From: a virus
Strand: one strand, 5' to 3'
IMG/VR virus record: IMGVR_UViG_3300027963_000043
Location: 32,001 to 96,000 of that record
Length of the DNA stretch: 64,000 nt
Part shown: positions 1-64,000 of the stretch, one piece after another
Layout of the letters: every line of letters begins with the position of its first letter
How positions within the stretch are numbered: position 1 is the stretch's first letter
Program-made: the position numbers and the translations under genes
Notes under the pieces: model-generated
What the model was told of the DNA's origin: nothing
Databases searched by the model: none
What the model saw: the letters and a program-made list of their open reading frames with translations, nothing else

Positions 1-1011
1 GCTCGCGAAGCCTCCGAAGCTTTTGCAGCTTTCATTGGACCAGTCGTAAGTAAGGTTCTAATGCAAGCTGGTACAGCCAGTGCAGTTTATAATGATGCAC
101 CCTATGATCAAGATGATAATCCCAGTCTTCCTCTTGACCTATGGCATGATCAAGGCGGACAAGACTATGTTACAGTTTGGAGTCAAAATGTAGCAGGTGG
201 TCTTCCTTCTTCAGCAGTAGAAGGTTTTAGCGAACTAAAAATCTCTACTTATTCTTTGGATGCAGCAGTCAGCTTCTTGAAACGTTATGCCCGTCGTGGT
301 CGTATCGATGTAGTAAGCAAAGCTGTAGAAAGAATGAGCAATGAAGTTCTCGTAAAACAAGAACGCAATGCTTGGGCAGTAGTTTTGAAAGCCCTTGCAG
401 AAGCTCGCACAGCAGGCACAGGAGCCGCAGCATTAGCCACTAACGGTCATATCGTTGGATCTGATACAGCTGGAACATTTGCTCTATCTGATCTTAGCAA
501 GCTAATGACACTAGTAAAAAGACTTAATACATCTTATGCTGGTGGTACCACATCTGATGCTTACGGTCTAACTGATCTATTCGTTAGTCCAGAAGTTAAA
601 GGTGATATCCGTGCATTCGCTTACCAACCATTCACCACAGGTGGAGGCACAAATCTTCCTGACGCAGCTCGCGAAGAAATCTATCGCAACGCTGGTGCTC
701 AAGAACTTTACGGAGTAACAATCCATGAACTAGTTGAACTAGGCGTAAATGCTAAATATAGCGCTCTATTCAACGCATTCAAAGGTAGTTACAACTTCAA
801 TTCTAATGCCGACGAACTCGCCATTGGTTTTGATTTGAGCAGAGAAGGCTTTATCCGCCCAATCGCTCGTAACTCTGATACTGGTTCAACATTCGCTGTT
901 CTTCCAGATGATCAATTCGCAGCTCGCAACGAGAAAACTGGTTTCTACGGTTCTCTCGAAGAGGGTCGCGTTTGTATCGATGCTCGTACAGTAGTTGGAA
1001 TCAAGATCTAA
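1..1011 (+). CDS. Major capsid protein, 5'-truncated (probable HK97 fold)
   Basis: Frame is open from base 1 (AREASEAFAAFIGPVVSKVL precedes the ORF-track Met at 61). Biased codon usage suggests high expression, a strong terminator follows, and it sits at the head of the virion module. C-terminus GFYGSLEEGRVCIDAR is capsid-like. Confidence 0.75.
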   Translation, partial: AREASEAFAAFIGPVVSKVLMQAGTASAVYNDAPYDQDDNPSLPLDLWHDQGGQDYVTVWSQNVAGGLPSSAVEGFSELKISTYSLDAAVSFLKRYARRGRIDVVSKAVERMSNEVLVKQERNAWAVVLKALAEARTAGTGAAALATNGHIVGSDTAGTFALSDLSKLMTLVKRLNTSYAGGTTSDAYGLTDLFVSPEVKGDIRAFAYQPFTTGGGTNLPDAAREEIYRNAGAQELYGVTIHELVELGVNAKYSALFNAFKGSYNFNSNADELAIGFDLSREGFIRPIARNSDTGSTFAVLPDDQFAARNEKTGFYGSLEEGRVCIDARTVVGIKI

Positions 1012-1033
1012 GTTAAATTAGATTAAAATTAAA

Positions 1034-1069
1034 GGCCCAGTAGGTTTATCCCTACTGGGTCTTTTTTTT
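1034..1069 (+). terminator. Rho-independent terminator after the capsid gene
   Basis: 11-bp stem ggcccagtagg / cctactgggtc, 6-nt loop, then T8. Confidence 0.9.
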
Positions 1070-1132
1070 GAATAAAACATTAGAAATTGGTGCAATTAAA
1101 TTTATAATATATTAAGGAGATTATTTACATTT

Positions 1133-1480
1133 ATGCCTAAGAAATCAACAAAATTAGAGGACCTTTCACAAACTCATGGAAAATTAGAGAATATTCAATA
1201 TAAAACACTAGACCAAATTTGGGGAGATGATGGATCTAGCAAGTATAAAACATCAAATGTACAAGATTACTTGAATTATTTAAATGACTTAAACAAAAGC
1301 GACTTACAAGCCCACGCTAATAAAATTGGTTTAATTCCAGTGGATAATAGAGAAACATTAACTAAAAGATTAGTATCAGAATTCAAAAAATTTAATTCAC
1401 TTTATAAGCTTCCAAAAAATGAAGACAGTAAAACAGAACTAAATAAAGAAACAAAAAATATTTTATCTGAAGGAAAATAA
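1133..1480 (+). CDS. Small basic hypothetical protein, possible helix-extension-helix (Rho-N/SAP-like) motif
   Basis: 115-aa ORF with AAGGAG upstream; LNDLNKSDLQAHANKIGLIPVDNRETLTKRL resembles HeH motifs. Fold call is weak. Confidence 0.5.
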   Translation: MPKKSTKLEDLSQTHGKLENIQYKTLDQIWGDDGSSKYKTSNVQDYLNYLNDLNKSDLQAHANKIGLIPVDNRETLTKRLVSEFKKFNSLYKLPKNEDSKTELNKETKNILSEGK

Positions 1481-1501
1481 TTTATAATTTGGCGTGTTAA
1501 A

Positions 1502-1507
1502 GTGTAA
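1502..1507 (+). promoter_or_regulatory. GTGTAA putative late-promoter motif
   Basis: Intergenic, 8 nt before ATG 1516. Confidence 0.6.
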
Positions 1508-1515
1508 TATACAAC

Positions 1516-4002
1516 ATGACAGGTTTAGCTTATATTCAAATTTATAATTCCGCTTCTGGAAGTTTTTTCGAAAATAAAAATCTTGGCGTTGAAGCTGTTA
1601 AATTTTTTAACGAAGATAGACTTAAATTTAATAATACAGTAGAAATAGATAAATTACTTACAACTCGTATTTCTATTGGAAAAAATTCTTCTGGTGATGC
1701 AAAATATAGCGTAAATGTAGGAATTAATAATTCTTCAATTTTAACTAAAACTGGATTAGCAAATTTTTATGGTCCAGTCAATTTTGGACTTCTTAATAGT
1801 TCAACTGATTCTACTAGAGCTTACAATATTGGTGGACAAAATACTATATTAGATTCAGATCAAGCAATGATTTTTGGTATTAATAACCAATACTCTGGAA
1901 TAGTAAGGTCTTATGCTTTAGGTGGAAATAATATAATTGAATCTGGAACAGAAAATGTTATAATTGGTAGAGATAATGCTTTACGCAATGATAATCAAAC
2001 TTCTCTTATTTTAGGATTTTATAATCAAAATATTGAAAAAAATAAAGGTTCTTTAATAGTTGGTAATTCAAATACAGAAATTTTAAATTCAAATAATATT
2101 AATTTGATTGGTAATTATAATTCAATTTTCGGTTCTAAAAATACCATAATTTTTGGAGAAGCAAATAGCGCAATCAGTAATGATTCATCCTATGTTTATG
2201 GTGGAAATAATAATATAACAACAGGTTATCAAGATGTAGTTTTTGGAAAATCAAATATTTTAGCGTCTGGTATTTCTAATTTAGTTTTTGGTTTGGGAAA
2301 TAGTTCTTCATATGGAAATTCTGAAAATATATTTGGTAGATCAAATTCTTCAATTGGTAATTTAAATTTTATAAATGGAATACAAAATACTGTCAAAAGT
2401 AGATATTCAGAAGAGAATGAAGTTTTGGGAAGACTAAATATTTTAAACAAAGCATCAAATAATATTATTGTTGGAAAATCAAATAGATCATCTGAAGATG
2501 CATATCTTAATTTATACGGAACTGGATTAGGACAATCATTTATTGACGAACAAGTTTCTGGAGCAGCATATGCTGGAATTTTTGGTAATCAAAATTATAC
2601 ATCTAGATCTTTTTATTCTTATATTTTTGGTAATAACAATATTGTAGATTTTAATTTGAATGGCTATACCATAGGTGAAAACAATCGCGTAATGGTATCG
2701 CAAGGCTCCTATATTTTTGGAAAAGGCAATCAACTTTCTGGTAAAAATAATTTCTTAATAGGATTTAATAACACTATTAGATCTGGAGACTCTGATGTAA
2801 TAGTAATTGGTCAATACTATACAGCAAAAGATGATTTTGAAAAAAATAAAATAATAATAAATTATCAAAATAATCGTATAGAAGTTATCAATACTGGAAT
2901 TAAACTTACTTCTAGCACTTCACCAACTATAAATGGAGATAAGATATTAACTACTCCAGATTTAATATCTATTGAAAATTCTATAAATGATCAGCGTATA
3001 GCAAATACAATTAATTATTTTTCGTTAACTGGAGAATTATATACTAATCCATTAAATCTTTATGATACAAAAATAGATCATCTTGCAAATAAAGTTAACG
3101 TAATAAGTGGTGCTTACACTCAAACCATATTGGATTCTGTTGCATTACAATTTGATATTTCTGGAGTAACTGGAATGGGATTGACAATAGGAAAATTAAG
3201 CTTTAAAATTCCATCTAATACAATTTTTACGAGAGCTAGAAAATCATTAGACTATTCTGGATTGTTTAATATTTCAGAGATTTATTATCAAAATAAAAAC
3301 TATAACATGGGCATATTCCATGATAAAAGTTCTAAACAATGGTTAGTTGGTGATTTAAATTCTGACGAATATTATTTCTTCAGCACCCAAAGCAATCCAA
3401 ATATATTTGGTGGTTCCAGTGGACAAATTGGAGACTTGCGACAAGAGTTGGGTGCAACTAGATTTAGAGCAACTGGTACATACGCAGGAGCTGCAGGTAT
3501 TACATATTATAGTGGTATGGAGAGCACTATAAATGGAAAGAAATATGGACCTCTTTTTGTATATAATACAAAAGAAATTAGCGTAAATCAAATTTATACA
3601 TCAATTGAACTTCCAAAAAATCTTGGAGATTTTTCTTATATTCCATCAACAGTATACGAATCTGAAGATAATAATTTTAATTTATTCTTTGGTAAACCGT
3701 ATGCATTAACCAATGGATTTAAGAAAAAGAACCAAAATAATCAATATGTTGATTATCAATGGTTAATAGTAAATAATCTTTTAAGCAATAGATCTGGCGA
3801 ACTTTATTTTGGAGATAATTTAACCTCTACTTCTCAAACTGCTGATTTTTCATTCAAAACAACTGGTACTAATTTAGCTTATACTGGATTTGGTAATGGA
3901 AGAACACCAGCTATAACTTTAAGAATGGATGGCAGCAGATATTCATTAGTTAAATCTTATGTTCCAAATTATGGACAAGTTTATTTTCCATTTTATTATT
4001 AA
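1516..4002 (+). CDS. Virion fibre/adhesin with G-x-x-N beta-roll repeats
   Basis: 828 aa; about 20 repeats of (I/V/F)G-x-x-N at roughly 15-aa spacing, like YadA/Hep_Hag head repeats. Confidence 0.6.
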   Translation: MTGLAYIQIYNSASGSFFENKNLGVEAVKFFNEDRLKFNNTVEIDKLLTTRISIGKNSSGDAKYSVNVGINNSSILTKTGLANFYGPVNFGLLNSSTDSTRAYNIGGQNTILDSDQAMIFGINNQYSGIVRSYALGGNNIIESGTENVIIGRDNALRNDNQTSLILGFYNQNIEKNKGSLIVGNSNTEILNSNNINLIGNYNSIFGSKNTIIFGEANSAISNDSSYVYGGNNNITTGYQDVVFGKSNILASGISNLVFGLGNSSSYGNSENIFGRSNSSIGNLNFINGIQNTVKSRYSEENEVLGRLNILNKASNNIIVGKSNRSSEDAYLNLYGTGLGQSFIDEQVSGAAYAGIFGNQNYTSRSFYSYIFGNNNIVDFNLNGYTIGENNRVMVSQGSYIFGKGNQLSGKNNFLIGFNNTIRSGDSDVIVIGQYYTAKDDFEKNKIIINYQNNRIEVINTGIKLTSSTSPTINGDKILTTPDLISIENSINDQRIANTINYFSLTGELYTNPLNLYDTKIDHLANKVNVISGAYTQTILDSVALQFDISGVTGMGLTIGKLSFKIPSNTIFTRARKSLDYSGLFNISEIYYQNKNYNMGIFHDKSSKQWLVGDLNSDEYYFFSTQSNPNIFGGSSGQIGDLRQELGATRFRATGTYAGAAGITYYSGMESTINGKKYGPLFVYNTKEISVNQIYTSIELPKNLGDFSYIPSTVYESEDNNFNLFFGKPYALTNGFKKKNQNNQYVDYQWLIVNNLLSNRSGELYFGDNLTSTSQTADFSFKTTGTNLAYTGFGNGRTPAITLRMDGSRYSLVKSYVPNYGQVYFPFYY

Positions 4003-4024
4003 TTTTTAAATTGTTTTTTAATTG

Positions 4025-4030
4025 GTGTAA
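4025..4030 (+). promoter_or_regulatory. GTGTAA putative late-promoter motif
   Basis: Intergenic, 8 nt before ATG 4039. Confidence 0.6.
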
Positions 4031-4038
4031 TTTATTAT

Positions 4039-4413
4039 ATGGCTACTTCATATAATATAAATACTATTCAAGGTGATAATTTGCAGCTATCCTTAAGAAT
4101 AAAAGATTCTAATAATAGCCCAATAAATTTAAGTGGATATAGCGTTAGAGGGGTTGTAAAATATGCTTATGGATATGAAGATAATGATCAAGTTTTATTG
4201 AATTTGAATCCAGTTATTATTTCTGGAAATAATGGTTCATACTATCCATCTGGCATAGTAAATATAAACGTAGAATCTTATGTAACTGCAAGTATTCCAG
4301 TAGGAACTTTTGTTTATGATATAGAACGATTTCCTTATGGAATACCAACTGGTAATTCTATAAAATTAATTAGAGGAAAGTTCATTGTAAGTCCAGAAGT
4401 AACATCTATTTAA
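4039..4413 (+). CDS. BppU-N / fibre-attachment Ig-like virion protein
   Basis: QGDNLQLSLRIKDSNNSPINLSGY...GTFVYDIE...GKFIV pattern is typical of BppU N-terminal-like domains. Confidence 0.6.
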   Translation: MATSYNINTIQGDNLQLSLRIKDSNNSPINLSGYSVRGVVKYAYGYEDNDQVLLNLNPVIISGNNGSYYPSGIVNINVESYVTASIPVGTFVYDIERFPYGIPTGNSIKLIRGKFIVSPEVTSI

Positions 4414-4417
4414 TTTT

Positions 4418-4963
4418 ATGGCAGATGTAATTGTAGATGTAATTTTGCCAAATGCAATAACAACGGATGTAACCTCTCCGAGTTATTCTGCAAATGCTAA
4501 TGTATTTATTCCTGGACAAGATGGGCCTCAAGGTCCACAAGGTCCAGAAGGTCCACTAAATCAATTTAAAACCATTAAAGTGGATGGTCAGTCAGATTTA
4601 ATCCCAACTGGTATAGAATCATTAAAATTTATTGGTCAGACAGGTATAAATATACTAACAAATAATTCTCAAAACCCTAAATCAATAACGATAAATGCTG
4701 CGCCGCTTAGTGGATACTTTGAAGCAGAGAATGTAGTTGGTTATAAAGCAAATCTAACCGCTGGATCTGATAATTATTATATACAATATCCAACAGTATT
4801 AAATACTGCCCCAAGATCAGTAGTTTGCGCTTTTCAAAATACAGTAGATGATATGGCTTATTATTTCTCAATTGGTTCAATAACTAACGCTGGGTTCTAT
4901 ATAAACTTTAGTGATAATTTATTAAATAATGGGTATTTTTTAAATATTCAAGTTAAAAAGTAA
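4418..4963 (+). CDS. Short fibre protein with collagen triplets and H-type-lectin-like C-terminus
   Basis: GQDGPQGPQGPEGP collagen repeat; the C-terminal ~70 aa resembles the C-terminus of 5001-5822. Confidence 0.55.
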   Translation: MADVIVDVILPNAITTDVTSPSYSANANVFIPGQDGPQGPQGPEGPLNQFKTIKVDGQSDLIPTGIESLKFIGQTGINILTNNSQNPKSITINAAPLSGYFEAENVVGYKANLTAGSDNYYIQYPTVLNTAPRSVVCAFQNTVDDMAYYFSIGSITNAGFYINFSDNLLNNGYFLNIQVKK

Positions 4964-4970
4964 ATATTGT

Positions 4971-4976
4971 GTGTAA
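4971..4976 (+). promoter_or_regulatory. GTGTAA putative late-promoter motif
   Basis: Intergenic, 24 nt before ATG 5001, with AAAGGA in between. Confidence 0.6.
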
Positions 4977-5000
4977 TAATATAAAAGGAAATAAAAATTT

Positions 5001-5822
5001 ATGATTAGCGCTTTCAAACATATTAGACTAAGTGGATATAATTTAACTCCAATTCAAAGTGCAGCTTGGGATAATAGTTCAACACTAAGACTTGGATTCG
5101 GAAATAGTGGTTTAGCTTATTACAGTGAACTTACTGGAATTAGTGGTTACTTAAAGGGTCTAATTACTGAAGCTAATGCCGATGTAAATAATTTAAATAA
5201 TTTACAAGGAAATCTTTATATAACAGGTGGAGATGGAGTTACTATCCAAGTAGATGCTGGACTTGGTGAAATTAAAGTAGTAGGTAATAGTGGATATTTT
5301 CAAGCTCTATCAAATCAAGTTTCTAGCAATTTAGCGCTAACTGGTAGTAATTTATATACTTTATTTAGTACTTTTAGTAGTTCAAGTACTGCGGATGTAT
5401 CAGCAATTAGCGGACAAATTGTAAACACTGGCGCTACTTTAAATAATAAAATTGATTTACTAAGTGGTTATGTTAATTCTCAAGATACAATTATTTCTAC
5501 AAATCTATTTAATACTGGTAGTACTTTAGATACTAAAATAAATAACTATAGCGGTTGGGCAAGTGGAACATATGTTGCAAAATCTAGCCAACAAGTATTT
5601 ACAACACCATTAGCTGTTGGTTTGGATGAATATCAAATTAGTTACCCAGTAGCTTTTGGCGGAGCAACTCCACCAAAAATTTTAGCAACTCTTGAAGTTC
5701 CTGGAAATGTAATGTATAGTTTATCAACAAGATCAATCAGTCAAGTTGGATATACGGGCGTACTTTCTGATAATATTTTAGAAGCTGGCGCAAAAATCCA
5801 TACTTTCGCTTCTACACAATAA
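5001..5822 (+). CDS. Fibre protein: SG/TG-rich coiled-coil stalk with H-type-lectin-like tip
   Basis: TGxxLxxKIxxLSG stalk motifs are shared with 5930-8551; C-terminal domain is paralogous to that of 4418-4963. Confidence 0.55.
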   Translation: MISAFKHIRLSGYNLTPIQSAAWDNSSTLRLGFGNSGLAYYSELTGISGYLKGLITEANADVNNLNNLQGNLYITGGDGVTIQVDAGLGEIKVVGNSGYFQALSNQVSSNLALTGSNLYTLFSTFSSSSTADVSAISGQIVNTGATLNNKIDLLSGYVNSQDTIISTNLFNTGSTLDTKINNYSGWASGTYVAKSSQQVFTTPLAVGLDEYQISYPVAFGGATPPKILATLEVPGNVMYSLSTRSISQVGYTGVLSDNILEAGAKIHTFASTQ

Positions 5823-5830
5823 CTTATCTA

Positions 5831-5836
5831 GTGTAA
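5831..5836 (+). promoter_or_regulatory. GTGTAA putative late-promoter motif inside an inverted repeat
   Basis: Overlaps tctagtg-taatatt-cactaga (5827-5847); 93 nt before GTG 5930. Confidence 0.5.
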
Positions 5837-5929
5837 TATTCACTAGAATAATAGAATTAATAATTCTTTTACTCTTTAGTCTGCCATAAAAAGCAGCAAT
5901 TTAGCGAAAGCTAATAAAAGGAATAAAAA

Positions 5930-8551
5930 GTGGCAAATATATTTAAAGCGAAAACTCTTGTGGGTCGCACGGGAATATTTTCTCACGAAGTAATTGCTCC
6001 AAATCTTGTTTATAATACTGGTTATCAAAATATAGATGGATTAAAAGATTTTACAATAAAACCTACTGTTGGTACAATTCCAGTTTTATTAAGTGGAGAT
6101 ATTCCATATGTTCAAACCAATTCATATTTCTATGTTGATGCCACTAGAAAAGATTCATATATTGAAAATGGAAATATTTTATATCCATATAAAACTTTAA
6201 GTAGCGCTTACAATGCAGCAAAAAATATTGCATATTTTCACAATCCAACTTATATAACGCTTCTTAGCCCAATAGCTGAAAATTTAACTATAAATAAAGG
6301 ATATATTAATTTAGTAGGAAATAATACAAATAAAAATGATCCAATTAGAATAACTGGCTCACTTGTTTTTGCAGCCACAGGTGGAACCGCAACAGATAAT
6401 AATTTTTCAATAGCTGGGTTAGGAATAACGGCCACTTCAAATAATAAATGTATATTATTTTCTGGAAATAACCCTCAAAGATTGTTTATTCAAGATTGTT
6501 GGTTGATAGCAAAAGATAATGGAACTTGTTTATATTCAAATAATACAAATACAACTTCAAGATTGCAAGGAGATATATTAAAACTTAGTCCAGAAGGAGT
6601 AAATACAACAGCAATTGATATAGTAAGTGGAACATCTTCGATTTCTTTTGCTGAGACTAGTAGTTCTGCAAGTGTTTTAGCTTACGTTAGAAATAATAGT
6701 ACTTTAAATATAAGTAACTCTCAAATAGAAACAACTGGAGAAAAAGCTTTTCAAGTTGAAAACGCTGCTAGATTAACTTTATTAAATAGTGTGCTAACAA
6801 ATACAGCGAATCCTTCGACTGGAATATTTTTAAAAGATGCACTTTCTACGGCAGTAGTAGTTGGTTCAGCAATTTCTGTTCCAGCAAACGCTAATAGTTA
6901 TGCTATAAATGGAGTAGATTATTCTTATCTTTTTTATAAAAATCTTTATTTTAGTATAGATGCTGCTGGCCAAAGCACAGAATCAAAAATTGGAAATAAT
7001 GTTAATAAAAATTTAATTAATTCATATGATCCAGTAGTTTATAGTATAGGTGATCAAACTATCTCTGGAGTTAAAACTTTTGATGTATTTCCAATTGTTA
7101 GCGGAAATAAATTAATAACAGGATTAGATCTTAGTTCTTATCTTACTTCTTCTAGCGCCAGTTCTACTTATTCTACCATAACAAACCTTGCTTCAACTGG
7201 CTCAACTCTTGATACGAAAATTAACAATGTTAGCGGATATTTTACTGGAACGAACGCAACATTTACTACGAATCTTTTTTCGACTGGCTCAACTCTTGAT
7301 ACGAAAATTAACAATGTTAGCGGATATTTTACTGGAACGAACGCAACATTTACTACGAATCTTTTTTCGACTGGATCGACTCTTGATACGAAAATTAACA
7401 ATGTTAGCGGATATTTTACTGGAACGAACGCAACATTTACTACGAATCTTTTTTCGACTGGATCGACTCTTGATACTAAAATAAATAATCTAAGTGGTTA
7501 TGTAAATTCTTATGATAGCAATATTGTTTTTACTACTGGAAATCAAACAATAGCTGGCACTAAACAATTTTCAGGGCTTTATATTAGTGGAGTAGGACTA
7601 ACTCCAGGAATTTATGTTAATACAAAAGACAATCAAATTATTACTGGAGCTAAAACATTTGTTACTTCTGGAATATTTTCTCTTTCTGGTGCAAATCCTT
7701 TGGTATTACCAAATAATCCTCTTTCAATAGTTGGAAGTGGAAATACCTATCTTCAACTTAATATTCAAAATAGAGCCACTGGTAATACATCGACTGCAGA
7801 TTTAGTTATTACAGCCAATAACGGAACAGATAGTAGCAACTTTATTAATCTTGGTATAAATAATTCTGGATACAGCGATCCAGCATTTACTAATGGTGGA
7901 TCATATGATGGTTATCTATTTGTTAATGGTGGAAGTTTAGATATTGGAACTCAAACAGCGAATACACACATAGAGTTTCATCTTGGAGGCACAACCATTG
8001 ATAAAACTGTAGCAAGATTCAGTAATTCTGGATTAAATATTATAACTGGAAATTTAGTTGTTAATAATAGCGGAATATTTGGAGGCGTAAATATAAATGA
8101 CGCGGATGCAATGGATATATCTGGTGTAGCTATAACTTTAATAAATAGCACAGTTACTTCAAACTATCCAATTTCTGGTTCATCAATATTAGGTCAAAGT
8201 GGAGTATTCTTATCTGGAATAGATTTAAAAAATTCTAAATTAATTAATGCTACTCCAGATCTTTTAAATGTTTCAGCAAACTTTAATATAACAGGAACTC
8301 AAAATAGTAGAGTAATCCTTGCTAATTCACCAACTATAATAACTGGATCAATTGTTAGTGGCAATCCAATTGGATTTAATACTTCAATAATTCAAACTAG
8401 TTCTGGACAAGTTTTAATTACTGGTATTGGATCTAATGTTATCGTTAGTAGTTATAATAATCAATTTAGAACAGCAGCACAATACGCAACAATTTCAATT
8501 CTTCATACAGGAAACGATGGATACATAATGTATGGAAATACTAGCACATGA
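5930..8551 (+). CDS. Tail fibre/spike: beta-helix domain, 29-aa tandem stalk, QxIxGxKxF fibre repeats
   Basis: 873 aa, GTG start with AAAGGA upstream. YFYVD...NGNILYPYKTLSSAY motif precedes a beta-helix-like region; four QxIxGxKxF repeats; stalk repeats. Confidence 0.7.
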   Translation: MANIFKAKTLVGRTGIFSHEVIAPNLVYNTGYQNIDGLKDFTIKPTVGTIPVLLSGDIPYVQTNSYFYVDATRKDSYIENGNILYPYKTLSSAYNAAKNIAYFHNPTYITLLSPIAENLTINKGYINLVGNNTNKNDPIRITGSLVFAATGGTATDNNFSIAGLGITATSNNKCILFSGNNPQRLFIQDCWLIAKDNGTCLYSNNTNTTSRLQGDILKLSPEGVNTTAIDIVSGTSSISFAETSSSASVLAYVRNNSTLNISNSQIETTGEKAFQVENAARLTLLNSVLTNTANPSTGIFLKDALSTAVVVGSAISVPANANSYAINGVDYSYLFYKNLYFSIDAAGQSTESKIGNNVNKNLINSYDPVVYSIGDQTISGVKTFDVFPIVSGNKLITGLDLSSYLTSSSASSTYSTITNLASTGSTLDTKINNVSGYFTGTNATFTTNLFSTGSTLDTKINNVSGYFTGTNATFTTNLFSTGSTLDTKINNVSGYFTGTNATFTTNLFSTGSTLDTKINNLSGYVNSYDSNIVFTTGNQTIAGTKQFSGLYISGVGLTPGIYVNTKDNQIITGAKTFVTSGIFSLSGANPLVLPNNPLSIVGSGNTYLQLNIQNRATGNTSTADLVITANNGTDSSNFINLGINNSGYSDPAFTNGGSYDGYLFVNGGSLDIGTQTANTHIEFHLGGTTIDKTVARFSNSGLNIITGNLVVNNSGIFGGVNINDADAMDISGVAITLINSTVTSNYPISGSSILGQSGVFLSGIDLKNSKLINATPDLLNVSANFNITGTQNSRVILANSPTIITGSIVSGNPIGFNTSIIQTSSGQVLITGIGSNVIVSSYNNQFRTAAQYATISILHTGNDGYIMYGNTST
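7196..7476 (+). repeat. 87-bp coding tandem repeat (3 full copies plus a partial one)
   Basis: Units start at 7196, 7283, 7370 and 7457 and are near-identical at DNA level; each encodes 29 aa (STGSTLDTKINNVSGYFTGTNATFTTNLF). Confidence 0.95.
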
Positions 8552-9450
8552 TAGTCTTGCCATCAACTTCTGCTGGTTTTATAAGTAGCAATAAAGCTTT
8601 TCCTTATCTTCCTAGATCTATAAGAGATAATAATTCTTTATATCCTACTAATCAATTTATAGTTTTACCTACTGAAGGTGGAGTAGCTAAATGGACAGAA
8701 ACTCCTCCAAATGGTTGGAGTCAATATTCACCATATTATAATGTATTTTTAAAATTTTATTTAAAATCAGATGAGAGTGCTGAAAGTATACCAGCTGGAG
8801 GAGGAAATATTCATTGTTTAAAAGCTGCAGGAATTGGCTCACGATTAGGCCTTGGAAGAGAAAGAAATATTACAAAAAATCCTATAGGCACAACAAATCT
8901 CGCTAATGATTGGAGTTTGTATAATATAGTAGCTAGTTCTGTTTCGATTACTACTCAAACTTATGTTGATTTTGGATGTTTTTATAGAGTAACTAGTAAT
9001 GACCCAATGAGATCATTAAATTTTGGAGCAATTGCTATAAATTTTTCAAGATCTACACCTGTTCTTTCTAATAGCTATTTAAATTACTCAATAATACATG
9101 GTGGTGGAGTTAATCTTCTTGGAAATAATTCTACTTATACATATTTTAATACATATGATGTAGCTAAAACTTATGAAGCATATAATCAATGGATTGGGTC
9201 AGCATTTATTAAGTTTAAAAAACTTGACGAAATAAACCAAAGTTCAGTATTTAATCAATGGCAATTTTTAAGTTATAGAGTTATAATTCCAACATTTGTA
9301 GATACTCCACAAGACGATGGAGCTACTGGTAAAGCACAGACCTGTACCCTTAGACTATGCTTTTGTGAAAATAATAGTTATCTTGATGATGGTTCTGGTT
9401 TAAATACTGGGTCTATTCAATTTTTATATCCATTTTTAAGTTTGAGCTAA
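8548..9450 (+). CDS. Hypothetical virion protein, possible carbohydrate-binding jelly-roll
   Basis: ATGA-coupled to the fibre gene; aromatic-rich beta pattern (NGWSQY, NDWSLY, QWQFLSY). Fold call is tentative. Confidence 0.4.
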   Translation: MIVLPSTSAGFISSNKAFPYLPRSIRDNNSLYPTNQFIVLPTEGGVAKWTETPPNGWSQYSPYYNVFLKFYLKSDESAESIPAGGGNIHCLKAAGIGSRLGLGRERNITKNPIGTTNLANDWSLYNIVASSVSITTQTYVDFGCFYRVTSNDPMRSLNFGAIAINFSRSTPVLSNSYLNYSIIHGGGVNLLGNNSTYTYFNTYDVAKTYEAYNQWIGSAFIKFKKLDEINQSSVFNQWQFLSYRVIIPTFVDTPQDDGATGKAQTCTLRLCFCENNSYLDDGSGLNTGSIQFLYPFLSLS

Positions 9451-9499
9451 AAAATCATTATTATATAGTGTGATATCTATTATATGACCAATAAAATTG

Positions 9500-9528
9500 T
9501 AGATATTAGCATAATACTACAATATAAT
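9500..9528 (+). promoter_or_regulatory. sigma70-like promoter
   Basis: TAGATA-17-TATAAT, 7 nt before TTG 9536. Confidence 0.5.
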
Positions 9529-9535
9529 AAATAAA

Positions 9536-10402
9536 TTGAAAACAGTAATTTTCTTCCTTCAAGGTGGTATAGGCAAGCATATAGCAGCTACAGCTGTAGC
9601 TGAAAATATAAGTAAAAATTATCCAGATAGAAAATTAATAGTAATTTGCCCATATCCAGAAGTATTTTTAAATAATCCATTTGTATACAGGGTTTATAGA
9701 TCAACAGCAGTTCAATACTTTTATGAAGATTTTATTAAAAATAAAGATACTATATTTTTAGGAAATGAAGTTTATCAAGCTAATGAATATATTGTTGAGA
9801 ATAAACATTTAATTGAGGCTTGGTGCAATATGTTTAATCTAAAATATACCAATGAAAATCCTAGATTATTTTTAAATGATGCAGAAGTAATTGATGCTGC
9901 TAGAAAATATAATAGAAATAGACCCATTTTAGTTATGCAAACAAATGGTGGAGCAGAAGGATCTGGATATAGTTGGTCAAGAGATCTTCCTCCATTTTTA
10001 GTTCAAGATATAATTAATAGTTTAAAAGATAATTATCATATTTATCATATATCTAGACCAGATCAGCAAAACTATGAAAATGTTGAAAAAATTAATGGAA
10101 ATTGGCGTGAAGTTTTTGCTCTTTTAATGTTAAGTCAAAAAAGACTATTTATGGATTCATTTGCTCAACATGCTTGCGCAGCTTTAATGCTTCCTTCTGT
10201 TGTATGTTGGATAGCAACATGTCCAGATAAATTAGGATATAATATACATAAAAATATAAAAGCAAAAGATAGCGCTAATATGTTTGTTCACAATATAGAT
10301 GGAATTGTACTAGAAAAAGAATTTATTGGATTAGCTCACCAATGTAATTACAAGCTAGATAAAGCCTTTGATAAAGAAGAAATCGTGTCATATTTACTTT
10401 AA
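9536..10402 (+). CDS. Glycosyltransferase, GT9-like (heptosyltransferase-like GT-B)
   Basis: QGGIGKHIAATAV...YPEVFLNNP N-terminus and FMDSFAQHACAALMLPSVVCW C-terminal motif. Confidence 0.7.
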   Translation: MKTVIFFLQGGIGKHIAATAVAENISKNYPDRKLIVICPYPEVFLNNPFVYRVYRSTAVQYFYEDFIKNKDTIFLGNEVYQANEYIVENKHLIEAWCNMFNLKYTNENPRLFLNDAEVIDAARKYNRNRPILVMQTNGGAEGSGYSWSRDLPPFLVQDIINSLKDNYHIYHISRPDQQNYENVEKINGNWREVFALLMLSQKRLFMDSFAQHACAALMLPSVVCWIATCPDKLGYNIHKNIKAKDSANMFVHNIDGIVLEKEFIGLAHQCNYKLDKAFDKEEIVSYLL

Positions 10403-10419
10403 AATTTAAATAATTTAAA

Positions 10420-10425
10420 GTGTAA
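10420..10425 (+). promoter_or_regulatory. GTGTAA putative late-promoter motif
   Basis: Intergenic, 8 nt before ATG 10434. Confidence 0.6.
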
Positions 10426-10433
10426 TTTAAGGT

Positions 10434-10940
10434 ATGATAATAAATACCGTAACCTCTATTGCCCAAGAGATTTATGAGGAAATGGGCGAACCAGATGATT
10501 TTAGTATAGCAGCTATAGCTGCATGGGTAAGGAGAAATATTGGTGGTTTAAATAATTCATTAAATGCTTCTTTTTCTATAGATAGTCAGACTTTAGAGAT
10601 TACCCCAAATCTCACAGATGCTGAAAAATATATATTCAAAAAAATGTATTCTATTTATTTTTTTGATATTAAAATTAAAAGCACAGGTAGTTTAGCTATT
10701 AATGATTATGTTTCTATTAAAGATGATATTGGTAGCGTACAAAAATTAAATAAAAACGAAGTACTTAAAAGTTTTTATAATATTAGGCAACAAGAATACA
10801 AAGAACTTAAAGATTCAATATATAAATATAGTCTCAACGCAAGTTCTCCTTTGCAAGTCGCAGGAGATGATACATTTCCAGGCTCATATAGATCAGAAAG
10901 AGATGCGCTATATTATATTAGATCAATATATAACGCTTAA
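10434..10940 (+). CDS. Putative head-tail adaptor
   Basis: Helical 168-aa protein, first of four connector-sized genes before the tail tube; positional inference. Confidence 0.45.
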   Translation: MIINTVTSIAQEIYEEMGEPDDFSIAAIAAWVRRNIGGLNNSLNASFSIDSQTLEITPNLTDAEKYIFKKMYSIYFFDIKIKSTGSLAINDYVSIKDDIGSVQKLNKNEVLKSFYNIRQQEYKELKDSIYKYSLNASSPLQVAGDDTFPGSYRSERDALYYIRSIYNA

Positions 10941-10945
10941 TAATC

Positions 10946-11386
10946 ATGAGCTTTATAAGTTCAACAGCAGCGGCAAGTTTTTCTAAAGATTATGATGATT
11001 TCTTTACATATTTTTGTAGACCATTTACTGTACATAAAGAACCAATTAAAATAGTAGAGCAAATGCAAAGTGCGCCATTATATGGTTATGGTTCAAGTTC
11101 AGATCCAGTAAATTATACATATATACCAGTAAATGCTGTATTTAATGGCAGAATATATTATAATAATTCGAGAGATACAGATGCAGTTAATAGTGATTTA
11201 AAATTAGTATTTGCTCGTGGAGATGTTACTTTAAAAGTTAAACAAGATGCAAGAGATTATATTGCAAATGGTAAAACTATCAAACTTGAATTTGATGGAA
11301 AAACTTGGAATGTTATTACAGAAGATGTTGTTAAAAAATATCTTAATAATACATATTATGTATATGGATTGGAGCAAACGAAATAA
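10946..11386 (+). CDS. Putative head-closure (stopper) protein
   Basis: 146 aa, beta-rich (KLEFDGKTWNV...YYVYGLEQ); synteny. Confidence 0.5.
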   Translation: MSFISSTAAASFSKDYDDFFTYFCRPFTVHKEPIKIVEQMQSAPLYGYGSSSDPVNYTYIPVNAVFNGRIYYNNSRDTDAVNSDLKLVFARGDVTLKVKQDARDYIANGKTIKLEFDGKTWNVITEDVVKKYLNNTYYVYGLEQTK

Positions 11387-11387
11387 T

Positions 11388-11978
11388 ATGGCTAGCAAGA
11401 TTGATTTTAAGCAATTAAAACAAGAAGTAGCAACTTCTTATGAAGAAACTTTAAAAAAAGAAGCAGTTCTATTTGCTCAAGAAATTTTGAAAGAAAATTT
11501 AGATCAATATATAAATGATATAAAAGATCATCCAGTATCCAAAGAATTAGATAGTGGGCCAGATGGAGAAAATATAAGTTCTACTTTAGATGGAAAAGAA
11601 AATCTTTTTGCATTTATTGGATTTGATAGCGAAGATAAACCAATTGATGATCTTACTAATTTAATAAAAGATAATACATTTTTAGATAAAAAATCAACTT
11701 TTGATAGAAAAACTTTTGAATTAAAATTTAATGTATTTACTCCTTCTTTAGATGAAATCAAGAGCTCTACACCATTACCTTTCGAAAGAGGAAGAAGTTG
11801 GGTTAAGGGAGTAGAAGATGGTATTTCTGGATTTGGTTATTATGTTTACGGGTTAGTTTTCCCAACTAGTAGATCTGGCAGAGGAATTCAATCTAAAAAT
11901 AAAGTTAGAGTTGCTGCTTATAGACCAGTAAAATATATGACAGAGCTTTATGGTAAATTTATAAAAAACTTAAAATAA
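11388..11978 (+). CDS. Putative neck/tail-completion protein
   Basis: Start moved to ATG 11388 (MASKIDF), 1 nt after the previous stop; basic C-terminus; synteny. Confidence 0.45.
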   Translation: MASKIDFKQLKQEVATSYEETLKKEAVLFAQEILKENLDQYINDIKDHPVSKELDSGPDGENISSTLDGKENLFAFIGFDSEDKPIDDLTNLIKDNTFLDKKSTFDRKTFELKFNVFTPSLDEIKSSTPLPFERGRSWVKGVEDGISGFGYYVYGLVFPTSRSGRGIQSKNKVRVAAYRPVKYMTELYGKFIKNLK

Positions 11979-11979
11979 A

Positions 11980-12849
11980 ATGACGCCACAATTCGATAAT
12001 ATTTTAATGACAAGTATGTTACTTTGGTTAGATAATAAAATCTTAACTAAAGGACAAGCTTATACTAATTTTAAAAGCATGTTCTATCCTCTTCCAAATA
12101 TGTATTATGGATACTATACATATGGAGCGCCATTTAAACAAATGGTTATTGATTGTTCTATTTCTGGTGCAAATATTATAAGTGGAGTTTATATTAATGG
12201 AATATTTACGGTTCCTGGAGAAAATAATCTGACAGGAATAGATTCATCAAATGGTCAATTATATTTTACATCTCCAGTTTCAAATGCTACAACAGCATTA
12301 AGTGGAAATTATGCTGTTAAAGATTTTAATATATATTTAACCAGCAAAACAGAAGAAAATTTATTATTTGAAACATCTTACCAGATTAATCCTAAGACTT
12401 ATCAAAATCCAACTGGATTGCCACTTGGAGCAGAAACATATCCTGTTATATATTTAAAATATCAAGGTGGTAAAAATAAGCCATTGGCTTTTGGGGGTTA
12501 TGATCAAACTATTGGTAATGTAAGGGCTATTATATTAGCAGACAGCGTATATAATTTAGATGCTGTAACTAGTATTTGTAGAGATACCGCTAGACAATTA
12601 ATACCATTAATATATCCCGAGGAAATGCCATTTAATTCTTTAAATTCAGTTAAATCTACTGATCATTGTTTTGATTATATAGAATATACAAAAGATAAAT
12701 CTAATACTGATGATTATTTATATATTAATGAAGTTAATGTTACTAAAACTGACACAAGACTACTTACAGCTACTAATAGCTTAAATAGAAATGTGTATTC
12801 TGCTTTTGTTGATTTTGAAGTAGTAAAAAATAGATATCCAAGACAATAA
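11980..12849 (+). CDS. Putative tail terminator protein
   Basis: YPVIYL...FGG...YINEVNV...FVDFEV pattern, directly upstream of the tail tube gene. Confidence 0.5.
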   Translation: MTPQFDNILMTSMLLWLDNKILTKGQAYTNFKSMFYPLPNMYYGYYTYGAPFKQMVIDCSISGANIISGVYINGIFTVPGENNLTGIDSSNGQLYFTSPVSNATTALSGNYAVKDFNIYLTSKTEENLLFETSYQINPKTYQNPTGLPLGAETYPVIYLKYQGGKNKPLAFGGYDQTIGNVRAIILADSVYNLDAVTSICRDTARQLIPLIYPEEMPFNSLNSVKSTDHCFDYIEYTKDKSNTDDYLYINEVNVTKTDTRLLTATNSLNRNVYSAFVDFEVVKNRYPRQ

Positions 12850-12874
12850 AAAAGTAGAAAAAATAAAAAAATCG

Positions 12875-12880
12875 GTGTAA
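12875..12880 (+). promoter_or_regulatory. GTGTAA putative late-promoter motif
   Basis: Intergenic, 25 nt before ATG 12906, with GGAG in between. Confidence 0.6.
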
Positions 12881-12905
12881 TAACAATAAATGGAGAATAA
12901 CTAAT

Positions 12906-14057
12906 ATGCCAAGAAATCGTATAATTTATCAATCAGAAGCAGTTTATGCTGGACCCTCACCAGCAACTGGATTTCATTTTGGAACATTCACGCCTGGAAT
13001 CGGTGGAAATTCAAATGATATCTATAATGCAAGTAACCTAGTAAACCAGCTACAAAGAGTTCAAACTGCTAATTACAGTTTTAATGTTGCTCGCACAGAC
13101 GTTAATCAATTTGGACAATTAGCAGCTATTGATCGCGTAATTTTGACTAGTCCAACAGTTTCATTGGATTTTAGCTACATCTTAGCAGGTCTTACAAATG
13201 AAGCTGATTTAGGATTTACGGTAGTTTCTGGTAACACAGACTCTAATATTTCTGCTATTTCTGGATTTCTCAATGCTACTCAAGATGAAAGAAATTATTT
13301 TATCCGTACAGCATCAGAAGGTAATGATGCAGTAGGTTTTACAGATGTATCATCTGGAAATAACGGAGTTATTGGAATTGGTAATGCATTCATTTCATCT
13401 TATTCAACCGAAGGTTCAGTTGGTAATTTCCCAACAGCATCAATAAGTGTTGAAGGATTGAATATGAACTTCCAAAGAGGTTTAAGTGGAAATTTTGTTC
13501 CTGCAATTAATACTATTGATGGTTTACCTGTAAGGAATTTCTACACATTGCCACCAACAGTTCAAAATACTGCTATAGGTAGTGGAAATGCAATTAGTGC
13601 TCTTCGCCCAGGAGATATTACTTTAAATATTGACAGTATTACTGGTGTTGGTGGAGTAGATACAGCAACTATGAATATTCAAAGCTATAATCTCAGTTTT
13701 GATTTAGCTCGTACTCCAATTGAAAGACTAGGTAGTAAATTCGCATATATAAAACCAGTTGACTTCCCATTAACAGTAAATCTAAGTGTTGATGCTCAAG
13801 TAACTGATATGGCAACTGGTAGCCTAGCTAACTTACTTGTTGATGATAGCTATAGATTTAGTCCATCAGTAACAATTAAGAGTCCAAGCGACAGGACCTT
13901 GGTTATGGCTAAATTTGCACTCAGAGGCGCCAGATTAGTAAGTCAAGAATTTAGTTCTGATATCGGTAGCAATAAAACAGTTACCCTAACATTCGAAAGT
14001 CAAGTTGGTGGACCTCAAGACACGGCTAATGGATTGTTTATGAATGGACAGTTCTAA
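12906..14057 (+). CDS. Major tail (tube) protein with internal duplication
   Basis: 383 aa, followed by a strong terminator. The two halves align: VQTANYSFNVARTDVNQFG vs IQSYNLSFDLARTPIERLG. Confidence 0.75.
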   Translation: MPRNRIIYQSEAVYAGPSPATGFHFGTFTPGIGGNSNDIYNASNLVNQLQRVQTANYSFNVARTDVNQFGQLAAIDRVILTSPTVSLDFSYILAGLTNEADLGFTVVSGNTDSNISAISGFLNATQDERNYFIRTASEGNDAVGFTDVSSGNNGVIGIGNAFISSYSTEGSVGNFPTASISVEGLNMNFQRGLSGNFVPAINTIDGLPVRNFYTLPPTVQNTAIGSGNAISALRPGDITLNIDSITGVGGVDTATMNIQSYNLSFDLARTPIERLGSKFAYIKPVDFPLTVNLSVDAQVTDMATGSLANLLVDDSYRFSPSVTIKSPSDRTLVMAKFALRGARLVSQEFSSDIGSNKTVTLTFESQVGGPQDTANGLFMNGQF

Positions 14058-14081
14058 TAAATAATACATAAATTAAATTAT

Positions 14082-14117
14082 AAAATAACCCTCACGTTCT
14101 CGTGGGGGTTATTTTTT
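14082..14117 (+). terminator. Rho-independent terminator after the tail tube gene
   Basis: aaaataaccctcacg-ttct-cgtgggggttatttttt hairpin with T tract. Confidence 0.9.
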
Positions 14118-14123
14118 GTGTAA
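14118..14123 (+). promoter_or_regulatory. GTGTAA putative late-promoter motif
   Basis: Immediately after the terminator, 37 nt before ATG 14161. Confidence 0.6.
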
Positions 14124-14160
14124 TTGAAGTTGGTAAAGGGTTAGATAAAGGTAAAAGATT

Positions 14161-14385
14161 ATGGAAAACGATCCTATAAAAGATATGACTCTTTTTCAGA
14201 TAAAGAGGAAGATTACAAGTATATATAAGAATTTCTTTTTTATTCTTGAAGATTTAGGTGATTCTGGCTATAATATAAATGATGAAACTTATCAAAAAAT
14301 ACGTAAAAGAATCCTTGATAATGCTAATGATGCAGTAAGAGAGATCGAAGAAAATTTTAGTAAAATTAACATAACACTCAAATGA
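14161..14385 (+). CDS. Hypothetical protein
   Basis: 74-aa ORF filling the gap, ATGA-coupled to the next gene. Confidence 0.6.
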   Translation: MENDPIKDMTLFQIKRKITSIYKNFFFILEDLGDSGYNINDETYQKIRKRILDNANDAVREIEENFSKINITLK

Positions 14386-14657
14386 AAACCAAGAAATTAA
14401 ATTATAATTTTCCTATAGATAAAATAATCGAAGGAAATCTTTCTGTGCAAAGTATACAAAAAAGTTTAAAAGATAACTTTGGGATTTTAAAACCAAGTTT
14501 AATAACATTTAGAAATCCTAATTTTATTAAAAATTATCAAAATTGGGATGATAATAAAAAACATCAATTTATTAAAACTATTGGTGGAGTAGTTTACTAT
14601 GGTAAAATTAAAAACTATTTACAAGATTTAATTAACAATAATGGAGAAAAAATATGA
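14382..14657 (+). CDS. Hypothetical protein
   Basis: 91-aa ORF with ATGA overlaps at both ends. Confidence 0.6.
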   Translation: MKTKKLNYNFPIDKIIEGNLSVQSIQKSLKDNFGILKPSLITFRNPNFIKNYQNWDDNKKHQFIKTIGGVVYYGKIKNYLQDLINNNGEKI

Positions 14658-15409
14658 AAACAATGTTCGAATTTGATATTTATCAAGAAAAGGAAATAGA
14701 AAAAGTAGATGTTTCTACTAATGAAAAAGGTGAAGAAGTAAAAGTTACTTCTAAGGTTAAAACTACGGTTCCAGTTAAATTAGCTATAAAAAAGCCAACT
14801 AGGAGTTTATTTGATGAAGCCGAATTATTTTATGGAGTTAGGCTTTCAGAAGGGATTAAAGCTGGGCTATTAACTCGCGCTCTATTAGCTAAAAGATTTA
14901 ATAATGATGGTGGAGTATTAAGTGATGAAGAGCAAAAAGAATATAATGATTTATATCTAGAATTTTTTAACTTACAAACCGAATTTCAAAGATTATCCAT
15001 AAAAGAAGAAATATTAAGAACTGAAGAAGAAAAGAAGCAAATTCAAAATGTTATAGAAAAAATGAATTCTTCTAGAGAAAGACTTCAAAGATATGAAATG
15101 GCGCAAGCTAATCTTTTTGAACAAACAGCAGAAAATAGAGCTAGAAATAAAACCATTATGTGGTGGGTTCTTCAACTTAGTCTTATTCAAGATGATGATA
15201 AAAAATTCAAAGAACTCTTTCAAGAAGGAAATTACGAAGATAAGCTTAAAAGATATGATGAAATTGAGGAGTCAGAATCTGGCGTAGAGAAAATTGCTAT
15301 ACAAAAACTTCTTTATTTGATCAGCTTTTGGTATATTGGTAGAGCTGCTTCTCAAGAAGAATTTGAAAAACTTCTTAATAATTTACAAAGTAGCGAAACA
15401 AAAGAATAA
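14654..15409 (+). CDS. Putative tail assembly chaperone 1
   Basis: Acidic helical 251 aa between the tube and tape measure genes. Confidence 0.5.
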   Translation: MKTMFEFDIYQEKEIEKVDVSTNEKGEEVKVTSKVKTTVPVKLAIKKPTRSLFDEAELFYGVRLSEGIKAGLLTRALLAKRFNNDGGVLSDEEQKEYNDLYLEFFNLQTEFQRLSIKEEILRTEEEKKQIQNVIEKMNSSRERLQRYEMAQANLFEQTAENRARNKTIMWWVLQLSLIQDDDKKFKELFQEGNYEDKLKRYDEIEESESGVEKIAIQKLLYLISFWYIGRAASQEEFEKLLNNLQSSETKE

Positions 15410-15421
15410 AAGGGATAATGA

Positions 15422-16432
15422 TTGCAAACCTTAGACAAAAACAAATTAAGGCTTTTGTTTATTGATATATTAAAAGGATATTCTTTATCTTATTATAGGG
15501 ACAATAAATTATACTTTAAACACAACACGAGTTTTGATTCTGGCGATATAGATCATCTAAAGCAAGAGTTTTTAGAAAAAGCTAAAAAGAATGGTCTTCC
15601 GACAGAAGATCAAAAAGAAGAATATTTAATTGCAGAAAATCTTTGGTCTAAAGAAAATAACGAAAAAATTAAAAAATTAAAGTCTGATATCTCTAGTCTA
15701 AAACAAACTAAGTCTAAGCTATTTAAAAGTGATGATATCAATGAAATGAATAGACAGATTGATGAAAAGAAATTAGAATTAATTAATTTAACAATAGAAA
15801 AAAAAGATCTTCTAGGTTTCACTGTAGAAGATTATGCTAACAAAAAAATTAATGAATACTATATGTTTAATTCATTATTCAAAGATAAAGATTTAAAAGA
15901 TAGATATTTTTCTGAACAAGAATTTGATGAGCTAGAGAACAAAGAAATATCAGAAGTATTAGAAATTTATAATAATATAAATAAAAATTTTATAGAAAAC
16001 AATCTCAAAAAAATAGCTCTTTCATCATATTATCTAAGTTTATTTAATCTTTGTGATGAAAATGCTTATAATTTATATGGAAAACCAATTGTATATTTGA
16101 CATTTTATCAAATGGAAGTATTTGGATATGCTAGATACTTTAAAAATGCATTATCTGACGCCAAGCATAAACCAGCAAGCGAATACTATGAAGATCCAGA
16201 AAAGCTTATAGAGTGGCTAGAAAGCAGCAAAAATGTTGAAGAAGTATTAACTAAAAGTGAAAATAGTTTAAGCAAAACAGAGGGCGCAATTGCTACTTCT
16301 ATAGTGGGAGCTAAAAAAGAAGACTTAGCAAAAATTGGAAAAGATGAAAATAGTGTTAGTTTGCATAAAGAAGCACAGAAAAAAGGCGGAGTTTTAAGCA
16401 TGGAAGACTTAATGAAAATGCATGGAATTTAG
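15422..16432 (+). CDS. Putative tail assembly chaperone 2
   Basis: 336 aa, TTG start with AGGGA upstream; directly precedes the tape measure gene. Confidence 0.45.
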   Translation: MQTLDKNKLRLLFIDILKGYSLSYYRDNKLYFKHNTSFDSGDIDHLKQEFLEKAKKNGLPTEDQKEEYLIAENLWSKENNEKIKKLKSDISSLKQTKSKLFKSDDINEMNRQIDEKKLELINLTIEKKDLLGFTVEDYANKKINEYYMFNSLFKDKDLKDRYFSEQEFDELENKEISEVLEIYNNINKNFIENNLKKIALSSYYLSLFNLCDENAYNLYGKPIVYLTFYQMEVFGYARYFKNALSDAKHKPASEYYEDPEKLIEWLESSKNVEEVLTKSENSLSKTEGAIATSIVGAKKEDLAKIGKDENSVSLHKEAQKKGGVLSMEDLMKMHGI

Positions 16433-16463
16433 TAGGTAATACTATCATAATTAATAATATTTC

Positions 16464-16469
16464 GTGTAA
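16464..16469 (+). promoter_or_regulatory. GTGTAA putative late-promoter motif
   Basis: Intergenic, 24 nt before ATG 16494, with AAAGGA in between. Confidence 0.6.
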
Positions 16470-16493
16470 TTCCTTATAGTAAAGGAATAAGGC

Positions 16494-19400
16494 ATGGCTA
16501 GGACTTCAGCTACAATTTCAGTAGGTGCAGATACAAGGCAGCTCGAAAGAGATATTCAGAGCGCGCTATCTCGTGATTTTAAATTCAAAGGATTTAATGA
16601 AAAAGCCTTTACTCAACCTTTAGGACGAATCACTGGTGCTGCAAATGAATTTCAAAAATCATTAGATGCATCAAATGCTCGCGTTATTGCATTCGGTGCT
16701 AGTGCAGGTTTAATATATACTGTAGAAAAAGCATTTACTTCATTAGTTAAAAGTACTATAGATGTTCAAAAATCATTAACTGATATTAATGTTATATTAA
16801 ATGTTAGCACTAAAACATTAGATCAATTTGGAAATAGTTTGTTTGATATTGCTAAAAATACAGGTCAAACTTTTGATGTTGTTGCTCAAGCTGCCACAGA
16901 GCTTTCTCGTCAAGGTTTAGGATTAGAGGAGACTCTAAAAAGAACGCAAGATGCATTAATATTAACTCGTCTTAGTGGACTTGATACTGTAAGTGCAGTA
17001 GAAGCTTTAACTGCAACAATTAATAGTTTTAATAAAGCTGGATTAGATTCAACAGTTATTATTAATAAATTAGCAAACGTTGATGCTGCTTTTGCTGTTA
17101 GTAGTGGTGATCTTGCAGAAGCTATTAAACGAGTAGGATCATCTGCATCTGATGCAGGAGTTGATTTTGATCAATTGTTAGCAATTGTTACTAGTGTTCA
17201 ACAAACTACAGCTAGAGGTGGAGCAGTAATTGGTAATTCTTTAAAAACTATCTTTACAAGAATACAAAGAACAGATACTCTCGATCAATTAGAGCAAATA
17301 GGAATTAAAGTTAGAGATTTAGAAGGAAATACATTACCAGCAATTCAAGTATTATCTAATCTTTCTAATACATTTAATCAATTGGGTGATTCACAAAGAG
17401 CTCAAGTAGCAGAAACTGTTGGTGGCGTATTTCAAATTAATATTTTAAGGGCAGCATTAGCAGATCTAGGTAAAGAATATTCTGTTTATGATAGAGCTTT
17501 ACAAACAGCAAGCAATAGTACTGATCAAGCTATTCAAAGAAATGAAGCCTTAAATCAAACTCTTTCAGCTTTAATTAATCAAACATTTCAAAATTTAACT
17601 AAACTTTCAGCTAGTGTTGGCCAAATAAGTTTAGGACCAACATTTAAAGGTACTTTAGAATTATTAAATAAAGGATTAGAATCTCTATCTACTGATAGTG
17701 AGACTGTTGGTGGTAAAATTGGCAAAGGAATATTAGAAGGAATTGGAACATTTATTAGTGGTCCAGGAGTTATTTTATTAACAGCAGTATTTGGTAAATT
17801 GTTATTAAATTTAGGAAAATTTGCTAGTCAATCTTTACAGACACTTTTAAATATAAATAGCCAAGCAGAACAAAGAATTCAAATTCAAGCAAAAATAAAT
17901 GAAGTTCTTGCCCAAGAACCAGGATTAGTCGCTGCAATATATAGTAAACAAATTAGTGTTTTAGAGTTAGAAAATAGAATTCTAGATGTTATAAAACTTC
18001 AAACATTAGAAAGAGAAAGAGCGGCATCTTTATCAACTGCTATTGCTGGTAATTTAGCTACTCGTGGAGTAACATCTAAGGGTGGATCATTAAAAGCAAA
18101 AAGTGGCGGCTTCATTCCTAATTTTAGTGCTCAAGAAATTTATGGCGCACTAGCTGGAGGATATATGCCAGGAAATATTCAAAAAATGAATATTCCAGGA
18201 CAAGGAAATATAACTTATAATGGAGCAGAAACAGTTAAAAATTTTCCAGGAATGACGCAGCCAGCAATTATGCCACCTCAAGGTAGCAAAGCTGGAAAAA
18301 ATTATCAAAAAGAATTTTCTAAAACTCATGGATTTAATCCTTATGCTAATAATGGATTTATTCCTAATTTTGCATCATATAATATAAATGGTAAGGGTTA
18401 TAGAAATAAAAACGCTTTAGCTAGTGCTATTAATCGCGGAGAAGTAAGTGCAGCAGATGCTAAATTAGCTGGATATATAAGTTCTGAAGAAGAAAAAGCT
18501 TTAAAAGCAAAAGAAAAATCAAATAATCCATTTTATAAATCTAGTTCAACATTATTAACTCTAAGAAGAGAAGGAGTTACAGATGGATATACTTTTAAAC
18601 CTAAAGGTAAACCACCACTTCAAGTAAAATTCCCAGTTGCAGCTTTTAATCCTCAATCTACTGGATTTAAGTTAGATACTTTAAAAGAAAATTTAAGTTC
18701 AGTAATTGATAAATCAATTAAACAATTTGCTGAAGAGATTTATGCAACTAAAAAAATCAGTCCCCCAATTGATTTGCCTAGTACTGTAGAAGCTGCTAAA
18801 CAAAAATCAGAAGGATTGGCTGGAGCAGTAGAAGGTACAATTGGAGGTATATTTGAGGCAGCTTTTAGAGCTTCATTTGGAAAAAGTGTTAAAGCTACAA
18901 AAGGAGGGGGTTTTGATGTGGCTAGTATTCCAAAAGATTTACCATTATTTTTTAATGCCCCAGGATCAACACCTCCCGCAGTAGGAGTTAAAGGAGATTT
19001 CAAGAATTCTGATAGTGGCGGTAATAGAGAAAGTATGGCTATTAAAATATTAAAAGCAGAAAAACCAGATTTATTAAATTATATAACTAAAAAAAATGCT
19101 GCTTTAGGTTTTATTCCTAATTTTACAGCATTAGATAATGCAATTGGAAGAGAAGTAGCAGCTGGAACATCTACTTCTAGAATAAGAATTGGAAAAGACT
19201 CAAGATTAACATCTTCAGCAAATCCACTTGGTTTAGGAGTTTATAATACAAAAGATGAACCTAGAGGTCTTGGCCAAGGCATTCAAAGATATGGATCAAA
19301 AGCTAAAATGGCTGGAGCAGCAGCTGGATTTATTCCTAATTTTGCAGGATTATCATATAATCCTGGAGGCTTAGGCGCACTCGATCCAGCGGTTGCAAAT

Positions 19401-22400
19401 AGAGAAATTGGTACAGCATTTGGAAAAACATTAGCACAATTAAAAAAACAAGAAATTACATTACAACAAGCTAATATGAATCTTCAAAAATTAAGCGCTG
19501 ATTATGGACTAGCTGCAAACAGTCAAAATAGATTTAATCAAATTCTTCAAAGCAGAGCAACTAAATATGCAGAGAGCGCAAAAAATGCTGCTCTTGCGCT
19601 AGATAAATCTAAAACAACTTTTGAAGCCATCAGCAAATATGGTTTAGCATTATCTATAGCTTTGCCAATCGCTACTCAAACAGTAAGTCAATTTAATGAA
19701 AAAAATAAAAAAGCACAAGTTGCTTTAGATGCATTTGGTACATTCTTAAGTATTACTGCTGCTGGTGCATTACTTGGAGGGCCTGGAGCAATAGTAGCAG
19801 GAGGAATTGGCGCGGGAATAGCAACTGCTCAGGTTTTCAAAGGAATGAAAGATATTAAACTTGCAGGTCTTGAGCAAGATTTGCAAGTTGTAGTTGATAG
19901 ATATAATGACACTTCAACATCTTTAACTAAAGTTCTACCATTATTAGAAAAATATAAAGAAATTCAATCTTCAAGTTTACCAGATATTCAAAAAACAGAA
20001 GCTTTAGCGGATATTCAAAATCAACTTACTGAAAACTTAAGTAAAGCTGGTCCAGCGATTGTAGAAGGTGTCACACAAGCTTTAGCAAAACAAGACTGGG
20101 CTCAAGCAGCATACAATATAAATAAAGGCGTAACACAAGCTGGAGCAGAAGCAACAAATGAAAGTATAACAACATTATTTAAAAAATTACAAGTAGAAAG
20201 AGAAGTTGCAAAAGGTAATAAAGTTTTAGCTTCGGGAATTGCTAAAGGAGTCACTGGATTAGTAACTTCTTCTGGAAGAAATATTATTCAAGAATTTGCT
20301 AGTAAGCCAGAAAATCTTCCGATATTAGAAAATACATCAAAAGATTTATATAGATTATTAACTGCAAGAGGAAAACTTGAAAAGGGTCAATCTCTAAATA
20401 GAACAATGATGCAAGAAATTGGTTATAACCTTAGCGCAGAAAACCCTGAGCTTCAAAGACAAGTCGCAAAAGATATCGAAGAGACAGATATTTTATTGAA
20501 AACAAATTTACAAAATATTTTAAAAACAATTCAGCCATTGTATCAAGCTACAGAAGAAACTAGAGCTAAATTTGAAGAATTATCTATGCGAGCAAGTGGA
20601 GTAGCGGCGGGCACAGAAGAAGCTGATATAATAATTAAAGATATAAAACAATACATAGATAATACTAGAAAAACAGCACAAAAGGTTGATTATGCTTTAA
20701 AAACAAATGGAATAAAAAGTGTTCAAGAATATATTGCTGCTTTTAAAAATGGTACATTAAATGCAAAAGATGCTCAAAAATATTATAAAGAATTTGTATT
20801 TGCGTATCAAGACCCAATGGATGTTTTAGCTAAAAATCAAGATGCTTTAAATATGAGTGTTCAAACTACATTTTTAGCTCGAAGCAGTCAAGATAAAGTA
20901 ATAGAGCAATTAACAGTAGAAGAAGATAAACTAAGACAAAAACTAACAAATAGACAAATAACAGAAGACCAATATAATAAAGCTCTTGAAGGATTAAAAG
21001 ATAAAATAATTCTTGAACAAAGAAAGCAAGGAACAATTTTTGCCGAAGACTTTAGAAATGGAAGACAGCAAGCTAGAGAAGCAAATGCGTTAGCTAATGA
21101 AACAAAATTATCAGATTTTGCTGGAGCATTTTTTGATGAATTTGATAATACTACTGCAGATTCATTTAGGCAAATTCAATTAGGAGCGAAAGATACTGCG
21201 AATACAATTAAAAGTGAATTTAATAACGCCTTTTTATCTTTTGCTAATGGAACAGCTACAGCTAGTGATGCTTTCACAAAAATGGCTCTTAATATTAGTG
21301 ACAAAATACAACAATTAGCTCTAGAATGGAGTACTAATCAAGTTTTTGGCGCACTTTTTGGTACTACTAGTAATGTAGTTGGTAAAATAGGTGGAGGTGG
21401 TGGAGGTATTGGAGACTTTTTTAGTTCTTTGTTAAAATCAAAAGGTGGAATTATTAAAGGTTATTCCACAGGAGGACATGTTCTTGGCGGATCAGGAAAT
21501 AAAGATGATGTTCCAGCTATGTTAAGCGGTGGAGAATATGTTATAAGAAAAAATGCTGTTAAAAAATATGGTACAGAATATTTACAAATGTTAAATCAAG
21601 GAAAAGTCAAAGAAAAAGAAGGTGGTGGTTTTATGGGTATTGGTAATATTTTTCAAACTGCTGCTACTGCAATCGTAGGCGCTGTAACAACAAAAGTGAC
21701 TGGAGGAGCTAGTTTTCCTGGAGGAGCTGGTGGCGGAACAGCGTCATTCAACAAAGGTCCATCTAACACAGATCCATATAAAAGAAAAGATGATTCGGTT
21801 TATTTTAGAAACGGAGGAAGAGTTCAGAGATTTGCTTCTGGTGGAGAGGCTTCTTACCTTGGGACAAATGTTTATAGATATAATGACCCATTATATCCAA
21901 CGCAAGGAGAAAATGTTATAAGCCCCAATTTAAGTTTAAGAGCTGTGACTGATCCCAATAATCCTCAAAATAAAATAAGACAAGATAGAGAAATGGCATT
22001 ATATGATTACTTAAATTATGTAGAAGGAGTTAGATTAGAGAATGAAAGAGCTCTTAAAGAAAATATAGCTCTAAATAAAAAAATTCGAGATGAATATAAT
22101 CAGCAACAAAACGCAAAAAGTAGAGGCGCATGGATGAGTTTTGGTTTTAGCGTTTTAGGAGCAGGAGCCAATCAATTTTCATCAATGGGCGGATTTGGAG
22201 GATTAGGTTCATCAGCATCAAAATATGGAGCATCAGCAGTTTTAGGGCCTGGATCTGCTGCAAGACAAAATTATGCTAATAATGCGCCATTTCGTTATAG
22301 CACCCCAACTCCAAGGGCAAATGGAGGATATATTAGGGGTTTTGCTAATGGTGGTTCTAGTGGTAAAGACGATATTCCAGCACTTTTAATGGGTGGTGAA

Positions 22401-22736
22401 TTTGTGATGAGAAAAGAAGCCGTTAATATGTATGGTAAGAAGTTTCTTGATGATATTAATTCTGGAAGAGCTAGAAAATTTGCTGAAGGTGGTGTGGCTG
22501 GAAGCAATTCACCCGAATCATCTTCTAATAATTATTCTCCAACTAATAATGTAAATATAGTTGTAAATTTAAATCAAAATAAAACAGAATCAGAACAAAA
22601 TACTTCCAAAACAGATAATAAAACAGAAGTAGATTTAGAAAATCAAAAAGCAAAACAATTAGCTGCAAAGATAAAAAATGAAGTAATGAAAGTTATTAAC
22701 GAACAGCAAAGACCTGGTGGTTTATTGAGAAGATAA
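16494..22736 (+). CDS. Tail tape measure protein
   Basis: 2080 aa, Ala/Gln-rich helical. TP901-type core (ELSRQGLG...ANVDAAFAVSSGDLAEAI...GNSLKTIFTRI) and C-terminal GG...DDVPAMLSGGEYV motifs. Confidence 0.92.
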   Translation: MARTSATISVGADTRQLERDIQSALSRDFKFKGFNEKAFTQPLGRITGAANEFQKSLDASNARVIAFGASAGLIYTVEKAFTSLVKSTIDVQKSLTDINVILNVSTKTLDQFGNSLFDIAKNTGQTFDVVAQAATELSRQGLGLEETLKRTQDALILTRLSGLDTVSAVEALTATINSFNKAGLDSTVIINKLANVDAAFAVSSGDLAEAIKRVGSSASDAGVDFDQLLAIVTSVQQTTARGGAVIGNSLKTIFTRIQRTDTLDQLEQIGIKVRDLEGNTLPAIQVLSNLSNTFNQLGDSQRAQVAETVGGVFQINILRAALADLGKEYSVYDRALQTASNSTDQAIQRNEALNQTLSALINQTFQNLTKLSASVGQISLGPTFKGTLELLNKGLESLSTDSETVGGKIGKGILEGIGTFISGPGVILLTAVFGKLLLNLGKFASQSLQTLLNINSQAEQRIQIQAKINEVLAQEPGLVAAIYSKQISVLELENRILDVIKLQTLERERAASLSTAIAGNLATRGVTSKGGSLKAKSGGFIPNFSAQEIYGALAGGYMPGNIQKMNIPGQGNITYNGAETVKNFPGMTQPAIMPPQGSKAGKNYQKEFSKTHGFNPYANNGFIPNFASYNINGKGYRNKNALASAINRGEVSAADAKLAGYISSEEEKALKAKEKSNNPFYKSSSTLLTLRREGVTDGYTFKPKGKPPLQVKFPVAAFNPQSTGFKLDTLKENLSSVIDKSIKQFAEEIYATKKISPPIDLPSTVEAAKQKSEGLAGAVEGTIGGIFEAAFRASFGKSVKATKGGGFDVASIPKDLPLFFNAPGSTPPAVGVKGDFKNSDSGGNRESMAIKILKAEKPDLLNYITKKNAALGFIPNFTALDNAIGREVAAGTSTSRIRIGKDSRLTSSANPLGLGVYNTKDEPRGLGQGIQRYGSKAKMAGAAAGFIPNFAGLSYNPGGLGALDPAVANREIGTAFGKTLAQLKKQEITLQQANMNLQKLSADYGLAANSQNRFNQILQSRATKYAESAKNAALALDKSKTTFEAISKYGLALSIALPIATQTVSQFNEKNKKAQVALDAFGTFLSITAAGALLGGPGAIVAGGIGAGIATAQVFKGMKDIKLAGLEQDLQVVVDRYNDTSTSLTKVLPLLEKYKEIQSSSLPDIQKTEALADIQNQLTENLSKAGPAIVEGVTQALAKQDWAQAAYNINKGVTQAGAEATNESITTLFKKLQVEREVAKGNKVLASGIAKGVTGLVTSSGRNIIQEFASKPENLPILENTSKDLYRLLTARGKLEKGQSLNRTMMQEIGYNLSAENPELQRQVAKDIEETDILLKTNLQNILKTIQPLYQATEETRAKFEELSMRASGVAAGTEEADIIIKDIKQYIDNTRKTAQKVDYALKTNGIKSVQEYIAAFKNGTLNAKDAQKYYKEFVFAYQDPMDVLAKNQDALNMSVQTTFLARSSQDKVIEQLTVEEDKLRQKLTNRQITEDQYNKALEGLKDKIILEQRKQGTIFAEDFRNGRQQAREANALANETKLSDFAGAFFDEFDNTTADSFRQIQLGAKDTANTIKSEFNNAFLSFANGTATASDAFTKMALNISDKIQQLALEWSTNQVFGALFGTTSNVVGKIGGGGGGIGDFFSSLLKSKGGIIKGYSTGGHVLGGSGNKDDVPAMLSGGEYVIRKNAVKKYGTEYLQMLNQGKVKEKEGGGFMGIGNIFQTAATAIVGAVTTKVTGGASFPGGAGGGTASFNKGPSNTDPYKRKDDSVYFRNGGRVQRFASGGEASYLGTNVYRYNDPLYPTQGENVISPNLSLRAVTDPNNPQNKIRQDREMALYDYLNYVEGVRLENERALKENIALNKKIRDEYNQQQNAKSRGAWMSFGFSVLGAGANQFSSMGGFGGLGSSASKYGASAVLGPGSAARQNYANNAPFRYSTPTPRANGGYIRGFANGGSSGKDDIPALLMGGEFVMRKEAVNMYGKKFLDDINSGRARKFAEGGVAGSNSPESSSNNYSPTNNVNIVVNLNQNKTESEQNTSKTDNKTEVDLENQKAKQLAAKIKNEVMKVINEQQRPGGLLRR

Positions 22737-22737
22737 T

Positions 22738-24159
22738 TTATAGTATTAACTTTGCAGAAAAGTTAATTAAATCTTTATCTGATATAATTTGTGATTTATT
22801 TATAGAAGTATTTTCATTTAAATATTCATTTAAATTGCTTAAATCATAAGAATATTTAAACAATAAAGTAATATAATCTTTTTCATCAATATTTGTTTTA
22901 TATTTTTCAATATATTTAAGATTATTGCTAGTTTCTATATAAAGCTTTTCATTACTATAAAAAGAGGTTATAAATTCAATATAAATATTGCAAGTATTAT
23001 CGTTTTCTTCGATTTCAATGATTTTGCCTTGAACTATGCCTTGATTTTGTAGATAATCTAGGTCAAGAACAACATCTTCATAAGAAGCCATATCTTTACC
23101 ATAAAAGCCTAAATATCCCTTTTGCAGGTTGTAATTATTATCGAGCACATCATCTGTATTTAAATCATTAGATAAACATATAGTTTTATTGATTTGATCT
23201 TTATTTAATAATGGGAAATAGCTATTAAATAGCATATCATTAATTGATAAATCTGAAATTAAACTATTTGAATTTAAACTTTGATTATTAAATAAATATA
23301 AGTAATTTTGATAGAATATTACAGTGTCATTATTCGTAGCTTGTTTATATATTTTTCCAATATTAAAAGTTTGATTAGGAAAATATTCCTCATATAAATT
23401 ATTAATATCTTCTTCTGATTCTCTTGATTTTAAAAAATTATATAATTCAGATTGAACGTAATTAAGTGGAATAACTTTAATATTTAAATTTTCAGATATC
23501 TCAACGATATCGCTTTCAATAAAAGGTATAGTTAATAAAGCTGTTGATTCATTTACATCTAACCATTTTTCTTGTATATTTTCTGTAAATAAATTAGATA
23601 GACTTTTGTTTTTAATAAGTTTATTAGAAGCTTTGCCTAGAATTAAAAAAGAATATATTTCTTTTTCTTTAAAATATTTTTTATCTATTAAAATTTTAAC
23701 ATTAATATAATCTGAACTACGATAAATTTTTTTAAAAAGACTATTTTTATCTAGATTTTCTATTTCTTCATATTGAGCTTTCATTTCGAAATCTCCTTTT
23801 CCATCTGAATTATAATCGACGTAAAAAAGTATTTCTTTAAAAAATCCTAATTTATTATTTAATTCTTTATATTTTAGATAATTTGTTTGAAAATCAAATT
23901 TGAATATACTTTTAGCTTTGTTTTGATTGATTATTGCTTCGTATTTAGGTTTTCTGCAATAAATTTCATCATGAATAAACCATGTGGTCTCTGTAATTGG
24001 TTCATATGATTTAAAATTTAAAATTTCTTGTAATAGTTCGCCTTTAGTATTTTCTACGTAAATATTAAATGATGGAAATTCTAATGAAGTTTCAAAGAAA
24101 CCTGGTATGTTTCTTATAGTTTCCCATTCTAATGTTAAATTTAAATTTTTAACTTTCAT
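22738..24159 (-). CDS. Hypothetical protein, last gene of the tail-tip operon
   Basis: 473-aa ORF starting 2 nt after the J stop; very AT-rich; no recognisable motif. Confidence 0.6.
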   Translation of the reverse strand: MKVKNLNLTLEWETIRNIPGFFETSLEFPSFNIYVENTKGELLQEILNFKSYEPITETTWFIHDEIYCRKPKYEAIINQNKAKSIFKFDFQTNYLKYKELNNKLGFFKEILFYVDYNSDGKGDFEMKAQYEEIENLDKNSLFKKIYRSSDYINVKILIDKKYFKEKEIYSFLILGKASNKLIKNKSLSNLFTENIQEKWLDVNESTALLTIPFIESDIVEISENLNIKVIPLNYVQSELYNFLKSRESEEDINNLYEEYFPNQTFNIGKIYKQATNNDTVIFYQNYLYLFNNQSLNSNSLISDLSINDMLFNSYFPLLNKDQINKTICLSNDLNTDDVLDNNYNLQKGYLGFYGKDMASYEDVVLDLDYLQNQGIVQGKIIEIEENDNTCNIYIEFITSFYSNEKLYIETSNNLKYIEKYKTNIDEKDYITLLFKYSYDLSNLNEYLNENTSINKSQIISDKDLINFSAKLIL

Positions 24160-24161
24160 TG

Positions 24162-27100
24162 TTAGTATAAATTTCTACCAGAAGATATTACAGAAAATAC
24201 ATTAGCTTGAGTAGCAAAATTTATTGTTGCATCTGTTGGCGTTGAAAGTTCTCCTATTTTATTAACTGCATAGGCTCTAAAATAGTAATTTCCTATTCCA
24301 GTTGGAGTAACAAAAGGATGTATGAATCCAACTGAATAATCTATAGTGGATTTTATATTTTGAGAAGATAAAGTATCGATTAAATAACTCTCTTCTGGAG
24401 CTGTACTTGTAAATGTATTGAGATATTTTAAATATATTTTATAATAATCTGAACTTTTGGCAGAGGAGCTAGGTTGAACATTATACATTATACTATTAAT
24501 GCCTCCTTGATTAGTAGAATACGGAGTTGATCCAGCTGCACCCACTAAATATGCTCCAGGATCTGTTACATTATCTGGAGCTCTATAAAGAGTTGATAAA
24601 CTTAATGTTGGAGATGAAGGTGGAGTAGATCTAGAATACGAATCTGGTAAAGAAATTTTCATTTTATCTATATCATCATATTTATTAGGATTATATTGTA
24701 GACCATTAATTTTAAAAATATTTGAATCTGTTTCTGATATACTAATGATTCTATATAATGTAGGTTTATTTAAATACGACTCTAGATAATATCCAGGATA
24801 TTTATTTGCAAGTGGATTATTTATTTTTGATTGAGTATTAACTCCTGCTTCTAAATATCCAGTAGTGCTTACGTCGATGCTCCAAATTGCATTTTTAGGT
24901 AATGGGCTTAAATTATCATTCAAGGGAAAAGTTCCATAATTAGCATTTATTGATGCTCCATTACTATAGAAAGATGAATCAAAATAAAAATATTGATTTT
25001 TATTTTTTACAGGAGTAGCTCTCATAATAACGTTATCTTTTAAATAAGTTATCCATTCTCCATCATAATTAATTCTTAATTTTGTTGAAGTAGTATAACT
25101 TCCCAAGTTAGTTATAATTTGCGCATTACTTTCCCAAATTTGAAGTGTACCATTATTTACAAAATACCAAGCATAATCTAAACTAGTATAACTTTCATCT
25201 GTTGTTTGATCAGTATTTAAACCAAACATAACGTATTTGTCTGTAAAGTTTGAAGTCGCTTCAGCAAACATATTTTTACTATATGCTAACGAAGAATAAG
25301 CGTGTTTGTTCCAACCATCGGCTACAGTTTTTGTAAATACGTTTCCTACTCTCGTCATACCTACCGAGCTTATATTTTCAGGAATATTAGTTATATATGG
25401 AAAATTGATTCTTATATTGTTGCTATATATTCCAGATCCACTTGTTAAATAATTTTTAGGATTATCTATAGTAACATATTGTAATTGACTTTTTCTGAGG
25501 AATGAGCTATTTAGTCCAGAAACTCCAGAAGATATTGCGCTATAACCAGTGGCATAAAGATCTCCTAATTGTGTTCCAAAATTAAAATTATAAGTTGGAG
25601 TTAATACATTAAATACAAGTGAATTATTAACATTTGCTCCTGTAATTGGATATGTATTTTCATAATTATAAGGTAAATCTAATATTGCGTATCCAGTAGT
25701 TAATTCTAACGTTCTTCCTGCATAAGCAAGACTTCTTCTATTTTGATCATATACAGATATAACGTCTCCAGGTTTTAAAAAGTTTCCTTCTATTCCAGCA
25801 TCAAATTCAATAATTTCTGTTTCAAAATTTTCTGTAGTGATAAGCCATTTACCAAGTCTTCTTGCTTGATTTTTACTTGTACATCCGAAAGCGGAAATTT
25901 CTGTTTCTCTAATTCCATATTTCATAAGAGCATCTTTTTGCTCTACAACTTCAATAGCTGGTTTGTAATTATCTTTCATATCATTGTATCTAACGATTGC
26001 TACTGTTTTTCTTGATTTTTTGGAAGAATCTGAATAGTTAAAATTTCCGTTTAATATATTACTATTATTGAATGAGTAAATTGGATCTTTTTTTGAATCT
26101 TGAGCAACACTAATTTGTCCAGCAGAATAATATAATATTCCTCTAAAAATACTAGCCATGTCATTTAAAACTTTATAAGCTTCTTGCTTAGTAGTTATAT
26201 ATACGTTACAAGAAAATCTTGGCTCTAAACCTCCGCTGCCATCATCAACTAATTCATCACAATATTGACCAATTTCATATAAAGTCCATTTATCTATTAA
26301 ATCTGAATTTATATATCTTCCTATACCAAAACGATTATTTGATATTAAATCATAAAAGCACCAAGCTGGATTATCAGTCCAAGCTATTTTGAATTTCCCA
26401 TTCCAAGGGCCAGAGTAATTTTTTGTAATTGGATCATAATTTACTGGAACTTTTACTTTTAATAATCTAACTTTATAACTTCTTGATGGCACACTAGAGA
26501 AATATCTTGCGTCAAATTTAGAATATATTAAAGCAGAATCTGGATAAACGAATCTATCGCTATAAACTTCTGTTATAGAATCTACTGTAGCTGAAGTACT
26601 AAATCCTGGACCAATACTTTCTTTAACTTCTTTAACAACATCTACAGCCCATCCTATTTGATTTGGAAGAATTTCGAATGATGGTGAATTTTCCGCATAA
26701 GGTCTTATAGCAAATTCATAAGTAAAAACAACTGGACTATTAGCTACTTTTCCAAATATAGAAACTTGATCTTTTGAATAAAAATCTTTTGTATAGGGAC
26801 TGTATTTAGAAGTATTTAATAGATCAACTTGTCCATCTTTAAATACTCTATATAAATAAAATCTAATATTGAAATTCTGTTTTTCTACATCTCCAGCGTT
26901 AATCCCAGTTAGAATGTTTTCATATAATCCATTTATTTTAATATTTATTTTAATTGAAGAAATATCAGTATTGTATACATAATATGTTTTAGGATTTAAT
27001 ATATATTTTGAACCAGAAACGAGATAATAGCCATATAGATTATCTCCTTTTTGAGATGTCAGACATGTTTGTAATGGATACTTATTTCGATCAACTTGTC

Positions 27101-27854
27101 TTCCAAAATAATCTCTTCTTTCTTCGTAAAGATTTAAATATGGATTATAAATTGTATGCTCATTTCCTTTATCTCCATAGGTATATTTATAATCTGTAAA
27201 TTGAAAATTATAATAACCTGCAAAATCTACTATTGGAACATCATCCCAATATATAGATCTCGCTTCTCTTGGAGCATTATCAATTGAGTATGGACTAAAA
27301 GAAGCGCTAGAATATCCAATATCTCCAGTAGTTTTAGTATCAAAAGTATAAGTATAAATTCCAGATACTAATCCTTCTATAGGGCCTTCAGAAATTAAAT
27401 CTAATACTCCTAATTGTGATACAGTATTAAAAGCTCTAGTATTTTTAAATCTTTCTGTTAAAAAAGTTCCATTATCTTGTCTAGTTGATCCTATTTCAAC
27501 GTTATTATCATGACTTACGCCATAAATTATTCTTAAATTGGGAGTTTCAGGAAACGCAAGATATGGTACTTGAGAATTAAAAGTTTGGTATGTCGCTCCA
27601 GTCATCATTGCCAATGGAGTGTATCTAGCTAAAAATCCACTTGGTCCTCTGTAAAATCCTCTAAGTGGCTGTCCAGCAGTAATTGTAGAATCAGGAAGTC
27701 TACTTCCACTAAAAGATAAAGATAAATTTCCAGCACCTCCACCATCATCTTGAGCAGTGCTTTCTGGAAAATTATATCCTGCTGCACCAAAACCAATATT
27801 TCCAGGAAATAAAATATAACTCAAACCATCTGCATATTTATTACTATTTCCCAT
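24162..27854 (-). CDS. Tail tip/host specificity protein, lambda J-like
   Basis: VLDLISEGPIEGL, WTDNPAWCFYDL, EPRFSCN, FGCTSKNQARRLGKW and PGDVISVYD motifs; ends in an FN3-like domain (YYFRAYAVN). Confidence 0.9.
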   Translation of the reverse strand: MGNSNKYADGLSYILFPGNIGFGAAGYNFPESTAQDDGGGAGNLSLSFSGSRLPDSTITAGQPLRGFYRGPSGFLARYTPLAMMTGATYQTFNSQVPYLAFPETPNLRIIYGVSHDNNVEIGSTRQDNGTFLTERFKNTRAFNTVSQLGVLDLISEGPIEGLVSGIYTYTFDTKTTGDIGYSSASFSPYSIDNAPREARSIYWDDVPIVDFAGYYNFQFTDYKYTYGDKGNEHTIYNPYLNLYEERRDYFGRQVDRNKYPLQTCLTSQKGDNLYGYYLVSGSKYILNPKTYYVYNTDISSIKINIKINGLYENILTGINAGDVEKQNFNIRFYLYRVFKDGQVDLLNTSKYSPYTKDFYSKDQVSIFGKVANSPVVFTYEFAIRPYAENSPSFEILPNQIGWAVDVVKEVKESIGPGFSTSATVDSITEVYSDRFVYPDSALIYSKFDARYFSSVPSRSYKVRLLKVKVPVNYDPITKNYSGPWNGKFKIAWTDNPAWCFYDLISNNRFGIGRYINSDLIDKWTLYEIGQYCDELVDDGSGGLEPRFSCNVYITTKQEAYKVLNDMASIFRGILYYSAGQISVAQDSKKDPIYSFNNSNILNGNFNYSDSSKKSRKTVAIVRYNDMKDNYKPAIEVVEQKDALMKYGIRETEISAFGCTSKNQARRLGKWLITTENFETEIIEFDAGIEGNFLKPGDVISVYDQNRRSLAYAGRTLELTTGYAILDLPYNYENTYPITGANVNNSLVFNVLTPTYNFNFGTQLGDLYATGYSAISSGVSGLNSSFLRKSQLQYVTIDNPKNYLTSGSGIYSNNIRINFPYITNIPENISSVGMTRVGNVFTKTVADGWNKHAYSSLAYSKNMFAEATSNFTDKYVMFGLNTDQTTDESYTSLDYAWYFVNNGTLQIWESNAQIITNLGSYTTSTKLRINYDGEWITYLKDNVIMRATPVKNKNQYFYFDSSFYSNGASINANYGTFPLNDNLSPLPKNAIWSIDVSTTGYLEAGVNTQSKINNPLANKYPGYYLESYLNKPTLYRIISISETDSNIFKINGLQYNPNKYDDIDKMKISLPDSYSRSTPPSSPTLSLSTLYRAPDNVTDPGAYLVGAAGSTPYSTNQGGINSIMYNVQPSSSAKSSDYYKIYLKYLNTFTSTAPEESYLIDTLSSQNIKSTIDYSVGFIHPFVTPTGIGNYYFRAYAVNKIGELSTPTDATINFATQANVFSVISSGRNLY

Positions 27855-27858
27855 AAAA

Positions 27859-28650
27859 TTAAAATGGTAAAGATTTCATACTCTCTTGATTTATTAAATA
27901 ACATCTAGAGTTAAAAAGATATTGATCTGATCCTTCATATTTTTGTTGTAAATTTGAGTCATAATAATCACTTTTATAAACTCTATACAAGTAATCATAA
28001 TTTGCAAAAACATTATTTCCACCAATTACAAGTTCTCCATATCCTACTGGCACGGGACCACCTTCACCAACTGTATTTACTGGTCCATTAAAAAGATAAG
28101 ATGTTGGTCCTCCAGATTCTCCTCCTCCGTCAATTGGATTAGCTTGTTGAGCTGTAAATGGAACATTTGGTGGTGGTTTGGATAATAACTGACTTACTCC
28201 AGCAGCAATTAATCCTATTCCAGCTAATCCTATTCCAATTGCTAAAGGTATAAGTGGAGGATATAATACTCCAAGAACTACTGCTGCGCCAACCGTAGCA
28301 CTACCAGCTGCAACTTTAAAATATGGATTATTGAAAAGATCGCTAAAAAAATCATTTCCAGTGATTTTGGGAATAATATCAATTTTTTCAATTTTACCCG
28401 ATACATCTAAATAAAATTCAGAATTACTTAATTCTTCTAGACTATCAAATGTATTTTTTTCAGTAAATAATTTATTATTATCAATTAAAAACTCAAATTC
28501 ATATTCATTCAAATTACTTAAAAGCCACTTTCTTAATTTTTTGGTATTAGCTTCTATAGCTCTTAAAGCTTCTGAGAGATTTGAGACTTCTAGTTCCCAA
28601 GATTCTCCTATATCTTGTCCTAATTTTCCATGTAAATTTACTTTTATCAT
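27859..28650 (-). CDS. Tail assembly protein, lambda I-like
   Basis: MIKVNLHGKLG...ALRAIEAN ubiquitin-like start, hydrophobic middle, YLFNGPVNTVGEGGPVPVGYGEL. Confidence 0.85.
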   Translation of the reverse strand: MIKVNLHGKLGQDIGESWELEVSNLSEALRAIEANTKKLRKWLLSNLNEYEFEFLIDNNKLFTEKNTFDSLEELSNSEFYLDVSGKIEKIDIIPKITGNDFFSDLFNNPYFKVAAGSATVGAAVVLGVLYPPLIPLAIGIGLAGIGLIAAGVSQLLSKPPPNVPFTAQQANPIDGGGESGGPTSYLFNGPVNTVGEGGPVPVGYGELVIGGNNVFANYDYLYRVYKSDYYDSNLQQKYEGSDQYLFNSRCYLINQESMKSLPF

Positions 28651-29390
28651 ACTATTTTCCTATATACACTTTCTGTGTGTTTTTTATAAATATTTGAGTA
28701 TTCATCTATCCTAGAAACAGAATTAATTGGTTGATGTAAAATTTTTTCATCTCCAATATATAAGGCAAAATGTTTTAAAGAATGAAGTTTAATAATTAAA
28801 ACATCATAAATATTTAAATTTTTTTCATTTTTTAACATTTTAAATCCCATTTTTTCCCAAATATTTACAGATAAATTTTCTTCAATAAGTTCTTGTGCGG
28901 TTGTTAAGCATTTATAGTCTTTTTTAATAAAAAGACTCATATTTGTATTAAATTCTTTTTCAAAAAACTCTTTTATTAAAGTAAAGCAATCATATTTTCC
29001 TATTTCAAATGATCTTCCAATATAATTATCTAAATTAATTTTTTTAGATGGATCATAAATTTTAAAAACATCTTTATATGTAGAATATAAAATAATTGGT
29101 ACTCCTAACATTTCTGCGCATTTTATATCTAAATTAGAAAAATCATCATTATCTAAAATAGCATTATGAGAATGATAAATATAACTAATTTTATCTGAAT
29201 CATTTTTAATACTTAAATAAATTGCAGGAGAAATTTCAAAATTATGTTTAGGATTTAAAGATATATTTTTACATTTTTGTGCAAAAAGAATTTTATTTTT
29301 TTGATAAACTACTCCACATGCCTCTCTTTCTTTTTGTTTTTCTTGATGAGCATGTAATCTGATATAATTTTTTATATATTCATTTATCAT
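28647..29390 (-). CDS. Tail assembly protein, lambda K-like (JAB + NlpC/P60)
   Basis: REACG...YHSH...FSNLD JAMM motif; GKYDCFTLI...HFALY...ILHQP NlpC/P60 motif. Start moved to ATG 29390. Confidence 0.88.
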   Translation of the reverse strand: MINEYIKNYIRLHAHQEKQKEREACGVVYQKNKILFAQKCKNISLNPKHNFEISPAIYLSIKNDSDKISYIYHSHNAILDNDDFSNLDIKCAEMLGVPIILYSTYKDVFKIYDPSKKINLDNYIGRSFEIGKYDCFTLIKEFFEKEFNTNMSLFIKKDYKCLTTAQELIEENLSVNIWEKMGFKMLKNEKNLNIYDVLIIKLHSLKHFALYIGDEKILHQPINSVSRIDEYSNIYKKHTESVYRKIV

Positions 29391-29391
29391 A

Positions 29392-30774
29392 TTATAAATT
29401 TGGTTGATTTGTGCCAGGAAATCCTCCGAATGGTAAAAATCCATTTAAATAATTTCCATCTTTATCTTTTGGAAGTCCATGAGAATTTAGACCAGTTGGA
29501 TTCTCGCAACCAGGTCTTCTTGGAAAATTTTCTGGTGTTACAATACCACTAGAAACGAGACTATTTCTTTCTGCTTGAGTTAAAAGATTTCTAAATCTAT
29601 CACAAGTTTTTATAAAATCTTCCCCATTTCTATTTGTAGGCCAAATTACAGGTCTAAAAGATGGATTTTTAAGCCATCTTAATCTACAAGCTGTAATTGA
29701 TTTTTCGCAAGTATCAGAAAGCCAATAATTTTTAGTTGGAGGAGCATTAAAAAAATTTGATTTATGATTATTTATACAAACATAATAATATTTAATATTT
29801 TTATTTTGTAAAAATACAAAATCTCCAGAAACATAATCTGCTGAATCGACCCATGAACCAGAATCACCAAGTTTTGCATTAGAATCTACTTGATAACCTG
29901 CCCCAGTTATTCTATGAGAAGCTGCACTAAGATTTTTAAAAATGTCTCCTACAAATAATTCATTATTTTCTGTAGCAACTGGTGGAGCAGTTTTTAATCC
30001 ATAAATTTGTACAGATGGATTTACTGTATTCGCATATATACCACTATGAACAGCTGTAAGCCTACTATTATATTCATAAACGCATCCTTCTCCTCTATAT
30101 TGGAACGGACATTTTGTTGAAAAAATTGTTCTTGATGGTAATACTAAATTTTCTAAATCTAATATTGTAGCTAATTGATATTGTACTGTATTTTTATTTT
30201 CTGCAATTTTTCTATCAATATAATAAATATCTCTTGGTAATTCTATATCATAAATTGATCCATTTGGATTATATGGATTTAATCCTGCGCTAAAATTATT
30301 GTGATTTAAATATTTTAAAAAAGTTTTAATTCTTGTGAATTTTGCTCCAACAATATCTCCAAGGGATTCAATTTGCATTCTAATATATTTATAAAAAGAA
30401 TTATTAGATTTATCTGGAGAAATATTACTTATTGAAAAAGTTGGAGTTGGTTGAGTACCCGCACTCGAAAGCTCAAAACCTTCAGAAAATATTGGAAATG
30501 GATAGTAAAAATTATTTTGAAATTTTAATTGTCCATATTGATATTGACTATTAATGATATTAAATAAATTATAATCATTGTAAACTCTAAATATACCATT
30601 ATTAATTGGTTGATCGGTGTTATTATTATTATAATTTTTCGTTTGAGGAGCTATTTCTGATAAATCAATTTCATATAAAATAATTTGTGCGGATGGTGTT
30701 AATGAAGATATTTCTGAGTTTATCAGAGTACTTCCGCTTATAATTGCATTAAATGTTTCTAGTGATGTTGGCAT
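29392..30774 (-). CDS. Minor tail protein, lambda L-like (Fe-S Cys motif)
   Basis: CPFQYRGEGC...DTCEKSITACRLR...PFGGFPG. Start moved to ATG 30774, 1 nt after the M stop. Confidence 0.88.
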   Translation of the reverse strand: MPTSLETFNAIISGSTLINSEISSLTPSAQIILYEIDLSEIAPQTKNYNNNNTDQPINNGIFRVYNDYNLFNIINSQYQYGQLKFQNNFYYPFPIFSEGFELSSAGTQPTPTFSISNISPDKSNNSFYKYIRMQIESLGDIVGAKFTRIKTFLKYLNHNNFSAGLNPYNPNGSIYDIELPRDIYYIDRKIAENKNTVQYQLATILDLENLVLPSRTIFSTKCPFQYRGEGCVYEYNSRLTAVHSGIYANTVNPSVQIYGLKTAPPVATENNELFVGDIFKNLSAASHRITGAGYQVDSNAKLGDSGSWVDSADYVSGDFVFLQNKNIKYYYVCINNHKSNFFNAPPTKNYWLSDTCEKSITACRLRWLKNPSFRPVIWPTNRNGEDFIKTCDRFRNLLTQAERNSLVSSGIVTPENFPRRPGCENPTGLNSHGLPKDKDGNYLNGFLPFGGFPGTNQPNL

Positions 30775-30775
30775 A

Positions 30776-31318
30776 TTACTGTGGAACCTCGATGAATTCC
30801 GCTTTAATAGAATAATTATTATAAGAAACAAAAGATGCGTCCCACTGCAAGCAAATAAATAATGTATTTAAACTAGATGCAGATTTTGCATATACTGTGG
30901 GAAGATTGTATATAAAACTCTCAAGAGAATTTCTTGCTCTTAAAAAATGCAATATAGAAACAGTTTCTTTTTCAGATCTATTATCAAATATTAAAGATAA
31001 GTTAATAAGATTATTATTCAATCCAGAAGAAATTCTTTGTTGATAACCATTACCAAAAGCGTTAATTGTTATTTTAGGAGAATTGTTAACAGCAGAACTA
31101 TATGAAGGTTTCCAGAAAAAATTTGGATATAATACTCCATTTAAAAGAATATATCCATCCCATTCAACTTGGAGATTAGAGGTGGTAACTGGATCTTGAT
31201 TTAAATTTGAATCAATGATTGAATAGTAATATTTACTATTACTACCAAGTACTATATCGTACTTATTATAAGTAGGTGCTCCGTTCCAGCTTGAAACTGT
31301 ATCGTAAATACTAGCCAT
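30776..31318 (-). CDS. Distal tail protein, lambda M-like, with an N-terminal CBM5/12-like module
   Basis: FGNGYQQRISSGLN...ILHFLRARNSLESFIYNLP is M-like; the N-terminus WNGAPTYNKYDIV...KYYYS is CBM-like. Confidence 0.8.
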   Translation of the reverse strand: MASIYDTVSSWNGAPTYNKYDIVLGSNSKYYYSIIDSNLNQDPVTTSNLQVEWDGYILLNGVLYPNFFWKPSYSSAVNNSPKITINAFGNGYQQRISSGLNNNLINLSLIFDNRSEKETVSILHFLRARNSLESFIYNLPTVYAKSASSLNTLFICLQWDASFVSYNNYSIKAEFIEVPQ

Positions 31319-31339
31319 ATACCTTTTACCTCCTATATT

Positions 31340-31345
31340 TTACAC
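31340..31345 (-). promoter_or_regulatory. GTGTAA putative late-promoter motif (tail-tip operon)
   Basis: ttacac on the + strand; 21 nt before ATG 31318, with GGAGG in between. Confidence 0.6.
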
Positions 31346-31354
31346 TTAAAAGAG

Positions 31355-31360
31355 GTGTAA
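31355..31360 (+). promoter_or_regulatory. GTGTAA putative late-promoter motif
   Basis: Back-to-back with the - strand copy (9 bp apart); 9 nt before ATG 31370. Confidence 0.6.
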
Positions 31361-31369
31361 TTATAGTTA

Positions 31370-32176
31370 ATGTTTAATGTATATACTATAGAAAATCAGA
31401 ACTTTTATCTAAATGATTCCTTGGTATCTGGAATTAAAAGTTTTAATGTTGGAGTTGATCTTAAAATATCTCCTCAAATATCTATCAATGATTCAATTAA
31501 TTATACAAAAGATGGTTTGCCAATTGCTCAATTTGACTTATCTTACGTATTAAGTGATAGTGATAGATTTTTGCAATATACAGGAATTAATTCATTCTCT
31601 GGCAAAGTTGAATATGGAGATAAATATGTAACATTTACAGATGGATATTTGACTAATTATTCTTTAAATTATAGATTAGGAGAATATCCAATTGTTGATA
31701 TAAAAGGAGTTATTTTTAATTGGCCAGCTTCTCAAATATCATTTACCCCAAAACCAGTAAATTTAAATACATTTAATGTCGGAGATCCATGCTTTATTGA
31801 TACAAATATAGGAATTTTTAATGAAAATAGAGTACAGTCTTTCGTAACTAATATTGATATCAACCGTATTCCTAATTATACTATTGGTAATTATTCACCA
31901 GATACTGTATACATTCAATACCCAATAAAACAAGAACTTTCATTTGATACTAGCGCAAGCGATACTGTATTTGTAACAAATCTTCGTAATTTACCAAATT
32001 CAGGGTATATTAGTCCTGATACTAATCAATACATATCAATAAAAAAATATCAATCTAATTTAAATTTAGCTACGTTTAATTTACCCAATAATATCCTTAC
32101 TAACTTAAATTCTACATTTAGTAACGATAATGAAGCTCAATTTAATCAAAGAAAAGTACTATACCTCCAACCATAA
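31370..32176 (+). CDS. Tail-tube paralogue (possible tube initiator, T5 p140-like)
   Basis: RVQSFVTNIDINRIPNYTIG...YPIKQELSFD aligns with tube NIQSYNLSFDLARTPIERLG...FPLTVNLSVD; YLTNYSLNYRLGEYP aligns with FISSYSTEGSVGNFP. Confidence 0.6.
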   Translation: MFNVYTIENQNFYLNDSLVSGIKSFNVGVDLKISPQISINDSINYTKDGLPIAQFDLSYVLSDSDRFLQYTGINSFSGKVEYGDKYVTFTDGYLTNYSLNYRLGEYPIVDIKGVIFNWPASQISFTPKPVNLNTFNVGDPCFIDTNIGIFNENRVQSFVTNIDINRIPNYTIGNYSPDTVYIQYPIKQELSFDTSASDTVFVTNLRNLPNSGYISPDTNQYISIKKYQSNLNLATFNLPNNILTNLNSTFSNDNEAQFNQRKVLYLQP

Positions 32177-32180
32177 TTTT

Positions 32181-32209
32181 TAGATTTTTTATAATATATA
32201 TATTATAAT
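32181..32209 (+). promoter_or_regulatory. sigma70-like promoter
   Basis: TAGATT-17-TATAAT, 9 nt before ATG 32219. Confidence 0.5.
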
Positions 32210-32218
32210 ATAGTAAAT

Positions 32219-32719
32219 ATGACATTTAATGACCTACTTAATTCGCCAGTATTTTTTGATACTCTTATTAAGGATGATATATTTTTTAATTCTTTAAAAG
32301 ATAAATTCCCAGAAATTTTAGCAGATCTTACAAGTGCAAGAGACAATCCAAATTGTAGCTGCAAAAATAAAGTACAATCTTATTTACGAAGTTCTTATAA
32401 AAAAGATAAAGAATTTTTCAATGATTTCATTAATATTTCAGAAATTAAAGATCTTATAGAAAAAAATAAAGAAAAATTATCAACTACTTCATATGGAAAG
32501 TTGCCGACTGTAGCATTTCCTCCTGGATCGCCTATGCCATTTACAGAAAAACAGCATTATAATCCAAATTTACCACGTACAATAGGTAGGGTATTTGAGA
32601 TAGGAAAAACAGAAGAAGATTGGCAAAATTTTGTAGAAAAACTTTATGAAGAAAAAATTCTTTTAAGATCATTTTCAATTGTTGAAAAAGAAAATAAATT
32701 AATTGTTTATCTTATTTAA
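32219..32719 (+). CDS. Hypothetical protein with a CxC motif
   Basis: 166-aa ORF with its own promoter; NPNCSCKNK. Confidence 0.6.
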   Translation: MTFNDLLNSPVFFDTLIKDDIFFNSLKDKFPEILADLTSARDNPNCSCKNKVQSYLRSSYKKDKEFFNDFINISEIKDLIEKNKEKLSTTSYGKLPTVAFPPGSPMPFTEKQHYNPNLPRTIGRVFEIGKTEEDWQNFVEKLYEEKILLRSFSIVEKENKLIVYLI

Positions 32720-32720
32720 A

Positions 32721-33017
32721 ATGTTTTATCAATTCTTAGCGTATTTGTTTGCTTGCTTAGGGATAACTTATGCTTGGAGTGATACTGATATAGCAAGACC
32801 TTTTCGTAATTTTATAGCTAGAATACCTTATATCAGAAAACCTTTACTTTGTCATGAATGCTCTAGTTTTTGGATATCTTTAGCTGTTAGTTTTTTTATT
32901 AATCCATTTGATTTATTAACTTATGCTTATTTTAGTAACTTATTGAGTGCTTTTTGTGGATTTTTTATTAATCTTTACTTTGTTAGAAACCAATTAGTAA
33001 AGTATAAAGATTATTAA
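32721..33017 (+). CDS. Small membrane protein with CxxC (DUF1360-like)
   Basis: Three hydrophobic segments and LLCHECSSFWISL. Start moved to ATG 32721. Confidence 0.55.
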   Translation: MFYQFLAYLFACLGITYAWSDTDIARPFRNFIARIPYIRKPLLCHECSSFWISLAVSFFINPFDLLTYAYFSNLLSAFCGFFINLYFVRNQLVKYKDY

Positions 33018-33823
33018 TCTTTAATTTTCTTAATTCGGTCTATTAATTCAAACAACTTAACTTTGGGTATATCTGAGATAGAGTTTAAATTTTCTGCATT
33101 ATCAAATTTATCTTTAATTAATCTTTTCTTAAGAGTATCAAAATTTATACCTTTTTCTTTCATAACTTTTTCTAGTAATGATTGAGGAGAGGTTGGATTT
33201 TCATTTATAGATGAAGAATCATCAATGAGTTTTGCATCTCCAAGTTCTTCTTGTGATACAATATTAATCTTTAAAAAATTACGAACACAACGAACAAATG
33301 CTCTATTCTCAGCAATAGCAGCCAAAAAGAATTTAGCAAAACTCTTTGTGTTATTTAAAGTTGCATCAGCAAGAGATTCAAAGACTACTTCTTTTCCACC
33401 AGTTTCATAATTTGGTAACCAAGTAATCCTGCAACTGGTTGCAAAATAATTTTCAGAAGCTGCAACTACTTTATATTCAACGCTAGTATAACCTCTGATT
33501 TGAGCCAGTTCTTTAATTCCACCTAAAAGAATAAGCAAATCTTTATCTTGAAGTTTTGAAACATCTGTTTCTTGAGTTTTTTGACGATTAGGAACAAGAT
33601 GCTCTATTTTAACCATCTTACGCCAATTAATTGTTCCGTCATCATTAAATACATAATTAAGATTATTATCTTCAACAAGACCATATTGGTTTCTGGTCAT
33701 TAATCTTGGAGGTGTAACTTTCGTACTAATTTGCTCTGGCTGACTAGTAACAGTTACTCCTTCAAATAATTCCGAACTACCAATTGAAATCGTATTTTCT
33801 TCTGATTTAATCTTAGGACTCAT
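33014..33823 (-). CDS. Single-strand annealing protein, Rad52/ERF/RecT-like superfamily
   Basis: GGIKELAQIRG...IAENRAFVRCVRNFLKINIVSQEEL core followed by a small helical C-terminal domain. Confidence 0.55.
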   Translation of the reverse strand: MSPKIKSEENTISIGSSELFEGVTVTSQPEQISTKVTPPRLMTRNQYGLVEDNNLNYVFNDDGTINWRKMVKIEHLVPNRQKTQETDVSKLQDKDLLILLGGIKELAQIRGYTSVEYKVVAASENYFATSCRITWLPNYETGGKEVVFESLADATLNNTKSFAKFFLAAIAENRAFVRCVRNFLKINIVSQEELGDAKLIDDSSSINENPTSPQSLLEKVMKEKGINFDTLKKRLIKDKFDNAENLNSISDIPKVKLFELIDRIKKIKD

Positions 33824-33829
33824 TTAAGA

Positions 33830-33858
33830 ATGATACTATGGATTATATTTTAAGTCAA
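33830..33858 (-). promoter_or_regulatory. sigma70-like promoter
   Basis: TTGACT-17-TATCAT, 6 nt before ATG 33823. Confidence 0.75.
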
Positions 33859-35001
33859 CTTAAAAATATGAAAATTATCTGCTTCTTTCCAAAAGTCTGG
33901 ATTATCTATCACTTTATTACCATTACGATTAATCCAATCATATTTGGATGTAAATTTGCCTTTTGATGAGAATAGTGTTCTGCAAGATTTATAATAAAGA
34001 TTATTTATATCTTGTATTTTAGTATCTTCTTTAGTCTTGTGTTTTCTATTAACAATTAAATTATAGTCCATATAGTCTAATTTAAATTTATTTAAAATTT
34101 CTTCTGGTAAAAATGATAAAAGTACATAATTTATTGAGTTATTTTTTAGTAGTTTAACGAAATTAACATCATTATCTTCTTCAATTATATAAATTAATTG
34201 ATTAATATTATTTTTATATTTTTCTATAATATCCTTTTTTATTGGTTTATTTGTAAAGATAATAGTTTTTTTGTGAGAAATTATAAGTTCTAAGGCTTTT
34301 TCATTAAAAAAATAATCCATCCTTACGATTGGATTTTCTACTGGTATTGAGCTTGGGTCTAAAATTTCATCTGGAATAATTTCAAAACTTTTAACATTAA
34401 AATCTATTCCAAAAAATACAGTTTCTGGTATACTATTATATTTTATATTTAGAAGTTGTAAAATTGATTTAGCAATTTCTTCTGGTTTAATTGTATCAAT
34501 AGATTTAGGGTTTTCTACTTGAGAGTAAGATGGTTTTTTATTACCTATTCTTTCGTATCCTTTTAATAAAATATGTTTATTTTTATCTCCAAAATGTGGA
34601 CCTGCAACATTTGGATTGCTTATGCTATAAATTGAAATGATTGGTTTATCGAAATATGAAGCCAAATGAACGCAAAAACTATCCGCACCAAAATGTAGAC
34701 TAGAATTTTCTATTAAATAAGCTAATTGATTTATATCGGTTTGACCTAATAAATTAATAACACCATTTAATGGTTTTTCATCTTTTGTTCCAACTTGAAT
34801 AATATGTATATTTTGTTTAGATAAATATGGATGTATTATTTCTATTACTTCTTGCCAATAAGAATAATTTCTAGAATCATATGGAGTTTGGGCTTGAAGG
34901 GTTATATATTTTTCTAATGGTAATGGGAAAAATTTAGTATAAATAAAAGGCTTATCAATTTTTGAACCAGTATTAGTTGCGTATGTATCTAAAAGTCTCA
35001 T
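33850..35001 (-). CDS. Glycosyltransferase, GT9-like, with C-terminal extension
   Basis: YWQEVI...IIQVG...TDINQLAYLIENSSLHFGADSFCVHLASYFDKPIISIY. Confidence 0.75.
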   Translation of the reverse strand: MRLLDTYATNTGSKIDKPFIYTKFFPLPLEKYITLQAQTPYDSRNYSYWQEVIEIIHPYLSKQNIHIIQVGTKDEKPLNGVINLLGQTDINQLAYLIENSSLHFGADSFCVHLASYFDKPIISIYSISNPNVAGPHFGDKNKHILLKGYERIGNKKPSYSQVENPKSIDTIKPEEIAKSILQLLNIKYNSIPETVFFGIDFNVKSFEIIPDEILDPSSIPVENPIVRMDYFFNEKALELIISHKKTIIFTNKPIKKDIIEKYKNNINQLIYIIEEDNDVNFVKLLKNNSINYVLLSFLPEEILNKFKLDYMDYNLIVNRKHKTKEDTKIQDINNLYYKSCRTLFSSKGKFTSKYDWINRNGNKVIDNPDFWKEADNFHIFKLT

Positions 35002-35015
35002 TTATTTATGATATA

Positions 35016-36932
35016 TTAATTCAATTCAAATTCTATTTTATCTAAACCATTATGTAGATAATTCAAATTTCTTTGAGTACAAGTATATGGTAAATAAGCA
35101 ATATCAAAATACCCATCATGTTGATTATTGCCTTCTAACCAAATTAAATTATCCATAATTGGATTATACTCTATCCATCTATGGACATACGGATTACCTT
35201 GTAAAATATCTTTGTATTGAGATTTGGTTGCCACATATAGACTATAATCTGGATATCTATTTTTAATAGATTTAAATAATGCAGTACTTAAGAAAATATC
35301 TCCAGAACTTTCTGGCATAACATATATAATTCTACCTTTATCATTTGGGTCAAGTAAATCCTCAAATTTTACTTGCTTTTGATCTTCGCTTTCTTTTAAA
35401 GCTACATTTCTAAAGTAATTTTCAACATCTTGTCTTTTTGCTCCTTTTGATAATTCTGACATCCAATATTGATGTCCAGAATCATTACGATCAATATTTT
35501 TCATTTTTAATATATTATGATACATACATATCAACCATTCTGCATCATCTAAGATATTAGGAATTTGAAAATAAGGATCTTTTTTATCTTCTGAGTTTTG
35601 TTTTATTTGATCCCAATCAATTAATTTTTGATTATCAATAAAATTTTCTATAGTTTTACCAACATTACTAATTGCAAAATTTTTAACAGTCCATTCTCTA
35701 GCTTTTTTACCAATTTCTTTCCTTTGATGAACTGGCATTTTATATACAATATTTAATTGTTTCGCTATTGATTCTGGAAGAGTTGAAGCTTTAATAAATT
35801 CTGTTCCGTGCTCTCTATATTCTATCCAATCTAATGATAATGAGTTTGCTTCTGGTTCGCACATTTCTTCTCCACAAGAATAATTAGTAACTAATGTAAT
35901 TAATTCGGTTAATTTGGCTTCTTGAATGGGTATTTCTTGTCCTCCGCTAGTGAATGGATGACAATAAACATCCATTAAATTATAAATTTCATTCAGTTGC
36001 GATTCTGTTACTCCAAAATGAACATTTGTTGTTGTTTGAGATTTCTTTGATCCGCAAAATTTACAATCTAAATCTTGGCCATTAAAATTTTTAATTTCAT
36101 AATTTCCACAACTTTTACATACGTATGTAGTTAATATTTCATTTGGATTTACGCCAACTTCTTGAGCTAATTTATGAATATTCCATCCTTCTCCCCAGTG
36201 AGTATGTAAAAGAAGATATGTATTTTTAATTTCTGGATTATTTTTTTTCCATAAAGCGTAACCTTGAAGTAAATTTGGAACACTTTTTCTTAATTGATTT
36301 CTGAATACAAAACCAATAACAAATGCATCTTGAGGAATACCATACGTTTTTCTAAGTTGATTTCTATGGAAATCTGATAAACGATAAAAATCTTTATCTT
36401 CTAAAGATCCATGCATAGTTTTTACATGACTATACCCAAGTTTATGGAGGGCTTTGGTAGCGAAACTACTCCAAATCCAATAATTTTTAATTTTAGGAGC
36501 ATTAGTAATTGCGGATTGAAGAATTGGAAGTGAATCTAATGTAGTCCATATTACTGATGAGATTTTATTAAACCAAGGCTTTTCTATAGCAAAATCTACT
36601 CCCCATATATCTTGCACGGCAAAATATACATCTGGTTTTTCTTCATTAATAACTCTATCTAAATAATGTGCCCCGTAACTTGCCATTCTAGCTAAGTTGG
36701 GATCTTTATTTAATTGATCTAATTCTTGCTGAGTATTAGGAAGTGAACCTACTGATTTCCAAGGGGTCTTTTTAAATTCTGGATTATCATAAGTCATTCC
36801 ACAACAATAATGTACTAAATTATATTTATTTGTAGAATATAAATATTTAAGTAAAGATCTAGCATTTCTACCAAAGCCTGTTTTAGCCAAGGCAAAATCT
36901 GTTTGTATTAGAACTTTCTTTTTTCTTTCCAT
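35016..36932 (-). CDS. GT4-like glycosyltransferase with a Zn-ribbon insert, fused to a GT9 N-terminal-like domain
   Basis: TGFGRNAR, FVIGFVFRNQLRK, HPFTSGGQEIPIQEA; CKSC/CKFC insert; C-terminal SSGDIFLSTAL...ILQGNPYV. Start at ATG 36932 (TAATG overlap). Confidence 0.75.
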   Translation of the reverse strand: MERKKKVLIQTDFALAKTGFGRNARSLLKYLYSTNKYNLVHYCCGMTYDNPEFKKTPWKSVGSLPNTQQELDQLNKDPNLARMASYGAHYLDRVINEEKPDVYFAVQDIWGVDFAIEKPWFNKISSVIWTTLDSLPILQSAITNAPKIKNYWIWSSFATKALHKLGYSHVKTMHGSLEDKDFYRLSDFHRNQLRKTYGIPQDAFVIGFVFRNQLRKSVPNLLQGYALWKKNNPEIKNTYLLLHTHWGEGWNIHKLAQEVGVNPNEILTTYVCKSCGNYEIKNFNGQDLDCKFCGSKKSQTTTNVHFGVTESQLNEIYNLMDVYCHPFTSGGQEIPIQEAKLTELITLVTNYSCGEEMCEPEANSLSLDWIEYREHGTEFIKASTLPESIAKQLNIVYKMPVHQRKEIGKKAREWTVKNFAISNVGKTIENFIDNQKLIDWDQIKQNSEDKKDPYFQIPNILDDAEWLICMYHNILKMKNIDRNDSGHQYWMSELSKGAKRQDVENYFRNVALKESEDQKQVKFEDLLDPNDKGRIIYVMPESSGDIFLSTALFKSIKNRYPDYSLYVATKSQYKDILQGNPYVHRWIEYNPIMDNLIWLEGNNQHDGYFDIAYLPYTCTQRNLNYLHNGLDKIEFELN

Positions 36933-37477
36933 TACCAAAGTTCGCTATCTTCTTCTTGATTAGTCGCGCTAACTTCTTTGATTTCTTTTGTTGAATTTTT
37001 AGCTTTTTTAATAGCTTCGATCCGTTGAGTTTCAAATACTGAATTTAAAGAATAAGTTAAAAATTCTTTCAATAATCTTGCTTCATTAAAATAAAAACCA
37101 ATTAAATATGATTGTTTATTTTCTACATTTTGCTTATCTTCCTTATTTACGCTATATGAAAAACCAACTTGTTTTTCATCTCTAATATATGGAGCTAGTT
37201 TAATTTTTGTAATTTGTTTTTCAGAGGTATGGTATGCGGAAAATTCTACATTTCTTTCTAGAGCATCAAGAAGTCCAGCTGCTTCTGTTAATGAAAATTT
37301 AACCTTAACACTTTTATTTGGATTATTTTGATTTTCTGAAAAAGATCCAATCTTCTTGGCTTCATTCCAAGAGCTTTGCTTGATTAATGATCCCCATACG
37401 GAATTATCTTTTGAATTTACGCTGAAACTACAAGCCGTGCCTGTATTCTTACTATTTGGTTTATAAAATGATATCAT
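36932..37477 (-). CDS. Putative ssDNA-binding protein, Whirly-like fold
   Basis: Two beta-sheet/helix repeats (KVKFSLTEAAGL...FSAYH and IGFYFNEARLLKEFL), acidic tail EEDSELW, next to the polymerase. Confidence 0.45.
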   Translation of the reverse strand: MISFYKPNSKNTGTACSFSVNSKDNSVWGSLIKQSSWNEAKKIGSFSENQNNPNKSVKVKFSLTEAAGLLDALERNVEFSAYHTSEKQITKIKLAPYIRDEKQVGFSYSVNKEDKQNVENKQSYLIGFYFNEARLLKEFLTYSLNSVFETQRIEAIKKAKNSTKEIKEVSATNQEEDSELW

Positions 37478-37485
37478 ATTACTTT

Positions 37486-37514
37486 ATGTTACTATGTATA
37501 TTTAGAAATGTCAA
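37486..37514 (-). promoter_or_regulatory. sigma70-like promoter
   Basis: TTGACA-17-TAACAT, 8 nt before ATG 37477. Confidence 0.75.
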
Positions 37515-40093
37515 TTATTTTTATCTGTCTTTTTTAAATCATTTAATTTCATATAAATTTGATGATCTTGAATAGCTATTAAGTCACCAAATATACAATC
37601 ATCTCTTTTTGAGCCCTTCGCAATAACAATATTTCCCTCTTCAAAAGCTTTATTATTCAATAATTTATTATTCTCGATATTATCATTGAATATTAATACG
37701 CTAATTGAGCTGGTTTCATCTGATATTTTTAACCTTACATATCTAGTTTTCTTTTCATTTTTAGATACGCCAGTATATACTTCTTCTATTTGACCAACAA
37801 ATGCTACTTTGCTATTAACTGGTTCTTGTATAATATCGCTAATATATTTAAGATTTTCTCTCTTCTCTGCAAAGATGTCTCTTAAATTTTTATTATATGT
37901 ATACCCCAAAAGCTTCTTTTCGTAATACCAGTTAGCAAAACTTTCGCTTTTGCTGTTCTGATTATAGATTTCAAGATATGGGGCATATTTTGCTTTGATA
38001 GTATTTAATCTTGTATCTTTAATAACTAAATGATTCTTTTCATCAGTAAACTTGTTAAGATGCTTAATAATTTTAATTAAGTCATAATCAAACTTGTCTG
38101 CGAATGAAATTGAATACTTCTTCTCTTTAGCGGTTAAAATATTCCATAATTGAGCTTCTAATACGATTTTACTTCTAGATTGATTAAAGCCACTTAATGC
38201 TCCTGCTTGAATCAATGAGGACAATACTCCAATATTAAGATTCGCTTCTTCGGCTGCTTGGAAAATTTCAAATTTATTAGAATATTTATTTCTAAAACTA
38301 TTTAATTTTTCAATAGATTTATCACTAATTCCTTTGATAGATAATAAGCCGAATCTAATGTCTTTATGTTCTATTGAGAAATCCATTTCTGATTTAATAA
38401 TATGAGGTGGGAGAAGCTTGATATCAAATTCATGCATTTCTTTTTGAATCTTGGAAATTTCACCAATTGGATCTGGTTCGTTTCTAGTCATTTTTAATAA
38501 AGATAAAAAGAATTGTTGAGGATAATTGAATTTTAAATAAATTGTTACAGCTGCTAAAGCTGCATACGCCAATGAATGACTCTTATTAAATGAGTAGTTA
38601 GCGGAATCTTCTAAAATTTTCCATAGAATTTCTCCTACTTCTTTAGGTATTTTATTTTCTTTAATCTTTGATTCGATCTTCTTTTTCCAAGCTTTAATTT
38701 CTTCCGTTTTCTTTTTACCTACTATTCTTCTTAGAATTTCTGCTTCATCTAAAGTAAATCCGATCTTGTTTGCCATCTTCATCAATTGCTCTTGATACAA
38801 TGCTACTCCACCAGTTTGTTTTAGAATGTCATCAAAGAACGGATGAATACTTTCTGATTGTTGATAATTTGTATGAGCAGCATATTTATCTACGAATTGT
38901 AATGCTCCAGGTCTTGCTAAGGCTAATACTCCACTAAGTTCTTCAAGATTCTTCGGTTTTACTTTTTGGCAAACTCTAAAATTTGTCTCCGCTTCAATTT
39001 GAAATAAACCATGAGGAGATTTTAAATCTTGTAGATTTCTATAGATAGATTCATGATTTAAATCAATATCTTCTACTTTAATACCGATGTTTCTACAAAC
39101 ATCATCTACAACCGACACGCTTCTTAATCCCAAGATATCAAGTTTAATATTAAATAAACTAACCCAATTCATATCAAAACTTGAAACTGGTTCTTTATCA
39201 GAAGAAAATTCTGTTGGACATACTGTTTCTAAATCATAGTAAGAAAGTAGAACTCCTGATGGATGAACTCCTTTATTTTTAATTAAATCTCTTAATTTTA
39301 AAGCAATTCGAAATGTTTCTTTATTCTCATCGCACCAATCTTTAAATTTTTCTACTTCTTCATATGCAGTATTAATATCTTTAACTTGACCGAATACTTT
39401 TGGAATCAAAGAAGATATATTAGTCATTTCCTCTTCCGTCTTTTCTCCAACAATCTTTCCGCATTCTTTAATTAAGAGTTTTCCGCTCAAAGTATTAAGA
39501 GTTAAGATTTTGCTAGTTTTACCTTTAAATTTAGATTCTAAATACTGTAATACTTTTTGACGATTATAATAACAAATGTCCAAATCAACGTCACACATCA
39601 AACTACCATCAAGATATGTTATTTCATCAATAACCTGCTTTTTAGCTCGAATCTTGGATATAAATCTTTCGAAATAAAGGTCATATTTAACTGGATCAAT
39701 TCTAGTTACGCCAACTAGATAAAGAATAAGTGAACCAGCTGCGGAGCCTCTACCGAGTCCAACTGGTATATTATTTGTTTTACAAAAATTAATAACATCC
39801 CATACTAATAAAACATAATCTGTGAATCCTAGTTCTTTTAATGTTTCTAGTTCGTATTTCGCTCTATCAATATATTTCTTATAATCTTTATTATCTTTTT
39901 CTATTTTTAACTCTTTGAAGCCATTTAAAGCTAATGCTCTAAGAAAATCATAATTAGAGACATCTTCGCTAATATTAAGATGCCTTTTTAAAGAACCATC
40001 AATATTAAACTCTGGAAGTCTTACTCCATGCAATCCAAGATCAGTTGTAGTAAATTTGTTACAAAATAACTCGTCTTTTAAAATATTACTCAT
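37511..40093 (-). CDS. dnaE: DNA polymerase III alpha catalytic core (no PHP domain)
   Basis: GRGSAAGSL, FERF, DVDLD, HPSG, KLDILGL, YQEQ, FNKSH motifs and a C-terminal OB fold. Probable start at Met 40093. Confidence 0.93.
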   Translation of the reverse strand: MSNILKDELFCNKFTTTDLGLHGVRLPEFNIDGSLKRHLNISEDVSNYDFLRALALNGFKELKIEKDNKDYKKYIDRAKYELETLKELGFTDYVLLVWDVINFCKTNNIPVGLGRGSAAGSLILYLVGVTRIDPVKYDLYFERFISKIRAKKQVIDEITYLDGSLMCDVDLDICYYNRQKVLQYLESKFKGKTSKILTLNTLSGKLLIKECGKIVGEKTEEEMTNISSLIPKVFGQVKDINTAYEEVEKFKDWCDENKETFRIALKLRDLIKNKGVHPSGVLLSYYDLETVCPTEFSSDKEPVSSFDMNWVSLFNIKLDILGLRSVSVVDDVCRNIGIKVEDIDLNHESIYRNLQDLKSPHGLFQIEAETNFRVCQKVKPKNLEELSGVLALARPGALQFVDKYAAHTNYQQSESIHPFFDDILKQTGGVALYQEQLMKMANKIGFTLDEAEILRRIVGKKKTEEIKAWKKKIESKIKENKIPKEVGEILWKILEDSANYSFNKSHSLAYAALAAVTIYLKFNYPQQFFLSLLKMTRNEPDPIGEISKIQKEMHEFDIKLLPPHIIKSEMDFSIEHKDIRFGLLSIKGISDKSIEKLNSFRNKYSNKFEIFQAAEEANLNIGVLSSLIQAGALSGFNQSRSKIVLEAQLWNILTAKEKKYSISFADKFDYDLIKIIKHLNKFTDEKNHLVIKDTRLNTIKAKYAPYLEIYNQNSKSESFANWYYEKKLLGYTYNKNLRDIFAEKRENLKYISDIIQEPVNSKVAFVGQIEEVYTGVSKNEKKTRYVRLKISDETSSISVLIFNDNIENNKLLNNKAFEEGNIVIAKGSKRDDCIFGDLIAIQDHQIYMKLNDLKKTDKNN

Positions 40094-40310
40094 CGTCTTC
40101 CTCTTCATCTTGTTTGTCTATATTATCTATTTCTTTATTGAACGCTGATAATCCAGTCGCTAATATCTTCATCGAAGCTCTATCTTTTAAGCTAAAGAAT
40201 ACATCTGCCTTACCTTGTTTTTTGCCTTTTTGAACAGTGATAAGAAGATATTCTATTCCACCATCTTCTAATTTTTGGATTATATCGTAAATATCGTCTA
40301 GTGATGCCAT
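40086..40310 (-). CDS. Small protein with an acidic tail
   Basis: 74 aa ending DEEEDDE, coupled between the exonuclease and dnaE. Confidence 0.65.
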   Translation of the reverse strand: MASLDDIYDIIQKLEDGGIEYLLITVQKGKKQGKADVFFSLKDRASMKILATGLSAFNKEIDNIDKQDEEEDDE

Positions 40311-40311
40311 A

Positions 40312-40950
40312 TTATACCTCTAACTGCCACTTCAATTTATTCCATACTTTTAAATTCAAGTCAAGATCATTAATGGCATCATGAAGTTTTTCATAATCAT
40401 GCTCTATTCCATTTTCTTTTCCTAGGAAAGTCAAAGAACTTTTAACATTCTTTTTTCTAGTATGAAGAATTTTATACTGATATTCTATTAAATTATCTTT
40501 TGAATTATAAGGCATCTCATATTTTATGCCTCTAGCTATCGCGTTTGTATCAATAAACTTATCTACAAGATGATGCCAATTGCAGCCCATATATTTATAA
40601 TACTCTTTTATAAGATAAATGTCAAATCCAAGAGTATTGTGTCCAATAATATAATCTGCATTATCTAGCCAATCTTTAATCGTTGGAAATATTTCTTTTG
40701 GATCAAAACCCTCCTTTTGAACTTTTTTATGATCATATCTTGTAATTCTCGCCGCATCTTGACTTATTTTTAAATCTGTTTGCCATTTTAAATAAAAATT
40801 CTTTTGATCAATTTTCTTATCTCCTTGAACCTTCAGCATCGCAATTTGCCAAGGTAAATTATGACAAAAATTTAAACAAAGATTAAATGTTTCACAATCA
40901 ATAAAAACTAATTTTTTATTTTTATCGTATCTTAAAAGATGTTCGTCCAT
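40312..40950 (-). CDS. DEDDh 3'-5' exonuclease (DnaQ/epsilon-like)
   Basis: FIDCET, IGHNTLGFD and LHDAINDL motifs intact. Start moved to ATG 40950. Confidence 0.88.
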   Translation of the reverse strand: MDEHLLRYDKNKKLVFIDCETFNLCLNFCHNLPWQIAMLKVQGDKKIDQKNFYLKWQTDLKISQDAARITRYDHKKVQKEGFDPKEIFPTIKDWLDNADYIIGHNTLGFDIYLIKEYYKYMGCNWHHLVDKFIDTNAIARGIKYEMPYNSKDNLIEYQYKILHTRKKNVKSSLTFLGKENGIEHDYEKLHDAINDLDLNLKVWNKLKWQLEV

Positions 40951-40951
40951 A

Positions 40952-41698
40952 TTATCTTTTTTCCTTCCAACTTTCAAAGGAAAATTCATTGCTGCTCATA
41001 TGCTCTATATCTGGTTTATTCAATACACTTCTATTATTAATGCATCTAAATGTAAGGTATGTTTTGAAATCTTTTCGATCAGTATAATAAATACTTTTTG
41101 TATTAAAAACTTCTAGTTTATTCTTTTCTGCGAATGATAGCATTTTATCTTTAATAAGAAAATCAAAAGGTAGTTCGTTCTGTTCAATAAATACTACTGG
41201 TTTAGTAAAGTCTATTTGAGGAACGCATATACTATTTTTTAGAGTATTATTGAATATGAAAGAATCATAGAATGGAATACCAATAATTAGATCATCTGAC
41301 CAGTTATTCTTTATTGTTTTATAATCTAGTCTAGGTTCATAATAAAAACCATCTTTTGCGCCAATACTAAATAGTTTAGTTAAAGATTCATAGCCTTTTT
41401 TATTTTTAAAGAAAAGTATAAGTTTTGAGTTTTTAATTCTTGATTCATCAGTTTTATCAGCCATCGATTCTGTAACCGAAATTCTTAATCCATAATTCAA
41501 TTTAATATCATTGTTCTTGCAATTTGTATAAGCTTCAAGAAATGATGACATATTATCCTCTACTAGGAATATCTCTTTTAATTTATTTTGTTTGGCTATT
41601 TGAATAATAGAATCTGGATATTCATCTCTTTCAGACTTATCCTCTAGAGTAAGAATAGATCTTCCTAAAGAATAATGAGATTTAAATAAAGGTATCAT
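40952..41698 (-). CDS. Stand-alone PHP domain of DNA polymerase III alpha
   Basis: FKSHYSLGRSIL...EDNMSSF...LFFKNKKGYESL...FYYEPRLD matches the DnaE N-terminus; metal ligands look degenerate. Confidence 0.8.
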   Translation of the reverse strand: MIPLFKSHYSLGRSILTLEDKSERDEYPDSIIQIAKQNKLKEIFLVEDNMSSFLEAYTNCKNNDIKLNYGLRISVTESMADKTDESRIKNSKLILFFKNKKGYESLTKLFSIGAKDGFYYEPRLDYKTIKNNWSDDLIIGIPFYDSFIFNNTLKNSICVPQIDFTKPVVFIEQNELPFDFLIKDKMLSFAEKNKLEVFNTKSIYYTDRKDFKTYLTFRCINNRSVLNKPDIEHMSSNEFSFESWKEKR

Positions 41699-41705
41699 TT
41701 TTACC

Positions 41706-41734
41706 AATATAACAGGATTTTATAAATATATCAA
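41706..41734 (-). promoter_or_regulatory. sigma70-like promoter
   Basis: TTGATA-17-TATATT, 7 nt before ATG 41698. Confidence 0.65.
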
Positions 41735-42696
41735 TCTAAAAATTCATCTTTTGAGTCATCAGGAAACTCATTTTTAGCAGAACTAGTTTGAAATTTGGGA
41801 CATCCTTCGTATGTTCGAGTTTCTACTTTAAATCCTTCAATATCTTTAAAATTATCTTCTAGACTAGTTTCTACAACTTCGCCTTTATCATTTACTTTGA
41901 CATAATATTTATATGGATCTTTATATGGGCATTTCCATCCACCAACTTGACACATCCATTTATTCTTAACGCTATCTATTGCAAAATTTGATCTGGCTGA
42001 TTCTTCATCAAACTTATTAACATAATCATTAATATGCTCAAGATAATGCTCGAATCCCTTAATTTGATTATCATCAAATACTAATTCTTGAATTGGTTGT
42101 TTTGGAAATCTAAGAAATAAAAATTTAACAATAGGTTTTAATTTTGGCCATAATTTTTTACTTGCTAGACTGTACATCATAGCTTGAATATTGGCTTCAA
42201 GGTCATCACCCCTAAACTTATATTTGGAGCTTTTATAATCAATTATGTGCATTTCTTTTTTGATTTTAACTGGCTTATCTATAAAACCACGAATATGATA
42301 TTTAGGTTCATCATTCTGAATATTAAAATCATATTCTGGCTTAACTATCTCGCCACCTTCTCCAAAGAAATCATTTTTAAGACCAACCAAAATCATATCA
42401 TTTAATAATTTATAATTGCTTTCGTCTAGTTTGACTTTTAATGATAACTTTTTAACTAGTCTATTTATTCCTTCGTCTCCATCAATTGCATTCTTTTTTA
42501 TTATTCTTTTATAATTTTTAAGGTGTCTTTTATTTAAAAGTAGTTCGAAAACTGTATGGCAAATTGTTCCTCTTAATGCTCCGTCGTTTTGACTTTGTGG
42601 AACTTTGGTATGATAGTTGTTCCAGTAGACCCAAGAACAAGTCTCAAGAGTTTTGATTCTAGAGGCTGATAATACTTTTAAAGATTGTTTTTCCAT
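41731..42696 (-). CDS. PD-(D/E)XK exonuclease, RecB/AddB/Cas4-like with an Fe-S Cys set
   Basis: LSASRIKTLETC, IRGFID, IIDYKS, QAMMY, CQVGGWKCP...GCP. Confidence 0.85.
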   Translation of the reverse strand: MEKQSLKVLSASRIKTLETCSWVYWNNYHTKVPQSQNDGALRGTICHTVFELLLNKRHLKNYKRIIKKNAIDGDEGINRLVKKLSLKVKLDESNYKLLNDMILVGLKNDFFGEGGEIVKPEYDFNIQNDEPKYHIRGFIDKPVKIKKEMHIIDYKSSKYKFRGDDLEANIQAMMYSLASKKLWPKLKPIVKFLFLRFPKQPIQELVFDDNQIKGFEHYLEHINDYVNKFDEESARSNFAIDSVKNKWMCQVGGWKCPYKDPYKYYVKVNDKGEVVETSLEDNFKDIEGFKVETRTYEGCPKFQTSSAKNEFPDDSKDEFLD

Positions 42697-43583
42697 TTAA
42701 CTATTTCTTCTTTAGTCATCTCACCAAAATCTTTCTTAGGTGGTAGAGCTATTTTTAGTTGGCTTTTGTCAAAGTATCTACTCAATCTTGCTTGAGTTTT
42801 TTCCGCTGCAATATTTCCAGCGTTATTTTTATTAGAATCATTATTTAAACTTATATAAATCTTTTTTGGATCAAGTTTTAAACAGTAATTTAAAATCGCT
42901 AAACTTAAACTAGTTCCAAATGTAACCAGAGTATTCTTAACTCCAGCTTGCCATAGACTCAACATATCTCCAATGCTTTCGACTAAGATAAGTTCTTTTT
43001 CTTGTTGTATAATTTCTGAGTTGACGAATAATGGATAAACAAACTCTGTTTTCTCACCAATATGCTTCCACTTTATTTTAGATAAATTAGTAATATCTCT
43101 TCCAGAAAATCCTATAATATTATTCTTAGCATTAAAAATAGGAAACACATACCTGTTCTTCATCTTTCCCATTTTTGCAACTCCACCTTTAAAAACTTTA
43201 AGTGTTTCAATATCAACATCTCTTTTGAGCCAATAGGTTTGATCATCTTCTAGTCTAGAAAGGATTTCTGTGTCAAATTTTTTAGAAGATTTTATAAGTG
43301 GTTTTTGAGGTTCTGTTGGGTTTTTAAATGCAAAGTTTTTATTTTTAAGCCATTCTTGAGCTTCGCTTGGGTTTTCTAATTTAAGCGTTAATTTAACTAA
43401 CGAGTTTATGTCTCCACTCATATTCTGTTTGAAGTCAACCCATTTACCAGTATCTTTATAGATTCTTAACACGGAGTCATTATCGCTATCCCTATACAAA
43501 GGTTTAGCTCTAAATTCTTTTCCGCAATCTTTTAATTGATAACCAAGATCAGTTAAGATTTGGTATACATTTAATTCTTCCAT
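42678..43583 (-). CDS. dnaG: DNA primase (DnaG-like TOPRIM)
   Basis: RYVFPIFN...GFSGR...KWKH, LVESIGD, VTFGTSLS; the Zn-binding domain is degenerate. Confidence 0.82.
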   Translation of the reverse strand: MEELNVYQILTDLGYQLKDCGKEFRAKPLYRDSDNDSVLRIYKDTGKWVDFKQNMSGDINSLVKLTLKLENPSEAQEWLKNKNFAFKNPTEPQKPLIKSSKKFDTEILSRLEDDQTYWLKRDVDIETLKVFKGGVAKMGKMKNRYVFPIFNAKNNIIGFSGRDITNLSKIKWKHIGEKTEFVYPLFVNSEIIQQEKELILVESIGDMLSLWQAGVKNTLVTFGTSLSLAILNYCLKLDPKKIYISLNNDSNKNNAGNIAAEKTQARLSRYFDKSQLKIALPPKKDFGEMTKEEIVKWKNNL

Positions 43584-44227
43584 TCTAAAGCCTCACTTAT
43601 TGTTGGAAATTCTTTGATGAAAATCTTCTTGCATTTTTCCGCAATCATTCTGTGTTCTTTTTGAGTATTTTGTTCTGTTCTCAATTCAATATAATGAATC
43701 CAGCTTCTTAATGAACCTTTCATGTACATTGTAGTTTGAGTCGTTAGGGGTAATATCATTCTTGCTACTTCTTTTGCAACTCCATTTTCAATCATGGTAT
43801 CGTAACAATGTTGAGAAAGCGACAAAGATTCTATTAGAAGTTCATTAACTTTATCATATGCATCTGTATTTGTTTTCATAAGAATTTCGCCTACTTGTCT
43901 ATTCTTATCTCCTTGTAGTCTAAGTTCAATATCTTCAAATTCATTCGCAACACTATATCTTTGACTAAACTCTTGAAAACTAAATGATCTATGTCTAAGA
44001 ATTTGCGCTGCAATCCCTCTGCTAGTTTTAATTTCAACACACATATCAACAAGTTCAAATGGACTCCAATGCTTGTGTTTAATTAAGAATTTTAATAGCT
44101 TTGGAGCAGTTTCAACATTCATCTGATTAGATGGATTGCTGACTCTAGCGCAAAATGCCACCAAATCTTCTGGATTTTTAATTCCTTTGATTTCTGGTTT
44201 TGTAATTGATACTAAGTCTACGTTCAT
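43571..44227 (-). CDS. thyX: Flavin-dependent thymidylate synthase
   Basis: HWSPFE, QILRHRSFSFQEFSQRY, EVARMILP, QKEHR. Confidence 0.96.
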   Translation of the reverse strand: MNVDLVSITKPEIKGIKNPEDLVAFCARVSNPSNQMNVETAPKLLKFLIKHKHWSPFELVDMCVEIKTSRGIAAQILRHRSFSFQEFSQRYSVANEFEDIELRLQGDKNRQVGEILMKTNTDAYDKVNELLIESLSLSQHCYDTMIENGVAKEVARMILPLTTQTTMYMKGSLRSWIHYIELRTEQNTQKEHRMIAEKCKKIFIKEFPTISEALEWKN

Positions 44228-45708
44228 AATAGTTCTCCGTCATTTGCATTTGCGTCATTAAGTTCGTATTGTTCTCTTTGACGCTCTGCTACATCTGCAA
44301 GTGATCCTCTTTCTTCGATGTTAAAGTTTTGAACATTATAATTTAAATAATTTTGTGACCAGACTTCTTTACCAGTACAATCCAATCTTCTAACCAAATC
44401 TTGGTGACCAGCTGCATCTTTTCCTTGGAATCTGGTTTTAGTAGGAATTAACTTATGAGTTCCAAACGCTTGACCATCAAGAGTAATCTCGTCTAGAGTT
44501 TTTCTTCTAAAGATTGCTACGAATGACGCAAACCATTGTAATCTATCTGAAAGTGAAATCACAGAGCTATCATCCACAACCTCTGAACCTTTTCTATTGA
44601 AACTTTCGCCAGTTCTATTTAATTGCATAGCTGTAATAATTGGACAATGAATTTCTTCTGAAATTCTTTTTAACTTATCAATCTTATCTCCAATTGCTTG
44701 ATGCTCTGCCCAATTTTGGCCTACTTTTTCTCCAGTTAATTTAATATAATCATAAGCAATCATAGCTTGGTTTCCTCTCCCAACTTTAGAAAGATACCAT
44801 CTGCGAATAATAGAGCATACTTGATCAATATTTTTATTTCCTACATGATAATGAAAGTACTCATATTTTTTAACTTTCTCCCAAGCCTCTCTAACTTTCT
44901 TGGTCATTTCTTCATTTTTGCGCCAATTACCAGTTTCAAGATACCAAACTGGAACTCCACTCAAAGATGCAACCATTCTTAATTGAATATCTACGGTTTG
45001 CATTTCAGTATCAAGAATAAGAGTTTTAGTTTTATTTTTAGGATTAATAGAGGTCTTAAAGCAAATATCATTTAACCAAGTTGATTTTCCTTGACCTGGC
45101 CTACTTGCAATGGCATAAATATTACCATTCTTTAAACCACCATACATTCTATTAAATTCAGAATATGGAGTTATAAGTCCAGTATCTTCTTTTGGACTAT
45201 TGCCGATTTCTTCGATAAGATCTTCAACTCCCTCGAAAATATTAATTGGCATATCATTCTCTGAATAAGAAGAGATCTTTTTATTATAAATCTGATCTAT
45301 TTTAGTAATAATAGAATCAAGAGACTCATCTGAATTTTTTGTTACATATTCTTTAAGTTTATCTGCTGTTGAGGAAATCTCTCTTCTAACTCGTAGCTTA
45401 ATAAGTTCCTTGCATGCTTCCATCGTAGCTTCTTGAGTTATTTGGGAAAAGCTTAAATTATCAATATAATCGAATATATTAATCTCATCTTTAAATGAAA
45501 TTCCAAGATTTTTAATCTTTTCAGCTAATAATACTTTATCTACGTTTTCACCTTTATGCTTAATATTCTTGAATATTGAATAAATAGTAGAATGAACATC
45601 GTTATAGAAATCATTCTCTGATAAAAATACATCAATATCTGCAAATAAATCTTGATGCTTTAATAGCCCGCTTAAAACGTGTCTTTCTACTTGTAAAGAA
45701 TAAATCAT
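44224..45708 (-). CDS. dnaB: Replicative DNA helicase
   Basis: ASRPGQGKST Walker A, LDTEM, YDYIK, AMQLNR, KTRF arginine finger. Confidence 0.93.
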   Translation of the reverse strand: MIYSLQVERHVLSGLLKHQDLFADIDVFLSENDFYNDVHSTIYSIFKNIKHKGENVDKVLLAEKIKNLGISFKDEINIFDYIDNLSFSQITQEATMEACKELIKLRVRREISSTADKLKEYVTKNSDESLDSIITKIDQIYNKKISSYSENDMPINIFEGVEDLIEEIGNSPKEDTGLITPYSEFNRMYGGLKNGNIYAIASRPGQGKSTWLNDICFKTSINPKNKTKTLILDTEMQTVDIQLRMVASLSGVPVWYLETGNWRKNEEMTKKVREAWEKVKKYEYFHYHVGNKNIDQVCSIIRRWYLSKVGRGNQAMIAYDYIKLTGEKVGQNWAEHQAIGDKIDKLKRISEEIHCPIITAMQLNRTGESFNRKGSEVVDDSSVISLSDRLQWFASFVAIFRRKTLDEITLDGQAFGTHKLIPTKTRFQGKDAAGHQDLVRRLDCTGKEVWSQNYLNYNVQNFNIEERGSLADVAERQREQYELNDANANDGELL

Positions 45709-45717
45709 CCTTTATAT

Positions 45718-45746
45718 ATGATACCAAACTAGAAATTAAAAGTCAA
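45718..45746 (-). promoter_or_regulatory. sigma70-like promoter
   Basis: TTGACT-17-TATCAT, 9 nt before ATG 45708. Confidence 0.75.
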
Positions 45747-45749
45747 GTT

Positions 45750-46013
45750 TTAATCTTCTTCTTCTGAATCTTCTTCTTCGTTTTTTCTGGCTATTAAATC
45801 AGTAGTAGCTTCCAAATTAAGTTGATCTATGCTTTGTCCCCATGTATTTAAATAATACAATAAAGCCATAGCATTTATTTGATTATCAAATTTTGTATAT
45901 ACTTGCGGTTCACCTTTATTAGAGAAATTAAAAAGAATATAACCACCAAAACTACATTCATCAATTTGTTTTAAAAGAGAGGCTGGAAAATTAAATTTTT
46001 TTTTATTTGTCAC
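45750..46013 (-). CDS. Small protein with an acidic tail
   Basis: 87 aa, GTG start, ends EEEDSEEED; preceded by the GTGTAA motif. Confidence 0.65.
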   Translation of the reverse strand: MTNKKKFNFPASLLKQIDECSFGGYILFNFSNKGEPQVYTKFDNQINAMALLYYLNTWGQSIDQLNLEATTDLIARKNEEEDSEEED

Positions 46014-46022
46014 CAGAAAATT

Positions 46023-46028
46023 TTACAC
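46023..46028 (-). promoter_or_regulatory. GTGTAA putative late-promoter motif
   Basis: In a 15-nt spacer, 9 nt before GTG 46013. Confidence 0.55.
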
Positions 46029-46448
46029 TTAAATAATTAATATTCCGCACTTTTCTTCTATATATTGTGGTGATAGGTTTTTTAAATCGTTTTCGTAGAG
46101 TTCTAAAAACTTAAATCCATTCATTTCTAGCCATTTTTCCTTTTTAACATCTCTTTTTATACTTTGAAGATATTTTAATCTGGAATTGTCGTGAAAGAAC
46201 TTATTAAAGCTCTCATGTTGATCGCCTTGTATCTCAACCGCTATCTTTTTAGTTGCATTTAATAAATCTACTTTAAGCATGCTTCCATAAACTGGAAACT
46301 CCTCATATACAATATGATTTTTCCAGTAAGGATAGAAGAATTGCTTGAATTTAAATTGCAATTTGCTCCTGCATTTTCCATCCCAATTTATTTCATAATT
46401 TCTTACGTTCTTATTAACGAGTTTCCCATTAATATTTAGTAATCTCAT
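46029..46448 (-). CDS. Vsr/DUF559-like endonuclease
   Basis: EEFPV...VDLL...IAVEIQGDQH...RDVKKEKWLEMNGFKFLEL. Confidence 0.7.
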   Translation of the reverse strand: MRLLNINGKLVNKNVRNYEINWDGKCRSKLQFKFKQFFYPYWKNHIVYEEFPVYGSMLKVDLLNATKKIAVEIQGDQHESFNKFFHDNSRLKYLQSIKRDVKKEKWLEMNGFKFLELYENDLKNLSPQYIEEKCGILII

Positions 46449-46449
46449 T

Positions 46450-47019
46450 TTAATTTTTAAATAAAAACCAACTTTTCCAAGGCAACTCTTCCTTTGTACT
46501 GTATACTTTTAAAGCGTTTTCTTCTGCAAATTCATCTACTGCTTGCTTAACTCCAAACACAGTAGAATACCATCCGTCATTTCCATTCAAATAATCATGT
46601 CCAGAGAATAAACCATTTTTCTTAAGTTTAGGAAACCATTTAATTAAATCATTTTTTACTGGTTCATAAGCGTGATTTGCATCTATATAAATAAAATCAA
46701 AAAAATTATCTTCAAAAAAATTAACAAATTCATCTGCGTAACCTTTGATAATTCTAACATTTTTAAATGAGTTTGAGATATTAGAGATTGTGTTAATCAT
46801 ATACTGAGCGTGCGTGCCATTATCAAAATTAGATATATCTTGATATTCTGAATTTGATTGTTGATCCCAGCAATCTAGTAAATATAACTTAAGATTACTA
46901 CAATTTTCTAAAATATGTTTAGCAAAAATACCCTGCTGCACTCCAATTTCAATACCATTTCCACTTGGTTTAAGTATTTTAATTAATTCGTCTCTACTTG
47001 ATACATTTTCTAAATCCAT
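46450..47019 (-). CDS. Class I SAM-dependent methyltransferase (Methyltransf_24-like, probably acting on glycan)
   Basis: GIEIGVQQG, DFIYIDANHAYE, FSGHDY. Confidence 0.8.
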   Translation of the reverse strand: MDLENVSSRDELIKILKPSGNGIEIGVQQGIFAKHILENCSNLKLYLLDCWDQQSNSEYQDISNFDNGTHAQYMINTISNISNSFKNVRIIKGYADEFVNFFEDNFFDFIYIDANHAYEPVKNDLIKWFPKLKKNGLFSGHDYLNGNDGWYSTVFGVKQAVDEFAEENALKVYSTKEELPWKSWFLFKN

Positions 47020-47025
47020 AATAAT

Positions 47026-48168
47026 TTATGCTGCAAGTGTATTAATGAATTTATTATAGAAATAGTCTACGATTGATTTATTTTCTTCGAGATAAGATCT
47101 TAGATTATCTATTCCTTGATGCTGCTTCTTAAGCTCTAGATTTACTTTTTTAAGCTCTTCAATGATTTCATCAGAAAAAGTAACCCATGCTCCTTTTGCC
47201 GTAGCAAATTCCCAAGCTAATATTTGATCAATAATTTCATACTCCCTCCAAACCGAAGAGCCATCTTTACGCCCATATTTAATTGGATATTGAATTTTAG
47301 AATTTGTAGATTCATTTGTGGATTTCTTAATAAGAATCTTAACATTATGTCCAATAATTTTATTCTTAACTGGATCATATTTGTCATTTGGTTTTTCAAG
47401 AATAAGGTCTTTATTGAACTTGGGTTCGAATTCAAGAATCCAATTGGCGAAATGCAATAATGCATTTCCACCAGTAGCGGTAGTTTGACGAATGTCCTTA
47501 TTAGCTGCATAGGGATCAAGTTTAATATCAGATCTAACTTGACTAATAAAAATGGCCATATGACCACGCTTAGAAAGAGCAAGAGAAATCTTTTTCATCA
47601 ACATAGATGAAATAACTGCTCCACCAGCAACTTTTGTTGCTTCTGTCATGCTCTTTTGAGAATCACCTTTTGTCATCAAACCGTCTACTGAATCAAGAAT
47701 AAATACGTATCTCTTATTTTCATCATTAGATTGAATGAGGTCTTTCATTAATTCCGAAACAGTTTCAAAAATATTACATTCAAATACGAAACAAGTTCCA
47801 TCAATCCATTCTTTAGGATCAGTTACAAACTTAATTCCAGAACGCTCTTTAATTTCTTTACTTAATCTTCCTTCTGCTTTAAAAAGTAATGCTCTAGAGT
47901 TTTCTACTGTTTTAAGAAAATTCTTTGTTACTTCAAGTGCTTCTGAAGTTTTTCCGCCTTCATTCATCCCAATGAATCTATGTAAACCTGGGCATAAACC
48001 ACCACCTGTAGCTATATCCAGGTTCAAGCTACCAGTTGATACCTTATAATATACTTCATCTTCAAAATTGTAATGGTCTTCCTTATTTTCCTTTAAAAAG
48101 GATAGTAGTCTATCTGATGAGCTTGGACCAGATGATTCAATAATTTCTTCTTTAGATTTTTTTGCCAT
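47026..48168 (-). CDS. recA: RecA/UvsX-like recombinase
   Basis: STGSLNLDIATGGG, GMNEGGKTS Walker A, ILDSV, FISQVR, TGGNALLHFA. Confidence 0.85.
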   Translation of the reverse strand: MAKKSKEEIIESSGPSSSDRLLSFLKENKEDHYNFEDEVYYKVSTGSLNLDIATGGGLCPGLHRFIGMNEGGKTSEALEVTKNFLKTVENSRALLFKAEGRLSKEIKERSGIKFVTDPKEWIDGTCFVFECNIFETVSELMKDLIQSNDENKRYVFILDSVDGLMTKGDSQKSMTEATKVAGGAVISSMLMKKISLALSKRGHMAIFISQVRSDIKLDPYAANKDIRQTTATGGNALLHFANWILEFEPKFNKDLILEKPNDKYDPVKNKIIGHNVKILIKKSTNESTNSKIQYPIKYGRKDGSSVWREYEIIDQILAWEFATAKGAWVTFSDEIIEELKKVNLELKKQHQGIDNLRSYLEENKSIVDYFYNKFINTLAA

Positions 48169-48174
48169 AATTTT

Positions 48175-48203
48175 ATTATACCTTTCTTTTTAAACAAATG
48201 CAA
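48175..48203 (-). promoter_or_regulatory. sigma70-like promoter
   Basis: TTGCAT-17-TATAAT, 6 nt before ATG 48168. Confidence 0.75.
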
Positions 48204-48208
48204 CTAAA

Positions 48209-48916
48209 TTATTTAAATTCTGGAGCACGACGGCCCCTTGAATTAATATTATTTGGGCCAAGCCCATATACTGAAAATTGTCTTAAACATATTTGAGCTT
48301 CTGGATCCCAATAATGTTCTTCTGTATCTCTTCTAAAGATATGCCATCCGAATTGTCTTCTAAACATAAAGTCTGATACAGCACAATCATAATTCTCTGG
48401 ATATACAAGTCCATTTTTTAACCATTTGCTTTTTGCATGGAAAATTTGTAAATATCCCCAGCCCCAGTCAAAACTTCTCATTTCTAATTTGTAATTAGAA
48501 TCTTTTTCTAGAAATACTTTTGAATAATCTTGATAAGTCTCTAAAACAAACCTTCTAGCACTTATCATCTGGTCGAAATTATCTTTTGATTTTAATTCTG
48601 TAAATATATTATGATAACTTTCTGGCAATAAAGTATCAGCATCTATAATTGTAATAATCTCTGGATCTTTAAGTAAACTCATAGCGTATGTATAAGCTGC
48701 TCCTCGATTAAATTTTGCTGGTTGATTTTGAAAAGTATAAAATTTATCAGTTTTTATTAATTTAAATTTAACATCATTACATATTTCTTCTAATTCATCG
48801 TCTTGATTTGTATCTGTGACCACATATATTTCATCAAAATAATCATAATTATGTTGTTTAAAAATTTTTAAATAATCATTATAGTTTATCGCAGAGGTAA
48901 GGGCTATATTTTTCAT
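48209..48916 (-). CDS. GT-A (GT2-like) glycosyltransferase
   Basis: FNRGAA...IIDADTLLP DxD motif, GWGYLQIF, YDCAVSD. Confidence 0.7.
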   Translation of the reverse strand: MKNIALTSAINYNDYLKIFKQHNYDYFDEIYVVTDTNQDDELEEICNDVKFKLIKTDKFYTFQNQPAKFNRGAAYTYAMSLLKDPEIITIIDADTLLPESYHNIFTELKSKDNFDQMISARRFVLETYQDYSKVFLEKDSNYKLEMRSFDWGWGYLQIFHAKSKWLKNGLVYPENYDCAVSDFMFRRQFGWHIFRRDTEEHYWDPEAQICLRQFSVYGLGPNNINSRGRRAPEFK

Positions 48917-49245
48917 TTTTGTCTTATAAATTCTATTAAACTTTTAGGCTTTTTGCAAATCTTTTTATCATCTTGAACTTTATCGTCTTCCAATTTCACT
49001 GTTTTGATATTTAAATTTAATTTAAATTTCTCGTATTCCGATAATAGAAAAGCCTTACCTTCACTTTTAAGAAACCAAGCTAAAGATGGTAGTTTAAAAT
49101 CTCTTAAATTATCCCAAAATTCAAATTCTTTAAATCTTTTAGTCAATCTTTGACCAATTTTAATCTCTCTTGGCCAGTTTATATTATCTTTTATATGTTT
49201 TTTAATTATAAACTGGCAAAGTTTATGACTATTTATAGTGGGCAT
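48913..49245 (-). CDS. Hypothetical protein
   Basis: 110-aa basic ORF overlapping the next gene's start by 4 nt. Confidence 0.6.
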   Translation of the reverse strand: MPTINSHKLCQFIIKKHIKDNINWPREIKIGQRLTKRFKEFEFWDNLRDFKLPSLAWFLKSEGKAFLLSEYEKFKLNLNIKTVKLEDDKVQDDKKICKKPKSLIEFIRQK

Positions 49246-49273
49246 TGTGTCTTTATAATATAAATTTATAATA

Positions 49274-50251
49274 TTAACAAGTTTTATTTTTATAATAATC
49301 TATTGTCTTTAGCATACCATCTTGAAATGATGTTTTTGGAAACCAATTTAATTCTTTATTAATTTTAGTGTTATCTATGGCATATCTAAAATCATGACCT
49401 TTACGATCCTCTACGAAAGATATATAATCTTTAGGATTAACATTTAATACTCTACAAATATCATTAATAATGTCTAAATTTGTTTTTTCGCAATTTCCGC
49501 CAATATTATAAGTTTGCCCAATTCTACCATTGTTTACTACAAACCATACTGCTTCGCAATGATCCTCAACAAAAATCCAGTCTCTTATATTTTTTCCGTT
49601 GCCATAAACAGGTATTTTTTTATTGTTTAATATAGAATTAATCACTACTGGTATAAATTTTTCATTATGTTGATTTGGTCCATAGTTATTAGAGCAATTA
49701 GAAATTGTTATTAAACTTTTAAAAGTATGATGATATGCCCTAACTAGCATATCACTGGCTGCTTTGGATGCTGAATAAGGAGAATTTGGAGCATACAATG
49801 TTGTTTCTGTAAACTTTCCTTCTTCACCTAGACTACCATAAACTTCATCGGTAGAAATATGGTGAAACCTAACTTCTGGAAAATCTCTGATAATTTCTAA
49901 AAGATTAAATGTACCTAATATATTAGATTGAATAAATCTTTTGGGATCAGATATTGAGTTATCAACATGAGACTCTGCAGCGAAATGAACTATATGCGTT
50001 ATATTATATTTTTTAAGTATTCTTTTAAATTCTTCTTTAGCTGGAGAGTAGTCTAGTATGTCTAACCAGAAATCATAAAATTTATATTTAGGATTATTTT
50101 CAGTAGATTCTACATTTCTCTTATTTGATGCAGAATTTTTTCTTGTGGTAGTGTCTATATTTATTACGATATCTACTTGACTTTTATCGATTATATACTT
50201 AATAAAATTAGAACCAATAAATCCGAGTCCACCAGTTACCAGAATATTCAT
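49274..50251 (-). CDS. rmlB: NDP-glucose 4,6-dehydratase
   Basis: TGGLGFIGS, HFAAESHVD, HISTDEVYG, SPYSASK, CSNNYGP, RDWIFVEDH. Confidence 0.92.
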   Translation of the reverse strand: MNILVTGGLGFIGSNFIKYIIDKSQVDIVINIDTTTRKNSASNKRNVESTENNPKYKFYDFWLDILDYSPAKEEFKRILKKYNITHIVHFAAESHVDNSISDPKRFIQSNILGTFNLLEIIRDFPEVRFHHISTDEVYGSLGEEGKFTETTLYAPNSPYSASKAASDMLVRAYHHTFKSLITISNCSNNYGPNQHNEKFIPVVINSILNNKKIPVYGNGKNIRDWIFVEDHCEAVWFVVNNGRIGQTYNIGGNCEKTNLDIINDICRVLNVNPKDYISFVEDRKGHDFRYAIDNTKINKELNWFPKTSFQDGMLKTIDYYKNKTC

Positions 50252-51390
50252 GAATAATTTTCAATATCTGATTTTACCATTTTTTCTATTAAATTATCAA
50301 ATGAAATTTTTGGTTTCCAATTTAATTCTTTTCTAGCTTTATCTGAATTTCCAAGAAGAAGTTCTACTTCTGCTGGTCTATAAAATTTTGGATTAATTTG
50401 AATTAATGTTTTTTTATCTTTATTTATAAACATAATATGTTCGCCTTGCCCAATCCATTCTCCATCTATACCAGCGCATTTAAATGCTTTTTCTGCAAAC
50501 TCTTTAATTGTATGGGTTTCATTTGAAGAGAATATATATTCCTTTGGTTCTCCAGAATAGTTTAGATTATATTTATCTTGATTCAACATCATCCAAACTC
50601 CTTCTACAAAATCTTCAGCATCGCTCCAATCTCGTTTGGCTTCAATATTTCCTAATTCAAGTGGTTCAAACTCTTCTTTATTTTTAATTGCTCTATAAAT
50701 TCGAGCTACATTTTTTGTAATTTTTCTAGTAACAAACTCTTCACCTCGTCTTGTGCCTTCGTGATTAAATAACCATCCTTGGATTGCGTATATTCCATAA
50801 GATTCTCTATAAACTTTTACTAATTGTCTAGACGCAGCTTTACTTGCTCCATATGGGCTTCTTGGTTTTAAAGGATGATTTTCATCTTGTGGTGAATATT
50901 GTACATTTCCAAATTCTTCACTAGAACCAGCTTGATATAGTCTGCAGGATGCTTTATATAATCTAATTGCTTCAAGAATATCTAATACTGCAGTTGAATT
51001 TGTATGCCAAGTTTGTCTTGAAAAGTCCCAACTACTTGCCACAAAACTTTGTGCTGCAAAATTAATGAAATAATCTGGTTGTAATTTTTCTACTGTTCTT
51101 GATATAGCATGAGAGTCAGTTAGATCAAAATTAATTAAATGAAATCTATCCGATTTAATGTGTCTAATATTCTCATGATTATAAACGCTAAGTCTTCTTA
51201 CTCCTCCAAAAATAATATAATCTGTATTTTTCAATAAAAAATCTACCATATGGCTTCCATCTTGGCCAGTAACTCCAGTAACAACTATGGTTTTTTTGCC
51301 ATTGATCAATTTGCTTGCATCTTCAATATTTAAGATATTTGAGGTGTCTATTTTTTTCCCGTAATAAGTTTCCTTGAGATTTAAATTCAT
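50248..51390 (-). CDS. gmd: GDP-mannose 4,6-dehydratase
   Basis: TGVTGQDGS, AAQSFV, YQAGSSE, SPYGASK, FNHE...EFVTRKI, RPAEV. Confidence 0.95.
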   Translation of the reverse strand: MNLNLKETYYGKKIDTSNILNIEDASKLINGKKTIVVTGVTGQDGSHMVDFLLKNTDYIIFGGVRRLSVYNHENIRHIKSDRFHLINFDLTDSHAISRTVEKLQPDYFINFAAQSFVASSWDFSRQTWHTNSTAVLDILEAIRLYKASCRLYQAGSSEEFGNVQYSPQDENHPLKPRSPYGASKAASRQLVKVYRESYGIYAIQGWLFNHEGTRRGEEFVTRKITKNVARIYRAIKNKEEFEPLELGNIEAKRDWSDAEDFVEGVWMMLNQDKYNLNYSGEPKEYIFSSNETHTIKEFAEKAFKCAGIDGEWIGQGEHIMFINKDKKTLIQINPKFYRPAEVELLLGNSDKARKELNWKPKISFDNLIEKMVKSDIENYS

Positions 51391-51396
51391 ATAAAT

Positions 51397-51425
51397 ATGA
51401 TATAATGAATTTGGACAAAAATCAA
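51397..51425 (-). promoter_or_regulatory. sigma70-like promoter
   Basis: TTGATT-17-TATCAT, 6 nt before ATG 51390. Confidence 0.7.
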
Positions 51426-51434
51426 TATTATAAA

Positions 51435-52154
51435 TTATATTATGATATAATTTGGATTATCTCTGATAACTAAATCAATATCATTATCAATCTTATCTTT
51501 CATGTATATTTTTGATGCGTTACTTAAGAAACCCATCCACCAACTATATGTGCCAAAACTTAATATTAATTTTTTAAAACATACGAATTTTTTTAAAGTA
51601 TCTATCGTAGAACCATTATAAATTTCTACATTTTTAAATTCATTTTGTATTTTTTTAATTGTTGCATGAGTTGGTTCGTCTGATGTAATAATAATTTTTT
51701 CGGGGTTTTCCATTTTAAGGGTATCAATAAAATATTCATCTGGAAGATCCCATTTTTGATTTTCTCGTGAAATATCATCTTTTCTAATATGCATTCCAAT
51801 TGTATTATTTGAAATATTTTCTTTATTTGGGTCTATCTCTTTAAACCATTCTTTTATATTTGTTTTATAATTTTTATAATAATTATACTTTTGAAAATAG
51901 CCTTCTGTAATTATCATTCTGTTATTTTTATTTTTTAATACATTTTCTAACAAATCGTCTTTATATTCATAGCCATATACTATTTCTTGATCATTTGTGT
52001 AAATATTTCCGTTGACTTGTTCTAAGCGTAAATCTTGCAGTAGTGGTAAATTATTAACTAATTTGTAATTAAATTCTTGGGCTATTATTCTCGCAAAACA
52101 ATAAGCAAACATTTGATTGCCTAGTCTACCTGGAGATGGATTTGCGACAACCAT
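51435..52154 (-). CDS. GT11 alpha-1,2-fucosyltransferase-like
   Basis: GRLGNQMF, EGYFQ, MHIRKDD, GTYSWW. Confidence 0.8.
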   Translation of the reverse strand: MVVANPSPGRLGNQMFAYCFARIIAQEFNYKLVNNLPLLQDLRLEQVNGNIYTNDQEIVYGYEYKDDLLENVLKNKNNRMIITEGYFQKYNYYKNYKTNIKEWFKEIDPNKENISNNTIGMHIRKDDISRENQKWDLPDEYFIDTLKMENPEKIIITSDEPTHATIKKIQNEFKNVEIYNGSTIDTLKKFVCFKKLILSFGTYSWWMGFLSNASKIYMKDKIDNDIDLVIRDNPNYIII

Positions 52155-52155
52155 A

Positions 52156-52932
52156 CTATACTAGCATTTTATTGTAATAATCTTTGTATTGTGCGTTTAT
52201 TTTAGAATTAAATGTGGCATTCCACCAAGGCGGGTCCCAACGACAAAAATGAGAGATAATATTATTATCATTATAATCTGTCCAAAATGACCAATAATTA
52301 TTTGGTATTTGTTGGGCAATTTGAGAATAAATTAAATTTATAATTGGTTGATCTGTTCCATTCTCTACGTGTTTATTTATTTTTTTATATTTTTCGTCTA
52401 AATGATATAGTCTTTGGATTGTGTCTTCTTTTATTATCGACGAGTTATAAAGTAATATTCCTGCATTAAAACCATTTTTATTTATATCCGTTTCTTGAGC
52501 TAGAAGATCATAATCATTTTGATTAGATTCGTTAATTGGACTCCATGTGGTAAAAAATTTTTTAATCGAATTTTTTTCAAAGTCTACAAATAAATTATTA
52601 TTCTCATTTAACAAATCAAATAAACTATCTAATTTATCAAAAATCATTGTATCGCAATCTAAATATAAAATTTTATCCCAATTTTTAAAATATGTTTCAA
52701 AAACGTGATATTTTAAATGATAGGCTCTATCGTAACTTTGTCCACTTGGAGATGAAATTGGAAGGAAAAATATATTATATTTTTCGAGAGCGGGCTTTAT
52801 TTTATCTTCTTTGTTTTTATCATAAATAATACAAATATCAATTTCTCCATGCTTATCTCTGATATTATTGATGTTGTATTTAATATGATTTAAATAATTT
52901 TCGTCTGTGCCAAGAATAATTAATTTTTTCAC
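52156..52932 (-). CDS. GT8 glycosyltransferase
   Basis: KILYLDCD, FNAGILL, DQPIIN, ISHF. Probable GTG start at 52932. Confidence 0.85.
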   Translation of the reverse strand: MKKLIILGTDENYLNHIKYNINNIRDKHGEIDICIIYDKNKEDKIKPALEKYNIFFLPISSPSGQSYDRAYHLKYHVFETYFKNWDKILYLDCDTMIFDKLDSLFDLLNENNNLFVDFEKNSIKKFFTTWSPINESNQNDYDLLAQETDINKNGFNAGILLYNSSIIKEDTIQRLYHLDEKYKKINKHVENGTDQPIINLIYSQIAQQIPNNYWSFWTDYNDNNIISHFCRWDPPWWNATFNSKINAQYKDYYNKMLV

Positions 52933-53021
52933 TTTACAATCCACCATATATGCTCATCTCTATTTAATTGATAATTATTAGCGGAATTCATTAAATGCTG
53001 TACTGATTCTTTTGTATACAT
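52929..53021 (-). CDS. 30-aa small ORF not in the ORF track
   Basis: MYTKESVQHLMNSANNYQLNRDEHIWWIVK fills the gap exactly; its TGA overlaps the GT8 GTG (GTGA). Confidence 0.5.
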   Translation of the reverse strand: MYTKESVQHLMNSANNYQLNRDEHIWWIVK

Positions 53022-53026
53022 AGAAT

Positions 53027-53875
53027 TTATTTTTTATTTATTACTTTTATAACTTTATCTGCACATCCTGTATATGTATAATATTCATTATATATATTTT
53101 TTCCAATATATATTTTTTTCTCTATTTCTTCTTTAGTTATGGATTTAAGTATGTTATCTATATCATCTATATCTTTCGTATCAATAATAACTCCATAATC
53201 ATTAAAATTTATCATATCATTAAATGGAATCCATGGTTTATCGGAAATATATACTGGAATAGAACCATGTTGAAGCGCTTCGCATATTCTAAAAGACGTT
53301 GCTCCATATCCTCTTGGACATAGGGAAAAAATACTTCTAGACATTACATTAGAAAATGCTTCGTAACTTATAGAATTTTCAAATAAATATCCATGCTTAT
53401 TCTTAAGATCGTTATGTAGTTTCTCTCTAATTAAATTATTTCTACCATATATAACGCCTATAAAACTAGCAAAAATATCTTTATTTTGTAATTTTATATT
53501 TGGATTTGGTTGGCAAATTAGTGGAATTGAGTAATTTCCAATACATCCATTTCTTCCTCCTCCACCACCTTGTCCAAAAACATATATATTTTTATATTCA
53601 AATGGATTTATAATACCATCGTCCCATTGAATAATTGTAAAATACTCTTTATTTTTATCTAAAGTATCTAGGAATTTATTAATTTCTGATATATCTTGTT
53701 GGGCATAATCTTTTGAGATATAATAGTTTGTCCAAAAAATTGGTAAATATGTTTTATTTGTTAAACATTTATTTTCTATTAACCAGTTGTAAAAATATTC
53801 TTCAAATATAATTTTATTATTCGGAGGGTATTCATGGTTAGTTTTAACCATAAAAGGTGTTTCTAAAATATTCAT
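53027..53875 (-). CDS. GT47 exostosin-like glycosyltransferase
   Basis: FSLCPRGYG...RICEALQHGSIPVYISD...PF. Start at ATG 53875 (ATGA overlap). Confidence 0.85.
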   Translation of the reverse strand: MNILETPFMVKTNHEYPPNNKIIFEEYFYNWLIENKCLTNKTYLPIFWTNYYISKDYAQQDISEINKFLDTLDKNKEYFTIIQWDDGIINPFEYKNIYVFGQGGGGGRNGCIGNYSIPLICQPNPNIKLQNKDIFASFIGVIYGRNNLIREKLHNDLKNKHGYLFENSISYEAFSNVMSRSIFSLCPRGYGATSFRICEALQHGSIPVYISDKPWIPFNDMINFNDYGVIIDTKDIDDIDNILKSITKEEIEKKIYIGKNIYNEYYTYTGCADKVIKVINKK

Positions 53876-54525
53876 TGCCATGTGCAAGTGTGGAAATGTA
53901 TACAAATTGTTTCTTCTGTAGCGAAAGATTTAATATAATTAATTGATTGCTCGTCAAGATTTCTTACTGAATCTCTTTGACCTCCTGGGAATGGGAAGAA
54001 ATAATTTTTACTTAGGTGTTTAATATTTAATAAAGAATTATTATCATTATAAATCTTATGAATATAATATGGTCCAGTTTTGCTCATCACCATTCCAACC
54101 TCATCTCCATTATCATTTTTTACTACAGGCAGAGTATTAGACAAACCATCAAGAAAATCTTTGCAAATTTTATGGCTCGCTATAGAACCCACGATGCTAT
54201 TCCATGTCTCGTTTTCATTTCCACTACCAATAAAAAAATCATAATTTAACAGTTCGTCAAATTTTTTAATTTGAATAAAATCATAATCCATATAAATCCC
54301 GCCATATTTATTAAGTAATTCAAATCTTAGAATATCAGATTTTGATCCTAGATTTTCAGTTTTATCAAAAAAATCTTTTTGAACTAATTCAAAATCAATG
54401 TTATTATCATTCCATTCTTTAACTTGATAATCACTATTTATTCGTTTGATTTCATTTAATGTAATATCAAATTTCTCTGGTCTTTTATTTCCAAGCCATA
54501 TTAAATGTATAATTTTAGGTATCAT
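53872..54525 (-). CDS. GT32 (DXD, Och1/capsular-synthesis-like) glycosyltransferase
   Basis: MIPKIIHLIW, KSDILRFELLNKYGGIYMDYD, TGP. Confidence 0.88.
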   Translation of the reverse strand: MIPKIIHLIWLGNKRPEKFDITLNEIKRINSDYQVKEWNDNNIDFELVQKDFFDKTENLGSKSDILRFELLNKYGGIYMDYDFIQIKKFDELLNYDFFIGSGNENETWNSIVGSIASHKICKDFLDGLSNTLPVVKNDNGDEVGMVMSKTGPYYIHKIYNDNNSLLNIKHLSKNYFFPFPGGQRDSVRNLDEQSINYIKSFATEETICIHFHTCTWQ

Positions 54526-55384
54526 TTTTAAATCTACCAATTTCGTTTTCAATGCTAGAATAAATATTTGGTAATTCTAGATTTAATTTTTTAATTTTTT
54601 CTGTAGACAGAACGCAATTACTTCTTCCTACTTTAAAGTTAATTTCATCTTGATTTAGGAATTTCCAGTTTTTATTTTCTAAATTATGTTTTTTAAGAAT
54701 TTCTACGACTTCTTTCGCTGTAATAAATCCTTGATTTGTTACATTATAAATTCCATATTCTGGTTTATTTTTTAAATTAATAAATTTATATATAAATTCG
54801 TTAAGATCATTTATATTTGTTAAGCTATTCTTGTAGCTGATAAGGTTGTCGTATTTTAATATTTTGTCTATATAGTTGCGTTCAGAAGATTTATGTGAAA
54901 ATGGCATTCTTATCCTAAAAATATACGAATTACTATTTTTTAATGATAACTCGCATGCATGTTTGGTTTTGCTATAGAAACTACTTTCTTTATTATAAAT
55001 TCCAAAATTTGGTTCATCTTCTTCTGTATAGTCTTTTTCATATCCAGTATAAACGCATCCACTACTAATATGAATAATTGGTATATTCCAATAAGAAGCT
55101 ATTTCGGTTAAAATAATAGGTAATTTTACATTATATTTCCAGCAAGTTTCTTTATCGTTTTCGCATCCCTCTACATTTGGTCTTCCAGTATATCCAGCGC
55201 AATTTATAATATAATCTATTCGAATGGATTGATTTTTTTGAAGATATTTATTTAAAGTATTAAAATCTAAATAATTTAAATCTTTTTTAGAGTAAATATT
55301 TGATTTTATATCTGATTTAGATATAAAATGTTCATTAAGATTTTTACCTATGTAACCTTTACCCAGTAATAAAATATTTTTCAT
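54515..55384 (-). CDS. NDP-4-keto-6-deoxyglucose 3,5-epimerase/4-reductase (NRS/ER-type, RmlD-like SDR)
   Basis: NCAGYTGRPNVEGCE, HISSGCVY, EEDEPNF, SFYSKTK, RIRMP. Confidence 0.78.
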   Translation of the reverse strand: MKNILLLGKGYIGKNLNEHFISKSDIKSNIYSKKDLNYLDFNTLNKYLQKNQSIRIDYIINCAGYTGRPNVEGCENDKETCWKYNVKLPIILTEIASYWNIPIIHISSGCVYTGYEKDYTEEDEPNFGIYNKESSFYSKTKHACELSLKNSNSYIFRIRMPFSHKSSERNYIDKILKYDNLISYKNSLTNINDLNEFIYKFINLKNKPEYGIYNVTNQGFITAKEVVEILKKHNLENKNWKFLNQDEINFKVGRSNCVLSTEKIKKLNLELPNIYSSIENEIGRFKNDT

Positions 55385-56222
55385 ATATATAATCTTCTAT
55401 TGATTTAAACTCTAGGCATCTTTCAAAATTATATTTTATTGCTTCCATTTTAGAGAAATACTGATCTTCTGATAAGTTATTAATGATATTGTTGAATTCT
55501 TCAAAAGAAGAAAATTGTAATATTCCATTTTTATCAAAAATTGATCCTATATTTTTTGCTCCAAGATATATTGGAATTGTGCCTGTAGCAAAACAATTTA
55601 ATATCTTTTCTGTAAAGTATAAATCATCTATATAATTTTCTATTACAATAGAAAACATGTAATCTTTTAATGTTCTGAAAATTGGTAGCCAATTTCCATC
55701 CCCAGGTCCACCTCCACCAAGAAATTTATCTATCTTTGAATTATTTTGAATAGACTCCATTATTTGTAATCTAATAAGATGTAACTGGCACATTTTTTTA
55801 TTTGAAGAAACCATAGAGCATAATTTATTTTTATTATGAATGGCAATTTTACCCTCTCCATGAGGTGTATCTTCTCTACCTTCTATCCATATCCCTCCTC
55901 CAGGTATCCATTTGCAGTTTTCATATTTTTTAATAAAATCAGAGTTGTGAGTAAAAACTTTGTCAAAATATGGCACCGCTGGTTCAACTAATTGATAGCC
56001 TAAAGCCTCAATGCTCCTAGATTCTATTATAAATCCATATGAGTTATTTTTTGAGGTTAATCCATTTTGTATATCTAACATTTTAATATGAGAATAGAAT
56101 GTAGGATTATTCAAATCTTTTAATTCTCTATCCCAAATAATATGTTCTGAATTTCTTCCTGCTACAGAATATTTTTCATGGGCAAAATTACCATCTATTA
56201 AGTTAAAAACTTTTTTGTTCAT
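55359..56222 (-). CDS. GT10 alpha-1,3-fucosyltransferase-like
   Basis: YMFSIVIEN...YFTEKILNCFATGTIPIYLG. Confidence 0.82.
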   Translation of the reverse strand: MNKKVFNLIDGNFAHEKYSVAGRNSEHIIWDRELKDLNNPTFYSHIKMLDIQNGLTSKNNSYGFIIESRSIEALGYQLVEPAVPYFDKVFTHNSDFIKKYENCKWIPGGGIWIEGREDTPHGEGKIAIHNKNKLCSMVSSNKKMCQLHLIRLQIMESIQNNSKIDKFLGGGGPGDGNWLPIFRTLKDYMFSIVIENYIDDLYFTEKILNCFATGTIPIYLGAKNIGSIFDKNGILQFSSFEEFNNIINNLSEDQYFSKMEAIKYNFERCLEFKSIEDYIYEKYFITG

Positions 56223-56996
56223 TTACCAATAAAGTATCAAATTATCTTTATGAGTTAAGGGAAATTCTTGCGCTCTTTTTACATTGAGATTAATTAATTT
56301 TTGCTCTAGCTCTGCTAGCGAATATGAATCAATTCGCCAATCTTTACTTATGAAATTACAGGTTATATATCCATGAGTAGATTTTAGTACCATATTGTTT
56401 AAATAAAACTCTTGAATCGTTCTAGATATTTCAGTGAAAGCGTAATTACTTATAATTAGATCAAATTTTTTATCCAATCTAACAATCTCACTTGGTCTAA
56501 CTACTTTTACATTTTTTACATTTAATTTATTCAAATATTTTTCGGCAAGATTCAGCGATTCATCTAAGTCTACTAAATAGTAGTTTTGAATATTAAAAAA
56601 ATCTGAAATAATTTTACATTGACCACCGTAACCAACGCCAATTTCTATAATATTAAAATCTTCTAAAGAACCACATAATTGCTTTAAATCAGATAATACT
56701 TTTATATATCTTAGTGTTGTTGGAGAAATTTGACCTATTCCATCATAATTAAATACAGCTGGAGAACCATATAGATCATTCTCTTTGAATTTATCTAATT
56801 TTTGAATATATTCTGGAAAATTTATATCCAAATATTCTTTGTACATTTTTCCTTGGTCTTCAGAAACATGCTCCAAAACTTCGGTGTAGTCTGGATTTTT
56901 TCTAAAAAAACTGAAGTAAAGATCATTAATTGCCGCCATTTGGCATGCATTTTTATATTTATGCGTATCGCTTATGCTGCTTTGTAATTGGTACAT
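56223..56996 (-). CDS. Putative sugar O-methyltransferase
   Basis: SPTTLRY, IIEIGVGYGG, LVDL, FDLIISNYAFTE. Confidence 0.75.
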   Translation of the reverse strand: MYQLQSSISDTHKYKNACQMAAINDLYFSFFRKNPDYTEVLEHVSEDQGKMYKEYLDINFPEYIQKLDKFKENDLYGSPAVFNYDGIGQISPTTLRYIKVLSDLKQLCGSLEDFNIIEIGVGYGGQCKIISDFFNIQNYYLVDLDESLNLAEKYLNKLNVKNVKVVRPSEIVRLDKKFDLIISNYAFTEISRTIQEFYLNNMVLKSTHGYITCNFISKDWRIDSYSLAELEQKLINLNVKRAQEFPLTHKDNLILYW

Positions 56997-57000
56997 ATAT

Positions 57001-57030
57001 ACTTTATATTGATTTTTTTATATTTATCAA
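57001..57030 (-). promoter_or_regulatory. Weak sigma70-like promoter
   Basis: TTGATA with TAAAGT (18-nt spacer) or TATAAA (16-nt spacer), 4-6 nt before ATG 56996. Confidence 0.35.
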
Positions 57031-57035
57031 GTATT

Positions 57036-57845
57036 TTATATACTTATCCATTGTTTAGGTATTAAATCTTCTAGGTTCCATGTTCCATTATAAGCTGGCC
57101 CAAGCCAATTTTTAGGAGCTATTACTTTATTGTCTTGATTTAACCAAGCTCCCCACCAAGAAAAACTGCTATTTGCTAGGATATTATTTTTACAGTTCGA
57201 CATCATATACATATCTTCAAATGCATGGTTATTTTCCATATATAAAAAATTTATATGTTTAAATTCATTAAATATATTTTTTGCATAATCAATACTATCT
57301 GAAAAAACTAAATAGTTTGCGCAATTTAATAATTCAAAAGCTTTTCTATAATAATCTTTATTCATAACAGGATGATGATTTTGCCTATAGATATAATCTC
57401 CACATCTTAAATGTACTGAAGAAAAATTTTTATAATCTAAATTATATTTTTTATCTATTTTATCTTTTATTGACTTTTTAAATACAAGTTGCTGTTTTAA
57501 ATCTTTTTCAAAATTAGTGAAATATTTATAAGATTGAAAATAACCTTCTAGGGTTGTAAAATCTGGAGCATTAAATACGTCTTTATTATAAGATATTGCA
57601 TTTCCATCTTCAACTTTATATTTTATTAGATTTATATCTTGCTCCGAAAGAATTTCCGCAGAAATATTATCGAAACAATTTAAAAAATAATGCTGAATTC
57701 TTTTGGTTCCTTCGTCAAAATGCTCTTCTGTTTTTGGTATTTTAATCTGATAATTATTTACTTTGCCTACAGAATAAAGTGCAGCGTATTGAAAAAGTTG
57801 ATTTCCAATCGCTCCATATTTACCTAATTTAACAAATGTTATCAT
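57036..57845 (-). CDS. GT11 alpha-1,2-fucosyltransferase-like
   Basis: GAIGNQLFQY, EGYFQSYKYF, VHLRCGDY, NSSFSWWGAWL. Confidence 0.9.
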   Translation of the reverse strand: MITFVKLGKYGAIGNQLFQYAALYSVGKVNNYQIKIPKTEEHFDEGTKRIQHYFLNCFDNISAEILSEQDINLIKYKVEDGNAISYNKDVFNAPDFTTLEGYFQSYKYFTNFEKDLKQQLVFKKSIKDKIDKKYNLDYKNFSSVHLRCGDYIYRQNHHPVMNKDYYRKAFELLNCANYLVFSDSIDYAKNIFNEFKHINFLYMENNHAFEDMYMMSNCKNNILANSSFSWWGAWLNQDNKVIAPKNWLGPAYNGTWNLEDLIPKQWISI

Positions 57846-58540
57846 ACTGGTCGCATTCTATAAAAATTTTCCATTATGGCTTTTCCATAAGTTGCATTTC
57901 CAAGGTTAATATCTGAGAAGCTATCCCTTTGCGTTGCTAAGTATTCATTTGTACAAAATCCTTTATTTTGACTTAAAAAGTGTCTCATAAAAAACCCATC
58001 ATAAGATTCATTTCTTGCTTGCCAATGAATAATATCTAATCCTTCTGGAATATGGCTTAAAATAGGTTTAAAGGCTGATGAGTTATATGATATCGCATGA
58101 GTAGTTAATGCACTTTTAATTCTTAATAAATTTGGACTTACTCTTTCTAGTGGTTCTTTAATTTTTTCATCTGTTACATTCATTCCAAGATAAAATATGT
58201 CCCACTCCTTATCTTTTATTTCATTTACAGATAAGGCTAAATTTGTTATTGGATCATTATGAAATTCTACGTCATCTTCTAAAACCAATACATTTTTTAC
58301 ATTTTCATTATTACAAATTTTTATGATTTCTCTATGGGAAGCTGTGCATCCACAAGCTCTAATATTAATAAATCTAAGTTGTTGAGGTAATTCTCCTATA
58401 AATTTAATTGCATCAAATTTAATTACTTTCTTTTCAATTCCTAGCTTATTGAATTCTTCTAGACATTGTTGCCATTTATCAGTTCTTTCTGGAAGATTAA
58501 TACAGTATATTCTTTCGAAAAAATCAAATGGATTATTCAT
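57842..58540 (-). CDS. GT25 glycosyltransferase
   Basis: YCINLPERTDK, GCTASH, VLVLEDD, YLG, TTHAISY. Confidence 0.88.
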   Translation of the reverse strand: MNNPFDFFERIYCINLPERTDKWQQCLEEFNKLGIEKKVIKFDAIKFIGELPQQLRFINIRACGCTASHREIIKICNNENVKNVLVLEDDVEFHNDPITNLALSVNEIKDKEWDIFYLGMNVTDEKIKEPLERVSPNLLRIKSALTTHAISYNSSAFKPILSHIPEGLDIIHWQARNESYDGFFMRHFLSQNKGFCTNEYLATQRDSFSDINLGNATYGKAIMENFYRMRPV

Positions 58541-59423
58541 ATATGAGATGTTTGTGATTTTGTCTATCTTTTTCTAAAATATTTGGAGAAAATTGATAAT
58601 ATGCCTGAGAATTAGTCCATCCTCCATTTTTTGCAGTTAAAAATTCTATAAATTTATTTGTTATATTTAAATCTATAACTTCTAATGGCATTTGAGAAAA
58701 TGGGCTTTTTTTATTTTTTATACTTTCTTGAATTAAAGTATTAGATGATTCTTCTGTTTTCCATTCTGAATTTAAGTTTCCATCGTATGTTGAGACGACT
58801 TTTTGACTTACTGACTTAGCTCCACCCATATAAGAATAATGCCATCCACCATTCTCTATTCTTGGCATGAAATCTTTATCTCTTCTTAATAGTTGAAGGC
58901 CCATGCCAAAAGACAATGTGTTTAAATATTTTAATCCTTCATATTTGCAAGCTACTGTTCCAGTAACATTCTTATTAGTATAGATATTTATATAATGAAC
59001 AAAAAACATTTGATTTAATGCAACAATTGGATATTTTATAATATCTTGAAAAATATTTTTATTTGGAATCTCATCACAATCTGAAATCATAATAATATCT
59101 TCATCTAAAAGATTTAGTTTTTCAATTTGTTCAAATAATCTTATTCTTTGCTCATGTTCTTTCGCCCCAATCTTTGCGTCTGGAAAAAATTTTAACATTA
59201 AAATATCAAATCTTCCATCTAGTTCTATTGGGGAATAAATAATCTTATCTTTAAATTCTTGTAATCTTTCATCTTTCCAAAAAAATAATTCTTTATCTTG
59301 GCCTTGGTGAGTTTTCGTAGCTTCATTAATTACGAAGTAATCTACTGTATCGTATAATTCTTTTATTCTAAGATATGCGATATCTTTTTCATTAAAATAC
59401 ATAAAGGAATCAATTAGTTTCAT
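58533..59423 (-). CDS. GT17 (MGAT3-like GlcNAc transferase) glycosyltransferase
   Basis: FMYFNE...LRIKELYDTVDYFVINEA..THQG, EQR, MISDCDEIP, GGWHYSY. Start at ATG 59423 (ATGA overlap). Confidence 0.85.
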   Translation of the reverse strand: MKLIDSFMYFNEKDIAYLRIKELYDTVDYFVINEATKTHQGQDKELFFWKDERLQEFKDKIIYSPIELDGRFDILMLKFFPDAKIGAKEHEQRIRLFEQIEKLNLLDEDIIMISDCDEIPNKNIFQDIIKYPIVALNQMFFVHYINIYTNKNVTGTVACKYEGLKYLNTLSFGMGLQLLRRDKDFMPRIENGGWHYSYMGGAKSVSQKVVSTYDGNLNSEWKTEESSNTLIQESIKNKKSPFSQMPLEVIDLNITNKFIEFLTAKNGGWTNSQAYYQFSPNILEKDRQNHKHLIYE

Positions 59424-60256
59424 TGTAGTATCCATTGTTCCGAAGAATCAATTTCATCTAATGAATGATTCAAAATATTTAACCTGTAGAATCTTCTTAT
59501 CAATCTTTCGTTATTAATAAAAAATTTCATATTATTATTAATTGGATTCATTCGCCAATATTCTTTTAATGAATCTAAATTAAATTTTATTCCCAAACTT
59601 TCGCAAAAAGATCTAAATTGTTGCCTTATGCTTTCTTGTTGTTGGTATCTTTCTGGAGTCTTGCCATTATCGTAATAATGAAGAACGCAATGATTTGATC
59701 TTCCATAAATAAAATAATATTTCATATCGCTATCTATATAATGTTTTCTTTGAGATGGTCTTTCCTCCCATGCGAATAATTGTTGATTTTTATTATAATA
59801 TTCGTAAAGATCAATATAGCCACCCCTCATTCCTTGAAGCCCCCAATGTGGACTTCCTTGAAATATCATGTCATCAAAGTACTTAACGAGAAAAGCTTTT
59901 TGTCTATCAACGCAACTATTTACTTTATTCTTTTCTAGAAAATTTTCTATAAAATTACCCAAATTCTTTGCCCAATCTACATTTAATCTTTCGCAACTAT
60001 CTCGAATAACTAACCAATCGCCATTTTGCATTACATTTGCTCTTAAAAAGCCGTTCATTTGAAGATCGTGGTCATTTGACCATTCTCTATTTATAATCTT
60101 TCCTTGACCCTTTCTTTCATTTAATACTTCTAACGTACCATCTGTTGATCCTCCATCTACAAAAATTAACCCATCAAAATATTGATATATGTGTTTAGTC
60201 ATATCGTCAATATTCTGCTTCTCATTTTGAGTAATGCCGCAGAGCCAGATTTTCAC
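59420..60256 (-). CDS. GT2-like glycosyltransferase
   Basis: FVDGGSTDGT...WSNDH...RDSCE (DxD variant). Confidence 0.7.
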   Translation of the reverse strand: MKIWLCGITQNEKQNIDDMTKHIYQYFDGLIFVDGGSTDGTLEVLNERKGQGKIINREWSNDHDLQMNGFLRANVMQNGDWLVIRDSCERLNVDWAKNLGNFIENFLEKNKVNSCVDRQKAFLVKYFDDMIFQGSPHWGLQGMRGGYIDLYEYYNKNQQLFAWEERPSQRKHYIDSDMKYYFIYGRSNHCVLHYYDNGKTPERYQQQESIRQQFRSFCESLGIKFNLDSLKEYWRMNPINNNMKFFINNERLIRRFYRLNILNHSLDEIDSSEQWILQ

Positions 60257-60267
60257 AATTTAAAAAA

Positions 60268-61233
60268 TTATACTAGATTATTAAGAAAATGTCCAAGCTT
60301 TTCTGTTTCTTGATTATTATCAATAATTTGTCTTATTACATTAGCGGTTGTATATTGAAGAAAATATCTATAATCTTTGCTTTCGTATAAAGCTTTTAAT
60401 TTAGCTATATATTCATATTCGCTTTCAAAAAATAATGCTGTTACATTTTCAATGCTCCAATGCATTAAGCTTTTATTTTGAATCATTTTACGATGCATTA
60501 GAACTGGCTTACCACAAGCCATACTTTCAATAACTGCTATGCCATATCCTTCTAGATGTTTAATATGTTGAGTTGCAATACTTGATTTTAAACTTTTGGT
60601 TAGTTCTTCTTGAGAACTATTGGCATGATAATGATAATCTATATATGGGGTAATTTGCTGTAGCGCTTTGCTCATATTGTATTCTTGATTGAAATTTTTT
60701 TCGTATTCTGAGATATAAATTCCAACTATATTACCATCTGTTGGTCCATCAAAAGTGCATCTGTCATAATCAATCCAAGGTTTATAATAAAGATGATTTA
60801 CTTTATATTTATTTGCTAATGCATATCCAACATAATCGGCACAAAGATAATTTTTAATAATATAAAATGGATATGCTCCGTCCCAATAATCATTTCCGCT
60901 ATAACAAACTAGTTTGCTAGTATCTTTTAAATACGGCCAAATTTCATTTAATATTTCAAATTGACTTTCAAAACTTGTGATAAATACTACTTCTGGTTTA
61001 ATATCTAATATTTGATCTTTATTTAAAACTTTTACATTTTTATATTGGAATTCAATATCTGCTTTTTCTTGAGTCCAAGATGTATTCCATATCCATTGAT
61101 TAAAGTCTTTGGGTGGAAAATTTGTTGGAATATATTCGTTGCTGGGTAGAATTAAGGTATGACCAAGCTTATGGAATGCTTTTGCTATATTTTTTGTTAG
61201 ATTTAAATGTATATCTGGCCAAAATATGTTCAA
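60268..61233 (-). CDS. GT-B (GT4-like) glycosyltransferase
   Basis: HIKHLEGYGIAVIESMACGKPV; TTG start. Confidence 0.72.
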   Translation of the reverse strand: MNIFWPDIHLNLTKNIAKAFHKLGHTLILPSNEYIPTNFPPKDFNQWIWNTSWTQEKADIEFQYKNVKVLNKDQILDIKPEVVFITSFESQFEILNEIWPYLKDTSKLVCYSGNDYWDGAYPFYIIKNYLCADYVGYALANKYKVNHLYYKPWIDYDRCTFDGPTDGNIVGIYISEYEKNFNQEYNMSKALQQITPYIDYHYHANSSQEELTKSLKSSIATQHIKHLEGYGIAVIESMACGKPVLMHRKMIQNKSLMHWSIENVTALFFESEYEYIAKLKALYESKDYRYFLQYTTANVIRQIIDNNQETEKLGHFLNNLV

Positions 61234-61271
61234 TACATATACTATTTAAAATATTTTATTTTTCTAAAAAA

Positions 61272-62687
61272 TTATCCACCATTAGGATCTAGTATCGGAT
61301 CCGAATTTTCGGTTACACGGGTTTGGTTCCCACCGTTATTTGGATTACCATCAGTGGTATTAGTGCCTCCAGTTTCTTGTGAAGATCCAACTCTAGTTGG
61401 ATCACTAGTTGATAAGTCGGCATCTTCAGGTATTCTAAGATCTGTAGGAGGAACATATGCTGCTGCTGCTTGTTGAGCAGCAAGTTGTTCATTTTGAAGT
61501 CGAGTTCTCATGTTATTCATTCTTTCTCTAAGTCTAGCCATGAGCTGTTGCATTCTTCCAACTTCAGCAAGGTAATTATTAGGATTAATACCGAGACTAA
61601 GAATTAAATTATTAATAAAAAAACTTCCATTCAAATCTCTGCCAAATCCAAAACTTGCCCCTAAGTTAAATACTCCATCACTTTTTGAATCTATGTTAAA
61701 TTTAAATCTAAAACCTTCAACAGGAAGAACTGGTGGAACTCGAAAACTTCCACCATTTTTTACAACATCCCATATATTTCTAAGAATGCCAGATCCTCCA
61801 TTACCGTTTGCGTCTACAGGAGTTCCTAGCCAATTATCAAAGCTACTGTGACTTCCAACTGGTTGTTGTACGAAAAATTTGTCTATAATATTATTGATTG
61901 TCTGTTCATTTGGTACTTCGTCTATTCTAATCTTAAAAGAGGAGTCGTTTAATTGTACTTGTCCAACGCCTTTTGGCACAGTCCAAATAACAATACATTT
62001 TGCACAAATTTTTGTATCCCATACTCCTGTATTACGTCCTTCTCTCTTTACAGCTGAAACTGATTGAATTCCATCAGGTGAGGTAAGAATTGTAAAATTT
62101 CCTTCTAATGTACTTTTTAAGTAATAATCAAATACATTACTCTGCGCTCCATAGAGTCTAGTAAATGCTTTTTCGAAAAAATCCCTACATTGAAAAATAT
62201 GTGGCCCAGCAAAAAATGGATTTTTTCCATTACATAAATAAAAAGCACCGCAATCATTTAATATACCATCTTTTTCTTCTGCTTTGTTTACAATTGCGAC
62301 AGCAATTCTTTGAATCCAACTTTCAGTAATTTGTTTGTTTGGATAAGCTTCAGCGAATTGTGACATAATTTCTTCAGAAACTATTTGTACAGGTCCTGGA
62401 TGCCATATAGTTTGATCTGTGTATTCTCCCTTAAAAATTTCTTTTATTCTAATATTTTCTGGACTATATTCGTCTCCATCTTTATCAAAATATATTTTTC
62501 CAGCTAACTTTTCTCCACCAGCTTTTGTTTGATAAACAGATATTCCTGTGGCCTCAATTGATATACCATTAGCTGGAAGACCACATGCAAGAACGTCATC
62601 ACATTGATTGCGGTCAATGAATGCAATTTCTTGATTCGATACAATCTCATCCCATCTTTCACATCTTAATCCTATAGGAATAGCCAT
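61272..62687 (-). CDS. Hypothetical (probably late) protein
   Basis: 471 aa preceded by GTGTAA; Cys-containing N-half, coiled coil, low-complexity G/N/D/T tail. Confidence 0.65.
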   Translation of the reverse strand: MAIPIGLRCERWDEIVSNQEIAFIDRNQCDDVLACGLPANGISIEATGISVYQTKAGGEKLAGKIYFDKDGDEYSPENIRIKEIFKGEYTDQTIWHPGPVQIVSEEIMSQFAEAYPNKQITESWIQRIAVAIVNKAEEKDGILNDCGAFYLCNGKNPFFAGPHIFQCRDFFEKAFTRLYGAQSNVFDYYLKSTLEGNFTILTSPDGIQSVSAVKREGRNTGVWDTKICAKCIVIWTVPKGVGQVQLNDSSFKIRIDEVPNEQTINNIIDKFFVQQPVGSHSSFDNWLGTPVDANGNGGSGILRNIWDVVKNGGSFRVPPVLPVEGFRFKFNIDSKSDGVFNLGASFGFGRDLNGSFFINNLILSLGINPNNYLAEVGRMQQLMARLRERMNNMRTRLQNEQLAAQQAAAAYVPPTDLRIPEDADLSTSDPTRVGSSQETGGTNTTDGNPNNGGNQTRVTENSDPILDPNGG

Positions 62688-62695
62688 ACTGTTAT

Positions 62696-62701
62696 TTACA
62701 C
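62696..62701 (-). promoter_or_regulatory. GTGTAA putative late-promoter motif
   Basis: Between the tmRNA 3' end and ATG 62687 (8 nt away). Confidence 0.6.
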
Positions 62702-62724
62702 GCGAATTATATAAAAAAGAATAA

Positions 62725-63112
62725 TGGACCCGAGAGGAATTGAACCTCTGTCTTTTAAAAATCTAAATTAAAATACTACAAGTTTAGTTCTTTTTGTTTT
62801 TAGCTCTATATAGATAAAGAACAAACATACTTAGCGATTTTATTTTTAATATTGAATAAAATAAGAATAAAAAAACTTATTATACTCAAACATCTAATTA
62901 CGCAACTATCCAATAGATGTATCATGGTAGTCACGCTGTAGAACTTAGGCTACAGAAGCGGTCATCTCAACTAGAGAAGCTCTTGCAGAGATATGACCTT
63001 TATATTTTGCTGTTTTGGCAGTTAATATAAGTGAAACTTTTTAAGGAGTCCTCGATTCAACCTCCACTTGCATTCTAATTCATTTCTTTAAAATCGAAAC
63101 CAGTACGGGCCC
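62725..63112 (-). ncRNA. ssrA: tmRNA (transfer-messenger RNA), 388 nt
   Basis: 5' GGGCCCG-TACTGGTTTCGA pairs with 3' CGGGTCC-A (G3:U70 alanine determinant, A73 discriminator, CCA not encoded). T-arm AGAGG-TTCAATT-CCTCT; internal tag ORF present. Confidence 0.95.
62945..63019 (-). other. tmRNA tag reading frame: (A)AKTAKYKGHISARASLVEMTASVA*
   Basis: Resume context attaactGCC; 24 codons to TAA. Confidence 0.8.
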
Positions 63113-63134
63113 ATTGAGAAAGAACTAACTAATC

Positions 63135-63140
63135 TTACAC
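63135..63140 (-). promoter_or_regulatory. GTGTAA putative late-promoter motif upstream of the tmRNA
   Basis: 22 nt before tmRNA G1 at 63112. Confidence 0.55.
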
Positions 63141-63141
63141 A

Positions 63142-63351
63142 TTATAAAGCTTTTAACAGTTTTTGGCAATCTTTTTTATAAACAAAATTAAACTTAATTC
63201 TTGATCCATTTATATCTGAAATTAATTGGGGTATAGCAATACATGGATACTGATCTGGCTTATCATAAATATTCTCATTAGAAATATTATAATACTTTAC
63301 GCATTTACTAGCGTAAACTGACCATCTGGCTTTATTTTTTATAATTTCCAT
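63142..63351 (-). CDS. Hypothetical protein
   Basis: 69-aa ORF with its own sigma70-like promoter. Confidence 0.6.
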   Translation of the reverse strand: MEIIKNKARWSVYASKCVKYYNISNENIYDKPDQYPCIAIPQLISDINGSRIKFNFVYKKDCQKLLKAL

Positions 63352-63359
63352 TTCTACTT

Positions 63360-63388
63360 ATTATAAATAAAATTTGACAAAAGTGCAA
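63360..63388 (-). promoter_or_regulatory. sigma70-like promoter
   Basis: TTGCAC-17-TATAAT, 8 nt before ATG 63351. Confidence 0.7.
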
Positions 63389-63402
63389 ATTTAATATAAT
63401 AT
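63374..63402 (+). promoter_or_regulatory. sigma70-like promoter for the putative ncRNA
   Basis: TTGACA-17-TAATAT; predicted start about 63409-63411. Confidence 0.65.
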
Positions 63403-63410
63403 AAATTAAC

Positions 63411-63737
63411 ATAGTTCCCAATTAGAGCAGTTTGTTGATGTCAAACAATCAACTATCAATCCCTGAGATAGCAATGTCATAAGGGCTGACAACTATTAAA
63501 ACCTTCATTTGTACATAATATGGCTAAAGAAGGAAATGTAGCTATAGGCATCGCAGAATGTAGTGATCGAAGCTACCTCTGATCAATAAGTGCGATGGCC
63601 CTTTTACCGCTGAGATCGCGGTAAAATTTGGAGTCAAAAGAAAAGTTGGATTGATAATACTCAACTTCAGATATATAAAATCTGGAGGTAAAGCCCTTTT
63701 GGATATCAAAGAAAAGTTAAATAATTCAGGAAACTAT
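63411..63737 (+). ncRNA. Candidate unclassified structured RNA, ~327 nt
   Basis: No long ORF; ends pair (atagttccc / ggaaactat, 8 of 9); at least six internal stems, a GCAA tetraloop, crossing helices; about 36% GC by hand count. Confidence 0.6.
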
Positions 63738-63772
63738 ATTAATATCAAACTTAATTCTTATAGTATTTATTC

Positions 63773-63778
63773 GTGTAA
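63773..63778 (+). promoter_or_regulatory. GTGTAA putative late-promoter motif
   Basis: 15 nt before ATG 63794. Confidence 0.55.
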
Positions 63779-63793
63779 TTTATAATACATATT

Positions 63794-64000
63794 ATGTTTA
63801 AATATATATTAGGATTATCTGCATTTATTTTAGCTTCGTGTGCTGCATTTTTTTCAATCAAAGGAATAGCTCTTCTTTTTGCGGCTAGCTTTTGGAGCGT
63901 TGGGATAATGGCTGGAAGCTTAGAGATAGCTAAATTAGTAACTGCAAGTTATCTATATAGATGCTGGTATTCAGTTCATGATTTATTGAAGAAATATATG
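63794..64000 (+). CDS. Membrane protein, 3'-truncated
   Basis: MFKYILGLSAFILASCAAFFSIKGIALLFAASFWSVGIMAGSLEIAKLVTASYLYRCW... runs off the window; two hydrophobic helices. Confidence 0.75.
   Translation, partial: MFKYILGLSAFILASCAAFFSIKGIALLFAASFWSVGIMAGSLEIAKLVTASYLYRCWYSVHDLLKKYM

What the first reader, a model, noticed from the sequence alone, without database searches (positions are those of the whole stretch)
63411..63737. Unclassified ~327-nt structured RNA with a probable pseudoknot, next to the tmRNA
Seen: the longest ORF-free stretch apart from the tmRNA. It starts about 8 nt after a sigma70 -10 element and is about 36% GC by hand count, whereas other spacers are nearly all A/T. The ends pair (63411-19 with 63729-37). 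Stems: gttgat/atcaac; ccct..gata-GCAA-tgtc..aggg; ccttc/gaagg; a perfect 9-bp ttttaccgc/gcggtaaaa; agttg/caact stacked on tcagat/atctgg; tttg/caaa. The helices gtagct(63538)/agctac(63571) and catcgca(63549)/tgcgatg(63591) cross, which implies a pseudoknot. G-U pairs and the GNRA loop favour the + strand. I recognise no RNase P, SRP, group I/II intron, T-box or cobalamin signature. Established: large phage ncRNAs of unknown function (GOLLD, ROOL) occur near tRNA loci. Inference: a new phage ncRNA class, perhaps part of a translation-control locus with the tmRNA.
Basis: partly seen in the sequence, partly recalled or inferred. Interest (0 to 1): 0.78.

Follow-up and report, generated by a model that had tools for sequence, protein, structure and literature searches.

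The report
New knotted RNA gene of lake phages
This gene-free gap in an uncultured lake phage is a separately transcribed gene for a roughly 311-base non-coding RNA whose tightly knotted fold is kept in three diverged phage lineages; it belongs to no catalogued RNA family, and a duplicated, exposed purine-rich segment is the best clue to its unknown job.

Summary
The feature is real and new. Window 63409-63719 (+) is a stand-alone ncRNA gene behind an invariant TTGACA-17-TAnnnT promoter.

- **Family:** I collected 74 distinct homologues in three clades. Clade A is 85-95% identical to the window; B and C are far more distant.
- **Fold:** On a covariance-model alignment, 45 of 67 nested pairs change on both sides (95.7% paired; 0 of 500 shuffles reach this).
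- **Novelty:** No Rfam family matches any clade. Two conserved patterns found no copy in 185,579 prokaryote genomes.
- **Expression:** Lake metatranscriptome contigs from three studies hold the RNA.
The GCAA "tetraloop" stem and the terminal pairing outside the conserved core both fail.

Two purine-rich tracts, and the C-rich strands before them, are duplicated and changed in step in all three clades.

Function is unknown. My best guess (about one in three) is an early, trans-acting decoy or platform offering two identical single-stranded sites to an RNA-binding factor. tmRNA linkage holds in clades A and B, not C.

The scan already reported this family from other genomes; I agree and extend it.

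The parts
63374..63402 (+). Sigma-70-type promoter (TTGACA, 17 nt, TAATAT); predicted start 7 nt downstream at about 63409
   Evidence: TTGACA is present in all homologues whose flank is held, in all three clades.
63409..63719 (+). Conserved ncRNA core, 311 nt
   Evidence: Conservation starts at ACAUAG and ends at GUUA, and the flanks diverge. The covariance model matches positions 1-311 in all 74 members.
63414..63428 (+). P0 hairpin, 63414-17 with 63425-28
   Evidence: UA/CG/UG and CG/UG/UA pair types; 100% paired (helix 1).
63434..63453 (+). H1 hairpin, 63434-39 with 63448-53
   Evidence: All 6 pairs change on both sides across clades (helix 2). Clade B has a different hairpin at the same place.
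63454..63656 (+). P-LR1, long-range 9-bp helix, 63454-62 with 63648-56; it encloses the central domains and crosses the small hairpin H6
   Evidence: A-U to G-C and C-G to U-A within clade A. The sequence is fully rewritten but still complementary in clades B and C (helices 3-4).
63467..63497 (+). P3 hairpin: outer stem 63467-71/63493-97, inner stem 63475-78/63488-91, loop 63479-87
   Evidence: Inner pair UA 39 / CG 35; outer pair AU 69 / GC 5 (helices 5-6).
63482..63697 (+). PK-A pseudoknot: P3 loop 63482-87 with 63692-97 (strand X2)
   Evidence: Seven sequence versions in 74 members, each with 6-8 consecutive pairs. G-C to A-U at two pairs in clade B.
63502..63533 (+). H3 hairpin, 63502-06 with 63529-33, with a conserved loop
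   Evidence: The closing pair takes CG, UA, AU and GC. The stem is rewritten in clade C.
63512..63562 (+). PK-C, candidate loop-to-junction pairing, 63512-16 with 63558-62
   Evidence: AU, GU and GC at 63513/63561, but A-C in 3 clade B members, and the pairing is unclear in clade C. Tentative.
63538..63576 (+). PK-B pseudoknot: 63538-43 with 63571-76, the latter lying in the loop of P5b
   Evidence: Three complementary versions, one per clade. One mismatch in 6 of 9 clade B and in 3 of 5 clade C members.
63549..63597 (+). P5a helix, 63549-55 with 63591-97
   Evidence: UA to CG and CG to GC across clades (helix 8).
63564..63585 (+). P5b hairpin, 63564-69 with 63580-85
   Evidence: AU 50 / GC 22; three compensated pairs between clades A and B (helix 9).
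63597..63635 (+). H5 hairpin (63602-10/63618-26) and its outer helix (strand X1 63597-601 with the head of tract 1, 63630-35)
   Evidence: 8 of 9 H5 pairs change on both sides (helix 11). In the outer helix, G-C becomes A-U at 63597/63635, with wobbles elsewhere.
63629..63647 (+). Purine-rich tract 1 (N-GGAGUY, then AAAAGAAAAGU); the A-run 63636-44 is unpaired in the model
   Evidence: Invariant A-run in 74 members. The N and Y positions always equal those of tract 2.
63665..63687 (+). H7 hairpin, 63665-72 with 63680-87
   Evidence: 6 of 8 pairs change on both sides (helix 12).
63700..63718 (+). Purine-rich tract 2 (N-GGAUAUY, then AAAGAAAAGUU), unpaired in the model, at the 3' end of the core
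63142..63351 (-). c0, a conserved 69-aa orphan protein gene between the ncRNA and the tmRNA (neighbour; link unproven)
   Evidence: Found in 41 loci as 30 variants. 68 unnamed database relatives. AF2 pLDDT 89.9, with no fold match.
62722..63112 (-). Phage tmRNA, divergent neighbour
   Evidence: Rfam RF00023, 111.8 bits; ARAGORN.

Best explanation
Shown:
- 63409-63719 (+) is a stand-alone gene for a ~311-nt non-coding RNA.
- It is transcribed from its own host-type (sigma-70 consensus) promoter.
- It folds into one compact body: eleven covarying helices tied together by a 9-bp long-range helix and two covariation-supported pseudoknots, plus a tentative third.

Inferred, at about one chance in three:
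- The RNA acts in trans, early in infection, as a decoy or assembly platform.
- The knotted body serves to hold out two copies of one single-stranded purine-rich site (N-GGA..UY followed by AAA(A)GAAAAGU).
- Two copies, or one oligomer, of an RNA-binding factor bind these sites and are titrated or recruited.
- Candidates are a host factor that reads A-rich single strands (Hfq distal face, ribosomal protein S1) or a phage protein.

The part 'real new structured ncRNA gene' I hold at about 0.95. The confidence below is for the mechanism.
For: Gene and fold:
- The promoter is conserved in all three clades.
- The conservation boundaries are sharp.
- The only ORF is broken in relatives.
- 98% of pairs hold, with 14 doubly changed pairs, among 60 close relatives.
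- 95.7% of pairs hold, with 45 of 67 doubly changed pairs, among 74 members of three clades. No shuffle of 500 reaches this, and slid controls reach only 0.08 against a score of 0.33.
- The pseudoknots are rewritten but stay complementary.

Stand-alone, not a leader:
- The downstream gene differs between loci and mostly converges on the RNA.

Tract argument:
- The A-run is invariant in 74 members, although the clades lie about 0.9-1.0 substitutions per site apart.
- It is unpaired in the supported model.
- The two copies agree at both variable positions in every member: U/U, G/G and A/A before GGA; C/C or U/U before the A-run.
- Both tracts contain three consecutive A-R-N triplets, the Hfq distal-face motif (my own knowledge of Hfq).

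Other support:
- A host-type promoter is consistent with early expression, whereas many phage ORFs carry a different upstream motif.
- Contigs of lake metatranscriptomes from three studies hold 63427-63726. This fits transcription but does not prove it.
Against: - No binder is known, and the host is unknown.
- There are only two tract copies, whereas known sponge RNAs carry five or more.
- The GGAGUY head of tract 1 is base-paired (63630-35 with 63597-601), so only the A-run is free.
- The in-step changes rest on few independent events. The U/U members of clade A form one clade. My rough chance estimate is about 0.01.
- Those changes could instead come from homogenisation of a duplicated module, or from both copies pairing with shared strands.
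- The record encodes no Hfq.
- The adjacent protein c0 stays with the tmRNA, not with the RNA, in clade C.
Confidence: 0.33

Rival explanations
1. Two-state switch. The duplicated C-rich strands X1 (63597-601) and X2 (63692-96) compete for the P3 loop and for the G-rich heads of the tracts. The RNA would flip between a state with PK-A plus the outer H5 helix and a state with loop:X1, exposing or hiding a tract in response to a ligand, a protein or temperature.
For: - X1 and X2 are twins in every clade: GGCCC/AGCCC in A, AGUCU/AGUCU in B, AGCCA/AGCCU in C.
- The P3 loop can pair with X1 over 4-5 contiguous pairs in all 74 members.
- X1's two C-to-U changes in clade B mirror the loop's G-to-A changes, although X1's proven partner did not change.
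Against: - Loop:X2 is always the better helix (6 of 6 Watson-Crick pairs).
- U-G wobbles make X1's changes neutral for its known partner, so hitch-hiking or gene conversion would explain them.
- No expression platform or regulated gene is evident.
Confidence: 0.15
2. Accessory of the phage tmRNA: an RNA that works with the neighbouring tmRNA in trans-translation or ribosome control, for example by helping it to be processed, loaded or aimed.
For: - The RNA is divergent and promoter-to-promoter with a tmRNA in nearly all clade A loci and in clade B. This holds although the tmRNA tag and the RNA sequence have both diverged.
- The record has a tmRNA but no SmpB.
Against: - In clade C the tmRNA is 7-10 kb away.
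- One clade A lineage has the RNA without a nearby tmRNA.
- The best RNA-tmRNA duplexes are no stronger than with shuffled tmRNA, and they fall at non-homologous tmRNA sites in clades A and B.
- The region is a general hot spot for small RNA genes and mobile endonucleases.
Confidence: 0.15
3. Self-assembling RNA-only particle, as shown for ROOL and GOLLD: several copies join through exposed self-complementary segments.
For: - The fold is ornate and knotted, sits in a phage and lies next to tRNA-like genes.
- The head of tract 2 (GAUAUC, or GAUAUU in some members) is self-complementary in every clade.
- ROOL and GOLLD form multimers by cryo-EM (bioRxiv 10.1101/2024.12.08.627333, listed; abstract only read).
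Against: - At 311 nt it is about half the size of those RNAs.
- No Rfam match to them.
- A 6-nt palindrome is weak evidence.
- No other conserved palindromic loop: UGUACA in the H3 loop is lost in part of clade B.
Confidence: 0.1
4. Ribozyme: a self-cleaving or RNA-processing catalyst of a new class.
For: - There is a nearly invariant 67-nt double-knotted core (63535-63601), invariant apart from one compensated pair and three variable unpaired positions in 60 clade A members.
- No terminator follows the gene, so the 3' end may be made by processing.
Against: - No match to any ribozyme family in Rfam, including RNase P, twister, hammerhead, HDV-like and group I.
- The order of strands in the core differs from the HDV fold (my own comparison).
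- No conserved cleavage-site signature was seen.
Confidence: 0.07
5. Cis-acting element: a long leader, or an antisense read-through transcript, that controls the gene next to it.
For: - In the window a 320-aa gene starts 75 nt downstream on the same strand.
- In clade C nrdA starts about 137 nt downstream on the same strand.
- One metatranscriptome contig runs 357 nt past the core.
Against: - In most clade A loci the next gene is convergent, and the downstream genes belong to different families.
- Conservation stops sharply at 63719.
- The 320-aa gene has its own upstream GTGTAAT motif.
Confidence: 0.05

Closest known systems
ROOL (RF03087) and GOLLD (RF01998) RNAs
   Same: Large, intricately folded orphan ncRNAs of phages and prophages. 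They have their own promoters, are often found beside tRNA-type genes, were found by comparative genomics, and have unknown function.
   Different: No covariance-model match. This RNA is about half their size. It has a different architecture (one enclosing long-range helix plus two covariation-supported pseudoknots and a tentative third, with a duplicated tract module). It has been seen so far only in one group of AT-rich lake phages.
Protein-sponge RNAs CrcZ (Hfq/Crc) and CsrB/RsmZ (CsrA)
   Same: Works-like comparison only: repeated single-stranded A-rich or GGA-containing motifs displayed on a structured RNA to titrate an RNA-binding protein.
   Different: Those RNAs carry 5-20 motif copies on simple hairpins and are bacterial. 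Here there are two copies on a knotted scaffold in a phage. Binding is untested, and there is no sequence or model similarity.
tmRNA (RF00023)
   Same: Neighbour gene; similar length; rich in pseudoknots; host-type promoter.
   Different: No tRNA-like domain and no tag reading frame. ARAGORN and Rfam call only the neighbour.
Bacterial RNase P RNA
   Same: Similar size, long-range helices, and a GGAGGUAAAGCCC stretch that recalls the CR-I region (my own recollection).
   Different: No Rfam hit even at E = 10. The look-alike stretch sits near the 3' end and is the 3' strand of H7 plus PK-A, not a P4 strand.
Stable RNAs C and D of the phage T4 tRNA cluster (from my own knowledge, not tested here)
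   Same: Phage-encoded stable small RNAs of unknown function located with tRNA-type genes.
   Different: They are much smaller (about 120-140 nt). No similarity was examined.

Membership tests
Any Rfam 15 family (4227 covariance models) | Match at the family's gathering score, or at least E <= 1 with permissive filters | tested here: not met
   Window: only the neighbouring tmRNA at the gathering score, and only Termite-leu at E 1.3 in 63100-64000. Clade B: only its tmRNA. Clade C: Alpha_RBS at E 0.68 on the wrong strand.
Bacterial RNase P RNA (RF00010, RF00011) | Covariance-model match, with conserved P4 strands in the 5'-CR-I ... CR-V-3' order | tested here: not met
   No hit at E <= 10. The CR-I-like stretch at 63684-96 pairs as H7 and PK-A.
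ROOL / GOLLD | Covariance-model match; length over 500 nt | tested here: not met
   No hit. The core is 311 nt.
ROOL / GOLLD | Phage or prophage location near tRNA-type genes | tested here: met
   The source is a virus record. The tmRNA lies 297 nt away.
tmRNA | tRNA-like acceptor/T-arm domain and a tag reading frame | tested here: not met
   ARAGORN and RF00023 call 62722-63112 only.
Group I intron | Covariance-model match; insertion in a host gene with flanking exons | tested here: not met
   No hit. It has its own promoter and lies between genes.
Sponge RNAs of CsrA or Hfq (CsrB/RsmZ, CrcZ) | Many repeated single-stranded binding motifs | tested here: inconclusive
   There are two conserved copies of one tract, each with GGA and three A-R-N triplets, far fewer than in the named RNAs.
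Sponge RNAs of CsrA or Hfq (CsrB/RsmZ, CrcZ) | Demonstrated binding and titration of the protein | not testable with these tools
   Needs gel shifts or pull-downs. The host is unknown.
Riboswitch or other cis-regulatory leader | Fixed position in the 5' UTR of the regulated gene, with an expression platform | tested here: not met
   The downstream gene varies and is mostly convergent in clade A. No terminator or start-codon-masking helix follows. Clade C lies upstream of nrdA, so a clade-specific role is not excluded.
Small-protein gene | Open frame kept in relatives, with a coding substitution pattern | tested here: not met
   The 20-codon ORF has a stop at codon 4 in several relatives. Substitutions are paired across helices instead.

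The most novel reading that the evidence does not exclude
The RNA is a phage-made two-state device built from a duplicated module (C-rich strand, then G-rich head, then purine run). The twin C-rich strands compete for one hairpin loop and for the heads of the tracts. Capture of a host translation or RNA-chaperone factor, or a cellular signal, then flips which purine tract is exposed. That would give the phage an early RNA-only sensor and decoy of a kind not described before.
Probability: 0.15. Interest if true: 0.85.

Novelty: categorically new. Interest (0 to 1): 0.72.

Why it matters
Large, strongly covarying RNAs with no family assignment are rare, and each has so far led to new biology or new RNA architecture (riboswitches, OLE, ROOL and GOLLD).

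This one is small enough (311 nt) for chemical probing and cryo-EM. It packs at least three long-range interactions into one domain. It is present, and apparently expressed, in lake communities, and it sits in abundant AT-rich lake phages whose biology is almost unknown.

The duplicated tract that changes in step gives a concrete handle for finding its partner. If that partner is a host RNA chaperone or ribosomal factor, this would be a new way for phages to take over host RNA metabolism.

Tried and rejected
- **Cultured phages:** blastn of the region against 50,697 phage records found no match. The DnaE protein has no close cultured relative, all hits being under 60% identity, so no host could be named.
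- **Prokaryote genomes:** two exact-pattern scans of 185,579 genomes (a 21-mer of the core; the twin-tract pattern) found nothing. Exact patterns only, so distant copies could be missed.
- **Failed search routes:** the pattern built on the twin AAUGUAG motif gave only chance hits outside the family. The search for related loci with the 471-aa upstream protein found nothing.
- **Targets of the tracts:** the record has no exact complement of the 13-nt core and one with a single mismatch.
- **Tract-tmRNA duplexes:** -8.5 to -12.3 kcal/mol, within the shuffled range. The GGAGUC/GACUCC matches fall at non-homologous tmRNA sites in clades A and B.
- **c0 as a clue:** no Pfam or PHROG family. No PDB fold match by Foldseek (best E 0.5) or by VIA-align (best Z 4.3).
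- **Accessory proteins:** the record (87% complete) has no SmpB, Hfq, Ro60/TROVE or RtcB. A fragment cannot show absence.
- **Translation starts:** no Shine-Dalgarno-like or tract-like consensus upstream of the phage's ORFs. The tracts are therefore not obvious mimics of its own translation starts.
- **Read cover:** parts of the laid stretch had no contig cover (63128-63391 and beyond 63744). I draw nothing from them. Contig ends at 63427/8 in three runs are not transcript ends.
- **Prior publication:** supplements of the IMG/VR candidate-RNA survey (PMC10690425) are not held. I could not check whether part of this RNA is among its 8,495 unnamed candidates.
- **Coding reading:** rejected (see membership test).
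rejected.

Full report
**Where it lies.** The window is bases 32001-96000 of a 133.6-kb IMG/VR virus record, about 30% G+C and 87% complete. It carries tail genes, a DnaE-type polymerase and many glycosyltransferases. A tmRNA lies at 62722-63112 on the minus strand (Rfam 111.8 bits; ARAGORN). A 69-codon ORF (c0, 63142-63351, minus) follows it. The finding then starts at 63409 on the plus strand, and a 320-aa membrane-protein gene starts at 63794.

- G+C rises to 0.365-0.38 against 0.25-0.29 in the flanks.
- The consensus scan finds TTGACA-17-TAATAT at 63374-63402.
- Both strands fold better than shuffles (z -3.35 and -3.84), so energy alone does not give the strand.
- Rfam gives nothing at gathering thresholds, and only a chance-level Termite-leu row (E 1.3) with permissive filters.

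**Relatives, clade A.**
- The downstream 320-aa protein led to 21 related viral loci. Eight of them hold the RNA at 90-95% identity.
- Exact core words found 35 and 46 IMG/VR loci. A gapped pattern found 51 true copies among 93 metagenome stretches.
- In total, 96 full-length copies reduce to 60 distinct sequences of 308-315 nt (alignment A3).
- Conservation begins exactly at ACAUAG, 7 nt after the -10 box, and ends at GUUA (63719). Both flanks diverge, but the TTGACA box is present in every copy whose flank is held.
- The only ORF (20 codons, 63520-82) has TAA at codon 4 in several copies.

**Relatives, clades B and C.**
- Close copies leave the core invariant, so I looked for distant ones through the neighbour. 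A profile of c0 found relatives at 38-56% identity.
- Their short contigs each have a roughly 400-nt ORF-free gap upstream. That gap holds a version of the RNA only 69% identical over 267 alignable bases.
- A pattern made of the two purine tracts, which are shared, then found ten more viral loci. These fall into that clade B and a third clade C.
- All have TTGACA promoters and start with ACAUAG, apart from one AAAUAG.
- A covariance model built on clade A (R1) matches all 74 distinct members end to end. Scores are 357-399 bits in A, 166-189 in C and 122-137 in B.
- Tree distances are about 0.9 (A-C) and 1.0 (A-B) substitutions per site.
- Rfam has nothing for B or C either.
- Each locus, and the window's own genome, has one copy.

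**The fold.**
- Within clade A alone, my hand-built model (72 pairs, pseudoknots included) is 98.0% paired with 14 doubly changed pairs. No shuffle of 500 reaches this, and slid controls pair at 29-50%.
- On the three-clade alignment A5, the 67 nested pairs are 95.7% paired and 45 change on both sides. The covariation score is 0.332, against 0.139 for shuffles and at most 0.077 for slid partners. This alignment was fitted to the model, which favours the model; the clade A count was not fitted.
- The nested helices are P0, H1, P3 (outer and inner), H3, P5a, P5b, H5 with an outer extension, and H7.
- A 9-bp long-range helix, P-LR1 (63454-62 with 63648-56), encloses the central domains. It has two compensated pairs inside clade A. 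It is completely rewritten, yet complementary, in B and C (helices 3-4).
- PK-A joins the P3 loop (63482-87) to 63692-97. There are seven sequence versions, each with 6-8 consecutive pairs.
- PK-B joins 63538-43 to 63571-76, inside the loop of P5b and across P5a. Each clade has its own complementary version, with one mismatch in some B and C members.
- PK-C (63512-16 with 63558-62) shows AU, GU and GC, but also A-C, and is unclear in clade C. I call it tentative.
- Invariant G-U pairs (for example 63598/63634 in all 74) and the promoter fix the plus strand.

- The GCAA is not a tetraloop. Covariation (UA 39, CG 35) pairs 63475 with 63491, so UGUC pairs with GACA. The AGGG then lies in the loop that makes PK-A.
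- The end pairing with 63729-37 lies beyond the conserved core. Only about half of the clade A lineages have 5 or more complementary bases there, at shifting positions.

**Context.**
- In clade A the RNA is almost always divergent from a tmRNA, 70-300 nt away, usually with c0 between them. Clade B is the same, although its tmRNA encodes a different tag.
- In clade C the tmRNA and a c0-like ORF lie 7-10 kb from the RNA, which there sits about 137 nt upstream of nrdA.
- One clade A lineage has the RNA and c0 but no tmRNA nearby. Others have the RNA and tmRNA without c0.
- Downstream genes vary (an unknown 171-aa protein, a lipoprotein-like gene, nrdB/nrdA, endonucleases) and mostly converge on the RNA. 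The RNA is therefore its own transcription unit.
- No intrinsic terminator follows it.
- Contigs from lake and freshwater metatranscriptomes of three studies hold 63427-63726, and four hold the tmRNA. DNA carry-over cannot be excluded, and one contig runs on past the core.

**The duplicated module.**
- Two tracts, 63629-47 and 63700-18, share the pattern N-GGA-(G or UA)-U-Y followed by AAA(A)GAAAAGU.
- The A-run never varies in 74 members and is unpaired in the model.
- N is U/U in all 60 clade A members, G/G in all 9 of clade B and A/A in all 5 of clade C. Y is C/C in 58 members and U/U in 16. The two copies never disagree.
- The U/U members of clade A form one clade (support 0.86), so the independent events are few. 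My rough estimate of chance agreement is about 0.01.
- The C-rich strands ahead of the tracts are twins too (X1 63597-601, X2 63692-96). X2 makes PK-A, and X1 pairs with the head of tract 1. X1 could also pair with the P3 loop over 4-5 bp in every member, and its two C-to-U changes in clade B mirror the loop's changes.
- I found no complementary target in the phage record, and no better-than-chance pairing with the tmRNA.

**What it most likely does.**
- Shown: a stand-alone, promoter-driven, compactly knotted ncRNA gene of a new family.
- Inferred: the host-type promoter suggests early expression, whereas many phage ORFs carry a different GTGTAAT motif. The invariant, exposed, duplicated purine runs look like binding sites.
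- I therefore favour a trans-acting decoy or platform for an RNA-binding factor, at about one chance in three. Hfq-type or S1-type host proteins are the first candidates, because each tract has three A-R-N triplets (my own knowledge).
- Rivals are a two-state switch built on the twin strands, a tmRNA accessory, an RNA-only multimer like ROOL and GOLLD, a ribozyme, and a cis element. Each has stated tests.
- c0 is a real, conserved orphan protein with a confident but unmatched fold. Its linkage follows the tmRNA rather than the RNA.

**Comparison and novelty.**
- The closest things in kind are ROOL and GOLLD (ornate orphan phage RNAs). In proposed working, the closest are the sponge RNAs CrcZ and CsrB. 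It is a member of none (see membership tests).
- The family is absent from 50,697 phage records at blastn sensitivity. Two conserved patterns found no copy in 185,579 prokaryote genomes.
- Earlier agents of this scan reported the same family from five other genomes as a new double-knotted RNA with twin tracts. I confirm that independently.
- I add the two distant clades that make the pseudoknots testable, the corrected P3 stem, the twin C-rich strands, the break of tmRNA linkage in clade C, and the metatranscriptome contigs.

Noticed in passing
window 63773-63779 and genome-wide (G000): GTGTAA(T) is about 45-fold enriched 10-20 nt upstream of the ATG of ORFs of 120 aa or more in the 133.6-kb record, for example before the 320-aa gene at 63794. 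It is probably a phage-specific promoter or leader motif. The ncRNA and tmRNA use TTGACA/TAnnnT promoters instead.
   Followed up: partly
window 63142-63351 (-): The 69-aa ORF c0 between the ncRNA and the tmRNA is a real conserved orphan protein, with 30 variants in the loci and 68 unnamed database relatives. The AF2 model has pLDDT 89.9 (beta-alpha-beta-beta-alpha) and no Pfam, PHROG or PDB match.
   Followed up: yes
window 62722-63112 (-) and window 63141-63169: The phage tmRNA has its own TTGCCA-17-TATAAT promoter and an unusual 24-residue tag ending in SVA. Clade B phages carry a tmRNA with a different tag (ending LIAA). No SmpB is found in the record.
   Followed up: partly
L003:4866-4954, L008:3532-3621, L014:4621-4710 and other related loci: Related phage contigs that lack the tmRNA at this position carry an 89-90-nt tRNA-Ser that ARAGORN reads with anticodon ACT, an unusual anticodon.
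   Followed up: no
L193:1291-1605 with 1744-3996; L190:8992-9306 with 6603-8855: In clade C the ncRNA lies about 137 nt upstream of the ribonucleotide reductase large-subunit gene on the same strand. In clade A the nrdA/nrdB genes are often nearby but convergent.
   Followed up: partly
L024:1475-2026 and equivalents upstream of the tmRNA: A 183-aa HNH/endonuclease VII-like gene (PHROG 3322) and variable inserts of up to 3.6 kb between the tmRNA and the ncRNA suggest a hot spot for mobile endonucleases.
   Followed up: no
window 63535-63541 and 63556-63562: A second small internal repeat, AAUGUAG, occurs twice in the invariant core. The first copy is part of PK-B and the second is the candidate partner of the H3 loop (PK-C).
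   Followed up: partly
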